From: Cetorhinus maximus
Taxonomy: Eukaryota
NCBI RefSeq assembly: GCF_964194155.1
Contig: NC_135883.1
Coordinates: forward strand, 136,648,001-136,712,000
DNA length: 64,000 bases
Direction: 5' to 3'
Under the pieces are notes generated by a model. That model worked only from the letters and a program-made list of their open reading frames with translations, did no database searches and was not told the DNA's origin. This document shows, piece by piece, positions 1 through 64,000 of this stretch. The stretch's first letter is position 1; every line of letters begins with the position of its first letter. The position numbers and the translations under genes were made by a program.

Positions 1-102
1 AATGAAGGCCTCAGGAGCGCGCTGCCCTACACAGTTCTCACCCGGCCTGAATCAGAAGGTCGGGCTAGAGAGGATTGGCTGGATTTCCAGGTAGGAAACT
101 CG

Positions 103-739
103 GGGCAGCAATTTTAGCTCAGCATGCGGATGCACGCCCAACCCGATCGGTCGCAAAATCGCGTGAGATGGCGTCGGGCGAGCGTCCCGATGTCATCCCG
201 CACTTGCAGGATATTTTGGTCGGTGAGCGTGCACAAAAGCCAGAAGCGTGCCCGCCGACAATTAAAATTCAACCTTACGGGCAAATCGGCCAGGCGGACT
301 TTGCATTTTTCATGAAACCTCATCCAAGGGCAGGATGAGGTTTCCATTATGTAATGAAAGAAAAGTAAATATCTATGGACAGCCTTTTTACCTTGTACAC
401 GTTCAGGTGACTGATTGTGATGCTTGCACATTTTTTTCCTGATTTTAGAAACTTTATTTAATGCTTTTCAGGTCATCAGCTCCCTAAAACAGCTCTCCGC
501 TTTCAGGGAGCTTTCTGAAGGCGCTCACCCGCGACCGCGTTGATGTCAGTGCCCGCCCTCTTCCCACCCTTACCTTGGCAGTGCCGAGCTTCTCAGTGTG
601 CGTTTTACACTGGCTGGCTGGTAATTGGCCAGCCAGCGTAAAATCGCGGTTGGGGGCCGATCGTGGTCGGCAGTCCGTCCCCCGGCTGATCCCGGGCTCA
701 CCGGGGTCGCGCCCGCCCACCGATCTAAAGATTCTGCCC
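103..739. mobile_element. Harbinger-type MITE (GC/CpG-rich ends, AT-rich centre)
   Basis: Imperfect TIRs GGGCAGCAATTTTAG / CTAAAGATTCTGCCC; internal hairpin GAAACCTCATCC-N7-GGATGAGGTTTC (314-344); homologous to copies at 52.9, 56.3, 57.1 and 61.1 kb. Confidence 0.75.
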
Positions 740-789
740 TAGGAGCGGAGTGGCATTCCGACTCTGATTGCCACTCTGTGTAAGTTCAG

Positions 790-1088
790 GGCTCGATGTA
801 ATTGCACTCGAGAAGGTACAGAGGAGATTTATGAGAATGTTGCCAGGACTTGAAAATTGCAGCCAGGAGGGCAGATTGGATAGGCTGGGGTCTTTCTCCT
901 TGGAACAGAGGAGGCTGAGGGAAGATTTAATTGAGATGTACAAAATTGTGAGGTCAGTCACTAGGGGGCATAGATTTGAAGTGTTTGGTAGAAGATCTGA
1001 GGGGAGATGAGGAAAAATCTTTCCACAGAGTGGTTGTAGGCATTTGGAACTCACTGTCTGAAAGAGTAGTAGAGATAGAAACTCTCAA
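790..1088 (+). mobile_element. CR1 LINE 3' fragment (ORF2 C-terminus)
   Basis: Translation LEKVQRRFMRMLPGL...RLDRLGSFSLEQRRLREDLIEMYKI is typical of the CR1 ORF2 C-terminus. Confidence 0.85.
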
Positions 1089-1399
1089 CAAACAACCCTT
1101 GAATGGATGGCAAGAATATCCTCAGTTCTCATGTGCAGGCTGGGTTGGTGTATGTGTTTGCAAGCCACTTCCCCAACCACATGCCTGGACCGAATATGTG
1201 GTCCTGAAAAAACTACAATTTCTGGATCATAATATTCCAGAATTGAAATATATTGTCAGGATGAGATGAGGCAATATCAACAGATTCATGACCACATAAA
1301 CACTGGCACTTGTCTTTTCGGCATTGCAGAGGGACTCTGAATCATCTGATCTTCACGGATAACGCATATTTGAGTGGTCTATAAGGAAATGCCATGAAA

Positions 1400-1596
1400 A
1401 CCAGCAACCAATTTGACAGAGTAGATAAGCAGGAACAGTTTCCACTGAGAGGAGGGTTGTAATCAGAGGGCACAGGTTTAAGGTAACTGGGAAAATAACC
1501 AAAGGGAAGATGATGAGCAATCTTTTTATGGAGCGGGTTTTTGGAACACAGTGTCTGAAAGAATAGTGGAAACTGATTCAATAGCAACTTTCAAAA
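1400..1596 (+). mobile_element. Degenerate CR1 3' fragment
   Basis: Resembles the CR1 'TRGHRFK...FF.ERV...WN.L' segment seen in the other copies. Confidence 0.6.
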
Positions 1597-1955
1597 AGAT
1601 TTGCATTTATATAGTGCTTCTCATGACCACTGGACTTCACAAAGCACATTACAGCCAATGAAGTACTTTTTAGTGTAGTCACTGTTGCAGTGTAGGAAAC
1701 GTGGCAACTAATTTGCCTCAGCAACTCCAACAAGCAGCATGATGAACGCATAACCTGTATTTTGTGATGTTGATTGAAGGATAAATATTGGCCAGGGCAC
1801 AAGGGATAACTCCCCTGACCTTCGAAATAGTGCCATGGGAATTTTTACATCCATCTGAGAGGGAAAACGGGGCCTCAGCTTAACGTCTCATCTGAAAGAC
1901 AGCACTTCTGGCAGCACAGTGCACCCTCAGTGCTGGGCTGCAATGTCAGCCTTGT
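1597..1955 (-). mobile_element. DeuSINE-type tRNA SINE (SacSINE1/AmnSINE1-like core)
   Basis: Reverse complement carries the Deu-like core (GTCTTTCAGATGAGACGTTAAGCTGAGGCCCCG...TCAGATGGATGTAAAAATTCCCATGGCACTATTTCGAAG...CCTGGCCAATATTTATCC) and the family tail. Confidence 0.8.
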
Positions 1956-1983
1956 TTGCCTCCTGCTGACCTGTTGAGTATTT

Positions 1984-2085
1984 GGACTGCAGCAGCTCAT
2001 AAAGGCACCTCATGGGCAGTTAGGGGTGGGCAATAAATGCTAGCCGAGCCAGCAATGCCCACATCCCATGAACGAATTTTAAAAA
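1984..2085 (+). mobile_element. 3' tail of CR1/L2-group LINE inserted into a Penelope terminal fragment
   Basis: GGGCAGTTAGGGGTGGGCAATAAATGC...CCCACATCCCATGAACGAA matches the 3' ends at 7570-7645 and 35575-35650; flanked by Penelope-like pieces CTGCTGACCTGTTGAGTATTT and TTCCAGCATTTTCTGTTTTT. Confidence 0.7.
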
Positions 2086-2972
2086 TTGAAAAATTTCCAG
2101 CATTTTCTGTTTTTACTTTCAAACGGGGATTGGGCTGATATTTTAAAAGGAAATGTTTACAGGGCCATGAGGGAAGAGAGAATGGAGTGTAACTGCTCTT
2201 TCAGCCCTTCTATGCTGGACCACTCTTGGATTCTACAATCCGGTGTTTAAGTCTGAAGTTTCAATAATGAAGATGGCAGGTCAGCAGAAGATAGTCTTCA
2301 CCAGACAAGCAGGAACTCAGAGATTATGATCCCCAGGCAGAGTCCAGAAAAATACCCAATAACCCTCCTACGCGGCCTGGAATCAGACATCCCCACGAGA
2401 CCACAAAGGAAAAAATGGATATAAAAAGTACAGACCCAGATACCTAAACAAATGGAAACTAAAGATAGAAACCAAATATCTCTGTTTAACAAGGCCACAA
2501 AACCCACTTCCACTATTACAGTATTTTAAGAAAAAAAATTTAAAAACACCTAAATCTGCAAGTCACTCCCAGGTACAAACATCCACTCACTTCAGAGACA
2601 AAAATGTCTTTAGTGACACAAGGAAAGGCACTGTGTATGCACGTGCAGGAGGGAATTGGGGGATTTTGTCCCAAAGCCACCTATTAAATAAAAACAAAAA
2701 TCAGACATCCTAGATATATTTATACTGATAGGGCACTGAGAGTCTTGTGAAATAATCTAAATCATTCCTGTCTAAATTAGCTTGATTTCAATCTTGCAGT
2801 CAGGCTTAGTTCCTCTACATACATTTGTTATGGTTAAGAGTAATGAAAAAAACTCTACAGAAAAAAAACCCTGCAATTATTTGTATGCTGACAATGGAAG
2901 AAAATATCCTTTGTGTGCTAGTTGCAATGAATGTTCAGTCTATATAGAAGGAACAGCTCGCTGATGTGCTAC

Positions 2973-3340
2973 GAACATAAGAAATAAGAGCAGGTGTGGT
3001 CCATATGCCCCTTCAGCCTGCTCCACTACTTAAAATCATAGCTAATCTTCAACTTCAACTGCACTTTCCTGCCAAATCCCCATATCCCTTGATTCCCTTA
3101 GAATCTAAAAAAATTGTCTATCTCAGCCTTGAGTGTACTCAATGATGGAGCACTGACAACCCTCTAGGGTAGATAATTACTAAGATTCATAAAAGAATCA
3201 TTGAAGAAATTTCTCCTCATCTCTATCTGAAATTGTTGACCCCATATCCTTAATCTCCTAGTTCTCGACTCTCCAACAAGGGAAAACAACCTATCCACAT
3301 CGACATGTCAAGCCTACATCTTATATGTTTCAATGAAATG
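2973..3340 (-). mobile_element. CR1 LINE 3' fragment
   Basis: Family 3' tail (GAACATAAGAAAT on + strand) and antisense ORF2 C-terminal sequence. Confidence 0.8.
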
Positions 3341-3512
3341 CATAAGGAGGGGGTTAATTTTCACTTTGGGCACTGGCGGTTCTGGGCTGGCTGCCATCCA
3401 TACAATTTTCCTTGCCATTGACTTCAAAGGCCAAGGGTCAGCCAATGTGCACCCACCAGATTTCTGCATGTGCCTAAAGTGAAAACGACAGCCCAGGAGT
3501 AATATTCTGACA

Positions 3513-4209
3513 CAAAAATAAAAATAGCTGGAAAAACTCAGCAGGTCTGGCAGCATCTGCGGAGAGGAATACAGTTAATGTTTTGAGTCCGTATGACTCT
3601 TCACCAGAACTAAGGAAAAATAGAAAAGAGGTGAAATATAAGTTGGTTTAAGGGGGGTGGGACAGGTAGAGCTGGATAGAGGGCCAGTGATAGGTGGAAG
3701 GTGGAGATTGCCAAAAGATGTCATAGACAAAAGGACAAAGAGGTGTTGACAGTGGTGATATTAGCTAAGGAATGTGCTAATGGTGACATTAAGGTTAGAA
3801 AGCAGGACAAGCGAGTAACAGATAGCCCTAGTGGGGGTGGGGTGGGGGGAAGGGATTGAAATAGGCTAAAAGGTGGAAATGAAACAATGGATGGAAATAA
3901 ATTTAACAATAATGGGAATAGGTAGGAAAAGAAAAATATATTGAAAAAATATAAATTATTGGAAAAGGGGGGATCGGAAAGGAGGTGGGGATGGAGGAGA
4001 GAGTTCATGATCTGAAGTTGTTGAACTCAATGTTAAGTCAGGCAGGCTGTAAAGTGCCTAATCGGAAGATGAGGTGCTGTTCCTCCAGTTTGCATTGAGC
4101 TTCACTGGAACGTTACAGCAGGCTAAGGACAGATATGTGGGCATGAGAGCAGGGTGGTGTGTTGAAATGGCAAGCAACAGGGAGGTCTGGGTTATGCTTG
4201 CGGACAGAC
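3513..4209 (-). mobile_element. Penelope-like element, 5'-truncated (GIY-YIG C-terminus plus pseudo-LTR)
   Basis: Homologous to 60215-60900; encodes the ...RKLEEQHLIFRLGTLQP..LNIEFNNF GIY-YIG tail; 6-bp TSD CTGACA at 3507-3512 and 4210-4215. Confidence 0.85.
3571..3612 (-). ncRNA. Degenerate minimal hammerhead-ribozyme-like motif of the Penelope pLTR
   Basis: Reverse complement TAGTT-CTGGTGA-A-GAGTC-ATACG-GACTC-AAAA-CATT-AACTG; stem I and stem II pair, GAAA decayed by CpG mutation. Confidence 0.5.
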
Positions 4210-5340
4210 CTGACATTGTGCCCTTGCGGCTCTTGGCAGATGCCTCATCCACTAAGCGTGCATATATCAGAAAATAGTAGTGAAAAATTCATGTTCAACC
4301 TGTGCCACAATTCCCATTAAGTGAGGCTCCCGGCCAAGAGGCCAGATGGAAAATTACCCCCACAGATTTGAGGTACAGATCAGTCAGGATCCAACTGAAT
4401 GGTGGAACAGGCTATAGGGGCTGAATGGCCTATTCATGAGCCTATGTTGCGTATGGCACACAAAGGAAAACTTCATCCATTGTTACTTAACGAGTAGTTG
4501 GATATTTTTCAATGTGATTTTCTGACTTGTGCAAAAATGCCCTCTACTAACTCTGACATTGTTTGGATTTAACATGCAAAAGTGACCTGTACTTGCTGAG
4601 GAATGTGATTGGTGGCAGGGAGGTTAGTGAGAATGGTTTACTACTTCACAAGGCCTCCTTTAAATTAACATTCCTCTTATAGGGTGAAGGATAGGACAGA
4701 TTAATATGATAGTTTTCTTTCACTAAACAGTAATTTATAAGGTTGATACATAGGCAAACTGATGTCATAAAATGCAGATCTGATAGCATCGCTATGACAC
4801 TAGCAGCTTTATATCCCCTCTGTGCATCATTTTAATGGTCACCAAATAGGTGCCATTTGAACAAGCGGCACTTTAAATAACTATGCAGTCTATCATATTC
4901 CAGTAATAATTACCTTTTTGGACTTTAAGTGGCCATCCTGAAATGGGTAGTTTGTGCAGTCAAGTTATACAGGCAAAAAGTAAGTCATTAAAACTTTGAG
5001 TAGCAGCTTGCTTTCAGTACAACGTGTTGGAAACAAGAATTGAAAAAAGCCCTCAAAAATCTGATGTTAACATGGGAAAGATTTCAAAAGGAATCATATT
5101 GTATCCAAGTTAAATAGACAAGGCAGTCTGTACAGTGTTGCTGAACTGGGAATATGTAGGTTGGTTTATAGAGCGAAACTGCAACAGCCCTTTGTTGAAA
5201 TACTCTCTTCAGTCCTTCAGCATGTGCAAATTGAGCTGATTGCAATGAGATCAATTTCTGCTCCCAGTTGAGCTGTTGCTTTGTCTTTCCGGCAATCTGC
5301 AGCTTTCAGAAATTACTATTGGGACTCAGAAACCAACGGA

Positions 5341-5670
5341 CCATAGAACCATAGAAAGGTTATGGTGCAGAAAGAGGCCATTCAGCCTGCCGTGCCTGCG
5401 CCGGCCAATAAAGAGAAAAAAGAAACTAGCCGCTCATTTTAATCCCACTTTCCAGCACCTGGTCCGTAGCCTTGCAGGTTACAGCACTTCAGCTGCATAT
5501 CCAGGAACCTTTTAAATGAGTGAGCATTTCAGCCTCAACCACCAACTGAGGCAGTGAACTCCAGACGCCAACCACCCTCTGGGTGAAAAAGTTTTCCCTC
5601 ATGTCCCCTCTAATCCTTCTACCAATCACCTTATATCTATGCCCCCTGGTAATTGACCCCTCAGCCAGTG
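5341..5670 (-). mobile_element. CR1 LINE 3' fragment
   Basis: CCATAGAACCATAGAA tail repeat and antisense CR1 3' sequence. Confidence 0.75.
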
Positions 5671-5751
5671 GAGGGCATGTGACTTGTCAATATACTGAAC
5701 AACCAAATAAAGAATGAGCATGTATTCATATGGCTCTTTTATATTCTTGGA

Positions 5752-6050
5752 GGGTGGTCTTGTGCGCAGTGGGCAGCATCCCTACCGCTGGGCTAGAGGC
5801 TCTGGGTTGAAGTCCCACTTCAGGCCTTGATGGCCATGGAAGATGCATTCATAATGTGGCCCAAGCGAGTTGATCAGCCTGTAAATCTTTCTAATATGGT
5901 GATGGCTGGCAGTAAGAGCAGGAGAGTTTCCTGGTCAACCATAATGCAGAAGACAATAGCAAACTACAGCAGTACTTTGTCAAGCATGATCATGGACCAA
6001 TCCAATGTTTGCCAACATCCTCTCAAGGCATGGTACCTGAAGAAAGAGGA
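5752..6050 (+). mobile_element. tRNA-derived SINE
   Basis: A-box-like TGTGCGCAGTGG and B-box-like GGTTGAAGTCC followed by a ~230-bp body and an A/G-rich end. Confidence 0.55.
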
Positions 6051-6055
6051 GGATA

Positions 6056-7646
6056 TCCTTGGAACATCTCCAAGTGCTTCACAGCTATTGGCCCTGACAA
6101 TATTTCAGCAACAGTACTGAAGATTTGTGCTCCAGAATTTGCCGTGCCCCTAGCTAAGTTGTTTCAGCACAGGTACAACACTGGCATCTGGCATCTACCC
6201 GGCTATGTGGAAAATGGCCCAGGTGTGTACTGTGAGCAAAAAGCAGGACAAATCCAACCCGGCCAATTACGGTCCCATCAGTCTACTCTCGATCATCAGT
6301 AAAGTAATGGATGGTGTCATCAACAGTGCTGTCACTTGACACGTGCTTAGCAATAACCTGCTCACAGACGCCCAGTTTGGGTTCCACCAGGGCCACTCAG
6401 AGCCTGACCTCATTACAGCCTTGGCCCTTGGCTCAAACATGGACAAAAGAGTTGAACTCCCGAGGTGAGGTGAGGGTGACTGCCCTTGACATCAAGGCCA
6501 CCCATTTGACTGAGTGTGGCATCAATGAATCCTAGCAAAACTGGAGTCAATGGGAATCAGGAGGAAAACTCTCCTCTGGCTGGAGCCATATCTAGCACAA
6601 AGGAAGATGGTTGTGGTTGTTGGAGGTCAGTCATCTCAGCTCCAGGATACCACTGCAGGAGTTCCTCAGGATAGTGTCCTTGGCCCAACCATCTTCAGCT
6701 GCTTCATCAATGACCTTCCTTCCATCATTAGGTCAGAAGTGGAGACGTTCGCTGATGATTGCACAATGTTCAGCACCATTCGCAATGCCTCAGACACTGA
6801 AGCAGTCCATGTCCAAATGCAGCAAGATCTGGACAATATCCAGGCTTGGGCTGACAAATGGCAAGTAACAATCGCGCCACACAAGTGTCAGGCAATGACC
6901 TTCTCAAACAAGAGAGAATCTAACTATCGCCTTTTGATATTCAATGGATTGCCACCACTGAGTCCCCCACTATCAATATCTTGGGGGCTACCATTGACCA
7001 GAAACTGAACTGGGCTAGCCAAATAAATACTGTGGCTACAAGGGCAGGTGAGAGGCTAGGAATCCTGCAGCAAGTAACTCACTTCCTGACTCCCCAAAGC
7101 CTGTCCACCATCTATAATGCACAAGTCAGGAGTGTGATGGAATATTCCCCACTTGCCTGGATGAGTGCAGCTCCAACAACACTCAAGAAGCTTGACACTG
7201 TCCAGGACAAAGCAGCCCCCTTGATTGGCACCACATCCACAAACATCCACTCCCTCTACCACCGATGTACAGTAGCAACAATGTGTACCATCTACAAGAT
7301 GCACTGTAGGAATTCACCTAGGCTCCTTAAACAGCACCTTTCAAACCCAAGACCACCGCCATCTAGAAGGACAAGGGCAGCAGATAGATGAGAGCACCAC
7401 CGTCTGGAAGTTCCCCTCCAAGCCACTCACTATCCTGACTTGAAAATATATCAACGTTTCTTCACTGTTGCTGAGCTAAATTCCTGGAACTCCCTTCCTA
7501 ACAGCACTGTGGGTGTACCTACACCATATGGACTGTAGCAGTTCAAGAAGGCAGCTCATCACCACCTTCTCAAGGGCAACTAGGGATGGGCAATAAATGC
7601 TGGCCCAGCCAGCGAAGCCCACATCCCGCAAATGAATAAAAAAAAG
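6056..7646 (+). mobile_element. CR1/L2-group LINE, 5'-truncated, RT domain with frameshifts
   Basis: WKMAQVCTVSKKQDKSNPANY.PISLLS, QFGF, GVPQDSVLGPTIFSCFINDL and FADD motifs; 3' tail ...CCCACATCCCGCAAATGAATAAAAAAAA. Confidence 0.93.
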
Positions 7647-7649
7647 CCA

Positions 7650-7962
7650 AATAAATGCTTTTAAGGTGTGGTCATGCATGTAATACAAGCAATTGCCTCA
7701 GCATGTTTGCACACAGCAAGATCTCACAAGCAGAAATGAGATAAATAACCTGTTCTGGTGATGTTGACTGAAAGATAAATATTTCCCAGGAGACGTAGAG
7801 AACTCACCTGCATGTTTTCCAATTTGTGTTATGGGGTTTATCACATCCACCTGACAGAGCCTTTCTTTAAAAACTCATCAGAAAGATGGCACTTCTGCCA
7901 GTGCAGTAGTCCCACAGTGCTGCAATGAAATGTTTATTGTGCTCAATTCTCTGGAGTAGAGT
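7650..7962 (-). mobile_element. DeuSINE-type SINE, degenerate
   Basis: Antisense core ACATCCACCTGACAG...CTCATCAGAAAGATGGCACTTCTGCCAGTGCAG. Confidence 0.65.
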
Positions 7963-8149
7963 TGCAGGGGAAATTAGTTGACATATTGTTACATGTCAGA
8001 TTGTCTTCAATTAGTTATAGTTTCAATTGCTCCCAATGGCCTCTCTCACACCCATCTCTATTGGTTTCAGTTGAACAATGGAAAAGCCGCAAGGGAACAG
8101 GGAATTCAGAAGGAGAGCTGTCCATGGGTTGCTGTCATGGATCTCCAGT

Positions 8150-9014
8150 AGCATTTGGGAATGAGCTAGGCTGCAGGGCTAAGGCTTGCTTGGGGAAGGG
8201 GGAGAAGTGCCCTTAGGCAAGGGAAGAGGCTGCAGGGTGAGGGCTGTACTTGGGAAGGAGATTTTCCCAGGGTGTGTGTGTGTGTGGGGGCACATGTTGA
8301 CCTGTGCAAGTGGCCTCAGGATGGTGATGGCTGAGGAGGCAGTCTCCAGAGGAGATGAGGCCCGATGGATATGTGAGGGTGTGTTTGAGAGACTGAGTGG
8401 TGATATCCCTTGAGCTGGCAGTGAGTAAGATGCCAGTGAATGTGTGATGGCTTTGTGAGTGTGTGAGTTTAGAGTGATGAGATGGTTGCCTTACCCTGGC
8501 GGCACGGATGAGATTATTCATCCGTTTTCTGCACTGGATGACCGACCACTTGCATGCAGCATTGTCACTGACCACCTCTGCCACCGCCCCCCAAGCTGGA
8601 CTGGTGACACTGATGGGCCTCCTGAGACCAGAGCGGGGGTGGAGGACATCGAGGGGGGGCCCAATGGTGTCCAAAAGGAATTGCAGGGATTTGTCACTGA
8701 ATCTGGGGGCTGCACTCTTCTTGGTTTTTGAGGCCATGTCTTCGCCGGTGCAGTCCTGGGCTGCGAGCATTGAGAAATGTGCACACGGCTGCAGTTTAAA
8801 AATGGAGCCCAGAGTGAGGAAGCAGCGAAAAAACGCCGTGGCGGGCAAAATGGAGGCTGCCCGCCAGCAAGACGGTGTGTTTCCTGTGGCTGCATAATTA
8901 ATGAGGCAGGAATGGGATGATAGGGCATGAAAACCAGCCATTACAGCCAGCAGGTAAAGCGACTTTTCTCCCGTCCGCTGCCGCACTTAATGCAAATCCG
9001 GGATGATTCCGTCC
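8150..9014 (-). mobile_element. Harbinger end fragment containing Myb/SANT-like exon 1
   Basis: TIR-like end at 9014 (reverse complement GGACGGAATCATCCCG); exon 1 and intron sequence homologous to 32097-32470; left boundary approximate. Confidence 0.7.
8495..8737 (-). pseudogene. Myb/SANT-like (MSANTD-type) DNA-binding domain exon 1 of Harbinger, 81 codons
   Basis: MASKTKKSAAPRFSDKSLQFLL...AWGAVAEVVS...SVIQCRKRMNNLIRAAR followed by GTAAG donor. Confidence 0.8.
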
Positions 9015-9906
9015 TATGGTTCTATGGGGTTGAGGGGGGCATGGTGTCAGATATAAGTGTCAGCCAGCCATTTGGCTGTGGGAGGACAGCGTGGGACTGC
9101 CCAACATTCCATACATGCACATGGTCCAGTGTGATTTTTTGTTTGGCATCAGTACTCAATAATGAGATGGTATGAGAAAACACTGCTGTATCTTAGGATT
9201 GTAACTAACATGACGGCCATTGAGAACTGGATTCATGACTGATGTTTTGTCGGCCATAACAGAAGTGCCAAGGCCAATTTTAGCACCGTGCTGAGATTAA
9301 CTAACATTTCATAATTTGGGAGTTCAGTCTTCTGATATTATGGCTTCATGCTACAATAGGCAGTGACTTTATTCATGAGGGAAATAAGCAATTTTACAGG
9401 ATCTGAATTTGGCAATTTGTGGTATTTTCAATGGTTAAGTCAAGACAAATGAGCTGAGAAATTACCACGGGCGATATTAGTGGAATAACGCTGAGCCTAT
9501 GTCAGGGGAGCTGTAAACATACAGAAAATAAATAGGTTAATGGGTTAAAATAGCAGACAAAGTAATTTCATATGGAATGCCTTAAGCATTTGTCCAGTAA
9601 TGTCATCTACAGTCATTTTTAGGCTATAATTTCAGTACCCAGATGCAATCTAACAAAGCAGCAGCTTGTATCCATTTCCTTGTTTCCTCTCACTATGCAC
9701 ATGATTATACTGATGCCAAAAGGGATCTCTTTTGCATGCAGTGTTTTTTGAACACAGCAAGATAAAACGACTCAAAATCTTAAAGGAAACCAGGAAAGTA
9801 TATGTGGATCTAACAGCGAGCTGAGAATTGCATAACTTTAAATAGCTTTGAAAACTGTTATTTCCATTTACATGTCTACAAAAATGAAAATCAATGGCAT
9901 GACTTA

Positions 9907-10720
9907 GGGCAGAATCTTCCGTTCTGGAGACTACGTCCTGTGGCAGGCGGGAATGTCGCTGGGATTCCCGCTGGGCGGTGGGAGGGATGAACACGTGCGG
10001 TCTTCCACTATTCTGCTCATCAATTGCGCATCCACGAGGAGCACAGCGTATCTCATGGTGGGATGGGCAGGAAGTTGCTCGCCTTGCCGTTGCCTAATGG
10101 GATCGAAGGTCCTGGTACCATATTTAAAGGGAACCCGGACAGCCATTCACTCAATGCAGGACAGGACCTCCACATTTCTCCTCCAGAGCCCTTACCGTCG
10201 CAGCACATACTGGAGAAGCTGGCAGATGTGAGCAACCACATCTGGGGACATACGAGGGCGCTTCCGGCATTGCTTTTCATTCATTTCTAGATAAGAACAC
10301 TGCCTGCGATACACCCATAGTCGGGCCAATGGTCGCTGTTGCAATGGACCCTGTTCACCAGCATCTTGACCTTCTTGAGGCCCCGCTGCACCTTCCTCCC
10401 AGGCCCTTACTCCTTCTGGCTCTGTGACAACCTGAGATAGGCCATCCTTCCCCTCATCTGGATGAGAGCCATTACAAAGTTAGGGTCACCTGCAGTCTGC
10501 ATCATCGATGCCTCAGTGGACCTGTGAACAGATTGAAATGATAAATTTAGTGAGCATGTCCGGTACAGGTTTCCCTCCATCCAAAAGTCAGCAGGCCAGT
10601 GCTAAGCCTTTGGCCTGGCCTCCAACTAAACATGGCATCCCCGCCCTACCCTTCCAGGATATAGGTGTTCCTCCTGTTCATACATGACTGCTCATGCAGA
10701 CATTGCTCTTTGCACCTTAC
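9907..10720. mobile_element. Internally deleted Harbinger derivative (Myb-side terminus fused to antisense transposase 5' exon)
   Basis: TIR GGGCAGAATCTTCCGTTCTGG; minus strand ~10210-10505 encodes ...VYRRQCSYLEMNEKQCRKRPRMSPDVVAHICQLLQ (HARBI1-like N-terminus); right end unresolved. Confidence 0.75.
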
Positions 10721-11249
10721 AGGGTATGAGAGCCATCTGCGAGAAGCCTCCCTCTGTCGGTATTCCGCTTGCCTCCACTACCCTCGAGGCTAAATAGAGA
10801 GGCCATTGCCTTGGCAGCATGGAAAGACTAACCACATGTGCCCTTGTCAGCCATGACCATTCACCCAGGAGGATGGAGGTTTGGAGTCGGCAGTTTGCTG
10901 CTGTTCACCAGCCGTGCCCCTTGGAGGCATCAACCTCCGTCCCTCCCTTCATTCATCCCTGCCTCTGATTGCAGCAGATGGCAAATGACACCAGAACGAG
11001 TGGCAGCTCCACACCTTCCTGGGATCTCGATGTTTTGAGATCCATTAGTCGGGATCAAACCTGCTGCTGGCTGGGCTTCACCATAGAGAGGGGAACAAAG
11101 CTGAGCGTGGTTGGCATTCAGTTGCCTCTTAATTATTAGGGTGTCCCTTTAGTCGGCCACTTGTGTTGACCTTGAACCCCACCCACCCGACAAGGGCCTC
11201 CTCCCACTTTGAGGGATCTCACTTACTAATTAACTACATGACCAAGGTT

Positions 11250-11800
11250 AGAGTTGAAAAATGGTGTGTGTCACATTCCAGACTCACTCCACCACTTTAT
11301 ACCCTCCCCTGTGACCCACCAACTTTCTCCCATCACCCTTGACCCACCCAATATCACCATTCCTTTCCGCTCTGTCACCCTTGAACCTCCCCCCACCCCA
11401 CCCCCCACCCCCCATCCCCAGTTATCCTGGACCCTATTACGATCCACCTCCACATGCTATCCCCTCTCCTGTTACCATCCCGCTGACCCTGCCCCCCCTC
11501 ATTATCTGAGCCACCTGTCTAGTCCCCGTCCATGAACCCCCTCCTCCACCATGAGACCTTCACCTACCAAACTCTCAACCTGGACTTGTCACCCTACCCC
11601 CTACCGCATCCCACTCCCCGCTCTGACTGTGACTGTTCCAGCCTATCACTAGTACACTTAGTTCATCTCTCAGGACTCCACAGTTGACACCACTGATCCT
11701 GTCCTCTTAGAAGCTCTCTTGCCCCCCCAACCCCCCCCACCTTCATCAGACACTGTCTCTGCCCCCTTCCCTGGACAATCTCTCCCCTGCTCCTTTAATG
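11250..11800. repeat. C-rich low-complexity sequence
   Basis: Dense CCCC/ACCC tracts; the listed proline-rich ORF is compositional. Confidence 0.6.
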
Positions 11801-12544
11801 CCTCAGTGAATTGATCCAGTTGTTCTCAGTTAGGTCAGTGGCCTCTGTGCCCTCGCTGGAAGTGAAAATTTGCGTACATTGAATAAAAAAGCAATATAAG
11901 CGAGATTTTCATTACTGAGGCGGGTAGCTTGAGTTGGGAATTCTCTGTTAGACCCAATTTACAATCCAGGGAGGCAGGGTCAGAGTGGAATCAGGCCCGT
12001 TGACCCTGGAAGCAGATACTAAGCAGCTATAGGGCCGGGTGAGCACAGAGGCGGGCTGGTTAGAACGTTGCCTCGGTTTTCTGGAACTTTTTTCCAGTTG
12101 TTTTAGAAGTTGTTTGGCCCTCTAGCCCTCACCCCTGACATGCCTGTCACTGCTCTACCACTCAAAGACCCCTCTATGCCAACTCATGCCCCACACCCAC
12201 CTCCCATGCCCCTCACACTCCATGCCACCTCCATTCCAACTCATGCTCCCCACCACCCCCACGACACCCCCATACCCCCATGACCCCTCATACCCCATGT
12301 CACCTCCAAAGCCACTTATCCAGTATCCACAATGGGTAAACCTCAGGTACCATGTGCACATGAAAAAAATCAACTTCGAACAATCTAATACAGCTCTCAG
12401 TCATACACACTTGATAATGAAACATCTTCTGTTCGTGAAACACATTCAAAGCTATTAAGTTTCCTCAACCAGTTAATCATATAAAAACAAAAAAACTTCT
12501 TTTCAGGCCCCATATCAGAGGCAGACAATCCTTTTCTTGAAAAC

Positions 12545-13186
12545 AGTTTTTTTAAATTCATTCACGGGATGTGGGCTTTTCTGGCTGGTCCAGCATTTAT
12601 TTCCCATCCCTAATTGCCCTTGAGAAGGTGGTGGTGAGTTGCCTTCTTGAACCGCTGCAGTCCCTGGGGTGTAGGTACACCCAGAGTGCTGTTAGAAAGG
12701 GAGTTCCAGGATTTTGACCCAGCGGCAGTGAAGGAATGGCAATATATTTTCAAGTCAGAATGGTGAGTGACTTGGAGGGGAACTTCCAGGTGGTGGTGTT
12801 CCTATCTATCTGCTGCCCTTGTCCTTTTAAATGGTAGTCGTCGTGGGTTTGGACGGTGCTGTCGAAGAAGCCTTGGTGAATTCCTGCAGTGCATCTTGTA
12901 GATGGTACACACTGCTGCTACTGTGCATCCGTGGTGGAGGGAGTGAATGTTTGTGGATGTGGTGCCAATCAAGTGGGCTGTTTTGCCCTGAAGAGTGTCC
13001 AGCTTCTTGAGTGTTGTAGGAGCTGCACTCATCCAGGCAAGTAGGGAGTATTCCATCATATTCCTGACTTGTGCCTTGTAGATGGTGGACAGGCTTTGGG
13101 GAGTCAGGAGGTGAATTACTCGTCGTAGGATTCCTAGCCTCTGACGTGCTCTCATAGTCATAGTATTTATATGGCCAGTCCAGTTC
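12545..13186 (-). mobile_element. CR1/L2-group LINE 3' fragment
   Basis: ORF 12802-13161 MEYSLLAWMSAAPTTLKKLD...; same tail as 6056-7646. Confidence 0.92.
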
Positions 13187-13774
13187 CTTTAATAGCCTCT
13201 TTAAACTGAATCAAACTGTGAACTCAGAACCCCCTGCTGAGATAATTGTAGATTTGAAATTCATGACATAATAATAACCCTTGGGGAAATGTCAACAAAG
13301 AACTCTACTGAAACTGCACAACCAGATGTAATTTTTTTTCTAACCTACACCATATGGCCTATCAATCAAAGTGGCCCAGCAGAGTTTAAAAAATTTTCAC
13401 TGACAGCTGCAGCCTGTTTTCTTCACGTTTATAGAGTGGGGTTTTAAGAAGACTTCAGACCATGACACTTAAACAGGCCTTATCCACTCTTCAAGAGTGT
13501 TTATGTCCACTCCATCAATTGGTCCCTCCAACACTGGCTTAAGGCCCATGCAATAGCAAAAACGGGGTCTGTTTGAACTCAGCACTAAGTTCAAATGGCC
13601 CTGCTAAATTTTGGTTTTCCTCCTGTGTGAGTCATGACCTTCCCTGCCATCAAAAATTGGATCTGTCGGAAATGTGGGTGGGACCTCCACATCTGGGTCC
13701 TGCCAGTATTTCTAAAGGTCCATGGAATCTGGCGCACTCCACAAAATTCCAGCTAGTAGACCCTAGTAATTTGC

Positions 13775-14090
13775 TGACAGCAGATATCAGGCTTACTGGT
13801 CTATAATTCCCTCTCACCTTTTTTAAATAGGAGAGTGACATATGTAATTTTCCAATCTAAAGGAATGGTTCCTGAATTGAGGGAACTTTGGAAGTTTATG
13901 GCTCAGGCATCTGCCATGTTCTTGCCTACTTCCTTTACATCCAGGGATTGAAACCATCTGGTCCTGGGGATTCATCATTCTTTAATGCCGTTATTTACTT
14001 AATTACTATTATTTTCCTATGCTACTTTTGATCAGTCCCTGTCCATGATTTAATCTTAGTTTCCTTGGGGTTTCTGGCATGCTGACCCAT
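13775..14090 (-). mobile_element. Old CR1 fragment (pre-RT region)
   Basis: Antisense ...KKVRGNYRPVSLIS.VSKLL motif. Confidence 0.65.
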
Positions 14091-14904
14091 TCCTGATGCA
14101 ACATGTCTGCTATTGCTTTATTTTCATTGACCCTGTGAATCAATGCCTCAATGACTGCAATAATATTAGCTGGTCAAGCAGTGGGAGCTTATCAGTGCAG
14201 CTCATTTGTTTGAGTTGGGGGGGTCACAAAGCCTTGGGTTTTGCCAAACTAAACCTAAGTTTTCTGAATTTAGATAATTGGAGGTGTCCCTACAAACAGA
14301 AACTCTGCACTTGTGGATTCCTTTGTTGGGCATGATGTAAGATTTCTGTAGGTGTTGGGCACTTGGCTTACCAAAACAAAATTCACATTGGAACATGAGC
14401 ATTGACGATGCACAGACAGCTCAGGTAACCTCAATAGATCTCAACTGATGGCCAAATGCATGCCCTTCTCAAGAGAAGGTTACTTGATCAAATAAATTGG
14501 GTGGGACACCTAATTTTGATTTATTTCCCCCTTGGTAATTAAGGGTACCTAAGGCCAATTGTAATGTCCAATTGCTATTTCAGTTGAGATCTGTGAACTC
14601 ACCACAGAACTGGGAGGAATCCGGGATGTCTCCCTGGTCTCTGTGACTCAGTGCCACACAACTACAGTGCTTTTGTTCTGAACTATTGAATCTCACCTGG
14701 GCCCTACTTCTTTGGCATGGATATAACCAAACAGAATGCCAGCCTGCCCCATACTAGCAGCTGCATACCAGTTCCTGCCAGGATACCTCTGTGGTGCCCA
14801 CCCAGCACCACTGGCTAGAATGTCAGAAAGACCCCAATGAAAAATATACTCAGGAAACAGTTACTTTTCCCTCATAAAGGTCTGGAGCTTCTTAAGGCCC
14901 TCAG

Positions 14905-15485
14905 GGGCACTAATGATTTGAGATGAAGAACTGACTGTATTGCAGCCACATTTGCAAATGATACAAAGGTAGGCAGAGAAGCATGTTGTGAGGAGGATAC
15001 AAGGTTCACTAGGTTGTTTCCAGGGAGGAAGCGGTTGTCTTTATGAGGAAAGGTTGAGCAGGCTGAGCTTATATCCACTGGAGCTTAGAAGATGAGAGGT
15101 GACCTTATTGAAACATAAGATTCTGAGAGGGCTTGACAGGGTAGATGCTGAGAGGATGCTTCCTTTCGTGGGTATATCTAGAACTAGGGGCACAATATAA
15201 AGATAAGGGGTCTCCTCTTTGAAACAGAGATGAGAAGGGATTTCTTCTCTCAAAGGGCCGTAAGTCTTTTGAATTCACTTCCCCAGAGAGCAGTTGAGGT
15301 TGGGTCATCAAATATATTCAAGGCTGATTTCGACAGATTTTTGATTGACAAGGGAGTCAAGGGTTATGGAGGCAGGCAAGAAAGTGCAGTTAAGGTCACA
15401 ATCAGATTAACCATGATCTTATTGGATGGCGGAGCAGGCTCAATGGGCCGAATGGTCTGCTCCTATCTCTTACGATCTTATGTTC
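14905..15485 (+). mobile_element. CR1 LINE 3' fragment with internal deletion
   Basis: FAND(FADD)-like segment joined to the ORF2 C-terminus and the GAATGGTCTGCTCC...TCTTATGTTCT tail. Confidence 0.85.
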
Positions 15486-17251
15486 TAATGCCAGTTCTCA
15501 GTTGAAAACAGTTTTGAAGGGAGAGAAAGGAATCAGCAGTAACACTAGACAAAATTTTTCTGTCCCACCAGTAGTAGGAATCCTTGACAGGAGAGGCAAA
15601 TTAACTTGGTGGGAGGCAAAAATCAGTTTCTTGACAGCGAGATGAAATGTTGGAATTCTCTTCTCCCAACTTTCAAAGTAGGTTAAAGGTATGTCAAGCT
15701 TTCCGATGAACAACGTTGGGAACCCCATTTGCATTCATTAGCATCTCATGCATGGTCATTAAAGGGTCACCTTGCAGAATTAAGTGTACCCTCCAAATTA
15801 AGTTCCCTGGCAGCAGGAAATTAGAATGTTCAGTTTTACGACTGTATATAAGAGGTGAGCACCTGCCAAGCTTCACTTCTTCCATGACTTTTGAAGTCAG
15901 TAGATGCTGCATTCACCTTTCTGGGGCCCGCTGATAACTTCATTCATATCGGGTGCCAATAACTCAAGATTGCGCCAAGGCTGAGCACAGGAGGCAGGAC
16001 TAGCGGAGAAGGGCGAGACGGAGGCAGGATTTGGCAGGGTAGGACCAGCAGGGAAGGGAGGGAGACTGTCTGTGGGAGGAAACCAGATTGTTTGGGGCAT
16101 GTTTGAGTGCTCAGCATGGCATGCATGCCTTGGTCCTGTTTTTGAACTGGGGAATGCCTCTCTGGTCATTGATGGTCTGAGAGAAATGTGTCGAAAGGGC
16201 GTGGTCCATTAGTTATTGCATTTGGTCCTGGGGGTTGGAAGGATGATACTGAGACTCATAGGGCACAGTCACGGTCAGAGGAGGCAATTGGATCTAGTAC
16301 AGTGGAAGTTTAATTCTCATGTGGGGGTGGTGGTCGTGAATGATCTCACGGGGTGGTGGGGGTGCTCTCTGAACGTGAGGCTGCAGCTGGCCTTGAGAAC
16401 ATGAGGGCTCAGGGTCAGGAGGGGTATGGGTAGGTCAACATTGAAGGGAATATCTACATATAATCTCCATGTAATAATCGGGTCAAGGGGAACGGGCGGA
16501 GGCTGAATGGTGACAGGGGGGAGGGGAGTAAAGAGGTAGTGACTGTCGGGGAGGATGGAGGAACTTCGGTGACAGGAGGAGGTCAAAAGTGCTGGAAGCG
16601 CTCACAAGTAGTAGTCACACCATCTTCAAGTCTTGAAAGTTATGGCGCTGTTCTAAAAAACTATTGAAAAAAACCAAATGGGAAGGGCTCAAAGTGGGTG
16701 GGAGGAGTTAATGACTCCTCTTTTAGCCTGAGAGAAGGGGCACTCATTTATTATTTGCTCAAGTCATGGAGAACCAACCTCAGCTGAGTACTGCTCTCAA
16801 GGTTCAAATTGCTCCATGACTGATGGGTTGTCTTCCTGCAAGAATCCATTGAGGTTTGGGGCTGACATTGAGTATGTGTGATTGGCCATCTTCTCCTGTC
16901 AGAGGCAGGAAAGAAGGGGTGGAGGTAAATTCCTCCAAGGGACCTAGCTGCTGAGTAGCAGCTCGATGCACACTCCAAACCTTCTTACTCCCTGCTAAAT
17001 GGTCATGGCTGACAAGGGATCATGCCGAGTATCCTTCCATCACACCAAGGCTATGTATCTCCATACACTGTATAGGGTCATGGAGGCAAGCTGAAAATTG
17101 CCTAATGGAGGATTCTTGTACATGGCTGTCATCGCCCAGTCAATGTGCAGTGTTTCCATGCGCAATCTTGTATGAAGTGGAGGAGCACAAATCTGTGGTT
17201 CTCCATGATGTCCTTCAACTGGAAGGGATGAGGTGGAGATGCCATGTCTAG

Positions 17252-17812
17252 TGTCATGACCAGTCCCTGGGTGAGGTCCCCCAATTTGTTATGATCCCGG
17301 GTAAGATGCCCCAAATTATTAACTTCCTGAATGGCAATTTTGTTATGCTCCCAGGTGAGGAGGAATGAGTTGTCTCCTCTTCTTTATTCAACCCCCTCGG
17401 TTAGTCGTAACAAGGTTAATTTAGAAAGGATCCTTTCCCTTGTGACCCTTTTCCCAGTCCAAATGTATTTATGTTTTAGAAGGAACCAATGTAACCATGC
17501 TTTCTTGAGTCAAAGAAAAAGTAAGTTTATTAGTTAGTAAAAAGCTGAGAAAAAATAATAAAAATGCAACAGCCTTACACACAGATCAGAAATGAGAGGT
17601 TGAGTCGAAAAATAAAAGTTAAAAGAAGATATGCGAATCAGTCTTTGGCTTTCCATGAAGAGTAGGTGGCGAAACATTGCGGCCATTAAGTTGGGTGATT
17701 CCAGTGGTGCTGACTTTGGCAGTTGAGCAGTGGCTTGGAGAAATTTGGTTCTGCAGGTTAGCTGAAGGAGTTGTCCTGTTTCCTTTTTGACTTGCATCTA
17801 GCAACAGAGGGG

Positions 17813-17843
<31 letters not shown>

Positions 17844-18410
17844 TGAGTGAGGGAGAGACTTTTACCTGCAAGCTGCAGGATATGCCTAGTTGATTTTTTT
17901 CCACTCTGATCCTCACAGCCCACACTAGCACACCAGAACTAGAATACATAGACCAGGTCAGCAGCTGGCTTTTTAACCCATTCCATTGTGTATTCCTGGA
18001 AGGGAAAAAGCAAACATGTCTTTCACCCAGAAATTGCTTTCTTTCAACTTAGGCCATTTCTACATTCTGAGATACAACTCAATTGGAGATGGTTACTGCT
18101 GAGATGTAGTAATCAGTCTCCATTGTCTCTGCAGTCAAAGGACAGTAAAGTTTGGTCTTTTGCATTGCATTTCTTCCTTTCAGTGTCTCTGTCTGAAGTA
18201 AGCTTTGGCACCTTTTTTAGGTGCGACATTCCATGTTTTCTCTGAACAAGTCAGTCAAGTATAATCCACATAGGAATTTTCCAGAAAGTAGTTACTTTAC
18301 ATTCTCAGCCGGCTTTTGTTTGTATGTCTTCTTTGAAAAAAATACATATTTTCCTTTAAAAAGTTCAATATACCTGTAAGTCATTCGGGCTGTGATCCAC
18401 TGTCATGACA
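17252..18410. mobile_element. Solo LTR (Gypsy-like)
   Basis: Starts TGTCATGAC and ends GTCATGACA (TG...CA inverted termini); 4-bp flanks CTAG/CTGG; interrupts sequence that is contiguous in the related copy (reverse complement of 27660-27685 GATGCCATGTCTAGGTAGAGGCCAG). Confidence 0.75.
17810..17841. repeat. (GA)n microsatellite inside the solo LTR
   Basis: GAGAGAGAGAGAGAGAGAGAG run. Confidence 0.9.
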
Positions 18411-18505
18411 CTGGACAGAGGCCAGACCAAGGGCTTAGCACTGACCTGCTGGCTTGGAGATGGATATGCTCACTAAATGTATCAATCAATTCAATTCATT
18501 CACAG

Positions 18506-19795
18506 GTCAAAAGAGGCATCGAGGATTCAGGCTGCAGGCAACTCTGGAAAAACTCAACAGCATTTTCTGTTTTCACTTCAGATTTCCAGCATCCACAGTA
18601 TTTTGCTTTTATGCCTTGGTTCCGGCTCTCATACAAATGAGGGGGAGAAGGGCCCAGCGTAGATTGGCACAGGGCCAGGAGGAGCAGCGCACTGAGCAGC
18701 AAGAAGGAGCAGGGCCCCAAGAATTTCAAGGTACTCCCGAAGAGGGGAAAATGCAACGGTGAAACCTGGCCTGGCCACGGGTATATAGCAGGTGGTGCTC
18801 ATATATGGAAATGTGCAAAAGGAAATGCCTTCACTTGCAGGCACTGCAGGTGCCTTCACTTGTCCAGGGATGTGGTAGATCACATTTGCCAGCTTCGATA
18901 GGATGAGCTTTGGTCACAAGGATTTGGAGGGCATCCCATGCGAGTGGCATTGAAGGCTACTGCCGCATTGAACTTTTTTGCTTGCAGTTCCTTCCTTGGG
19001 GACCTGTGTGACATCTCCACATCGGCAACACAGAAATGCATGTGGGAGGCCACAGATACTCTGTTTGCTAGAGCTCACCAGTATGTCCAATTCCACATGG
19101 ATGCCGAAAGCCAGGCTGCCAGAGCTGTGGTATTTGCAGTGACATCTGGTTTCCCACAACTGCATGGTGCAATCAACAACACACATGTGGCCTTGAGAGC
19201 TTCCTGGCAGCAGCCTGTGAGATTCATCAATCTTTGAATATCCAGCTAATTTGTGATCACAGAAGGCAAATCTGGCATGTTTGCACTTGGTATCCAGAAA
19301 ACTCTCACAACTCTTACATTTTGAGCCTCTCACAGGTGCCACAGGTTTTTGAAGGACCTCGTCGATTACAGGGCTGGCTCCTCAGGGAAAAGGGATACTT
19401 CCAGAATACATGGCTGATGACACCAGTTCACCATTCACAGAGTGCTGCTGAGGAGAGGTACAATGCTGCACATGCATCACTAAGTCCCTGACTGAGCAGA
19501 TGATAGGCCTCGTAAAGATGAGGTAAAGATGTTTGCATTGCTCAGGCGGGGATCTCCAATACTCATCACAGAGAGTGTCCCGGATCATGGTTGTCTGTTG
19601 CACCTTGCACAACTAGCACTGCAAAGAATAAATGTCTTGCCTGAGGGAGGCATGGAGGAGCAAGATGTCCCCTCCAATGAGGAGGATGTTGAAGGGGGTG
19701 GCGCTGACAAGGGCCAGGATGTTGCCGAGCTATATGAACAGGCCTTAGCAAGTCAATGATGTGGCAGACGTTCCTGTGACAATCTGATAGCTGCC
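18506..19795 (+). pseudogene. Harbinger (HARBI1-type) DDE transposase, decayed
   Basis: VALKATAALNFFA...GDLCDIS...SGFPQLHGAINNTHVAL...NIQLICDH..I.HV...YP..SHNSYIL...GWLL.EKGY...WLMTP...EERYNAAHAS; stops, frameshifts and mutated catalytic Asp residues. Confidence 0.9.
18546..18611. mobile_element. Penelope pLTR mini-fragment inserted in the transposase 5' exon
   Basis: GGAAAAACTCAACAG + CATTTTCTGTTTTCACTTCAGATTTCCAGCATCCACAGTATTTTGCTTTT; absent from the homologous copy at ~27500-27545. Confidence 0.7.
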
Positions 19796-21471
19796 ATACT
19801 CCAGAGAGAGTAAGCTGCTTACACATGTTTTGAACTGTTTGGCTTTTTCACCTTTGCTGGCTGGAAGGCCCCAGCAGCTTTTTTGTCTACAGACATTATT
19901 TCTCTCCTAAGTTCCATGTTTTCTGAGAACTTAATTAAAGAGCACTACCCACTATCTGCCATTACGTTGGTTTGATCATTTGAATGCTCTAAAGCACAGT
20001 TAAATGTGAAGCCCTAGTGAAAAATGGCTACTGAATAGCACTCCCTTCTCCCATGACCTTAGACAACTTTAATTAGAATAATGATTTCATTTATGCCCAC
20101 GCCAAGTCTGTGTGCATGGCAGCTTATCAGCGGATGGACATAATAATTCACCAGGGATGCAATCCTCTTACCCTGACACCTACTTCCAAAGGAGAACCGA
20201 CCACGCAGACCACTCTTTCAGGCATAACCAGATAGATGGGTCAACATGAAGGAGCAGTAGGAGAGCACCATCTGTCCCTTTGGGAGCGCTCCTTACTGCA
20301 GATTGATGAAAGATGATTGTGCTCCTGTCCTTCAATTGCCACTTGCACATCAAATACACATAAGCCTTGACATCTTTATCATGCCGAGAAGTTTTGAGGG
20401 TTCTTTGTCGTGTACTCACTGAGACTGCCTCACCTGGACTATGGGTTGCTGAGATACAATCGTCGAGACCCCTAAAAGTCTCTTTCCTGGATGGCCTTAG
20501 CATTAGTGCAAGAATGATACAGAACCATCATTCTGGACACATCAGTCAAGATCAAAATCTTTCCTTCATGGACCCTGCAGAGGCCTGATAGAGCTGGTGA
20601 TGCATTACATTGATAGCATCACAGTTCTTGAGGCTCATTCCAGATCTCTCCTAATTCACTAAAAGCCCTGTCATTCAATGAATTCCAAATCAATTTGAGT
20701 GCTAAGCCTTTATCCAAAATCTAATTACATCCTTGATAAGGAGGCTAGCAGGACTAGCAACTCCCTGTGTGAGATCTGACAAAGGCTTCAGCTAAATGCA
20801 CACACATCTCTTAAATCCTACACTCAAATCTCCCGTGCAGTCAAGGCTAATGTGCCCGCGGCCTCATTATGTGCTTCATTCAGCTGCACGTTTGCTGAAA
20901 TTGACAAGGGAGGACATTCACGATTGAATGTGCCAAATGCATCTTCCTCGAGGCAGTTAGGGGAACCCCTGGATTTCAAATGTAACGAAGATAGTGTCCG
21001 AGTCTTACCCTGAAACTTCATTTACAATGAACCTTGGCACTCATGTAGCTGATTTAAGTCCCCTTGAGTAATCGTGCCATTCACCCACAACTGACATCAG
21101 GGCAACGGCAGCAGGAGATGCAATCACCTAGATGAACACATTTTCCAAAGTCACAGCATGGTAAGCTGCAAGAAATTGATGACATGAGGAGTGCCAGGCA
21201 GCACACTGACAATTGATGGCCTGTGCTTGATCTTGCACGTGTGGGATAACAGACTAGTCACTCTGGTATTAATGTGGGAGAACTGAATCAATAGAAGCTC
21301 CTGATTGGACTCTGGTGGGAACCAACATTCTAGAACCCTACTGCCTGTGGACATTGCAGCAACTATTAGCAAAATGGAATCCATGAGACCTGTAAACAGT
21401 TAAATTTAACATATATTTGCAATTACCCAAACTATATACAATGAGTGTACACATGTGCCACCTGTGTGCAT

Positions 21472-24400
21472 TTAATACTTCTTAATTTTTCTTACTCTAC
21501 CGCTATGTCTAGGTGCATCCCTGACATCCACAGCAGAGGTGGAGGCAGCCTGCTGACTGCTATACCCTGTTGACTGAGATGACTTTGGCAGATGTCCTCG
21601 ATGACCGGCCCCTGGCCAGCTAAGGGTCCCTTCCTCTGGTACGGATTCACATTCCATGGGCTGACCAGATGGAGGTGAAGGGGCCACTGGCAGAGGGGAA
21701 ATGGAGCAGCAGGGCACCCTTGGAGTGTCTGGGAATGATGCCCACGGGGTGCATGGCTGGCGGTCCTCCACTCTGCAGGTGCCCGTTGGCACCTCCCTGA
21801 TTCCTTGAGGAGAACAGTAACCAGAGGGAGGTCGAGGTGTCCACCCCTCCCCCCTCCCCTCCCCCCTCCCCCCTCCCCCTTCCACACCAAGCCATTGTTG
21901 TACTGCACCCAGGGCAAGAGCGATGGAATGCAAGCCCGAGCGGATATCCAGCAGCCACTGTGTGTTCTGCTGGACCTGGGTCTCCAAGGTGGCCACCACC
22001 CTTTCCATAAGACCATAAGACGTAGGAGCAGAAGTAGGCCATTGGGCCCATCGAGTCTGCTCCGCCATTCAATGAAATAATGGCTGATCTGATAATCCTC
22101 AACTCCATTTTCCTGCCTTTTCCCCATAACCCTTGATTCCCTTACCAATTAAAAATCTATCTCAGCCTTGAATATACTTTCACTTCCCTCATCTAAGTCA
22201 TTAATATATATTGTAAATAATTGAGGCCCCAGCACTGATCCCTGTGGCACTCCACTAGTTATAGGTTGCCATCCTGAAAATGCCCCCCATATCCCAACTC
22301 TCTGTCTTCTATTAGTTGGCCAATCCTCTATTCATGCTAATATAATACCCCCAACACCATGGGCTCTTACCTTATTTTGTAACCTTATGTGCAATACCTT
22401 ATCAAACCCCTTTTGGAAATCCAAGTATATTACATCTACTGATTCCCTTAATCTATCCTGCTTGTTATCTCCTCAAAGAATTCTAATAAATTTGTCAGGC
22501 ATGGTTTCCCCTTCATGAAGCCATGCTAACTCTGCTTGCTTAGATTATGTATTTCTAAATGTTCTGCTATTACATCCTTTATAATAGACTCCAACATTTT
22601 CCCAATGACAGATGTTAAGTTAACTATTTTATAGTTACCTGTTTTTTGTCTCCCTCCCTTTTTGAATAAGGGTGTTACACTGGCCATTCTCTAATCCTCT
22701 GGGACTTTTCCAGAATCTAAGGATTCTTGGAAGATTACGACCAGTACATCCACTATCTCTTTAACTACTTCCTTTAATATCCTAGGATGCAACCCATTAG
22801 GTCCAGGGGAGTTATTGGCCTTTAGCCCCATTAGTTTCCCTGGTACTTTTTCCCTAGTGATAGTTATTGTATTTATTCCTTTTGCCCCTTGATTATTTAG
22901 TATTTTTGGAATGCTATTAGTGTCTTCTACTGGGAATACTAAAGCAAAGCATTTATTCAACTCCTCTGCCATTTCCTGGTTCCCCATTATTATTTCCCCA
23001 GCCTCATTCTCCGAGGGCCCTATGTTCACTTTGGCCTCTCTCTTCCATTTTATATATTTAAAGAAGCTCTTACTGTCCATTTTTATATTACTTGCTAGTT
23101 TATCCTCAAAATTTATTTTCTCCCTCTTTATTGTCATCTTTTAGTTGGCTTTTAAAACTTTCCCAATCCTCTGGCTTACCACTAATCTTTGCCACAATGT
23201 ATGTTTTTTCTTTTAATTTGATACTGTTCTTAGCTTCCTTGGTTAACCATGGTTGGTTTATCCCCTTCCTTGAATCCTTCTTCCTCGCTGAGATACATCT
23301 TTGTTGTGAGTCATGAACTATTTTCTTAAACTTCTGCCATTGTTCATCAACCGCCTTTTCTGCTAAACTCCTTTTCCAGTCCACCCTAGCCAACTCTGCC
23401 CTCATTCCATTGTAATTGCCCTTATTTCAGTTTAACATGGTTGTTTCCGACCCAAGTTTCTCATTCTCAAACTGAATGCTAAATTCTATCATATTACCGT
23501 CACTGTTTCCTAGGGGATCCTTTACTCTGAGATCATTTATTAAACCTGCCAGCCAAGCACTCGCCTGCCAAAGCAGAATGTGGACGGACTCCTCCAGCCT
23601 TTGGTCCAGTCTGTGGATGACCTCTGATAGCTCTGCCTGATGTTCCCTTGCCTGGCTCTGCATCGTCATCAGGTCCCTGAGGGAGATGCAGAGCCTCCTC
23701 TGAGGATATGGAGGCTTCCACTTCGGAGGTGGGCTTGTGACTGGGGCTGCAGCATGTCCTGGTTGATGTCCTCCCCCATTTCTTGCTGGTACATGGAATA
23801 GCGGCAAGAGAGATTTAACGATTGGCTAAGCAGGCTTGTAAGTTAAAGATCAATCACAGTGAGAGGGTGCAAATGAGAACTCCAGACTGGATGCACCCTC
23901 ACTGCATTCCTTGGGGTGCCCTTCCACACAGGCACAGTCATGCTTCTCCCCGCCTATCTCTGTGGCTTGTTCCTTGAAGGTGGTCAGCAGGCGGATGTTG
24001 GCTGTACCTCCTCCGGCCGTGGCCCACTCACACTTGTTATAGGTGTTCTTGTCCTGCAGAAAGACAGAATGATTGATTGTGATCCCAATGGGTGAATGAG
24101 CAGTTCAGAGCATGCATGCCTAGTATCACAGCTGAGCCCTCTCCAGTAAGTGATTAAGAAGCTGTTTGTCCTGCAACTAATATGAAATTGACAGCTTAAG
24201 GCGGCTGGCACACATTCAGTGCTGATGTCCCATCTGCTGGTAGTGTGTGACATCCCTGTGCACTCTAATCCTTAGCCTGCCTGATGAGAGTATCAGTTTG
24301 CAGCGAGGAGATGATGTACTTACCCTGGCAGAGCACAGCAGATCATTCACCCTTTTTCTGCACTGCAGCCTGGTACTTTTTTGGAACCCATGGCAAACTC

Positions 24401-24520
24401 CTTCCAAGCCACTGTAGTCAGACAGTGGGGGGGCCCCTGCTTCCATCCCGGACTGCCTTTCCTGGAAGGCCTGCAGGAGAATCTCCAGGGAGGCATCACT
24501 AAAACCGTGGGGCCACTGGT
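21472..24520 (-). pseudogene. Three-exon Harbinger Myb/SANT-like gene, decayed and interrupted by CR1
   Basis: Exon 1 ..APRFSDASLEILLQA...QCRKRVNDLLCSAR|gtaagt (~24520-24325); exon 2 cag|DKNTYNK.E...GGG (~24053-23902); exon 3 ...MERVVATLETQVQQ...SGRVRKIKKY* ending at 21472. Confidence 0.75.
22006..23552 (-). mobile_element. CR1 LINE fragment (APE end, linker, partial RT, deleted 3' part plus tail)
   Basis: KSFFKYIK.KR...GP..NEAGEII...MAEELN..FA.VF...SPGP.GLHPRILKEV motifs; CATAAGACCATAAGA tail. Confidence 0.92.
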
Positions 24521-24950
24521 TGCTTATGAATGGGAGAGATCCTTGACGAGCTACCTTGAGCTCCTGACCTGCATTGAGTGAATGGCTGTCTGGGTGCCTT
24601 TTAAGTATGGTGCCCAGGCCTTCGACCTAATGAGGTAATGGCGGGCTGGTGACTTTCTGCCCTCCCTGTCCCACGCTCCTTGCAGATGCATAAATAATGA
24701 GCTGAACAGTGCAAGATTGCGCGTGTTCAGCTGTCCCGCTACCCAGTGGGGATCACTCTGACATCCATGCCTGCCACCGAACCTAGACTTCAGAGCTTAG
24801 TTCTTCTCCCATTCCCAATGAGTCGGGGAGGGAGAAGAACCAAGACTGAACTGAGTTCACCATAGTCCGTAACTTGCTGCATTATGTCAGGGAGCCCTCT
24901 CCTCCTCCCAACGTTTGCGGCAGTCTTCTGCTGTACAAGTGTTGGAAAGC

Positions 24951-25560
24951 TTTTTTAAATTCATTCCTGGGATGTGAGCGTTGTTGACTTAGGCCAGCAC
25001 TTATTGCCCATTCCTAATTGCCCCTGAGAACGTGATGGTCAGCCGCCTTATTGAATCATTGCAGCCCATGTGGTGTGGGTACACCCACAGTGCTATTAGG
25101 GAGGGAGTTCCAGGATTTTGACCCAGTGATAGTGAAGGAACGGTGATATATTCCCAAGTCAAGATGGTGAGTGACCTAGAGGGGAACTTGCAGGTGGTGG
25201 TGTTTCCAAGCATCTGCTGCCCTTGTCCTTCTAGGTGGTAGAGGTCAAGGGTTTGGAAGATGCTGTTGAAGGAGCCTTGTGGAGTTGCTACAGCGCATCT
25301 TGTAGCTGGTACACACTGCTGCCAATGTGAATCGGTGGTGGAAGGAGTGAATGTTTAAGGTGGTGGATGGGGTGCCAAATCAAGTGGGCTGCTTTGTCCT
25401 GGATGGCGTCCATCTTCTTGAGTGTTGTTGGAGCTGCACTCATCCAGGCAAGTGGAGAGTATTCCATCACACTCCTGAATTGTGCTTTGTAGATGGTGGA
25501 CAGGCTTTGGGGAGTCAGGGGGTGAATTACTCACTGCAGAATTCTCAGCTTCTGACCTGG
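24951..25560 (-). mobile_element. CR1/L2-group LINE 3' fragment
   Basis: MEYSPLAWMSAAPTTLKKMDAIQDKAA and the family tail. Confidence 0.9.
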
Positions 25561-27004
25561 GTGTGCCTACAGTGCAAATGATGACGGGGCCGGCTGTACA
25601 TACATTTCAGAGGACCATCGTCAAGGTTGTTTTTAGGTTATCAGCTGTGTTGAAGCTGTTGTTTAGCTTTAGTGGATTTTCCAGATTTGCCTACCACTAA
25701 CAGGTTGGACAGTCAAGGTCAAATGGAATTGAAAACCAAACTTAAGCTAGATTGCTCATCGCTGTCTCTGATGGTGCTGTGTTATTAAACCATTTTACAC
25801 CAGATGTTTTGTCTCACCAAATGCTTGTCAAAAGTTTATCGTAACCAGTCAAATTTCCAGAGTCATCCAAGCTGAGTGAGACTGCACTGGCGTGGGTGTC
25901 TCCGAGGTAAAATATGCCACTTGTGTGGACGGCTGCCTGAACTGAGTCCACTCAATGGCAGTCGCCAAAAAGTCCTGGATTAGTCAAAGGAAACAGTTCC
26001 GTTTTGTAGGAAAACACAGGTCGTTACCAAGGTAACGCACCGATGTATTCACAAAGGGAGCACCTGCTTCCCAAAATCCAATATACAATAGTGATCTTTG
26101 GCTCCTCCTTTTTGGCCTGACTCACACACCATACGCTATTCCCCAGGTATTTAACCTGCTCCCAAGTTCTTAACAATACAGTTTCTCATTTAATTGCACA
26201 ACAAAGCCTGTGAGAGTGGCTGGGGTTAACTTTGTTGCCAATTTGCTTCCAAAGAATGTGTCAGAGAACTATCACCGCAACACCGACTTTCATAACACAA
26301 GGGCTAACTGCTGCTTTTTTAAAGTTGTCAGAAAATATGATTTCTTGTAAAGAAGTGGTGGAGACATTACCTTCCCACAATGACTACTGTAACTGTACTT
26401 TGGCACGCCTGGATTATTTTAAGTGGAAGGATTTCCTCATTTGTTTTATTTCTCAAAGTCTTTTTCCTGTGCCTGATCTGGATATCCTCTTAGACATCTG
26501 ACCTGCTTTCAAAATATTTTGGCCTTCTGTTTTCCTCATTCCTTTCTCCAGCTTGCTTTCATTTTCAGCTGAATTGTGTTGGGAAGCAGTTGTTTCCCAT
26601 TTCGCAGGCACGTTATCATTGTTGCTTCTTGAGAAAGGTCCGGTCCCCATGTGACATTTAACTGGAAGCACTGTCGTTGCAAAATTGTTTTCATTCTGCC
26701 TTTTCTTCCATTTCGGTTTGTGCAGTCATGCAATTCACTCTTATGTAATACAACCTATTATTATAATTGAATTACATAGCTTATACACTGCAGCAAAAGG
26801 CCATTTGGTCCCACTGTCTCTGCTGGTATTTATACTCCACACGAGTCTCTGCCCACCTTCATCCCGCCATATGAGTTATTCTTTCCTCCCTCACGTAATT
26901 ATCCAGTTACCTTAGACACATTACAACAACAACTTTTATTTATATAGCATCTCTATATAATGGAACATCCTAAAGCGCTTCACAGGAGCATTACAAAACG
27001 AAGG

Positions 27005-27785
27005 ATGGCGGGCAGGAAAGGTGGCATGATTCCCACTGGGCAGCGGGGTAGGTGAACATGCGCAATCTTCCGCTTCTCAGCTCATTAATTATGCATCCGT
27101 GAGGAGCTCAGGAAGTTGCCCACCCTGCTGTTGCCTCATGGGGTCAAAGGCCCTGGCACTATATTTAAAGGGTACCTGGACAGCCATTCACTGAGACTTC
27201 TCAAGCCAGGAGATCTGCGTTACGCCTCCAGAGTCCTTTCAGCTGCAGTTCATACTGGAGAAGCTGGCAGATGTGAATAACCACATCCCGGGACATACAA
27301 GGCCGCCTCCGGCATTGTCTTTGGCTCATCTCTAGATAAGAGAACCACCGGCGATACATCCATGGCAGGGCCAATGCTCAACATTGCAGAGGTCCATGTT
27401 CGCCAGCTTCTTAAATTTATAGAGGCCCCGCTGCCTCTTGCTGTTCAGGCCCTTGCTCCTCCTGGCCCTGTGCCAACTGACAATGGGCCCTCCTTCTCCA
27501 CATCTGGATGAGAGCCATTACCAAGGCAGGGTTGCCTGCAGCCTGCATCATCGGCACCTCAGTGGATGTGTGAACGAATTAAAGTGATAAATTTAATGAG
27601 CAAGTCTTTTACAGGTTTCCCTCCATCTCAAAGCCAGCAGGCCAGTGCTAAGCCATTTTCCTGGCCTCTACCTAGACATGGCATCACCACCCCACCCCTT
27701 CCAGGTACAGGACATCTTGGACGACCAGAGATGGGCGCTCCTCCTGTTCATACATGAATGCGTATGGAGACATTGCTTCATTGCT
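27005..27785. mobile_element. Second copy of the internally deleted Harbinger derivative
   Basis: Collinear with 9940-10720, including the junction between the Myb-side end and the antisense transposase exon. Confidence 0.75.
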
Positions 27786-27799
27786 AAAGAAAAGCAGAA

Positions 27800-27990
27800 G
27801 AATGATCCCCTGAGCTCCTGGCCTATGTTTATCCCTCAACTAATGTCAGGGAAAGAAGATCGTTATGGAAGAATGTTGTGCACAGATTGGCTGCCGTGTT
27901 TCCTCCATTACAACAGGAACAACCCTTCAAAAATATTTTGAAATGTCTGATGGTCGTGAAAGGTGCAAGCCTTTCATTTTTCTTCTTTTA
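27800..27990 (+). mobile_element. DeuSINE 3' fragment
   Basis: CCTGGCCTATGTTTATCCCTCAAC...TGTGCACAGATTGGCTGCCGTGTTTCCTCCATTACAACAG. Confidence 0.6.
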
Positions 27991-28427
27991 TTAATGCCAG
28001 GTTAAATAAGTTAAAATTAACCCCAATGCTTCGCTACCTTGTAGTCCGCATGAAAGACAAAGTGGGTGATCTGTGAAATTAATTCAGATTACAATACTTG
28101 ATCTGCTTGGGCATTACACATTGTGACTATGTAGAAACATATGTAGGTAAATGAACCTTTTTTGAAGAAAGAACTGAGCGACTGTTAACATCTGCTAACA
28201 TACTATCATTGTTCATCTACAGACAAAACCTGATGGGATGACTCCAGAATGTCTGTGCAGTAAAACCACATGAAATTAACATTGCCGGGCACTAGCTACA
28301 ATAAAGTTGAATCATACTCATTTTCAAGGACAACAAGTCAAGTCTTGAGCGTTCCTCTACATTAGTGCCACTACACCAACCCTCTGCACCAGTGTTCAGC
28401 TGGTAGTTAGGTAGTAAAAATGCTTAC

Positions 28428-28652
28428 CATTGTCAGAACAGACTTATTCATCCTTTCCTCTTGTCTGGCCTTCGATCTGTCATCCATTGCCCCTCTTGAC
28501 CTGCTCTCTACCTCCCCCCGTTTCCATTTCTCAATCTTTTCTTCCTCCACAGACTCCACCAGGGTCCCTCTCATCATAAAACTCATTTCCTTCTCCCTCA
28601 ATCCTCTTGCAACACAATTCCTGGCCCTGATTTTTATCGAACATTTTTGGAA
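28428..28652 (-). CDS. Candidate internal exon of an unidentified host gene (75 codons, phase 0/0)
   Basis: Acceptor ...gtcatctcttttcag|TTC and donor ATG|gtaagc; 225 nt open: FQKCSIKIRARNCVARGLREKEMSF...EERMNKSVLTM; not recognisable as a TE. Confidence 0.45.
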
Positions 28653-29340
28653 CTGAAAAGAGATGACATCATTTGTGTTCAAAGTTCCAAAATCGATATT
28701 GATTTTTTTTCTCTCATTGATGATTGTTTTAAAGCTAAAGAATATAACTGGAAGATTGGGAAATTTGGAGCCAGTACAGAAATTCAGGCAGAACTATTTC
28801 CCACAAAGTCTGCTAAGTATATGAAATAAAATACCAAGGACTCCTAATGAAGTAAGTTAGTTTTAGATGCAATTAAGCATTTTCAGGACAATTAAGAGAT
28901 AGGGGTCACTATATGTTTGTGAAATTGCAAATGAAATGGAAAGATTCCATATGTGCTTATTTCTAATGAAATCATAAGCATATTCTGAAAGAAATGTGCT
29001 GTTTACAATGATGTCAATGTGCAACAATTGTGCTGTCTGGCTTCTGCCGGGCAGGGATGCCAGTTGGAATAGTTTGATCGAGAGGCTTTAGCACATTGTA
29101 CATGCAGAGTGAATTCTGTATTTACATGGTGTTGATCAAGAAAATATCATAAAGGTGCGGTCCTTGATGTTTAAAATAGTTCTCAACGTGCAATGGCAAT
29201 TAATCACCTAGGCTGCTTTAGTTACCTTAAAGTGTGATAAATACCGACATAAAATTGCACCATGCAGTTTCTTGTCCTTTTACTTACTGCAGTCCACTCT
29301 GCTCTAATCCTTTATTTTCTCATTGTGGACCAGATACGAT

Positions 29341-29972
29341 GGCCTAGAAATTGGACTTGTTGCAATGGTTTTGTGAGCATAAAATAGGTATAATGAGGGT
29401 CAATTTTGGGGATCACCATGCTGTGCCTCAAGGGCATCTGGAAGGCATCTTGCCTAATATTGAGCCAAGACATTTTTTGGGTGTCTGGGAAGGATGCTGA
29501 ATCAGCTTACTCAAGGGTGGTGATGCCCCTTAGTAGCTGAATCCCTCTGGAAAATTCAATAGTCCTGAGCTAAGCAGATCTCAGTGCTTCCCCATTCAGA
29601 TTTTGCTAACATCAATATGATTCAGCACGTGACTAGCATCAAAAAGATTAATTTAAAAGAATGTTTTTAATCTTGCTGTGTAATCACAAAGAGCAGGAGT
29701 CCTGTTGTCTTCTGCAAAATCCACCTTCCCTCACCCCAGCCCCTTTTTCCTCAGGACTTACCTGAGGCCATTGACTGTGGTGCACGGAGGCCTGAAATTT
29801 GATCCTGCTGAAGGAACAACTTCAGGGGAGGCGCAGCAGGTATTGGCAGCTTGCCCAGGTTACTGAGATGAGGTGCAAGGCCTCATTCGAGCTCATTTCT
29901 GGCCTCCTGGTTTGGACTGTGTCTGTATTGCCGCTTTCATGCCCAAAACCCAGCGCCAAAGAATTTCTATCT
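29341..29972. mobile_element. Degenerate MITE-like element
   Basis: TIR-like GGCCTAGAAATT / AATTTCTATCT with an AT-rich centre. Confidence 0.4.
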
Positions 29973-31139
29973 TGATGACTTTAACAATGCTCAAAAGGAG
30001 TCACTGCTTTCAGGAGAGGATGGAATAGGGGAGAAAATCAGAGGGAAATTGGAAGGGGAGCTCAAATACCCAGGCCCAGTGTGTTTCAATGCAATTTGGC
30101 AAAACTAGTGGAGAGGGTCTCTAAAATGGGTTTGGAAAAGAAGTAAATCCTTACTTCCATACTGGTAAGTCAAGGATTTTAAAAGTGTCTGTATGCCACA
30201 TATTGGCGTGTTCCTGGAGCAGAGCTGTAGGGATCCTGTATTTCTGCTCACATGCATCTAGATTTATGGTGCCAACAGCTGAAGGCTGTGTAAAAGGGAA
30301 GGGATCATCTGATCATTTGCGTGATTGTGGCACCCAAACAGGAAAAGCAACAACACAACAAAAGACTTCTGAACATGATGTGTACTTTAAAGCATTGTTC
30401 ATCAGAACTTGCATGATCGAAAGTACTGTATTTCTGGTCATGGGGCGTGTACACTGCCAACTTTAAGTGTGTATGTTCTGCTTCTCCTGTGAGTATTAAG
30501 CAATTACACCATAAACATGAAGGAATGCTTATAAAGGGTTTTGCTATGATCATAAAACTACAAACAGAAACAGCCAAATTATAGGGCAAAAGAAAGACAG
30601 TGGTAATTAAATTAAAGGATCTGAGCCACTAAGCAGTGAAGCATGCAATTTACAGTGACTGGAAGGTGTCTGCCCTTTCAACTAATCATGTCTGTTATAT
30701 GCTAATCAAGATCATATTGATATTGTGTAACCCCACAGCCCTTGAAATCAATGACACTCCCCAAAATATATTCTTGCAAGTACTGACTAGTCACCATGCT
30801 CTCTTGAAAGGCATTGGAAAACATAATTCCTCCATAGTGGAATTTTCATTTAATGTGGGCAGAGAATTATCAGCACAATAGTTAGTCAAATGATGAGTTG
30901 TCTGGTCTGAGAGCAATTAAAAAGCTGCTCGTCTGGACCACTGGAATTGATCTATCTCACAATTCACTTATAGAGTTCCCAGAACAGATTTTTGGGCAGA
31001 AACACTGAATGATCAGAGCAAAGTGTTATGAAGCAGCTTCAAAACACATGTGTTGTGTCCTTCACTCATTGGGAATTAGCCTTTATTTTCCCTGTGCAAT
31101 GAAGTGGTAAATAACACATATAAACAGAACACAAAGATT

Positions 31140-31175
31140 CTGTTGAAGAGTCATAAGGACTCGAAACGTTAACTG
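31140..31175 (+). ncRNA. Minimal hammerhead-ribozyme-like motif
   Basis: CTGTTGA-A-GAGTC-ATAAG-GACTC-GAAA-C-GTT-AACTG: core, perfect 5-bp stem II, GAAA and palindromic AACGTT stem III. Confidence 0.6.
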
Positions 31176-31270
31176 TGCTCCTCTCCGCAGATGCTGGCAG
31201 ACCTGCTGAGTTTTTCCAGATATTTTTATTTTTGTTTTGAATTTCCAGCAGCCGCAGTTTTTTGCTTTTA
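31140..31270 (+). mobile_element. 131-bp Penelope pLTR mini-element
   Basis: Perfect 9-bp TSD ACAAAGATT (31131-31139 and 31271-31279); sequence matches the Penelope 3' ends at 60800-60900. Confidence 0.85.
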
Positions 31271-32096
31271 ACAAAGATTGAATTGTTATTTATGAAATGG
31301 ATGCAGTGTTCCAATGGTTTCCTTTTCTCTCCCTCTTCAGTCCTGAGGGCATTAATGGTGGTAATGGTACCATTCCATGACTTCCTTCAAATGGCCTATT
31401 CTCCATGTGTGAATCCTGATGGTGGGGTAATTTTGACCTTAGGTGATAGCGAAAAGGGGGTGACATCGAATCACTGCCCATCTCCTGAAAATTACCCCAG
31501 CAGGCATCAAAGCCAGCCAGATCCAGCCCACACAATATCTACTTTTCAGGTGGCCATCACTGGATAACAGTACTGAATAGCATCACTGGATAACATCACT
31601 GGAGCGCTGATAACCAAAATGTTGATGTTGGCCAACTGTAGTACAATCGCTGCTGCTACAGATGACATCAATTGGTTCAGAATGAATTAAAAATCAAACT
31701 GTAACCCCTTGTTCCCTATGGCTCAGTTACCCATTGACTTTAGCAAGACAACTGTGGGGAGAAGAATCAGTGGATGGGGTAATTGTAGGGCAACAACATT
31801 GTGTGCTCCCATCTCAGAGACCCAGGGTGGAATTTTCTGTTCTGGAGACTACCAGTTGCGTGTGGCAAAGTCAGCATGGTACCTGTTGGGTGGCGGGGCG
31901 AGTCCTTGAGCCAGATTGTCAACCTTCAGGCCATTATTTATGCATCAATGAGCAGCTCATCGAATCCCGTGGTGGGGCAGGCTGGGATTCGTACGCATTG
32001 CCGTTATATCATAGGGTTGAAGATTCAGCCACTGTATTTAAACAGCAGCCACACACACATTCCCTCTCTGCAGCCCAGGACTTGCTGTGGCGAGTG

Positions 32097-35000
32097 ATGG
32101 CCCCGAGAAGAAACAAGCCCTCTGCTACCAAGTGCAGCAACAGCTCCCTGGAGAGACTCCTCCAGGCAGTCCGGGACTGGCAGGAGGTCCTCCAATCAAG
32201 AGATGGCAGCAGGAGATCCAGCAACCTCACCACGCTGGCTTGGGAGAATGTCATCGTGAAGGTGAGCGCGTGTGGGCCACAGAAGAGGACCACCCTGCAG
32301 GGCAGGAAGAGGATGAATGATCTCATGGACACCGCCAGGGTAAGTCAACTTCTCCTCACTCCCAACTCACACTCTCATAAGGCCATCAGGCATTTGCAGG
32401 GTTACTGCCCACAGAGGTCCCAAACACTACCAGCACAAGGGACATCACCACTGATTGTCTCACAGACACTTTAACATCATCATCTCCTGTAACATCCTGT
32501 AATATGGGGAGGTGGTGGCGTGGCAGTATTGACACTGGACTGGTAGTCCAGAGACCCAGCGTAATGCTCTGTACAGAGCTGGAAAAAAAATTCTAATGAT
32601 TGTCGTAAAAACCCATCTGGTTCATAAATGCCCCCTAGGGAAGGAAATATGCCGTCTTCACTTGGTCTGGCCTACATGTGACTCCAGATCCGCAGTAATG
32701 TGGTTGACTCTTAAATGCTCTCTGAAATGGCTTAGCAAGACACTCAGTTGTAACAAACAACTAGAAAGTCAATTAAATGGAATGAAAAGGGACGGACCAC
32801 CCGGCATTGACCTAGGCACCACATATGACAACGGCAAACCCAGGCCTGTCAACCCTACAAAGCCCTCCTTCCTAAAATCTGGGGGCTTGTGCCAAAATTG
32901 GAAGAGTTGTTTCACAGACTAGTCAAGCGAGAGCCTGACATAGTCCTCCTCACGGAATCATACCTTAGAGATCATGCCCGAGACGCTACCATCACCAAGG
33001 GAGGGATTTGCCCTGGGAGTCCTCAACATCAACTCCAGACCCCATGACGTCTCATGGTATCAGGTTAAACATGGGCAAGGAAACCTCCTGCTGATTACTA
33101 CGTATCGCCCTCCCTCAGCTGATGAATCAGAGCTCTTCCATGTTGAACATCACTTGGAGGAAGCACTTAAGGTGGCAAAGTTGCAGAATGTACCCTGGGT
33201 GGGGGACTTTAAGGTCCTTCACCAAGAGAGGCTCGGTAGCACCACTACTGACCAATCTGGCCAAGTCCTAAAGGACATAACTGCTAGACCAGGTCTGCGG
33301 CAGGTGGTGAGGGAACCAACAACAGGGAAAAACATACTGACCTCATCCTCACCAACCTGCCTGCCACAGATGCATCTGCCCGTGACAGTATCGGTAGGAG
33401 TGGCCACTGCACAGTTCTTGTGGAGGCGAAGTCCCGCCTTCACTTTGAGGATACCCTCCATCGTGTTGTGTGGCACTACCACCATGTTAAATTGGATAGA
33501 TTTCAAACAGATCTACCAACTCAAGAATGGGCATCCATGAGGTGCTGTGGGCCATCAGCAGCAGAATTGTACTCAATAACAATCTGTAACTTCATGGCCC
33601 GGCATATCCCCCACTCTACCAGTACCACCAAGCCAGGGGATCAACCCTGGTTCAGTGAAGAGTGTAGGAGGGCATGCCAGGAGCAGCACCAGACATACCT
33701 AAAAATAAGGTGTCAACCTGGTGAAGCTACAATACAGGACTACTTGCCTGTCAAACAGCATAAGCAGCATGTGATAGACAGAGCTAAGCGATCCCACAAC
33801 CAACAGATCAGATCTAAGCTCTGCAGTCCTGCCTCATCCAGTTGTTAATGGTGGTGGACAATTAAACAGCTCACTGGAGGAGGAGGTCCCACAAATATCC
33901 CCATCCTCAATGATGGGGGAACCCAGCACATCAGTGCAAAAAATAAGGCTGAAGCATTCGCAACAATCTTCAGCCAGAAGCGCTGAATGGATGATCCATC
34001 TCGGAATACTCTGGAGGTCCCCAGTATCACAGATGCCAGTCTTCAGCCAACTTGATTCACTCCACATGATACCAAGAAACGACTGAGCGCCTTGGATACT
34101 GCAAAGACTATGGGCCCTGACAATATACAGGCAATAGCACTGAAGACTTGTGCTCCAGAACTTGGCACACCCCTAGCCAAGCTGTTCCAGTACAGCTACA
34201 ACACTGGCATCTACCCGGCTATGTGGAAAATTGCCCAGGTATGTCCTGTACATAAAAAGCAGGACAAATCCAACCCGGCCAATTACTGTCCCATCAGTCT
34301 ACTCTCGATCGTCAGTAAAGTGATGGAAGGGATCATCAATAGTACTATTCAAGCAACACTTGCTTAGCAATAACCTGCTAACTGACACTCAGTTTGGGTT
34401 CTACCAGGGTCACTCAGCTCCTAACCTCTTTACAGCCCTGGTTCAAACATAGACAAAAGAGCTGAACACAAGAGGTGAGTTGTCATCAAGACAGCAATTG
34501 ACCGTGTGTGGCACCAAGAAGCCCTAGCACAACTGGAGTCAATGAGTATCGGGGGGTGGGTGGAATCCTCTCTGCTGGTTGGAGTCCTACGTAACACAAA
34601 GGAAGATGGTTGTGGCTGTTGGAAGTCAATCAGCTCAGTTCCAGGACATCACTGCAGGAGTTCCTCAGGGTTGTGTCCTAGGCTCATCTATCTTCAGCAG
34701 CATCATCAATGACCTTCCTTTCATCATAAGGTCAGAAGTGGGGATGTTCGCTGATGATTGCATAATGTTCAGCACCATTCACAACTCCTCAGACACTGAA
34801 GCAGTCCATGTTCAAAAGCAGCAAGACCTGAACAATATCCAGGCTTGGGTTGAAAGGTGGCCAATAACATTTGCACCATACAAGTGCCAGGCAATGACTA
34901 TCTCCAACAAGAGAGAATCTAACAATCGCCCCACGACATTCAATGGCGTTGCCATCACTGAATCCCCCACTAGCAACATCCTGGGGGTTACCATTAACCA

Positions 35001-36460
35001 GAAACTAAACTGGACTAGCCATATAAATGCTGTGGCTACAAGAGCAGGTGAGAGGCTAGGAATCCTGAGGTGAGTAACTCACCTCCTGACTCTCCAAAGC
35101 CTGTCCACCACCTACAAGGCACAAGTCAGGAGTGTGATGGAATGCCCCCCACTTGCCTGGATGAATGCAGCTCCCACAACACTCAAGAAGGTTGACACCA
35201 TCCAGGACAAAGCAACCTGCTTGACTGGCACATCCACAAACACTCAATCCCCCACCGCCCCCCTCCCCGCCACTGACGCACAGTAGCAGCAGTGTGTACC
35301 ATCTACAAGATACACTGCAGGAATTCATCAAGGCTCCTTTCGGCAGCAGCTTCCAAACCCACGGCCAATATCATCTAGAAGGACAAGGGCAGCAGATAGA
35401 TGGGAACAGCACCATCTGGAAGTTCCCCTCCAAGCCACTCACCATCCTGACTTGGGAATATATCACCGTTTCTTCACGATCACTGGGTCAAAATCCTGGA
35501 ACTCCCTCCCTAACAGCACCATGGGTGTACCTACACTACGTGGACTGCAAGAAGGCAGCTCACCGCCACCTTCTCAAGGGCAACTAGGGATGGACAATAA
35601 ATGTTGGCCCAGCCAGTGACACCCACATCCCCTAAATGAATAATTAAAAAAATACTGCACAAGTCGCATCTTCCGCCTTTACTGGGGAAGACTCAGCACA
35701 ACAGCAGGCATGCATGCTTATGCTCTGCTCTTTCATTGTGCTGCTCACAGTTTATCCACCCGTCTTTATGCAGGACAAGATCACCGACAACAAAAGTGAG
35801 CAATCCCAGACCACTGGTGGGATGTGGGAGTTGAGGCCACTCACGCCTTTCGAGGAGCAGGCGGCAGAGCTGTTTGGCTAGGACAGCAACTGTTCCTGCA
35901 CCAAAAATGAGATTGCTGCCTCCCAACAAGCCAGTGAGGGTCCATGCAGTAGTCATCAGCGGACACTGTGAATGCTCTTCAATGTAGGCGACTCTGTAGC
36001 CAATCACTAATTATCTCTTCTCTCAATTACAGCTACCAGCACGAAAAGGAACAGGGACACCACCAGCCAGTCCATCAGCCCCAGTCCCCAAAGCACTGAG
36101 GAAGCATCCAATAAAGACCCATCACTGCATTCACCTGCACCTCCACCAGCACAGAGATACAAACCTCAGGGGGGACCTAGGTCCCAGACTTGGGGATGCT
36201 AATGGTGAGCACAGAATAGACACGTGTCCACATCAGGCAGAGGCAGTAACAGCCAAGGTCTCTGACACTCGGAGGACTGCTGGAGACCAGGCCCTTGCTG
36301 AGGCCGAGTCCAACGACAAGCCTCTGGAGTCAGCCCTGAGAGAAATGTTGGAGCTCCAAAGACAGACAGGGGAACAGCAGGCAGGGTTGTTAGATGCCGT
36401 TGGCAGATTAGAATGAAGAGGGGAGGAGTCCATCTAGACTCTCTCTGATGTCAATACTCT
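32097..36460 (+). pseudogene. Harbinger Myb/SANT-like gene (exons 32097-32339, 35774-35933, 36033-~36460)
   Basis: 81-codon exon 1 MAPRRNKPSA...RKRMNDLMDTAR|gtaagt; exon 2 cag|DKITDNKSEQSQT.GG; TATA-like TATTTAAA at 32035; stops and frameshifts in exons 2-3. Confidence 0.8.
32506..35652 (+). mobile_element. Near-full-length CR1/L2-group LINE (APE + RT, no visible ORF1) with tRNA/SINE-like 5' end
   Basis: APE motifs IWGLVPKL..L...PDIVLLTESYL (~32878), YRPPS, VGDF, SG/DH; RT motifs GPDNI, NYCPISLLS, GVPQG.VLG, MFADD; intact 3' tail; several stops and frameshifts. Confidence 0.92.
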
Positions 36461-36462
36461 GG

Positions 36463-36583
36463 CATACGGACTCGAAACGTTAACTCTGTCTTCCTCTCCA
36501 CAGATGCTGTCAGACCTGCTGAGTTTTTCCAGCAATTTTTGTTTTTGTTTCAGATTTCTAGCATCCGCAGTATTTTGCTTTTA
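36463..36583 (+). mobile_element. Penelope pLTR fragment (3' half of the hammerhead motif)
   Basis: CATACGGACTCGAAACGTTAACTCTG...CAGACCTGCTGAGTTTTTCCAGC...GCATCCGCAGTATTTTGCTTTTA. Confidence 0.8.
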
Positions 36584-38156
36584 TCCATGTAATTACTGTC
36601 AAGTTTGGGTGTGGGTTACAGTTTAAGTGATCGTCAGGAACCCTAGCCTTTCATGTCAGCTTGCAGCTTTAACTCGTGATCCTTTATCACTAATGAGCAA
36701 ACCCTAAATGCGCTGAGAGCCCTTGAAGATCTGTGCAAAAGTGCAATAGTCATCGACTTCTCCCACAAGCCTTCAGGCTCCTCCCATGGTGATATTTTCC
36801 CGAGGTTATTTTTCTACTGCGTCATTCCATCGGCTGTCGAAAGGGTGCTGCTCCAATTTGGTTATGAGACCAGCTCCCAACACCCCTCTGTTATCATCCA
36901 AGTCCCTCCTATTGTCCTGGAAGAGCATCATGTGCAGGTTTCCCTCCCTCCAATCACTCTCCTGCCTCCCCCTTTAATCCTGGAGCCCATTGTCATTGTA
37001 GTTGATGCCCCTGTCCTCCCCCGAACCGTTTTCTGTCCATGTGCCCATGCCCCATGTCGACCTTACCCCTCCATATCTTGATATCCTATGCACAGTGACC
37101 GACCAGGATGCCACCCTGGCCCACATGACATGACTGACTGCCACCCCCCCACCCCCCTTAGTTATCAGTTCCCCATTTACATGTTGCAGATGTCTCACCT
37201 GTCTGTGACAGTGCCATCCGCTGGCCAGTACCAAGCCACCAACCCCCAGTACCAAATAAGTGAGGGGCTGACCACACCCTGAACACCATGCTGTGCATGA
37301 CAGATAGGCCCTCCCCCTCCGTGGACTGGGACCAGGACATGTGGGCCAAGCATAGCCCAGTAGCATGGTCGGCACTGACCCAAGACCAGCTTTAAATTCT
37401 AGCCCTGACACTGCAGTGCACTGCCTCAGGACTGAGTCACACTTATCCTCCCCTTCCTTTAAAAACCCCCATTCACGAGTCTCTGTCCACCTCTTCCCTC
37501 CCATGCTCCAGTCATTCCCCCCCTAAGTTATGTGTCTCTGCCCACCCTTTCTTCTCGTGTTCCAGTCACCGCCCAACCCCTCACTCATGTGTCCCTGTCC
37601 ACCCCTTCCCCCCTAGGCACCAGTCATCCCCCTCATCCCAAGTTAAGCGTCTCTACCCCTTCCCTTCCCTCGCGTTTGTCTGAGCAGCCTTGGCATAGAG
37701 CTGGAGCAGCCACGAGAGCAGCGCACTGAAAGGTAGGCGAACACTGTGTGTACAAACCTCGAAGCTGCGAGTAAAGTGCAGGTCACCAGGTGCAGGCCAG
37801 TTATATCCGGTTGTGAATCAGAGCGGTCTAATTATCCACTGGCGGGATAATTAGATTTGGAGTGCAATCACGATTCCTGCGGGCTGGGTTTTTAATGAGC
37901 ATTCATGAGATGCAAAGGGGTTCCTGACGTGGATGAGTGGGAAATTCGAACCTCTATGAAAGTCAGGAGGGGAAAATTCCAACTTATTTTCCCACTGGCG
38001 GAAAACTGACTTTTGCCAACATGCCAAATATTGTGCCCCCACCCGCCACGATTCCTGCCGCTGGCCGGAGTAGAAAATCCCACCCCAGATCTACCAATCA
38101 TAACATTCTTTATTCTAGTAGCAATCCATGAATCCTTTGGACCTGCATAATGAAAC

Positions 38157-38507
38157 TAGGGTCGCCAACCCTCCAGGATTTGCCTGGAGTCTCCAGGAAT
38201 TGACGATCAATCTCCAGGGCACTGCTGTGTGCAGCCCTGGAGAAAAATCATCGAGAGATTAAAAAGTTATTTTTTTCATTTTCTTTGAACTTTTCGCTTT
38301 TCCAGATAGGAAAATATTGAAAATGGCAAAAAAGGCTGCTTGGCTGATAGTCGGCCATCATCCGATTGGGGAATGAGTCTTTTTGCTCTCTAATTGGCGT
38401 AGGAAGGCAGTGCGTCACATTGTGTTGGCTGACTAATGGCTGGAGTGTGGTGGCAAGTCATGTCATGAAACCTCCAGGGATGCATTTAATCGCAGTTTGC
38501 AACCCTA
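38157..38507. mobile_element. hAT-type MITE
   Basis: TIR TAGGGTCGCCAAC / GTTTGCAACCCTA; 8-bp TSD AATGAAAC / ACTGAAAC (7 of 8 match). Confidence 0.85.
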
Positions 38508-38959
38508 ACTGAAACACAGAGATGAAAAGCGCCTGAAATGGCCGGTGAGCCCATTTTCAATTCTAAAAAGCAGCCTGTCTTACTCTGTAATGAATTATTG
38601 ATGCCTTTTTATCAAGGGTAAATTTCAAAGGCACTGTATGCTTTCCCAGGAACCAGGTGTAAAAGGATTCAAGCTTCCATTAAAGCCACATTAATGAAAT
38701 TGTTGCTGTAGTCAGCAGATTGGATAACATGGACCATTATTCATAAACAACACCTTTTCACCTATAGGATGTACATTTGAATCCAGGCCACAGAAGAGAT
38801 GAAGATCAATTGCCTTTGGCAGCTGTTAACACCACAGGCAGAATTAACTCTGACTGTGTCGACGAAAGTCCCACTAAAAAGTGTATACTTAAAAAAATCC
38901 TTTTTTCCTTGTCTCCTCTCCTCCATATTTTGGAAATGTATTCTATTTGGTTTTTAGAA

Positions 38960-39290
38960 AAGAAAGAATTGCATTTTTATAACGCCTTTCACGACCTCGG
39001 ACTTTTGAAGTGTAGTCACTGTTGAAATGTAGGAAATGTGAGAACCAATTTGCATAGATCAAGGCCTCAAAAACCAGATCAATTGCAAGATAATCTGTTC
39101 TAGGTGTAGATTAAAAGAGAAATATTGGTCAGGACATCAGAGGTAACTTCCCTGTTCTTCTTTGAATGTGTGCCAAGAGATCTTTTACATCCACCTGGGA
39201 GGAGATAGGGGTCTCATCTGAAAGACAGCACTCTGACTGTGCTGATTCCCTCTCGTATTGCAATGGAGTGTTAGCCTAGATTAAATTCTC
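38960..39290 (-). mobile_element. DeuSINE-type SINE
   Basis: Antisense core GATCTTTTACATCCACCTG...TCTCATCTGAAAGACAGCAC. Confidence 0.75.
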
Positions 39291-39489
39291 CAGCCCACTC
39301 TGTGATTAAAGAGCAGCCAAATAACTTTCACTCAGTCGTCTGAACATGCTGAAGTGCACGAGGACTTTCCCTGATGACTCTCTTTCTCCCTATGCAACAA
39401 TTTATATTACTTGGTGATTTTTTTTCTAATGGCATAGCTGGTATTATGAGGGAAAATATAGAAGCAACACTGATTAGTAACACAGAGCC

Positions 39490-40175
39490 CATCAGCTGTT
39501 GCTTAGCTAATCGCACTCTCACCCCTAAATCGGAAGGTTGTGGGTTCAAGTTCCATTCTAGAGACTTGAACATAAAAATCTAGGCTGAAACTCCAGTGCT
39601 GCACTGAGGAAATGCTGCACTGTCCAAGGTGCTGTCTTTCAGATAAGATACTGAGCTGAGGTCCTATCTGCTCTGTCAGGTAGGTGTGAAGGATGGAGCG
39701 GCATCAAGGCCCCATCTGCCTGTTCAGGTGGATGTAAAAGATCCCATACACTATTTTGAGGAAGAGAAGTGTCCGAGTCAAAATTTATCCCTCAATCAAC
39801 ATCACAAACAGATTGTTTGGTCATTATCACATTGTTGTTTGTGTGAGTTTTCTGAGTGCATTTAGCCGCTACATTTCCTACATTACAACAGTGACTACAT
39901 TTTTTAAAAAAGTACTTCATTGGCTATCAAGCACTTTGAGACATCTGGTGGTTGTGAAAAGCACTATGTAAATGCAAGTCTTTCTTTCAACATCACCAGA
40001 ACAGATCATTTGCTCATTATCATATTGCTGTTTGTGGAATTTTGCTGTGTGCAAATTGACAAACGTACTTCCTACATCAAAAAGTTGATAATACTTCCAA
40101 CGCTCTTCACTGGTGGTAAATCACTTTGGGATATTGTAATAAATGCAATTTATAAATGTAATCATTTCTTTCTTC
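39490..40175 (+). mobile_element. Full-length DeuSINE-type SINE with internal and 3' duplications
   Basis: B-box GGTTCAAGTTCC at ~39543; Deu-like core; the GG(T/C)CC.ATCTGC...TCAGGT segment occurs twice; tail repeated at ~39990-40175. Confidence 0.8.
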
Positions 40176-40223
40176 TATCAGAATACAGAGAGGTAAACTC
40201 GTATCTTCAATGTATGAGTGGTA

Positions 40224-40640
40224 ATAAGACCATAAGAAGTAGGAGCAGGAGTAGGCCATTCGGCCCATTGAATCTACCCCTCTTGGCTGATCTGATAATC
40301 CTCAACTCCACTTTCCTGCCTTTTCTCTATTACCCTTGATTCCCTTGCTGATTAAAAATCTGTCTATCTCAGCCTTGAATATACTTAATGACCCAGCCTC
40401 TACAGTCCTCTGCAGTAAAGAATTCCACAGATTCACTACCCTCTGAGAGAAGAAATTCCTCCTCATCTCTGTCTTAAATGGGCGACCCCTTACTCTGAGA
40501 TTATGCCCTCTGGTCCTAGACTCTCCCACAAGGGGAAACAACCTCTCAGCATCTACCCTGTCAAGCCCCCTAAAAATCTTATATGTTGCAATAAGGTTGC
40601 CTCTCATTCTTCTGAATTCCAATGAGTACAGGCCCAGAGT
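40224..40640 (-). mobile_element. CR1 LINE 3' fragment (young)
   Basis: ORF 40302-40655 LGLYSLEFRRMRGNLI.TYKI...TRGHNL...FFSQRVVNLWNSL. Confidence 0.92.
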
Positions 40641-40666
40641 GGACAGTTTGCCCATTATAAAACATA

Positions 40667-42360
40667 TGTGGAGTCTGTACTCTGTGTGGAGTCTATAACC
40701 TGTATGGAGTCTGTAATCTGTCTGGAGTATGTAATCTGTCTGGAGTTTGTAACCTGTATGGAGTCTGTAACCTGTTTGGAGTCTGTAGCCTGTGTGGAGT
40801 CTGTAACCTGTTTGGAGTCAGTAGCCTGTGTGGAGTCTGTAACCTGTGTGGAGTATGTAGTCTGTATGGAGTCTGTAAACTGTGTGGAGTCTGTAACCTG
40901 TGTGGAGTCTGTAATTTGTCTGGGGTATGTAATCTGTCTGGAGTTTGTAACCTGTGTGGAATCTGTAAACTGTGTGAAGTCTGTAACCTGTGTGGAGTCT
41001 GTAACCTGTGTGGAGTCTGTAATCTGTGTGGAGTCTGTAACCTGTGTGGAGTCTGTAATCTGTGTGGAGTCTGTAACCTGTGTGGAGTATGTAAGCTGTC
41101 TGGAGTCTGTAACCTGTGTAGAGTCTGTAACCTGTGTGGAGTCTGTAATCTGTCTGGAGTCTGTAACCTGTGTGGAGTCTGTAACCTGTGTGGAGTCTGT
41201 AACCTGTGTGGAGTCTGTAATCTGTGTGGAGTCTGTAACCTGTGTGGAGTCTGTAACCTGTGTGGAGTCTGTAACCTGTTTGGAGTCTGTAACCTGTGTG
41301 GAGTCTGTAATCTGTGTGGAGTCTGTAACCTGTGTGGAGTCTGTAACCTGTGTGGAGTTTGTAATCTGTGTGGAGTCTGTAACCTGTGTGGAGTCTGTAA
41401 TCTGTCTGGAGTCTGTAAACTGTGTGGAGTCTGTAACCTGTTTGGAGTCTGTAGCCTGTGTGGAGTCTGTAACCTGTGTGGAGTCTGTAACCTGTTTGGA
41501 GTCTGTAGCCTGTGTGGAGTCTGTAACCTGTGTGGAGTCTGTAACCTGTGTGGAGTCTGTAATCTGTCTGGAGTCTGTAACCTGTGTGGAGTATGTAGTC
41601 TGTATGGAGTCTGTAAACTGTGTGGAGTCTGTAACCTGTGTGGAGTCTGTAACCTGTGTGGAGTCGGTAACCTGTGTGGAGTCTGTAACCTGTGTGGAGA
41701 CTGTAATCTGTCTGGAGTCTGTAACCTGTGTAGAGTCTGTAACCTGTGTGGAGTCTGTAATCTGTCTGGAGTCTGTAACCTGTGTGGAGTCTGTAACCTG
41801 TGTGGAGTCTGTAACCTGTGTGGAGTCTGTAATCTGTCTGGAGTCTGTAACCTGTGTGGAGTCTGTAACCTGTTTGGAGTCTGTAGCCTGTGTGGAGTCT
41901 GTAACCTGTGTGGAATCTGTAACCTGTTTGGAGTCTGTAGCCTGTGTGGAGTCTGTAACCTGTGTGGAGTCTGTAACCTGTGTGGAGTATGTAGTCTGTA
42001 TGGAGTCTGTAAACTGTGTGGAGTCTGTAACCTGTGTGGAGTCGGTAACCTGTGTGGAGTCGGTAAACTGTCTGGAGTCTGTAACCTGTGTAGAGTCTGT
42101 AACCTGTGTGGAGTCTGTAATCTGTCTGGAGTCTGTAACCTGTGTGGAGTCTGTAACCTGTGTGGAGTCTGTAATCTGTGTGGAGTCTGTAAACTGGCTG
42201 ATTTGTATACTCTATTTGGATTTTGTAAACTGTCTGGATTCTATAACTTGTTTGAGTTCAATAACTTCACTGGATTCTATACTCATCTGGAGTCTTTATT
42301 CCACCTGTCCTCTGTAACTTGTCTGGACCCTATAACCATCTGGAGTCTATAATCTGTTTG
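40667..42360. repeat. 18-bp minisatellite (TGTGTGGAGTCTGTAACC)n, about 85 good units plus a degenerate 3' flank
   Basis: Exact 18-nt periodicity from 40667 to ~42196, decaying to ~42360. Confidence 0.97.
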
Positions 42361-42840
42361 TATTCAATAGTCTGTCTGTATTCTATATCATGCCTGGATT
42401 TCTAGAACAGATGGCTGATCTGCTCTGCCCATTTATCATTCATGTGGGGAAGTTGAAAAATTTACCCTACAGGCTATTAAAGATTAACAAAATGTTTGTG
42501 TGGGTGAAGAGGTTTTCAAAACCTTTTACTTACGGATCTGTATGTAGCAATCTGTACCAACAATCCGAAGGTCTGGTTTCACGTGAAGAGTTGATTGATA
42601 TCCCACCTCACTATCCAGCTTTGCTGATTGTCAGTTTTGACCATTCGTAGCCTCTCAATGTCAGGTGTATAGGATTACTCTTTATTTCCTCCTTTCCCCT
42701 GCGTGGCTACCGGTGAAAACTTGTTCAAATCCATTGGTCATCCGCCTCTCCAGTGTTTAATCTTTTTTTTTCCAAAAATGTACTTTATTCCTAAAATTTA
42801 TATATAATACCATTACTTGGCCATTCAAAGTTAACATTAC

Positions 42841-42941
42841 GGCCGGGATTTACCGGCCCCGTCATGGTGGGACCCGCCGCGGGCGAGGCGATGCCTCAGC
42901 CAGAAGTCCATTGACTTGTGGCGGGACCGGAAAGTCGCGGC
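42841..42941. mobile_element. ~100-bp MITE
   Basis: TIR-like GGCCGGGATTTACCGG / CCGGAAAGTCGCGGC; CpG-rich island in AT-rich flanks. Confidence 0.55.
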
Positions 42942-43581
42942 GTATATAAAGCGTAAAACAAATCAGTTTCTTTTACAGTATGTGGCACCTTGAGTTGCCC
43001 CACTACATTTGCAGTTACAGTTAACATTTGCAATATTCATTTCATATCAAACATACTGGCATTCTGTATAAATAAACCTGGTCACTGAGTGTCGGTAGCT
43101 TATCCTTGTGGGGATGAGCAAACCAGAGGTAAACTCCACATTCTTTCCTCACAGTGACCTCGTTATTAATCCACCCCCACAATGGGCTGTGGGGAAAGGT
43201 GATGGGGGGGTTGGTGTGGGTGGTAAGGTGGCAGTGGTGGTCGTTCAAGTGTTAACTATGGGAAATGCGCCTGCCATGTTTTTCAATGTGACTGATACCA
43301 GGATGTCTGAGTGGAGAAGCTGGACACTTAATTAACATATTTAAATCTGGCTCACACAGTGCAATTGGGAACTGAACTGAAAACCTTCTGCTGCTGCTGC
43401 AAGGGTTTCCCAGGAATTGGATAACTCAGCAGTGAAAGGAGGTGCGGGTTGTGGACTTTATGAGCACTTTTAGCACTCCTTGCAGGCCAGGAGGAACAGG
43501 ACTGTGCCCCAGAGGCCCACAAGGAAGCCTCTCCCTCCACCAGACCTGATCACCAGCCTTCTTCTCCCAGGCCCGATCACC

Positions 43582-44356
43582 TGCAGCCTCCCTCCCCCAT
43601 GTCCTGCACCAGCCTACCTCCCCTTTGGTCTGCACCAGCCTCTCTCCCGCATGTCCTGCCCCATTCTCCCTCTCCCATGTCCTGCCCCATTCTCCCTCTC
43701 CCATGTCCTTCCCCAGCCTCCCTCCCCCATGTCCTGCACCAGCCTCCCTCCCCCATGTCCTGCACCAGCCTCCCTCCCCCATGTCCTGTACCAGCCTCCC
43801 TTCCCCATGGTCTGCACCAGCCTCTCTCCCTCATGTCCTGTACCAGCCTCCCTCTCCCATGTCCTGCACCAGCCTCCCTCCCCCATGTCCTGCTCCAGCC
43901 TCTCTTCCCCATGTCCTGCACCAGCCTCTCTCCCCCATGCCCTGCTCCAGCCTCCCTCCCCCATGCCCTGCTCCAGCCTCCCTCCCCCATTTCCTGCCCC
44001 AGCCTCTCTCCCCCATGTCCTGCTCCAGCCTCCCTCCCCCATGCCCTGCTCCAGCCTCCCTCCCCCATGCCCTGCTCCAGCCTCCCTCCCCCATTTCCTG
44101 CCCCAGCCTCTCTCCCCCATGTCCTGCTCCAGCCTCCCTCCCTCATGTCCTGCTCCAGCCTCTTTCCCCCATGTCCTGCTCCAGCCTCCCTCCCCCATGT
44201 CCTGCTCCAGCCTCCCTCCCCCATGGTCTGCTCCAGCCTCCCTCCCACATGTCCTGCTCCAGCCTCTTTCCCCCATGTCCTGCTCCAGCCTCCCTCCCCC
44301 ATGTCCTGCACCAGCCTCCCTCCCCCATGGTCTGCACCAGCCTCCCTCCCCCATGT
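43582..44356. repeat. 26-bp minisatellite (CATGTCCTGC[A/T]CCAGCCTCCCTCCCC)n, about 30 units
   Basis: 26-nt periodicity, e.g. CAT at 43728 and 43754. Confidence 0.96.
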
Positions 44357-46234
44357 TCAAAAGGTCCTCCTGTTAAGTTTAGCAAGGCAACAGCATCCCA
44401 GGCCTTGACTGGCTGTTCAGTCATTTCACCATCATCCTCCCATTCTCCCCTCCTCCCTGTAAATATTGGAGCCTATGTATCAATGGGAACAAGCTTAGAA
44501 AGTAATCTTAGAAAAAGTATATATCTTTGAACAGCTTTAATGGCTGCTTCGGTATCTTCTTAATGAGCCACACATATTCAAAGCAAAGGAAACCAATTCC
44601 TAATAGGCAGAATAACAAGGGTAGCTCTGGATAGGGGAGTGGAGGCAAACATCCTGAAATTATTGAAGGAATTTTTGGTAATTGTGAGCGAAGATTGTAG
44701 ACCATTTCCCGTTGGACGAATTAACAACGTCTGTATCTACTTTGTGTCAGTGTGTGTACGTAAAGTGCACCTAATGATACTATCACATTTTTCATGAAAA
44801 TGATGATAACATCACTTATGAAAACAGATAACACTGAGAGAAAATAATTTTACAGCATTGTCACCAGATCCATCTTATGCTTCAATTTGTGGGATATGAT
44901 TTAACTTTGTAACATGCATTATCAGATCAACCCACTCAGGGTATGCGTCATATCCCATGACTCTGCATGTCTAACCAATAGTCTTTATGGCATGTCTCAT
45001 GTCTATCGAGGGATTTCAGGAACTCGGCTCAGTTCAGGAGCTACCACCCGGAGGGAAGTTGTCTGCCCATTACAAAACACACGGGCAATTCAATTCGTGG
45101 AATTTGAATATTAGTCAGGCCTCTCGTCAATGGCATTGGGCAAGTTGTGCCCACTCTCCATCAGACTCCTGTCAAACTGAGAATGACCCTCTTTGTGTTT
45201 GAGTATTAGATGTGAACAGAATGGGATTGGGCTGTGTTAAGACTCTGCTGTTCAATCACTAGCCAACATGCTCTAGGCTCACACAGGAAGACTGGCCTTT
45301 TGGGCAAGGTACTAAGGGGCAATTGGGGGCGTGGAACCATGACACAGAAAATGGTCAAAGACTTCTAGAGATGTGGGAAGCTGAGGGAAAAGGACAACAG
45401 AGAAGAAGCTGAAGGGAAAAAGCTGTACTGTTGCTTTATGATTCCCATGTTAGTTAAAATAATTTGGAAAAGTCCGAAACTACCCATATATCCTTGCTGT
45501 CGGATTATCCTGGTAAACCACTTTCATGTTGCAATAAACTACGAGAAATTGTTCAACGGAAAAAAAAATGTAACGTTGAATGACCAAATCGACGTAAACA
45601 GGATATACTGTGAACTGGTGCCATGTGACACACTGTTCAATGTGTTGCAATAAAATAGGTGACTTTGACACTTTGATATAAACATGGCCATTCCAACAGG
45701 ATATTTATTGTTTATAATCAATCTTAAAACTCTTCCCCTGCTGAATAAACAGGAAATTCACATGGACAGCACAACAAATGTAACTAGCACTTTTAAGAGT
45801 TAATTTCATTCAATGGAGTAAACAAGGATAGTAAAGCATGAGATACTAAGTCACATTTCACTGATAAAAATGACCCCATCACCAAGGGTCACAATTACCT
45901 TCTATAGATAGTCCTCATTAGTGCACTATAAAAATGTATTTACTCACATTTATTCATGACATTCTCTGTTTATACAAAGAAGGATGACTATTTTAAAGTA
46001 GAAAAGTTATTGTGTCTTTATTTTAGGGTGTTTATAACAGTAAAAATTTACCTCCATCCTGTTAGCTTAGTTCAGCTAAAGGAGCTGAATTGTTGATCAA
46101 CTCTTAAGGTTTGATATCAGGCACTTTGAGCATATGTTGTAATAATAGAAGAAAATAGCAATTCCTACTGTCCTTAATTTAAATGATCAAAACTCTTGCT
46201 TCCCTGATGGCTGACTGTTTGAAACAGTAAAAGA

Positions 46235-46570
46235 AGGAATTTGCATTTTAATAGTCCCTTAGCGCTACTCCTATAAGTATTCCAAAGTTATTCCCATACA
46301 CTGAATGAACAAGCAATGCTGTTACTGAGAGATAGGAAACAGAATACTAAAATAACTTCCTGCCATTCTTCAATTAGTGTCACGGGATCCTTAAAGTCCA
46401 CCTGAAAAGGCAGAGGGGTGTGCCATTTTAATATCTCATCCAAAGAATGTCACCTCTGACAATGAAGTATGGCCTACCTGCTTCACTCATTAGCCCAAGT
46501 TATCCATTGAAGTCCAGGAATGAGGCTTCAACCTGCAACCCCCTATGTGCTAGCAAATGAGCCAAACAGA
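46235..46570 (-). mobile_element. DeuSINE-type SINE, degenerate
   Basis: Antisense GGGATCCTTAAAGTCCACCTGAAAAGGCAG...TCTCATCCAAAGAATGTCACCTCTGACA. Confidence 0.6.
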
Positions 46571-46631
46571 ACTTGGACAGCCATTGGAGGTAGAACCTAA
46601 GAGACAGTAGTATTATGCAACTAGGACTCCA

Positions 46632-48450
46632 AAGAACGTAAGAAATAGGAGCAGGAGTAAGCCATTTGGCCCCTTGAGCCTGTTCCGTCATTCAATAAGA
46701 TCATGGCTGATCTGATTATGGCCTTAACTCTACTTTCCTGCCTGCCCCCCCATAACCCTTGCCTCCCTTGTAGATCAAAAATACGTCGAATTCAACCTTG
46801 AATATATTCAATGACTCAACCTCCATTGCCCTCAGGGATACAGAATTCTGAAGATTAACAATCCTCAGAGTGATGAAACCGCTCCTCAACTCCACCTTAA
46901 ATTGGAGAATACTTATTTTGAAACTGTGCCCCCTAGTTCTAGATTCCCCCATGAGGGAAAACATCCTCCCAACATGTGCCCCATCAAAACCCCTCAGAAT
47001 CTTATATGTTTCGATAAGATCAACTGGCATTCTTCTAAACTCCAGAAGATGCTCCTCAAAAGACAAACTCTTCATCCCAGAAATCAACCCAGTGAATCTT
47101 CTCTGAACTGCCTCCAAAGCAAATGCGGAGACAGAAACTGGACAAGGTGTGGTCTCAGCAATACCATATACTGTTATACTCCATCCCCTTGCAATAATGG
47201 CCATTTGCCTTCCTAATTACTTGCAGAACCTGCATACTAATATTTTGTGATTCATACACCCAGATCCCTCTGTACTGCAGCATTCTTTAGTCTCTCTCCA
47301 TTTAAATAAATTTCTGCTTTTTGATTCTTTCCACCAAAGTGGGCAACTTCACATTTTCCCATATTATACTCCATCTGCCAATTTTTTGCCCACCCACTTA
47401 ACCGATCCATAACCCATTGCATCCTCATCGTGTCCTCCTCACAACTTGCTTTCTGACCTATCTTTGTATTGTTAGCAAATTTGGCTACAGTACACTCTGT
47501 TCCTTCATCCAAGTAATTAATGTAGATTGTAAATAGTTGAGGTCGCAGCACTGATCTCTGTGGCACTCCACTAGTTACAGTTTGCCGACTGGAAAAATGA
47601 CCCAATTATCCTGACTGGCTTTAATTTTGCCAGTTGGGCAGATGGCCCAACAGCAGCCGGAGATGCATGTTGCTGGCTTACACAGGAGGCTGGCAGGCCT
47701 TCTCTCCTAATTTTACAGGTGGCAGCCTGTGCTCTCCTATTATATGGATGGCAGGCCGCTGCTGAGGGTTGCTGCACAATCAGAGGGCTGGCAGCTCAGC
47801 AGCCTCAGCAACGCCACCAGGAGCAACTGGCTACAGCTGAGGCAGGCTGGGGCCCAGCAGCCTACAGCAGGCAGGCAAGAAAATCTTTTTAAAAAATTCC
47901 AGCACCAAGTGCTGGAGCAAGAAACTCCTCAGGCGATATCATTGGAGACACGGGGGGGCTGCTGTCCCTGCCTGCGGCCTCCTCTTTGCTTAAAAAATCC
48001 ATCCCTCTCCCTCCTGCCTGCCCTTCCCCCTCCTGCCCAGGGCTGCCACCAGGAGGCCGCCTTCATTTAGCTGGTGGGGTTGGAGGGGTTGATCTGTCGT
48101 CAGCCAAACGGTGACAGCCAGGATAAATGGCCTTTAATAGGGCCTTTACCTATTCAAATTGGCTGCCCACGACCTTGGGGTGGGCTGCCTGCCTGACTCT
48201 GGCCCCGCCATTGTTAAAATTTCCTGGCAATGGGACATGGTAGGGGAGCCGTTCCGCCAAGGCTCCCCGCGATTTTACCAGCCCCCTCGCCTCCACTGCC
48301 GCCTCCTGGGGGCCGATAAAATTCTACCCTCTGTTTCCTGTCAGTTAGCCCGTCCTCTATCCATGATAATATATCACCCCCAACACCATGGGCTCTTATA
48401 TTGTATAGTAACCTTTAATGTGGCACCTTTAAAATGTCTTTTAGAAATCC
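46632..48450 (-). mobile_element. CR1 LINE 3' part interrupted by a MITE at 47617-48329
   Basis: [24 protein letters not shown]...KFANNTK RT motif; CR1 sequence resumes at 48330. Confidence 0.88.
47617..48329. mobile_element. Harbinger-type MITE inserted in CR1
   Basis: TIR-like GGCTTTAATTTT / AAAATTCTACCC; splits the CR1 motif ...ATCCTGACT|TCTGTTTCCTG. Confidence 0.65.
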
Positions 48451-48484
48451 TGGATGAAACGGTCCTCGTTGTCCTTTTGCTCAC

Positions 48485-49366
48485 CATTGTAACCAACCAG
48501 GAAAAAGACTCTGTCCAGCTGCTCCTCCTTGTCATTGTCATTCTCATTTTCCTCCTTCTCTGTCCCATGTTGTGGTGGATCTGCACGGAAGGAAAATTAC
48601 AGTTAATGAGGAGTGAACAATGTGCCCTTGAGCTGAAAGAGACAAAGAAGAGGGTAGAATATTCTGTCTGTGTGGTACTTTATAGGGACACCGGGGTGGC
48701 ACTGTTCAGTCATTTGTCTGGTACTGGCAATCTCCCACTGCAAGAGCTGAATGCCTCCCCATTGGTTTCATGGTCTTTTCTTCAAATATAGCAAGGTATT
48801 AAGGGTGAGTCAGCCTCTCATGAGCATTGTGCGCTAATTTATTTTGCAAGAAAATAGGAGTAAATGAGAGAAAGTACAGCACAAAGGAGTTTGCACCAAC
48901 AGGAGGGCTGAAATAATACTCGTGGTGATATGAGTCTGTTAAAGTGAAGGAAGGGGTCCAAGGATTCTGCATGTGGTTAAATACTGTCAGGGCAGTTGGA
49001 TAACCATAGTGCAAGATGTTTCTATGTTCTTAAGATGCAGAACCAAAGAGCACTGTGAGGGTTAGTTGAACAAGCATTGCTTCTAAAGAGTCCAAAATAT
49101 GCTGAAGGCCTGGGTCAGCAAGAAAGAAAAGGAGAGAAAAGGAGTGTTACTTTAACTGTCCTGGTGAGGGCATTTAATTTTTTCTGGCTTTGGCCTGCAG
49201 TCCTGGGGTGAATGAGTTGACCGTCAAGGATAGTGTCACTATTCTTGATATTTTTGGGTGATTTGCTGGCATCCACAGCCAAGACCTTGTCTTCAATATA
49301 CTTCGGGAGAGCTTGGAGACCTGAACCAGTGAAGTTCTCTGTTCTTGTTCTCTAGGTTGGTGCCAT
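48485..49366 (-). pseudogene. Highly decayed Harbinger Myb/SANT-like gene remnant
   Basis: MAPT*RTRTENFT...LQAL...PRTAGQSQKKLNALTRTVK|gtaa; exon 2-like NKLAHNAHER; further exon-like piece at 48485-48580. Confidence 0.55.
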
Positions 49367-49599
49367 ACCCTCCCTCCTTCTTGGTGCTGATATTACTGAT
49401 GTTATGATTTTTTAAATCAAACATGAGAGTGACAGTGAAGTTAGTTGTGAGTTAAGTCAGTGAACCAAGCACTACACCTTCCATATTTAGTGCCCGCAAG
49501 TCTGAGTTACCTATTTAGAGGCTCCATTGCAATTCCCGTAATGTAAGTACTTTCATTACATGCGCTCATATTGCAAGAGATTCATGCCAATAAACTATT

Positions 49600-49880
49600 C
49601 CAATAAATATTTAAATTAGTTCAAATCCCATCAAGGCAATTTGCGAAAAATTTCATTATTCATAGATAGATAAAATAACAATAAAAATATGCAGGATTGT
49701 TGTAAAAACCCCACTGGTTCACCAATATCCTTCAGGAAAAGGAAGCTACTGCCCTCCACTGCCTCCGCGCACCTGCCCCCCCCACCCCCCACCCCCACAC
49801 CACCCCACTGCCCCCCACCACCCCACTCCCCTCCCTGAAGTTCCCAACCTGGTTTACATGTGATTCCACATGTTTGAAAT
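49600..49880 (+). mobile_element. tRNA-SINE fragment homologous to the 5' end of the 32.5-kb LINE
   Basis: B-box AGTTCAAATCCC (49618-49629); GATTGTTGTAAAAACCCCACTGGTTCACCAATATCCTTCAGGAAAAGGAA matches 32598-32650. Confidence 0.6.
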
Positions 49881-50009
49881 GCACTTATGGTAATCACTTC
49901 AAATAGTCATATTGTGGCCTATACCCAGCAGGACTCCACTGAGCTTACCTAACCTCGTTCCATTGAGATCATGGTTAGGATTGAACATGAAATTAATTTT
50001 GGACAACAT

Positions 50010-51770
50010 GAACCTAGATTTTTTTTAACATGGAATTGCGTGGAACATACACCGAAACTAGCTGGTTGACCCAACTGTACATGCTGGTGTTTATACTTCA
50101 CATGAATCTTCTCCCACTCTATATACCTAAATTCAGCCTTTCAACATAACTTTCTATTCCCTCTTCTCTCCTGTATTCATCTAATTTCCTTTTAGAAGCA
50201 TCTAAGCTATTTGCCACTTCCTGAGTATAAGGTCTCTCATTTCCCTATTGGATTTATTATTCTTTATGGCCCCAAGTTTTGGATTCTCCCACATGTGAAA
50301 ACATTCTCTCCTGATCAACCCTGTCCAATCCATAAAGACCTCATCAGATCACCTCTAAAGAAAGAAGGTCTAACCTGTTCAGACTTTCTCGATAGCTGTA
50401 ATCTCACAGTTCTGGTATCATCCTCGTAAATCTTTTTTGCACTTTTTCCACTACTGTTCCAGCCTATTTATAGTATTGAGATCAGAACTCTAAGTGCATC
50501 CTATACCAGTTCAAAATAACTTCACTACTTTTGAATTCTATACCCCTAGAAGTATATCCCAGTACATTGTAAGCAGTTTTAATTGCTTTGCTGACCAGTG
50601 ACACCACATTTAATCATTTACTCACCTGTATCCCTAGATCCCTTTGCTCTTTTACCCCATTCAGTTTCTTATTTTCTAAGGTGTAGGTGATGTTTCTGTT
50701 ATCCTATTAAAACGCATCACCTCACCTTTATCCACATTAAAGTTCATTTGCCACACAACCGTTAATTCAGCAAGTTTCCTGATGTCTTCTTGTATAATGT
50801 TGCAATCTTCCTCAGTGTTAGCTATGCCTCCCAGTTTGATATCATCTGCAAATTCTCATATTGAGTTACTTATTCCTAATCCCAAATCATTCATGTGAAT
50901 TATGAATAAAAGTAATTCCAGCATGATCCTTGTGGATCACATTCTACCTTTCACCAATCTGAATAACAGTCCTTTACCCTTTCTCCCGACTTTCTATTCT
51001 TTAACAAATTTGCTATCTATTTAGATATTTGTCACCTGACTCGAATACCCTAATCTTTGTAATAAGTGGTATCGTATCAACAGCCTTCTGAAAATCCAAG
51101 TATATGATGCGCACTACTTTAACAGTGACCCTTTCAAAGAATTCCCTTGAGGTAGTTTAATATAGCATAAGCTTTTGGAACCTATGCTATTTTTTTAAAT
51201 TACATTTTCCATCTCTGGGTGTCCTTCTATTTCTGCTTTTAGTGTAGATTCCAGTGTCTTTCCTATCACTGACATTGAGCTGACTATTCCCAAGTTTTGT
51301 TCTGGGAGATAGAAACAACATTTTTTTTATTCTTGCACAGGGCCTGGGCATCACTGGCTCGCCCAGCACTTTTTGCTGCCCATCCCTAGTTGCCCTTGAG
51401 AAGGGGGTGGAGAGCTGCCTTCTTGAACCGCTGCAGTCCATGTGGTGTAGGTACACCCACAGTGCTGTTGGGGAGGGAGTTCCAGGATTTGGACCCAGTG
51501 ACAATGAAGGAACGTCAAGTCAGGTTCGTGAGTGGCATGGAGGGGAACATTAGCTACCCTGCAGTCCTCTGGCCCTGTGTCCTCTTCTATGTAATTTTTA
51601 TATAAATGAATTAATGCCTCTGCCATCTTCTTCCCAGTTTCCTTGGGCATGCATGGGTGAATGCCATTCAGATCTGAGGTTTTATCCTTTATATCTTTAC
51701 CAGCTTGTCAATTATTTTCTCCCTTTCTATTCCAGCTGTATTAATACTCTTTTTAAGATCATCTTCCAGT
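50010..51770 (-). mobile_element. Old CR1 copy interrupted by a LINE tail at 51320-51545
   Basis: Antisense RT motifs (FADDIKLGG, YLDFQKA.D, PEDCRVANV). Confidence 0.7.
51320..51545 (-). mobile_element. CR1/L2-group LINE 3' tail
   Basis: CCCATCCCTAGTTGCCCTTGAGAAGG...GGAGTTCCAGGATTT. Confidence 0.85.
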
Positions 51771-52871
51771 GAAGTGTCTATTTCCTCTCCTTCGGGTCCT
51801 GACTGTAGTCCCTGCAGTGACCGCTGTTCAAACCTGGTGCTGCTGGGATCCAATTTGCTGGCAGCTCTCTAAGGCGGGACTTCCTCCCTTCCGAACGTTA
51901 AATGGCTGTGGGGCATCTGGTAACAGCGGGGATGCAATCCCTGCTGACTCTTCAGGCGGTGAGGCAGGAAACCCCGCCTCCTGAAAAATCCTGCCTGTGA
52001 CTCCCCTGGTGATTGTGGTTGCGGGAAATGGAAAATGTACTGGGAATTTGGGACTGGGGAGATTTCTTGAGATAGAGTACAGGGAGCTTTACTCTAAATC
52101 TAACAACACCGTCACTGACCTTGCCCTGCTTCATGCTGACAATGGGTGCCCAAACTATAAATGCCAAAGCAACAACATCCTTCACCTCAATGAGCACAAA
52201 AGAAGAGTGAATAAAGTGAAACAACGTCCTGCCGTGCACAGTTGGAGTTTTGCTGTTCAGCAGAACAAATCTCTAAGCTGGAATCCTAGCTCAACAGCCC
52301 AGGACTTTTCTAGTGGTACCAGGAATTGGACCAACCTCAACACAGCTATTGCATAGATGGAAGACCTGCAATAATAACGAGCAATAATCCTTGCACCTAC
52401 ATACCACACCCCAACTCAAAAGTTGTCACAGTATTTTAAAGCACGGGGTAATAGCCGTGGTGCACAACAACAAGAAATTATCGAGCATGGAAAACTTGAT
52501 CCCTGATATTGCATCCCTGGTACACAAAGCACTGCATTCGGAGAGAAAAATAAAAAACATACAAGGATCTGACGGAGAGAAATTATTGGGGAAGATTTTT
52601 GTTTCCCCTGCTGAGTTTGCAGGTTGTTTCTGCCGGAGTGTTAGGAGAACACAGTAAGGTATTTCACTATGGAGTTGAAGGGCGCAGACCTTCACTCACA
52701 ATTAGTAGAAAGTTCAGTTGAGCTCTTCGTGGGGGCAACGTGTACAGAACTGTAGACTTTCATTCAGGAAGAAAAGCTTTGGAAGCTTGAGCTAACCTGT
52801 GTTCCTTCCAGCAATTGAATCCTAAACAGCAGTAGCAGGATCCTGGGAGTAGATTGATCAGTGGAGACTAC

Positions 52872-53490
52872 GGCCTGAACTTTTTCCCGTGTCGGGCAAG
52901 CTCGGCAGGAGCGGGTGGGGGTGGTTGCAGAGCCGACTGCCGCCCACAATCGGCTCCACGCCGCCATTTTACACGGGCAGGCCAATTAAGGGCCCCCCCC
53001 CAGCATAATACGCGAGCTGTAGTGCTGAGCGCTACCTGTGTGGGAAGGGGGAGGAGGGAGATTCGGGTCCACCGCTCTTTCGCGCATGCGCGTGAAAACG
53101 TGCTTCAATCTCCCGGGGACACAGAGCCCCCTCAGGGAGATTGAAGCGCTTGTGTAAAATATACAAAGATGCAATAAAACTTTAATGAAGTGTCACATGA
53201 GATAGGATATGTTTTCATTTTTCAGAAAAAGTTTTTATTCATTTTGTAAAAGCTTTAGGAAATCCCTTCCTGCTCGTGGATGAGGTATCCTAAAAAACAT
53301 GGAGGCCGCTTGGCCTTTTCGCCTGCCCGCCAATCATTAGGTCGGACGGGCAGCGTAAATTGAAATTAATTAGTTCCTTAATGGCCTTAATAGGCTTTTT
53401 AATTATCGGCAGGCACGCAGTCGACTCCGGCGCGCCCACTGAGCGAAACATCGCGCGTCATTTTACGTGCCGGCATGAAAAATCCTGACC
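52872..53490. mobile_element. Harbinger-type MITE (inverted relative to the 56261 copy)
   Basis: TIR-like GGCCTGAACTTTTTC / GAAAAATCCTGACC; homologous to 56261-56967. Confidence 0.75.
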
Positions 53491-53698
53491 TATGTGGTAT
53501 AGAGGAAAAATACACCAAGGATATCGTGGGCATAGAGAACAAAATTCAATTTTTAGTATATATACTTAGAATTACATAAAATGTAAAGGAGAGGAGCATG
53601 CAATTCAGCCCAGTTGTTTCATGCCAGTGTTACTGCTCCACAAGAGCCTTCTCGCACTCTTCTTCATCTCGCCTTGCTAACAAATCCTTCTTGTCCTT

Positions 53699-53851
53699 AA
53701 GATAAAAGCAAAATACTGTGGATGCTGGAAATCTGAAACAAAAATAGAAGATGCTGTAAAAACTCATCAGGTCTAGCAGCATCTGTGGAGAGGGAAACAG
53801 AGTTAACGTTTCAAGTCCATATCAGATGTACTGAGTTTTTACAGTATTTTC
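53699..53851 (-). mobile_element. Penelope pLTR mini-element with inverted end
   Basis: 7-bp TSD TGTCCTT (53692-53698, 53852-53858); antisense pLTR plus a short sense copy CTGAGTTTTTACAGTATTTTC. Confidence 0.75.
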
Positions 53852-54864
53852 TGTCCTTCCAGTTCTTACTCTCTCATGTATTTATCTAGCTTCCCCTTGG
53901 AGGTATAATACATATATTAGATATGAAAAAGTTGCAGGGCGAGGGGGAAAGGGCAAGTGAGGGACTAATTGGATAGCTCTTTCAAAGAGCTGACACGGGC
54001 ATGATGGACTGAATGGCCTCTCCTATGCTGTAGCACTTTATGAAAATAACCTCTGAAGAACATTGTAATGCAATGAATTCTGGAACAAAAAGTGAAACCG
54101 CACTTTTTGAGGCAGAGCTACAAAACAGGAAACATACCCACCAACTGTATTCATTTCTTATGTGATGTAATGTGTAGTATTAGTCATTTTTACTGTCAAT
54201 GTTTTCAAAATTGTCATGAAGTTCCCCCCACTTGGGCAAAAAATTAGAATGTCAACAATCTATTAGAAAGAGTTTACTCAATTTCCGACAAACTATGCAA
54301 GAATATAAGGTTGATTTTGATTTGTGTAATATCAGCTGACATTGAGGTACGGCCAGGGATTTTTTACTGCATGTTTGGACGCAATGGAAAGAGAGAATGA
54401 AAAAGTGAAAGAAGGTTTTTTTTCTCACAAACTCACCAGTCTGTTTTCAGTGCATCCAGTATGGCCAAGTGTTCAATAAAGCATACTTTACTCTACTGTA
54501 AATTCAGACTTCCACAGAACAAAGCAAGAAGGAAAAGCTGCAAATGCCGCAAATCTGAAATAAAAACAGAAAATGTTGACGATCCAACAGCACCTTGCAT
54601 TTATATAGAGCCTTTAATATAGTAAAATGCCACAGTGATATTTTGGATGTGCACCCTGAGTGCTGAAGAAAGGTACACTCTGAAATGTCATAACCTGTCT
54701 TTTCTCTTTCTCAATGCAGACTGTATTGTTAGCGCAGTCTCCGTTTATTTCAGTACTTTACACTTATCCATGTCTGGCGTAAATGCAATTCCACAATAGG
54801 TTGTTAAGAGATGCAAACCACTTGCGGAAAGTTGATGAATAGCATCTATTCTCTCTCAGAGGGT

Positions 54865-55260
54865 CTGATGTGGCCCAGTTGATCCGGTGGGTTCAAGTCC
54901 CTCTCAAGTCTTGAGCACAAAAATTAAAGCCGGCACTTCAATGCAGTGCTGCACTGTCTGAGCGGCTGGCTTTTGAATGAGATGTTAAATCAAGCCCCCA
55001 TCTGCCTGCTGGGGCAGACATGAAAGATCCCGTGGCACAATTTAGAGGAGGATGATCCCTAGTGGCCTGGCCAATATTTATTCCTCAATTGACATCACAA
55101 AAAATGGACAATCTGGCCATTATCTCATTGGTGCTTGTGGCTTTGCACAAATTGGCTGCGGTGTTTCCTACATTACAATAGTGACTACACTTCAAAACTA
55201 TTTTATTGGCTGTAAAGTGCTTTGGGATGTCCTGGTGCTCTATACTTGCAAATCTTTCCT
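54865..55260 (+). mobile_element. DeuSINE-type SINE
   Basis: GGTTCAAGTCC B-box; Deu-like core; family tail. Confidence 0.8.
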
Positions 55261-56260
55261 TTTTCCTTTCCTTCGCATCTTGAGAAAGAATACACGTGTA
55301 TTGTATAGCTTTTCATCTATCAGCCCAGCTGAAAATAATAAAATTTATCCAGCTAAGAGGTCTAATTTCCTCTGTTAGCTGGCTGGCCAATGTATTAGTG
55401 TGAAATGCCTGTGCATGCTATTTTTAAGGACTGTATTTAAATGCTGCACGGAGGAATTTTACACAAACATTTAACCAGATGAAATTAAAATCCTAAGTAA
55501 CTTTGAATGGCAGATAACCCTGGGACCCATGACCTTTTAGTTGGGAGTCAAGCACTCAACCATTTGAGCTACTGGGAAGCACTATTTGTCTTCCTCAACA
55601 GACACCCCAACCTAACTGAAAACAAACACCTCTATACCGTCAGTCTTTTCATTCTGTACTTAACGCCTCATACTTTGTGAAGTTACTAAAGGTCAATGAC
55701 TCGCATTTCTGTTTTTGTTTTTAAAGTCAGTCTTCCGTACACTCCAGGTTTAACGTTTTCTTTGAGTCCGACACAAAACGGGACATTAATTATCAACAAT
55801 TACATTCCTTGAAGCTGCCTGCTGATTGCCAAAGGAAGTCTAAGACAAACTGCAGGGCAAATAAAAAACAGCAGAGACCAAGTTCTATTGTTACATCGCA
55901 AGTCAGTGAAATAGGATAAAAACAATATTGTCTGCTGCTTTGTATATCATGTGGTTACAAGCCATAAACCTTATCCTACCCATGTCAATCCCTTGGTGAC
56001 CCGATTTTGATCACAACTCCAATCTTAAGGCTGAGGAGATCCTTATTTTTGTCAGTTCTGGGGGCTTCATCAAAATGACAAATACCTTAAAACCTAGGAA
56101 ACTCAAAGGTTATTTTAGAAACATGTTATAAATGTTAAAGTGTTTTGTTAAATGTTTATTTTAATTTGGGTCCATTTCTGATTGGGAAGAAACCTGGCCC
56201 AGTGTTGCACTGTTTTATAAGCCATGGGCCAGATTTTTGTCTTCTTCCTTCTGATACTAT

Positions 56261-56967
56261 GGGCAGAATTTTTCAGTCGGCAAGCAGGGGACAGACCCGA
56301 CACGCCGATGCGCAAAATGACGCGTGATGACATCGGGCGTATGTCCCGGCGTCACCGAGCGCCATCGCGATATTTTGTTTGGCGGGCGCGCGCCAGAGTC
56401 GGCTGCGCACCCACCGAAATGTAAACGACCTATTAAGGCCATTAACAAAGTAATTATTGTGATTGTTAACGCTGCCCGTCCAACCTTAAGGTTAGCGGGC
56501 AGGCGAAAAGCCCAAGTGGCCTCTGCGTTTTCTAGGAAGCCTCATCCACGAGCGGGAGGAGATTTCCTAAAACTTGTTTAAATAAATTTTTAAAAAATTC
56601 ATAAATATAAAAGCCTGCCCCACCTCATGTGACACAGTCACATGAGGGGACATGTTTAAATAATTTTTTAAACCTTTCTTAAATTTTTTTAAACATCGAT
56701 TCAATGCCGTGCCTCAGGGAGATTTCTGCACTCTTTCATGCGCATGCGCATGCGCGCGAAAGAGCGCTGGCCCCGACTCTCCCTCCTCCCCCCACCCGCA
56801 TAGGTAGCGCTGAGCGCTACCGGTGCATCTTACGCTGGGCGTGCCTTAATTGCCCCGCCGCGTAAAATGGCGGCGTGGAGCCGATCACAGTCGGCGATCA
56901 GCTCCGCGTCCGCCCACGCCCACGCCCACTCCCGCCGAGCCCGCCTGCCATATGAAAAATTCTGCCC
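56261..56967. mobile_element. Intact Harbinger-type MITE (707 bp)
   Basis: Perfect 15-bp TIR GGGCAGAATTTTTCA / TGAAAAATTCTGCCC and 3-bp TSD TAT. Confidence 0.92.
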
Positions 56968-57117
56968 TATCAGGAACCAGTGTTGCCTGCCAAGAGGTCA
57001 CCCACTCATTTCTGCAGATTGTGGCAAATCAGCTGGGAATGATCATTAAACCTGCATTTTCAGAGTCTGAACCAGCAGAGGGGTAGATGCCAAGATGTGC
57101 CATCTGCTCTAAGGACA

Positions 57118-57771
57118 CTCGTTGGGTGGGCATGCGACTGGCCCGAACAAGCGTAAAATGGCTTGTGCGATGTTTCAATCGGCTTAGCTTTTTCTTTAGC
57201 TAAGACCATCCTCCCGTTGGGGCATTGGCTTGTGACGTTATCTAGTCACGCGGGAGTCGGCAGCGTGCCTAACAACAATTAACAGGCCTATTAAGGCACC
57301 AGCTGAATTAAATTTTTCGCTGCCTGTCCAACCTTATGGTTGGCGGGCAGGTGAAAAGGCCAAGTGGCCTTTGGGTATTTTAGGGAAGCTCATCCACAGG
57401 CAGGATGAGGCTTCCAACAGCTATTAAAAATTAAGTAAAAATGTTAACATTTCATCAATAACGTCTCCCTGCTCATGTGGCAGAGTCACATGTGGGGTCA
57501 TGTTTTTTACCATTTTAAAATTATTATTTTTAATTTTTAAAATCTTCATTTTCCTGAGGCAGCTACACGCATCCACGTGCATGTGCGAAATTCCCCGCTC
57601 GCCCTCCTCCGCCCCTCCCACACAGGCAGTGCTGAGCACTGCGCCGTGCATTTCACGCTGGGTGAGCCTTAATTGCCCCGCCAGCGTGAAATCGTGGTTG
57701 CGGCCCGATCGCTTTCCGACTGTTCCTGCTCGCCCCCACTGAGCCCACCCGATGAGGTCAAAATTTGACCC
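57118..57771. mobile_element. Harbinger-type MITE with left TIR lost and a 59-bp foreign insert
   Basis: Collinear with the 56261 copy; right end AAAATTTGACCC. Confidence 0.75.
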
Positions 57772-58490
57772 TGAGGTGTCCGGTATTGTGGAAGACCCTG
57801 ACCAGCGAGCCGCTTTGAGATGCCCAATTATTGCCCACAACTACCTGTTATTGTGGAGGCGAGGCTCAAGGCCCAATTTTGAATGAGCTGTGGGCCCCTG
57901 TTCTCAGACTTGTATCCTAAACATGCCACTCACTTTGCGGCAGTTTTTGAAGTGAAGCTGATTTCTTCCCCCCAACTCCTGAGTGGCAATCTTGGAGGAT
58001 TGGAGAGTTGGCCACATACCTTTTTGGTCAGCCACGCATGGAACTACATCAGCCAAGTTAAAAGTTTCCAAACCAAACTATCGTGAAATCCACATTTATA
58101 AAAATTGATATTTCCCCAATATTATTTGCACTGTCTCTTTGAAGGGAAGTACCTTATTTCCCTGAACACAGGGAGCTTCACATTGGCACATACCAAAACT
58201 CAGGAGCTCTCCAAGTGTTTAACTATTAACACAGGTAAAACTTCCCGCTTTTTCTCCAGCTAAGACCATCCTACCCGTTGGGGCATTGGCTTGTGACGTT
58301 ATCTAGATACTAGCCCCTAGCAATGAGTCTACCTCCAAGGCCCCATCAATGATTTAGGTTGTCTAGTCAATCAAAATCTGTAGTATGATATCAGATTACC
58401 AATTCAGGCACAAAGGATTAAGTTGGTTTCAACCTCCTATTGTTAGAAATGTCAGTTAGGAACTAATTAAATGACAGAGACGTCACTTAC

Positions 58491-58667
58491 TTCAACCTTT
58501 TCTCCAAGGAAGATGGTTACCAGATAACTGATAGAGCAGCAACAAAGCAAGTCCAGATGTGTGTTCCAGCAAAGGCAGTTTTGATAAGTGGGATTTTCAA
58601 ACAAGCAAGTTTTTGTTAAGCTCTCCCATTTAAAACCGTTGCAAAAATGTGACAAGTTCCATTTTTC
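58491..58667 (-). CDS. Candidate internal exon (59 codons, phase 0/0), product unknown
   Basis: ttattgtag|GAA...GAA|gtaagt; 177 nt open in frame 0 (EKWNLSHFCNGFKWE...LGEKVE); the acceptor pyrimidine tract is weak. Confidence 0.3.
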
Positions 58668-59927
58668 CTACAATAATTCAACGTGCGTTACATTGTTGAT
58701 TCTGTTATTTTTTAAAAAAATGAGGGTCTAGTCCCAGTTTCAGGACCCATTTGCAAAATGTGTTAAGGCCAAGTGGAGCTTGTGCTGGGAAAGCTCTGAC
58801 TAGATTTTACCAGATGTGCAACAGTCTAACCAATGGTCCTTAAAGGACCACGATGTCTTGGAGGTCACAAGTAAAACTGTCAACTGTCAACCTCAGTGAA
58901 TAGGAGTAGTCCTCCTGGCTCCACATTAATACTGAAGGTTTTTCCCAACACCTGCTCTCCAGCCCTCACATATCCCCATGATCACCTTCCCTCCCAGGAC
59001 TTAGCTGAGAAAATAGAGGCTGAGATAAGTAAAATTTGTCAGTCCCATTTGGAACTGTCCACAGTTCACCAGGCTGAGGATAATAAGCTCGAGGGTCCAT
59101 GTAGAATGTGCCTCAGGCCTGCTTCCTCTGTTGCTAATGAATTCACTTTTTACAGGCAGGAGGGCTATTAACCCTCAGTAAATGGTCCACGGAGTGTGTT
59201 GGAGATGGTTAAGCAGGATTTCTGGCACCAGCTTTATTATTCAGTTCAGCTTCCTCCTAATCTTTGTCCTGATCCAGTTCTTCTATTCACTCATCTACAT
59301 TGAAGGATGTACTGAAGCATTTCACCATGTCACCCTTGTACTGAAAGCCAAATGTGAAAGGTACTTATTGGGGAGAATAGGTGGCTTGCCCATCTGCAGC
59401 TGGGATTTGGACAGGAGCCCAGTTCTGATAACATTCTACCCCATTTGTTAACTCTTTCCATTATTTGTTTGAGGGGTGTAAGCACCCAAGTCCTCATCTC
59501 CCTAGTCAAGGGGGTATTTTCTGAGTGAGATCTTGAGCTAGCTTTGCATTGTGCCATTAGAAAGCCTCAGTGATCCTCTCAACAGCTCAGAGCTGAGGGC
59601 CATATGAAAATCCCCAGCCCTTTACTAACAGAAGCTAATCGATCCCAGGTTGGATTGATTACCTGCTTGCTTCACTGTGAAGGGATTTTTATTGTGCCTT
59701 TTCCAACTGGTGGTTTAGGATGAGATTCACTGAAACACCTTTGTTGATGCAATGTGCTTGCATGATGTATTCAAATAACCCCATGCTGTAATTAGGAATA
59801 AATTCTGGGCCCAATTTGCTAATCTTCCCTCTTTTGCTTTTACTCTGACCTTACTTTCAATGTGTTCATAAATCAATTTAGGGTGACACTTGTTTAGTCT
59901 GGGCATTCTGATCTTAGGTATATATTT

Positions 59928-60900
59928 AAAAACAAAAAACTACTGCGGATGCTGGAAATCCAAAACAAAAACAGAATTACCTGGAAAAACTCAGCAGGTC
60001 TATGGCACCTCCCCATGCCCACGCAGAAGATGCAACACCTGCCCCTTCACTTCCTCTCTCCTCACCGTCCAAGGGCCCAAACACTCCTTTCAAGTGAAGC
60101 AGCATTTCACTTGCATTTCCCCTAACTTAGTCTACTGCATTCGTTGCTCCCAATGCGGTCTCCTCTACATTGGAGAGACCAAACGCAAACTGGACGACCG
60201 CTTTGCAGAACACCTGCGGTCTGTCCGCAAGAAAGACCCAAACCTCCCTGTCGCTTGCCATTTTAACACTCCACCCTGCTCTCTTGCCCACATGTCTGTC
60301 CTTGGCTTGCTGCATTGTTCCAGTGAAGCCCAACGCAAACTGGAGGAACAGCACCTCATCTTCCGACTAGGCACTTTACAGCCTTCTGGGCTGAATATTG
60401 AATTCAACAACTTTGGATCTTAAACTCCCTCCCCCCATCCCCACCCCGTTTCTTCCCCCTCCCTTTTGTTTTTTTCAATAATTCATAGAGATTTTTCTTT
60501 TCCCACCTATTTCCATTATTTTAAAATCTACAACTAATACCTTGACAGTCTTTCCACCCCACCCCCACTAGAGCTGTACCTTGAGTGTCCTGCCATCCAT
60601 TCTTAATTAGCACATTTTCTTAGATAATATCACCACCTTCAACACCTCTTTGATCCTTTTGTCTGTGACATCTTTTGATTATCTGCTCCTATCACTGCTT
60701 GCTTGTCCCTACAACCACCCCACCCACCTCAACTTCTCTCCCCCCACCCACCCCCACCTTAAACCAGCTTATATTTCACCCCTCTCCTAACTATACTCAG
60801 TTCTGCTGAAGGATCATGAGGACTCAAAACGTCAACTATTTTCTTCTCCGCCGATGCTGCCAGACCTGCTGAGTTTTTCCAGGTAATTCTGTTTTTGTTT
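59928..60900 (+). mobile_element. Penelope-like element: inverted pLTR + GIY-YIG endonuclease C-terminus + pLTR
   Basis: CPRRRCNTC...FTCISPNLVYCIRCSQCGLLYIGETKRKL..RFAEH...EQHLIFRLGTLQPSGLN; 13-bp TSD TAGGTATATATTT (59915-59927, 60901-60913); perfect 40-bp inverted repeat 59962-60001 / 60862-60901. Confidence 0.93.
60798..60838 (+). ncRNA. Degenerate hammerhead-ribozyme-like motif in the Penelope pLTR
   Basis: CAGTT-CTGCTGA-A-GGATC-ATGAG-GACTC-AAAA-C-GTC-AACTA. Confidence 0.5.
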
Positions 60901-61130
60901 TAGGTATATATTTGTTCTTTGTTTCCAAAGGTGTGACTTGTCTTCTACTGAATTATTGATGGACTTGTAGCACTGCAGGTGAATGCAGTTGCGTGGAAAG
61001 TGTAGAGATATGAACTGTTAAGTCAGCAGGCAGATTTTCACATTATCAGGAGATTTCCTCTGAGAGTTTGTCAAATTGCTCTTAAAACTATGCAATGACA
61101 CTCCTCTGTGGCCTCATCGGAAAACTCCTA

Positions 61131-61825
61131 GAGGAGAATTTTCTCCCTGTCGGGTGGGCCAGTCGGGAGCAGGCATGGAGCAGATCGCCACCTGCGATCG
61201 GCTGCATGCTGCCATTTTACATGGGCAGGCCAATTAATGCCCGCCCAGTGTGATGCACATCCAGGAGCGCTCAGCGCTACCTGGGCGGGCGGGGGGAAGA
61301 GGGAGAGTCGGGGCCTGCGCTCTTTCGCGCATGCGTGTGAGAGTGCGGAAATCTCCCTGAGGCATGGAGCTGTCTCAGGGAGATTAATTTCATCAGGAAA
61401 AACTGAATAAAAGAATTTTTAAAAATTTAAACATGTCCCTTCATGTGACAGTGTCACATGAGCTGGGACATGTTTATGAATTTTAATTAAAAAATTTATT
61501 TAACCTATAAACCCTTCATGAAACCTCATCCTGCACAAGGATGAGGTTCCATGAAAAATGCGAAGGCCGCCTGGGCTCTTCGCCTGCTTGCCAACCTTCA
61601 GGTTGGGCGGGCAGCCCTGACAACTACTTTAATTAGATTATCGACAGACCTAACAGGCCTTTGACAGCTCGGTGGGCACGCAGCCAACTCCGGTGCACGC
61701 TCGCCGAATGGAAGATCAGAGTGACCTGCGATGATGTCAGGACACAAGCCCGATGTCATTACGCTTCATTTTATGCGTCCGTGAGCGGGGCCCGCCCCTG
61801 CACGCCAAGCAGAAGATTCTGGCCC
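61131..61825. mobile_element. Harbinger-type MITE (inverted relative to the 56261 copy)
   Basis: Ends GAGGAGAATTTTCT / AGAAGATTCTGGCCC; central palindrome 61429-61475; hairpin 61515-61555. Confidence 0.8.
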
Positions 61826-62490
61826 TGCTCTTCTTGCTGGTTCCCTTACTACAGCTGGGTGCCTTCCTGCTCTGGGGCCTTTAAGATTATATCTCGTTGC
61901 AAAGTCATGCTCTGTAGCATTCAGCAAATTACAACAATCTTTGATGACTTAGCTAGGCTGTAATGCAGGATGTCCTAATAATTGTCTAAGCATCCCATGG
62001 CCACTTCAACATGGATGCAGCAGCACATTGTACCTCGTCAGCTAGTTCCCTTGAACACTACATAATAGCCACGGCTATAAAAAGTAGCCTTGGTTGCCCA
62101 GGAGCCTTGCTGAGGCTGGCGAGTCAACTATGGGTGGGACAATGGGCTACCTTAAAATAAAAGCATTGCAGGAATAGGAATGAGCACTGACATTCATAGT
62201 CTCCTGCTGTTGGTTATAAACAAGCTGAATATTCACAGAGTGGAGTCCTTTATGATGTATGTACAATATAGCATTGTATAATGGAACACGCAGGTCCACT
62301 GGGTGCAATCCACAACCCTCAGAGATTTAGGAAGCTTATCATTGTGTAAAATTGTCCTCTCATGTCACTGTCATAGAGAAAGGAATCAAGATGCTTATTT
62401 GAATGAACAAGATATTAGTTATTGCTATTACACTCAAAGGAAAGCTGATGGCTTAAGTTCCTGATATCCCTACTAATGTTAAGGTCTGGC

Positions 62491-62793
62491 TAAGGCTGCC
62501 AACTCTGGAAGAGCTTGATCCTGGAGGTTTCATCACATGGCCTTCCTACTTCAATTGCCCTGCCCAGAAAAGCAGCCTTCTGCCCCAGTGCAACCCACCC
62601 CACCACCACCCACCACCCCCTACCACCCACATCTCCAATATTTTTATAACTAAGAAACTTAACTATTGAAAGAAATCACAGAATTCTTTAAAGTCCCATT
62701 GATTTTTCTCCTGAGTTACTCAGAGCAATGTCCTGAAGATTCATCTTTTATTCCTGGAGATTTCTGGGCAACCCTGGAGGATTGGCAACCCTG
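62491..62793. mobile_element. hAT-type MITE (inverted relative to the 38157 copy)
   Basis: TAAGGCTGCCAAC / ATTGGCAACCCTG ends; homologous to the reverse complement of 38157-38507. Confidence 0.7.
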
Positions 62794-62881
62794 CAACTGG
62801 TGAGGTAAAAATGGTCCTGAAACATAACAGTTAGCAGTGCTTGTGCCCATGAGCAGCCAGTTTTGATGTCCTGTCTGTGGA

Positions 62882-63357
62882 GAGGCTGATTCCTGGGATG
62901 AAGGGGTTGTTGTGAGGAAAGATTGAGCAAGCTGGACCTACAATTCTTGGGAGTTTAAAAGAATGAGAGGTGATTTTACAGAAACAGATACGATTCTGAG
63001 GGGGCTTGACAGGGTAGATGCTGACAGGATATTTCCTCTTGTGGGGGGAATCTAGGGGGCACAGTTTAAAAATAAGGGGGCTTCCATTTAAGACGGAGAT
63101 GGGGAGGAACTCCGTCTCTCAGAGGGCCATTAGTCCTTGGAATTCTTTTCCCCAGAGATCAGTGGAGGCTGAGTTATTGAATATATTCAAGGCTGAGTTA
63201 GACAGATTTTTGATCGACAAGGGTTGTGGGGGCTGGCAGGGAAGTGGTGTGAAGGCCACCATCGGATCAGCCATGATCTTACTGAATGGCGGAGTAGACT
63301 CGATGGACCGAATGGCCTACTTTTACTCCGATTTCATTTGATCTTATGATCTTATGA
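62882..63357 (+). mobile_element. CR1 LINE 3' fragment
   Basis: SRGHSLKIRG..FKTEM.RN..SQR....WNS.PQ; tail GAATGGCCTAC...TGATCTTATGATCTTATG. Confidence 0.9.
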
Positions 63358-64000
63358 TCAATTTTAAATGGCCCAGTAGAGGGTTCAGCGATGTGCACAA
63401 GGGAACACTGGCAATTTGCATGAAGAATCCAACTACATTCTTCTAATCTGGTCACATTATGAAGGAAACCTGCCAGGCAGCTTCCTTTTCCAATGTGAAA
63501 TCTGGCTGCAAAGTGGGATGTGATGCCAAGGGGCAAGGAACCAGCACAATGGACCACTGCCAATTCTTCTGATCATTTACATTCACTTTTTCTCCATTCA
63601 CCAGGAATAATCCCTCAGATTATTCCCTCATTCCCTCATAATGATGCACATGCAGAAAAGGACAATGTGACAGTGAGTCACTAAATCTCTGTCTGTTTTC
63701 AGTGATAGCCTAATACATGATGCATTTTCATGGCTAAACTGCCCTCTGAAGTGGCCTACCAAGCCACTCTTTTCCATTAAACTGCTAATAGCACAAAAAA
63801 AGATAAATTCCCTGGAACACTGAAACATAAATTGGTTCCTAACCATGCATGCCTACAAGTTCTTCTACACTTAATGTTAACTTATGAACTTATTAATGTC
63901 GGGACCTGGAAAAATGTATTAATTTTGCTTCCAATTTCCACCCCTCCATCATTTTCACATGGTTCATCTCTGACACTTCCCTTCCCTTCCTTGACCTCTC

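Follow-up and report, generated by a model that had tools for sequence, protein, structure and literature searches.

Background

LINEs are held to be transcribed by Pol II and SINEs to be non-coding, a division that the available part of one account puts as 'SINEs cannot encode a protein' (PMC5786205). Among described elements, the CR1-Zenon LINEs of Lepidoptera and bivalves resemble the one reported here in carrying APE and RT in a single ORF, a short basic leader and a poly(A) end, and their 5' UTR is characterized, in the portion of the source available, as lacking tRNA homology or a Pol III promoter (PMC6740152). Elements termed 'CR1-Zenon like' have been reported in the whale shark (bioRxiv 10.1101/443036, in excerpt). 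Since single-ORF CR1 elements are already known (PMC6740152, same portion), the missing ORF1, which an earlier note on this DNA had taken as unusual, is not the novelty; its absence is normal in the Zenon-like clade to which this LINE probably belongs.

Several short retroposons also bear comparison. The Persaeus SIDE, an internal deletion of Zenon (PMC6740152), and the bipartite LINE derivatives (PMC5786205) likewise join a LINE 5' part to a 3' end, as far as the excerpts of these papers go. According to the available text of PMC8466645, Pol III terminates at four or more T, and B2, Dip and Ves, which are mammalian T+ SINEs, combine a tRNA head, AATAAA, a T-run and an A-tail, as does the present family, many copies having lost the terminator. 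The chondrichthyan SINEs HE1/HER1, SacSINE1 and CmiSINEs are, like this family, tRNA-headed retroposons of cartilaginous fishes, but the descriptions in the parts of PMC5499810 and PMC3747384 consulted set them apart, as they carry V, Deu or CORE domains and have only the tail in common with CR1/L2 partners. In our literature search neither this family nor any autonomous LINE with a tRNA head was found described, with Repbase, Dfam and subscription journals outside its scope, so an entry may exist. UnaL2/ZfL2-2 (L2) and R2 have one ORF, as has the tRNA-headed LINE described here. R2 RNA is uncapped and its translation starts without a standard AUG; R2 is co-transcribed by Pol I, an HDV ribozyme frees its 5' end, and its endonuclease differs from that of the tRNA-headed LINE.

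Results

The window copy and its host site

The window, meaning the whole stretch of DNA that was analysed, comprises 64,000 nt of the 3.99-Gb genome of Cetorhinus maximus. It contains a decayed copy of a 3.3-kb single-ORF APE-RT LINE, with ~91% identity to the family majority sequence over 3124 aligned nt (Table 1). The anatomy read from the letters in the earlier note was largely borne out: the A-box-like TGGCGTGGCAGTA is present at 32516-32528, the IWGL codons begin at 32877, ~370 nt after the 5' end at 32506, and the B box is absent. The B box and T arm are missing because 50 nt were lost at 32571/32572, and two further deletions relative to the family, at 32597 and 32997, removed 21 and 68 nt, respectively. 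ARAGORN and Rfam detected no tRNA in the head of this copy. Pieces of PF14529 (APE) and PF00078 (RT) were found, split into several frames by frameshifts and stops. Position 32726 is equivalent to family nt 292, the most frequent deletion point of the young SINEs, and SINEs keep 35575-35652 as their tail.

The repeat to the left of the element has homologs at 24196-24361 and 8371-8532 and is presumably of the Harbinger type. In an empty-site homolog (L021), the host repeat runs unbroken across the point at which head, ORF and tail are inserted in the window; therefore, the window head and ORF were inserted together. The insertion is accompanied by at most a possible 6-nt imperfect duplication (ATCCTG/ATACTG).

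Table 1 Coordinates of the features discussed (window positions)
Feature	Position	Strand	Basis
tRNA-headed single-ORF LINE, whole decayed copy, one insertion	32506..35652	+	family majority match
tRNA-Thr(AGT)-like head; A box ~32516-32526, anticodon arm 32535-32551, first half of extra arm; B box/T arm deleted	32506..32571	+	
Conserved 5' body, common to SINE derivatives	32572..32726	+	
ATG-GCN-TAG mini-frame in ORF phase, within predicted hairpin; family context TAG-CAA	32727..32735	+	
Single ORF, ~975 codons in family, broken here: basic leader, APE from ~32868, RT, C-terminal domain	32736..35587	+	
Short 3' UTR: AATAAA (35596-35601), (TGAA)n, A-tail	35588..35652	+	
Left host repeat: Myb/SANT-like coding piece, probable Harbinger-type DNA transposon	32136..32505	+	PF13873, E=2.6e-4, narrowly below the cut-off
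Right host repeat, continues left side as in empty-site homolog	35653..35900	+	
LINE copy, same family, 5'-truncated	6085..7645	+	82% to 34108-35651
LINE copy, same family, 5'-truncated	12547..13185	-	
LINE copy, same family, 5'-truncated	24951..25559	-	
Decayed B-box + body fragment, older subfamily	49615..49755	+	

The tRNA-like head

A majority sequence of 3295 nt was built from 20 full-length copies and the window copy. Its head carries an A box (TGGCGTAGTGG), a B box (GGTTCGAATCC) and the anticodon loop CTAGTAA, and both boxes are kept in the young and the older subfamilies (the older-subfamily sequence has a depth of 3-9, and ties were resolved in favour of the young one). The cloverleaf check proposed in the earlier note gave a divided answer on intact heads: A and B boxes are present and relaxed ARAGORN returned a tRNA-Thr(agt) whose extra arm is long, while Rfam reported a tRNA in only one of 10 intact heads, below threshold, and no ribozyme. 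Two real tRNA-Thr(AGT) genes of the same genome align with the head through the loop and T arm. The extra arm, which in the older subfamily resembles a tandem copy of the anticodon arm, is 96% paired over 14 copies and shows two double-sided compensatory pairs; covariation over the whole head is only modestly above shuffles. The full-length element has the tRNA-derived, A- and B-box head of a SINE and, at 3295 nt with a ~975-codon ORF, is neither short nor non-coding.

The head as the 5' end of the family

The head was present on 23 of 29 other copies chosen by the leader/APE region, and the other six ended at scattered points in unrelated DNA. Because the APE query favours long copies, a second set of 20 was drawn from 150 protein matches according to the length of the RT frame; here the head was reached in 5/20, with 15/20 truncated or rearranged at scattered points. 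When loci were instead picked by the head (n=29), 24 continued into the ORF, three were head+tail forms and two had larger internal deletions. An unbiased sample of 400 kb, taken at round-number positions, was 6.9% LINE family by bases and contained four head+ORF copies and five clear head+tail copies, and the head was found on four of the five copies that cover the APE start. Extrapolation from those four events gives roughly 40,000 headed LINEs genome-wide (about 11,000-100,000). The older subfamily has a different head variant, which is joined to the ORF in 4/30 older-head loci and in further older copies (11 examined).

The earlier note had reasoned that full-length copies with another 5' end and an ORF1 would mark the window copy as a one-off. 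Such copies were looked for, and no alternative shared 5' end was found in three copy sets or in the unbiased sample. The identical head-ORF junction recurs across dozens of unlinked copies, whose flanks are unrelated. It is near certain that head, body, ORF and tail move as one unit and that this architecture is family-wide. The shared TSDs around head and ORF that the note proposed to look for proved short or absent, with no consistent duplication among the 13 of 21 full-length copies that have both ends. A supposed second LINE family near L072 was rejected, being a chimeric junction of the same tRNA-headed family.

ORF, translation start and clade

The majority sequence has one frame of ~975 codons, interrupted by one CpG-decay stop, in which APE and RT (catalytic) motifs can be recognised. 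Between the young and older subfamilies the ORF differs at 86, 40 and 29 sites at codon positions 3, 1 and 2, respectively; counted by codon, and with low depth, 77 are synonymous and 65 non-synonymous. This third-position excess indicates purifying selection on the ORF. No fully intact ORF was found among the 150 best RT matches (longest 620 aa) or in the 20 full-length copies (longest 630 aa). There is no usable in-frame ATG ahead of the endonuclease, the first in-frame Met being residue 290, past APE. Directly 5' of the frame and in phase stands ATG-GCC-TAG-CAA, in which the stop is codon 3. Across 58 copies of this mini-frame the ATG is present in 51, and the third codon is TAG in 42, TAA in four, GAG in three and CAG in two. 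The older subfamily has the same ATG-GCC-TAG-CAA, and its leader frame is kept while the out-of-frame ATG is lost. An upstream 86-aa frame, the longest other one, whose second ATG the older subfamily has lost, was rejected as an ORF1.

The family has ~430 nt between its 5' end and APE and lacks the upstream ORF1 of two-ORF CR1 elements; it has APE followed by RT in one ORF, as in CR1-Zenon-like elements. In the RT phylogeny suggested by the earlier note, run as a quick tree, the family is separate from the classical CR1 of the genome, with which it has about 28-36% RT identity, and an 87%-supported group of single-ORF proteins stands apart from classical CR1; no row of the tree was named Zenon. 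Its best relatives are 940-1000 aa single-ORF proteins with a short basic leader directly 5' of APE, often on 3.1-4.1 kb contigs, with 36-46% identity over RT and C-terminus; the named members are from amphioxus and a eukprot entry. Among named proteins, the closest matches come from sharks (Heptranchias 69%, Rhincodon 77%). We refer to this group as 'Zenon-like' CR1 from its C-terminal motifs. Unlike the CR1-Zenon 5' UTR characterized in the available portion of PMC6740152, the 5' end of the tRNA-headed family does have tRNA homology and a putative Pol III-type promoter.

Depletion of T-runs

The 3.3-kb sense strand of the family contains no run of four T (T4) and seven of three (T3), where base shuffles expect 4.3 and 21.8, respectively; runs of A, C and G are as expected. 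Synonymous-codon shuffles gave the same direction, with four T3 observed vs 12.8 expected. Taken alone, the absence of T4 is not significant, whether compared with dinucleotide shuffles (0 vs 1.7, p=0.175) or with own-codon shuffles (p=0.084), and the T3 deficit against dinucleotide shuffles is marginal (p=0.044). The classical CR1 of the genome, used as control, has eight T4 in 2 kb, and per-copy T4 density is 0.27-0.48/kb in the LINE family vs 3.75/kb in CR1. The corresponding densities in the unbiased sample are 0.5 for the LINE family vs 4.3. The closest relative, L236, contains 20 T4 where 18.1 are expected; it has an ATG of its own and lacks an upstream B box. Among 80 metagenome LINE loci, all 55 frames of at least 450 aa have at least five T4, though in a few cases the frame may be something other than the RT gene. 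Relaxed ARAGORN matches at these loci (26 in 80) look like chance. Classical CR1 replaced the control family chosen first (window 9963-10707), which turned out not to be a LINE.

3' ends

Family 3' ends take the form AATAAA ... GAAT(T)n(A)n. A run of at least four T precedes the A-tail in 40/196 ends vs a background of 2.2%, so that the AATAAA, T-run and A-tail of T+ SINEs are seen together in about one end in five, and about four in five ends are without a T4 run. By class, these ends comprise 12/79 ORF-bearing (13 before one false match was removed), 19/70 SINE and 11/46 short copies, and the ORF-bearing ones include young copies. The reverse order, A then a T run, was seen in 1/195 ends. 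Empty-site homologs were found for 9/43 ends, and the T run is mostly absent from the target, with one end in a T-rich site, one false match and two cases that have a single weak homolog. In the best-matched cases the absence of the run from the empty site rules out the target as its origin. By analogy with T+ SINEs, T4+ followed by an A-tail is probably the signature of termination then polyadenylation, here on an ORF-bearing RNA.

SINE derivatives

The earlier note had proposed that short head+tail SINEs are internal deletions of the LINE, and exact deletion forms of this kind were found. The commonest young SINE joins family nt 1-292 to 3217-3295 (97% and 92% identity), at loci that were picked by that same form. 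Further junctions lie at 315/3216, 319/3188 and about 330/3150-3170, giving at least four in all, and some fall inside the coding leader. The 370-420 nt derivatives have the head, body and LINE tail of tRNA SINEs, are non-coding and multicopy, and have shared junctions. The presence of several independent junctions indicates that the LINE is the parent, and derivation of the SINEs from the LINE by deletion is well supported. L236, the nearest full-length relative with upstream DNA, has no tRNA head; the head was therefore acquired at some point, likely by capture from a tRNA or SINE.

The piece at 49.6 kb, which the earlier note had read as SINE-like and homologous to the body of the window copy, does have that homology (local score 86 vs a maximum of 36 in 200 shuffles) and a B box (AGTTCAAATCCC, 49618-49629). 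It matches the older subfamily at 108/137 aligned letters vs 99/133 for the young. With no tail detected next to it, the piece counts as a decayed fragment of head and body, not as a demonstrated SINE.

Contigs of four putative RNA runs (four organism codes) contain head and ORF pieces, and RNA contigs also contain one of the junctions other than 292. The contigs, whose holders include six organism codes, are deepest over the body common to SINEs and are silent on start, strand and polymerase.

Discussion

We propose, with a probability of about 0.6 for the reading as a whole, that this family is an autonomous retrotransposon with a 3.3-kb Pol III mRNA, a tRNA-derived promoter, poly(A) following a T-run terminator and cap- and AUG-independent translation, that it makes up ~7% of a vertebrate genome, and that it has repeatedly given birth to SINEs by deletion, as a SINE-LINE intermediate. 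The autonomous LINE with a tRNA-derived promoter suggested in the earlier note is supported. Within this reading, it is likely that Pol III transcribes the coding RNA, as suggested by two new, independent and indirect signatures, the lack of T4 within the element and the T4+ runs at its 3' end; the combination of such transcription with autonomy is a little less likely, and still probable. TFIIIC would read the A and B boxes and Pol III would start at the first G. Because there is no T4 terminator within, Pol III would cross the whole element, and transcription would end in the 3' T-run, after which AAUAAA would direct polyadenylation of the RNA, as it does in mammalian T+ SINEs. The uncapped RNA may then be translated from a non-standard start, by readthrough of ATG-GCC-TAG-CAA or from a near-cognate codon, and this is the weakest step. 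UAG-CAA is a leaky readthrough context, and a conserved TTG lies five codons on; an uncapped RNA would be compatible with TAG readthrough, with initiation at TTG or with IRES-like entry. Target-primed reverse transcription by APE and RT is established for the class; APE would nick the target and RT would copy the RNA there. Repeated deletions yield head+tail elements that retain the putative promoter and the tail.

The RNA might instead be made by Pol II, through read-through or an unrecognised internal promoter, with the head as a processing or structural element at which RNase P/Z frees the 5' end. We regard this as unlikely. The head does keep RNA structure, and its compensated extra arm would be needless for a DNA promoter; AATAAA is present, and the want of an AUG start recalls R2. 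LINEs in general are moreover transcribed by Pol II (PMC5786205, available part). Transcription by Pol II, however, leaves unexplained the depletion of T-runs over 3.3 kb, which CR1 and the relatives do not have, and the oligo-T before the A-tail, and it sits poorly with the retention of both boxes in both subfamilies. Pol III transcription would also be expected if head and ORF formed a giant non-autonomous SINE with a dead ORF, moved in trans by a less common LINE that starts normally or has another 5' end. The in-frame TAG at codon 3 in most copies, the lack of a usable ATG or of any intact ORF, and the minority GAG or CAG codons that would open the frame are all compatible with this; yet the majority ORF is open over almost its entire length with catalytic motifs, the third-position bias separates two subfamilies that both have the TAG, and the other 5' end was not found in the copy sets or the unbiased sample. 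This arrangement is accordingly quite improbable.

The direction of descent could also be reversed, an older tRNA SINE having given head and body to the LINE, so that present SINEs are donors and not deletion products. The commonest young-SINE junction does lie exactly 5' of the ATG, and the headless L236 implies that the head was gained. Against this, the junctions are several and partly within the coding leader, SINE heads match the accompanying LINE subfamily (97%), and in the LINE a predicted hairpin spans the 292 junction; we consider this direction very improbable. Taken by itself, the window copy, with a head that lacks its B box, is ambiguous and might reflect a single or site-specific event in which a 5'-truncated LINE landed next to or within a SINE. 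That account is already refuted by the recurrence of the same head-ORF junction at unlinked sites. No SINE remainder lies past the tail, and the host repeat is uninterrupted on either side of the complete unit.

Compared with CR1-Zenon, the proposed Pol III-transcribed LINE is distinguished by its tRNA-derived A/B-box head, its lack of T4 runs and its lack of an in-frame AUG. The published model for the Persaeus SIDE and bipartite derivatives, in the excerpts available, adds the head afterwards, whereas here the parent LINE is already headed, so deletion alone yields a tRNA SINE. If this reading is true, a genome-filling, RT-coding element with a SINE head would break the LINE/SINE split, its deletion at no fewer than four junctions would be a direct route for SINE birth, and its transcript would be a natural example of a long mRNA made by Pol III whose translation has to proceed without a cap. 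For the annotation of cartilaginous-fish genomes, automatic tools would divide such a tRNA-headed LINE into a SINE and a LINE.

Other repeats in and around the window

The copy of the tRNA-headed LINE in the window is flanked on both sides by a host repeat with a Myb/SANT-like frame, a DNA transposon that is probably of Harbinger type. Several relatives of this repeat lie elsewhere in the window. A second multicopy element has a nuclease-like frame and is not a LINE; by its motifs it too is probably of Harbinger type. As a control for the tRNA-headed LINE we used a young classical CR1 family (L131-L155), the copies of which are 97-98% alike; in its majority sequence ORF2 stays open over 782 codons or more.

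Repeat features located in the window
Feature	Window positions	Strand	Remarks
Host repeat	31686-32505; 35653-36416		Myb/SANT-like frame
Related host repeat copies	including 24027-24361; 8371-8532
Multicopy element, ~2.3 kb	9963-10707; 27028-27777	minus	nuclease-like frame (on the minus strand); also loci L091-L110
Decayed classical CR1 RT fragments	22158-23017; 47249-47602	minus
Long tandem repeat arrays	40661-42408; 43531-44356		window self-comparison

Variants and neighbors of the tRNA-headed LINE

Approximately 75 exact pattern matches (L346-L357) correspond to heads lacking the extra arm and having normal tRNA spacing; these may form a small subfamily or have arisen by separate deletions. 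A multicopy segment whose minus strand carries C2H2 zinc-finger-like repeats (L187-L210, mostly on one contig, C24), probably a duplicated zinc-finger gene cluster, lies next to fragments of the LINE's older subfamily. Pieces of the LINE ORF are also incorporated in NCBI shark gene models (P0001 and P0007) carrying the names aldo-keto reductase and galactosyltransferase, and annotation artefacts or exonisation are the probable origin of these pieces.
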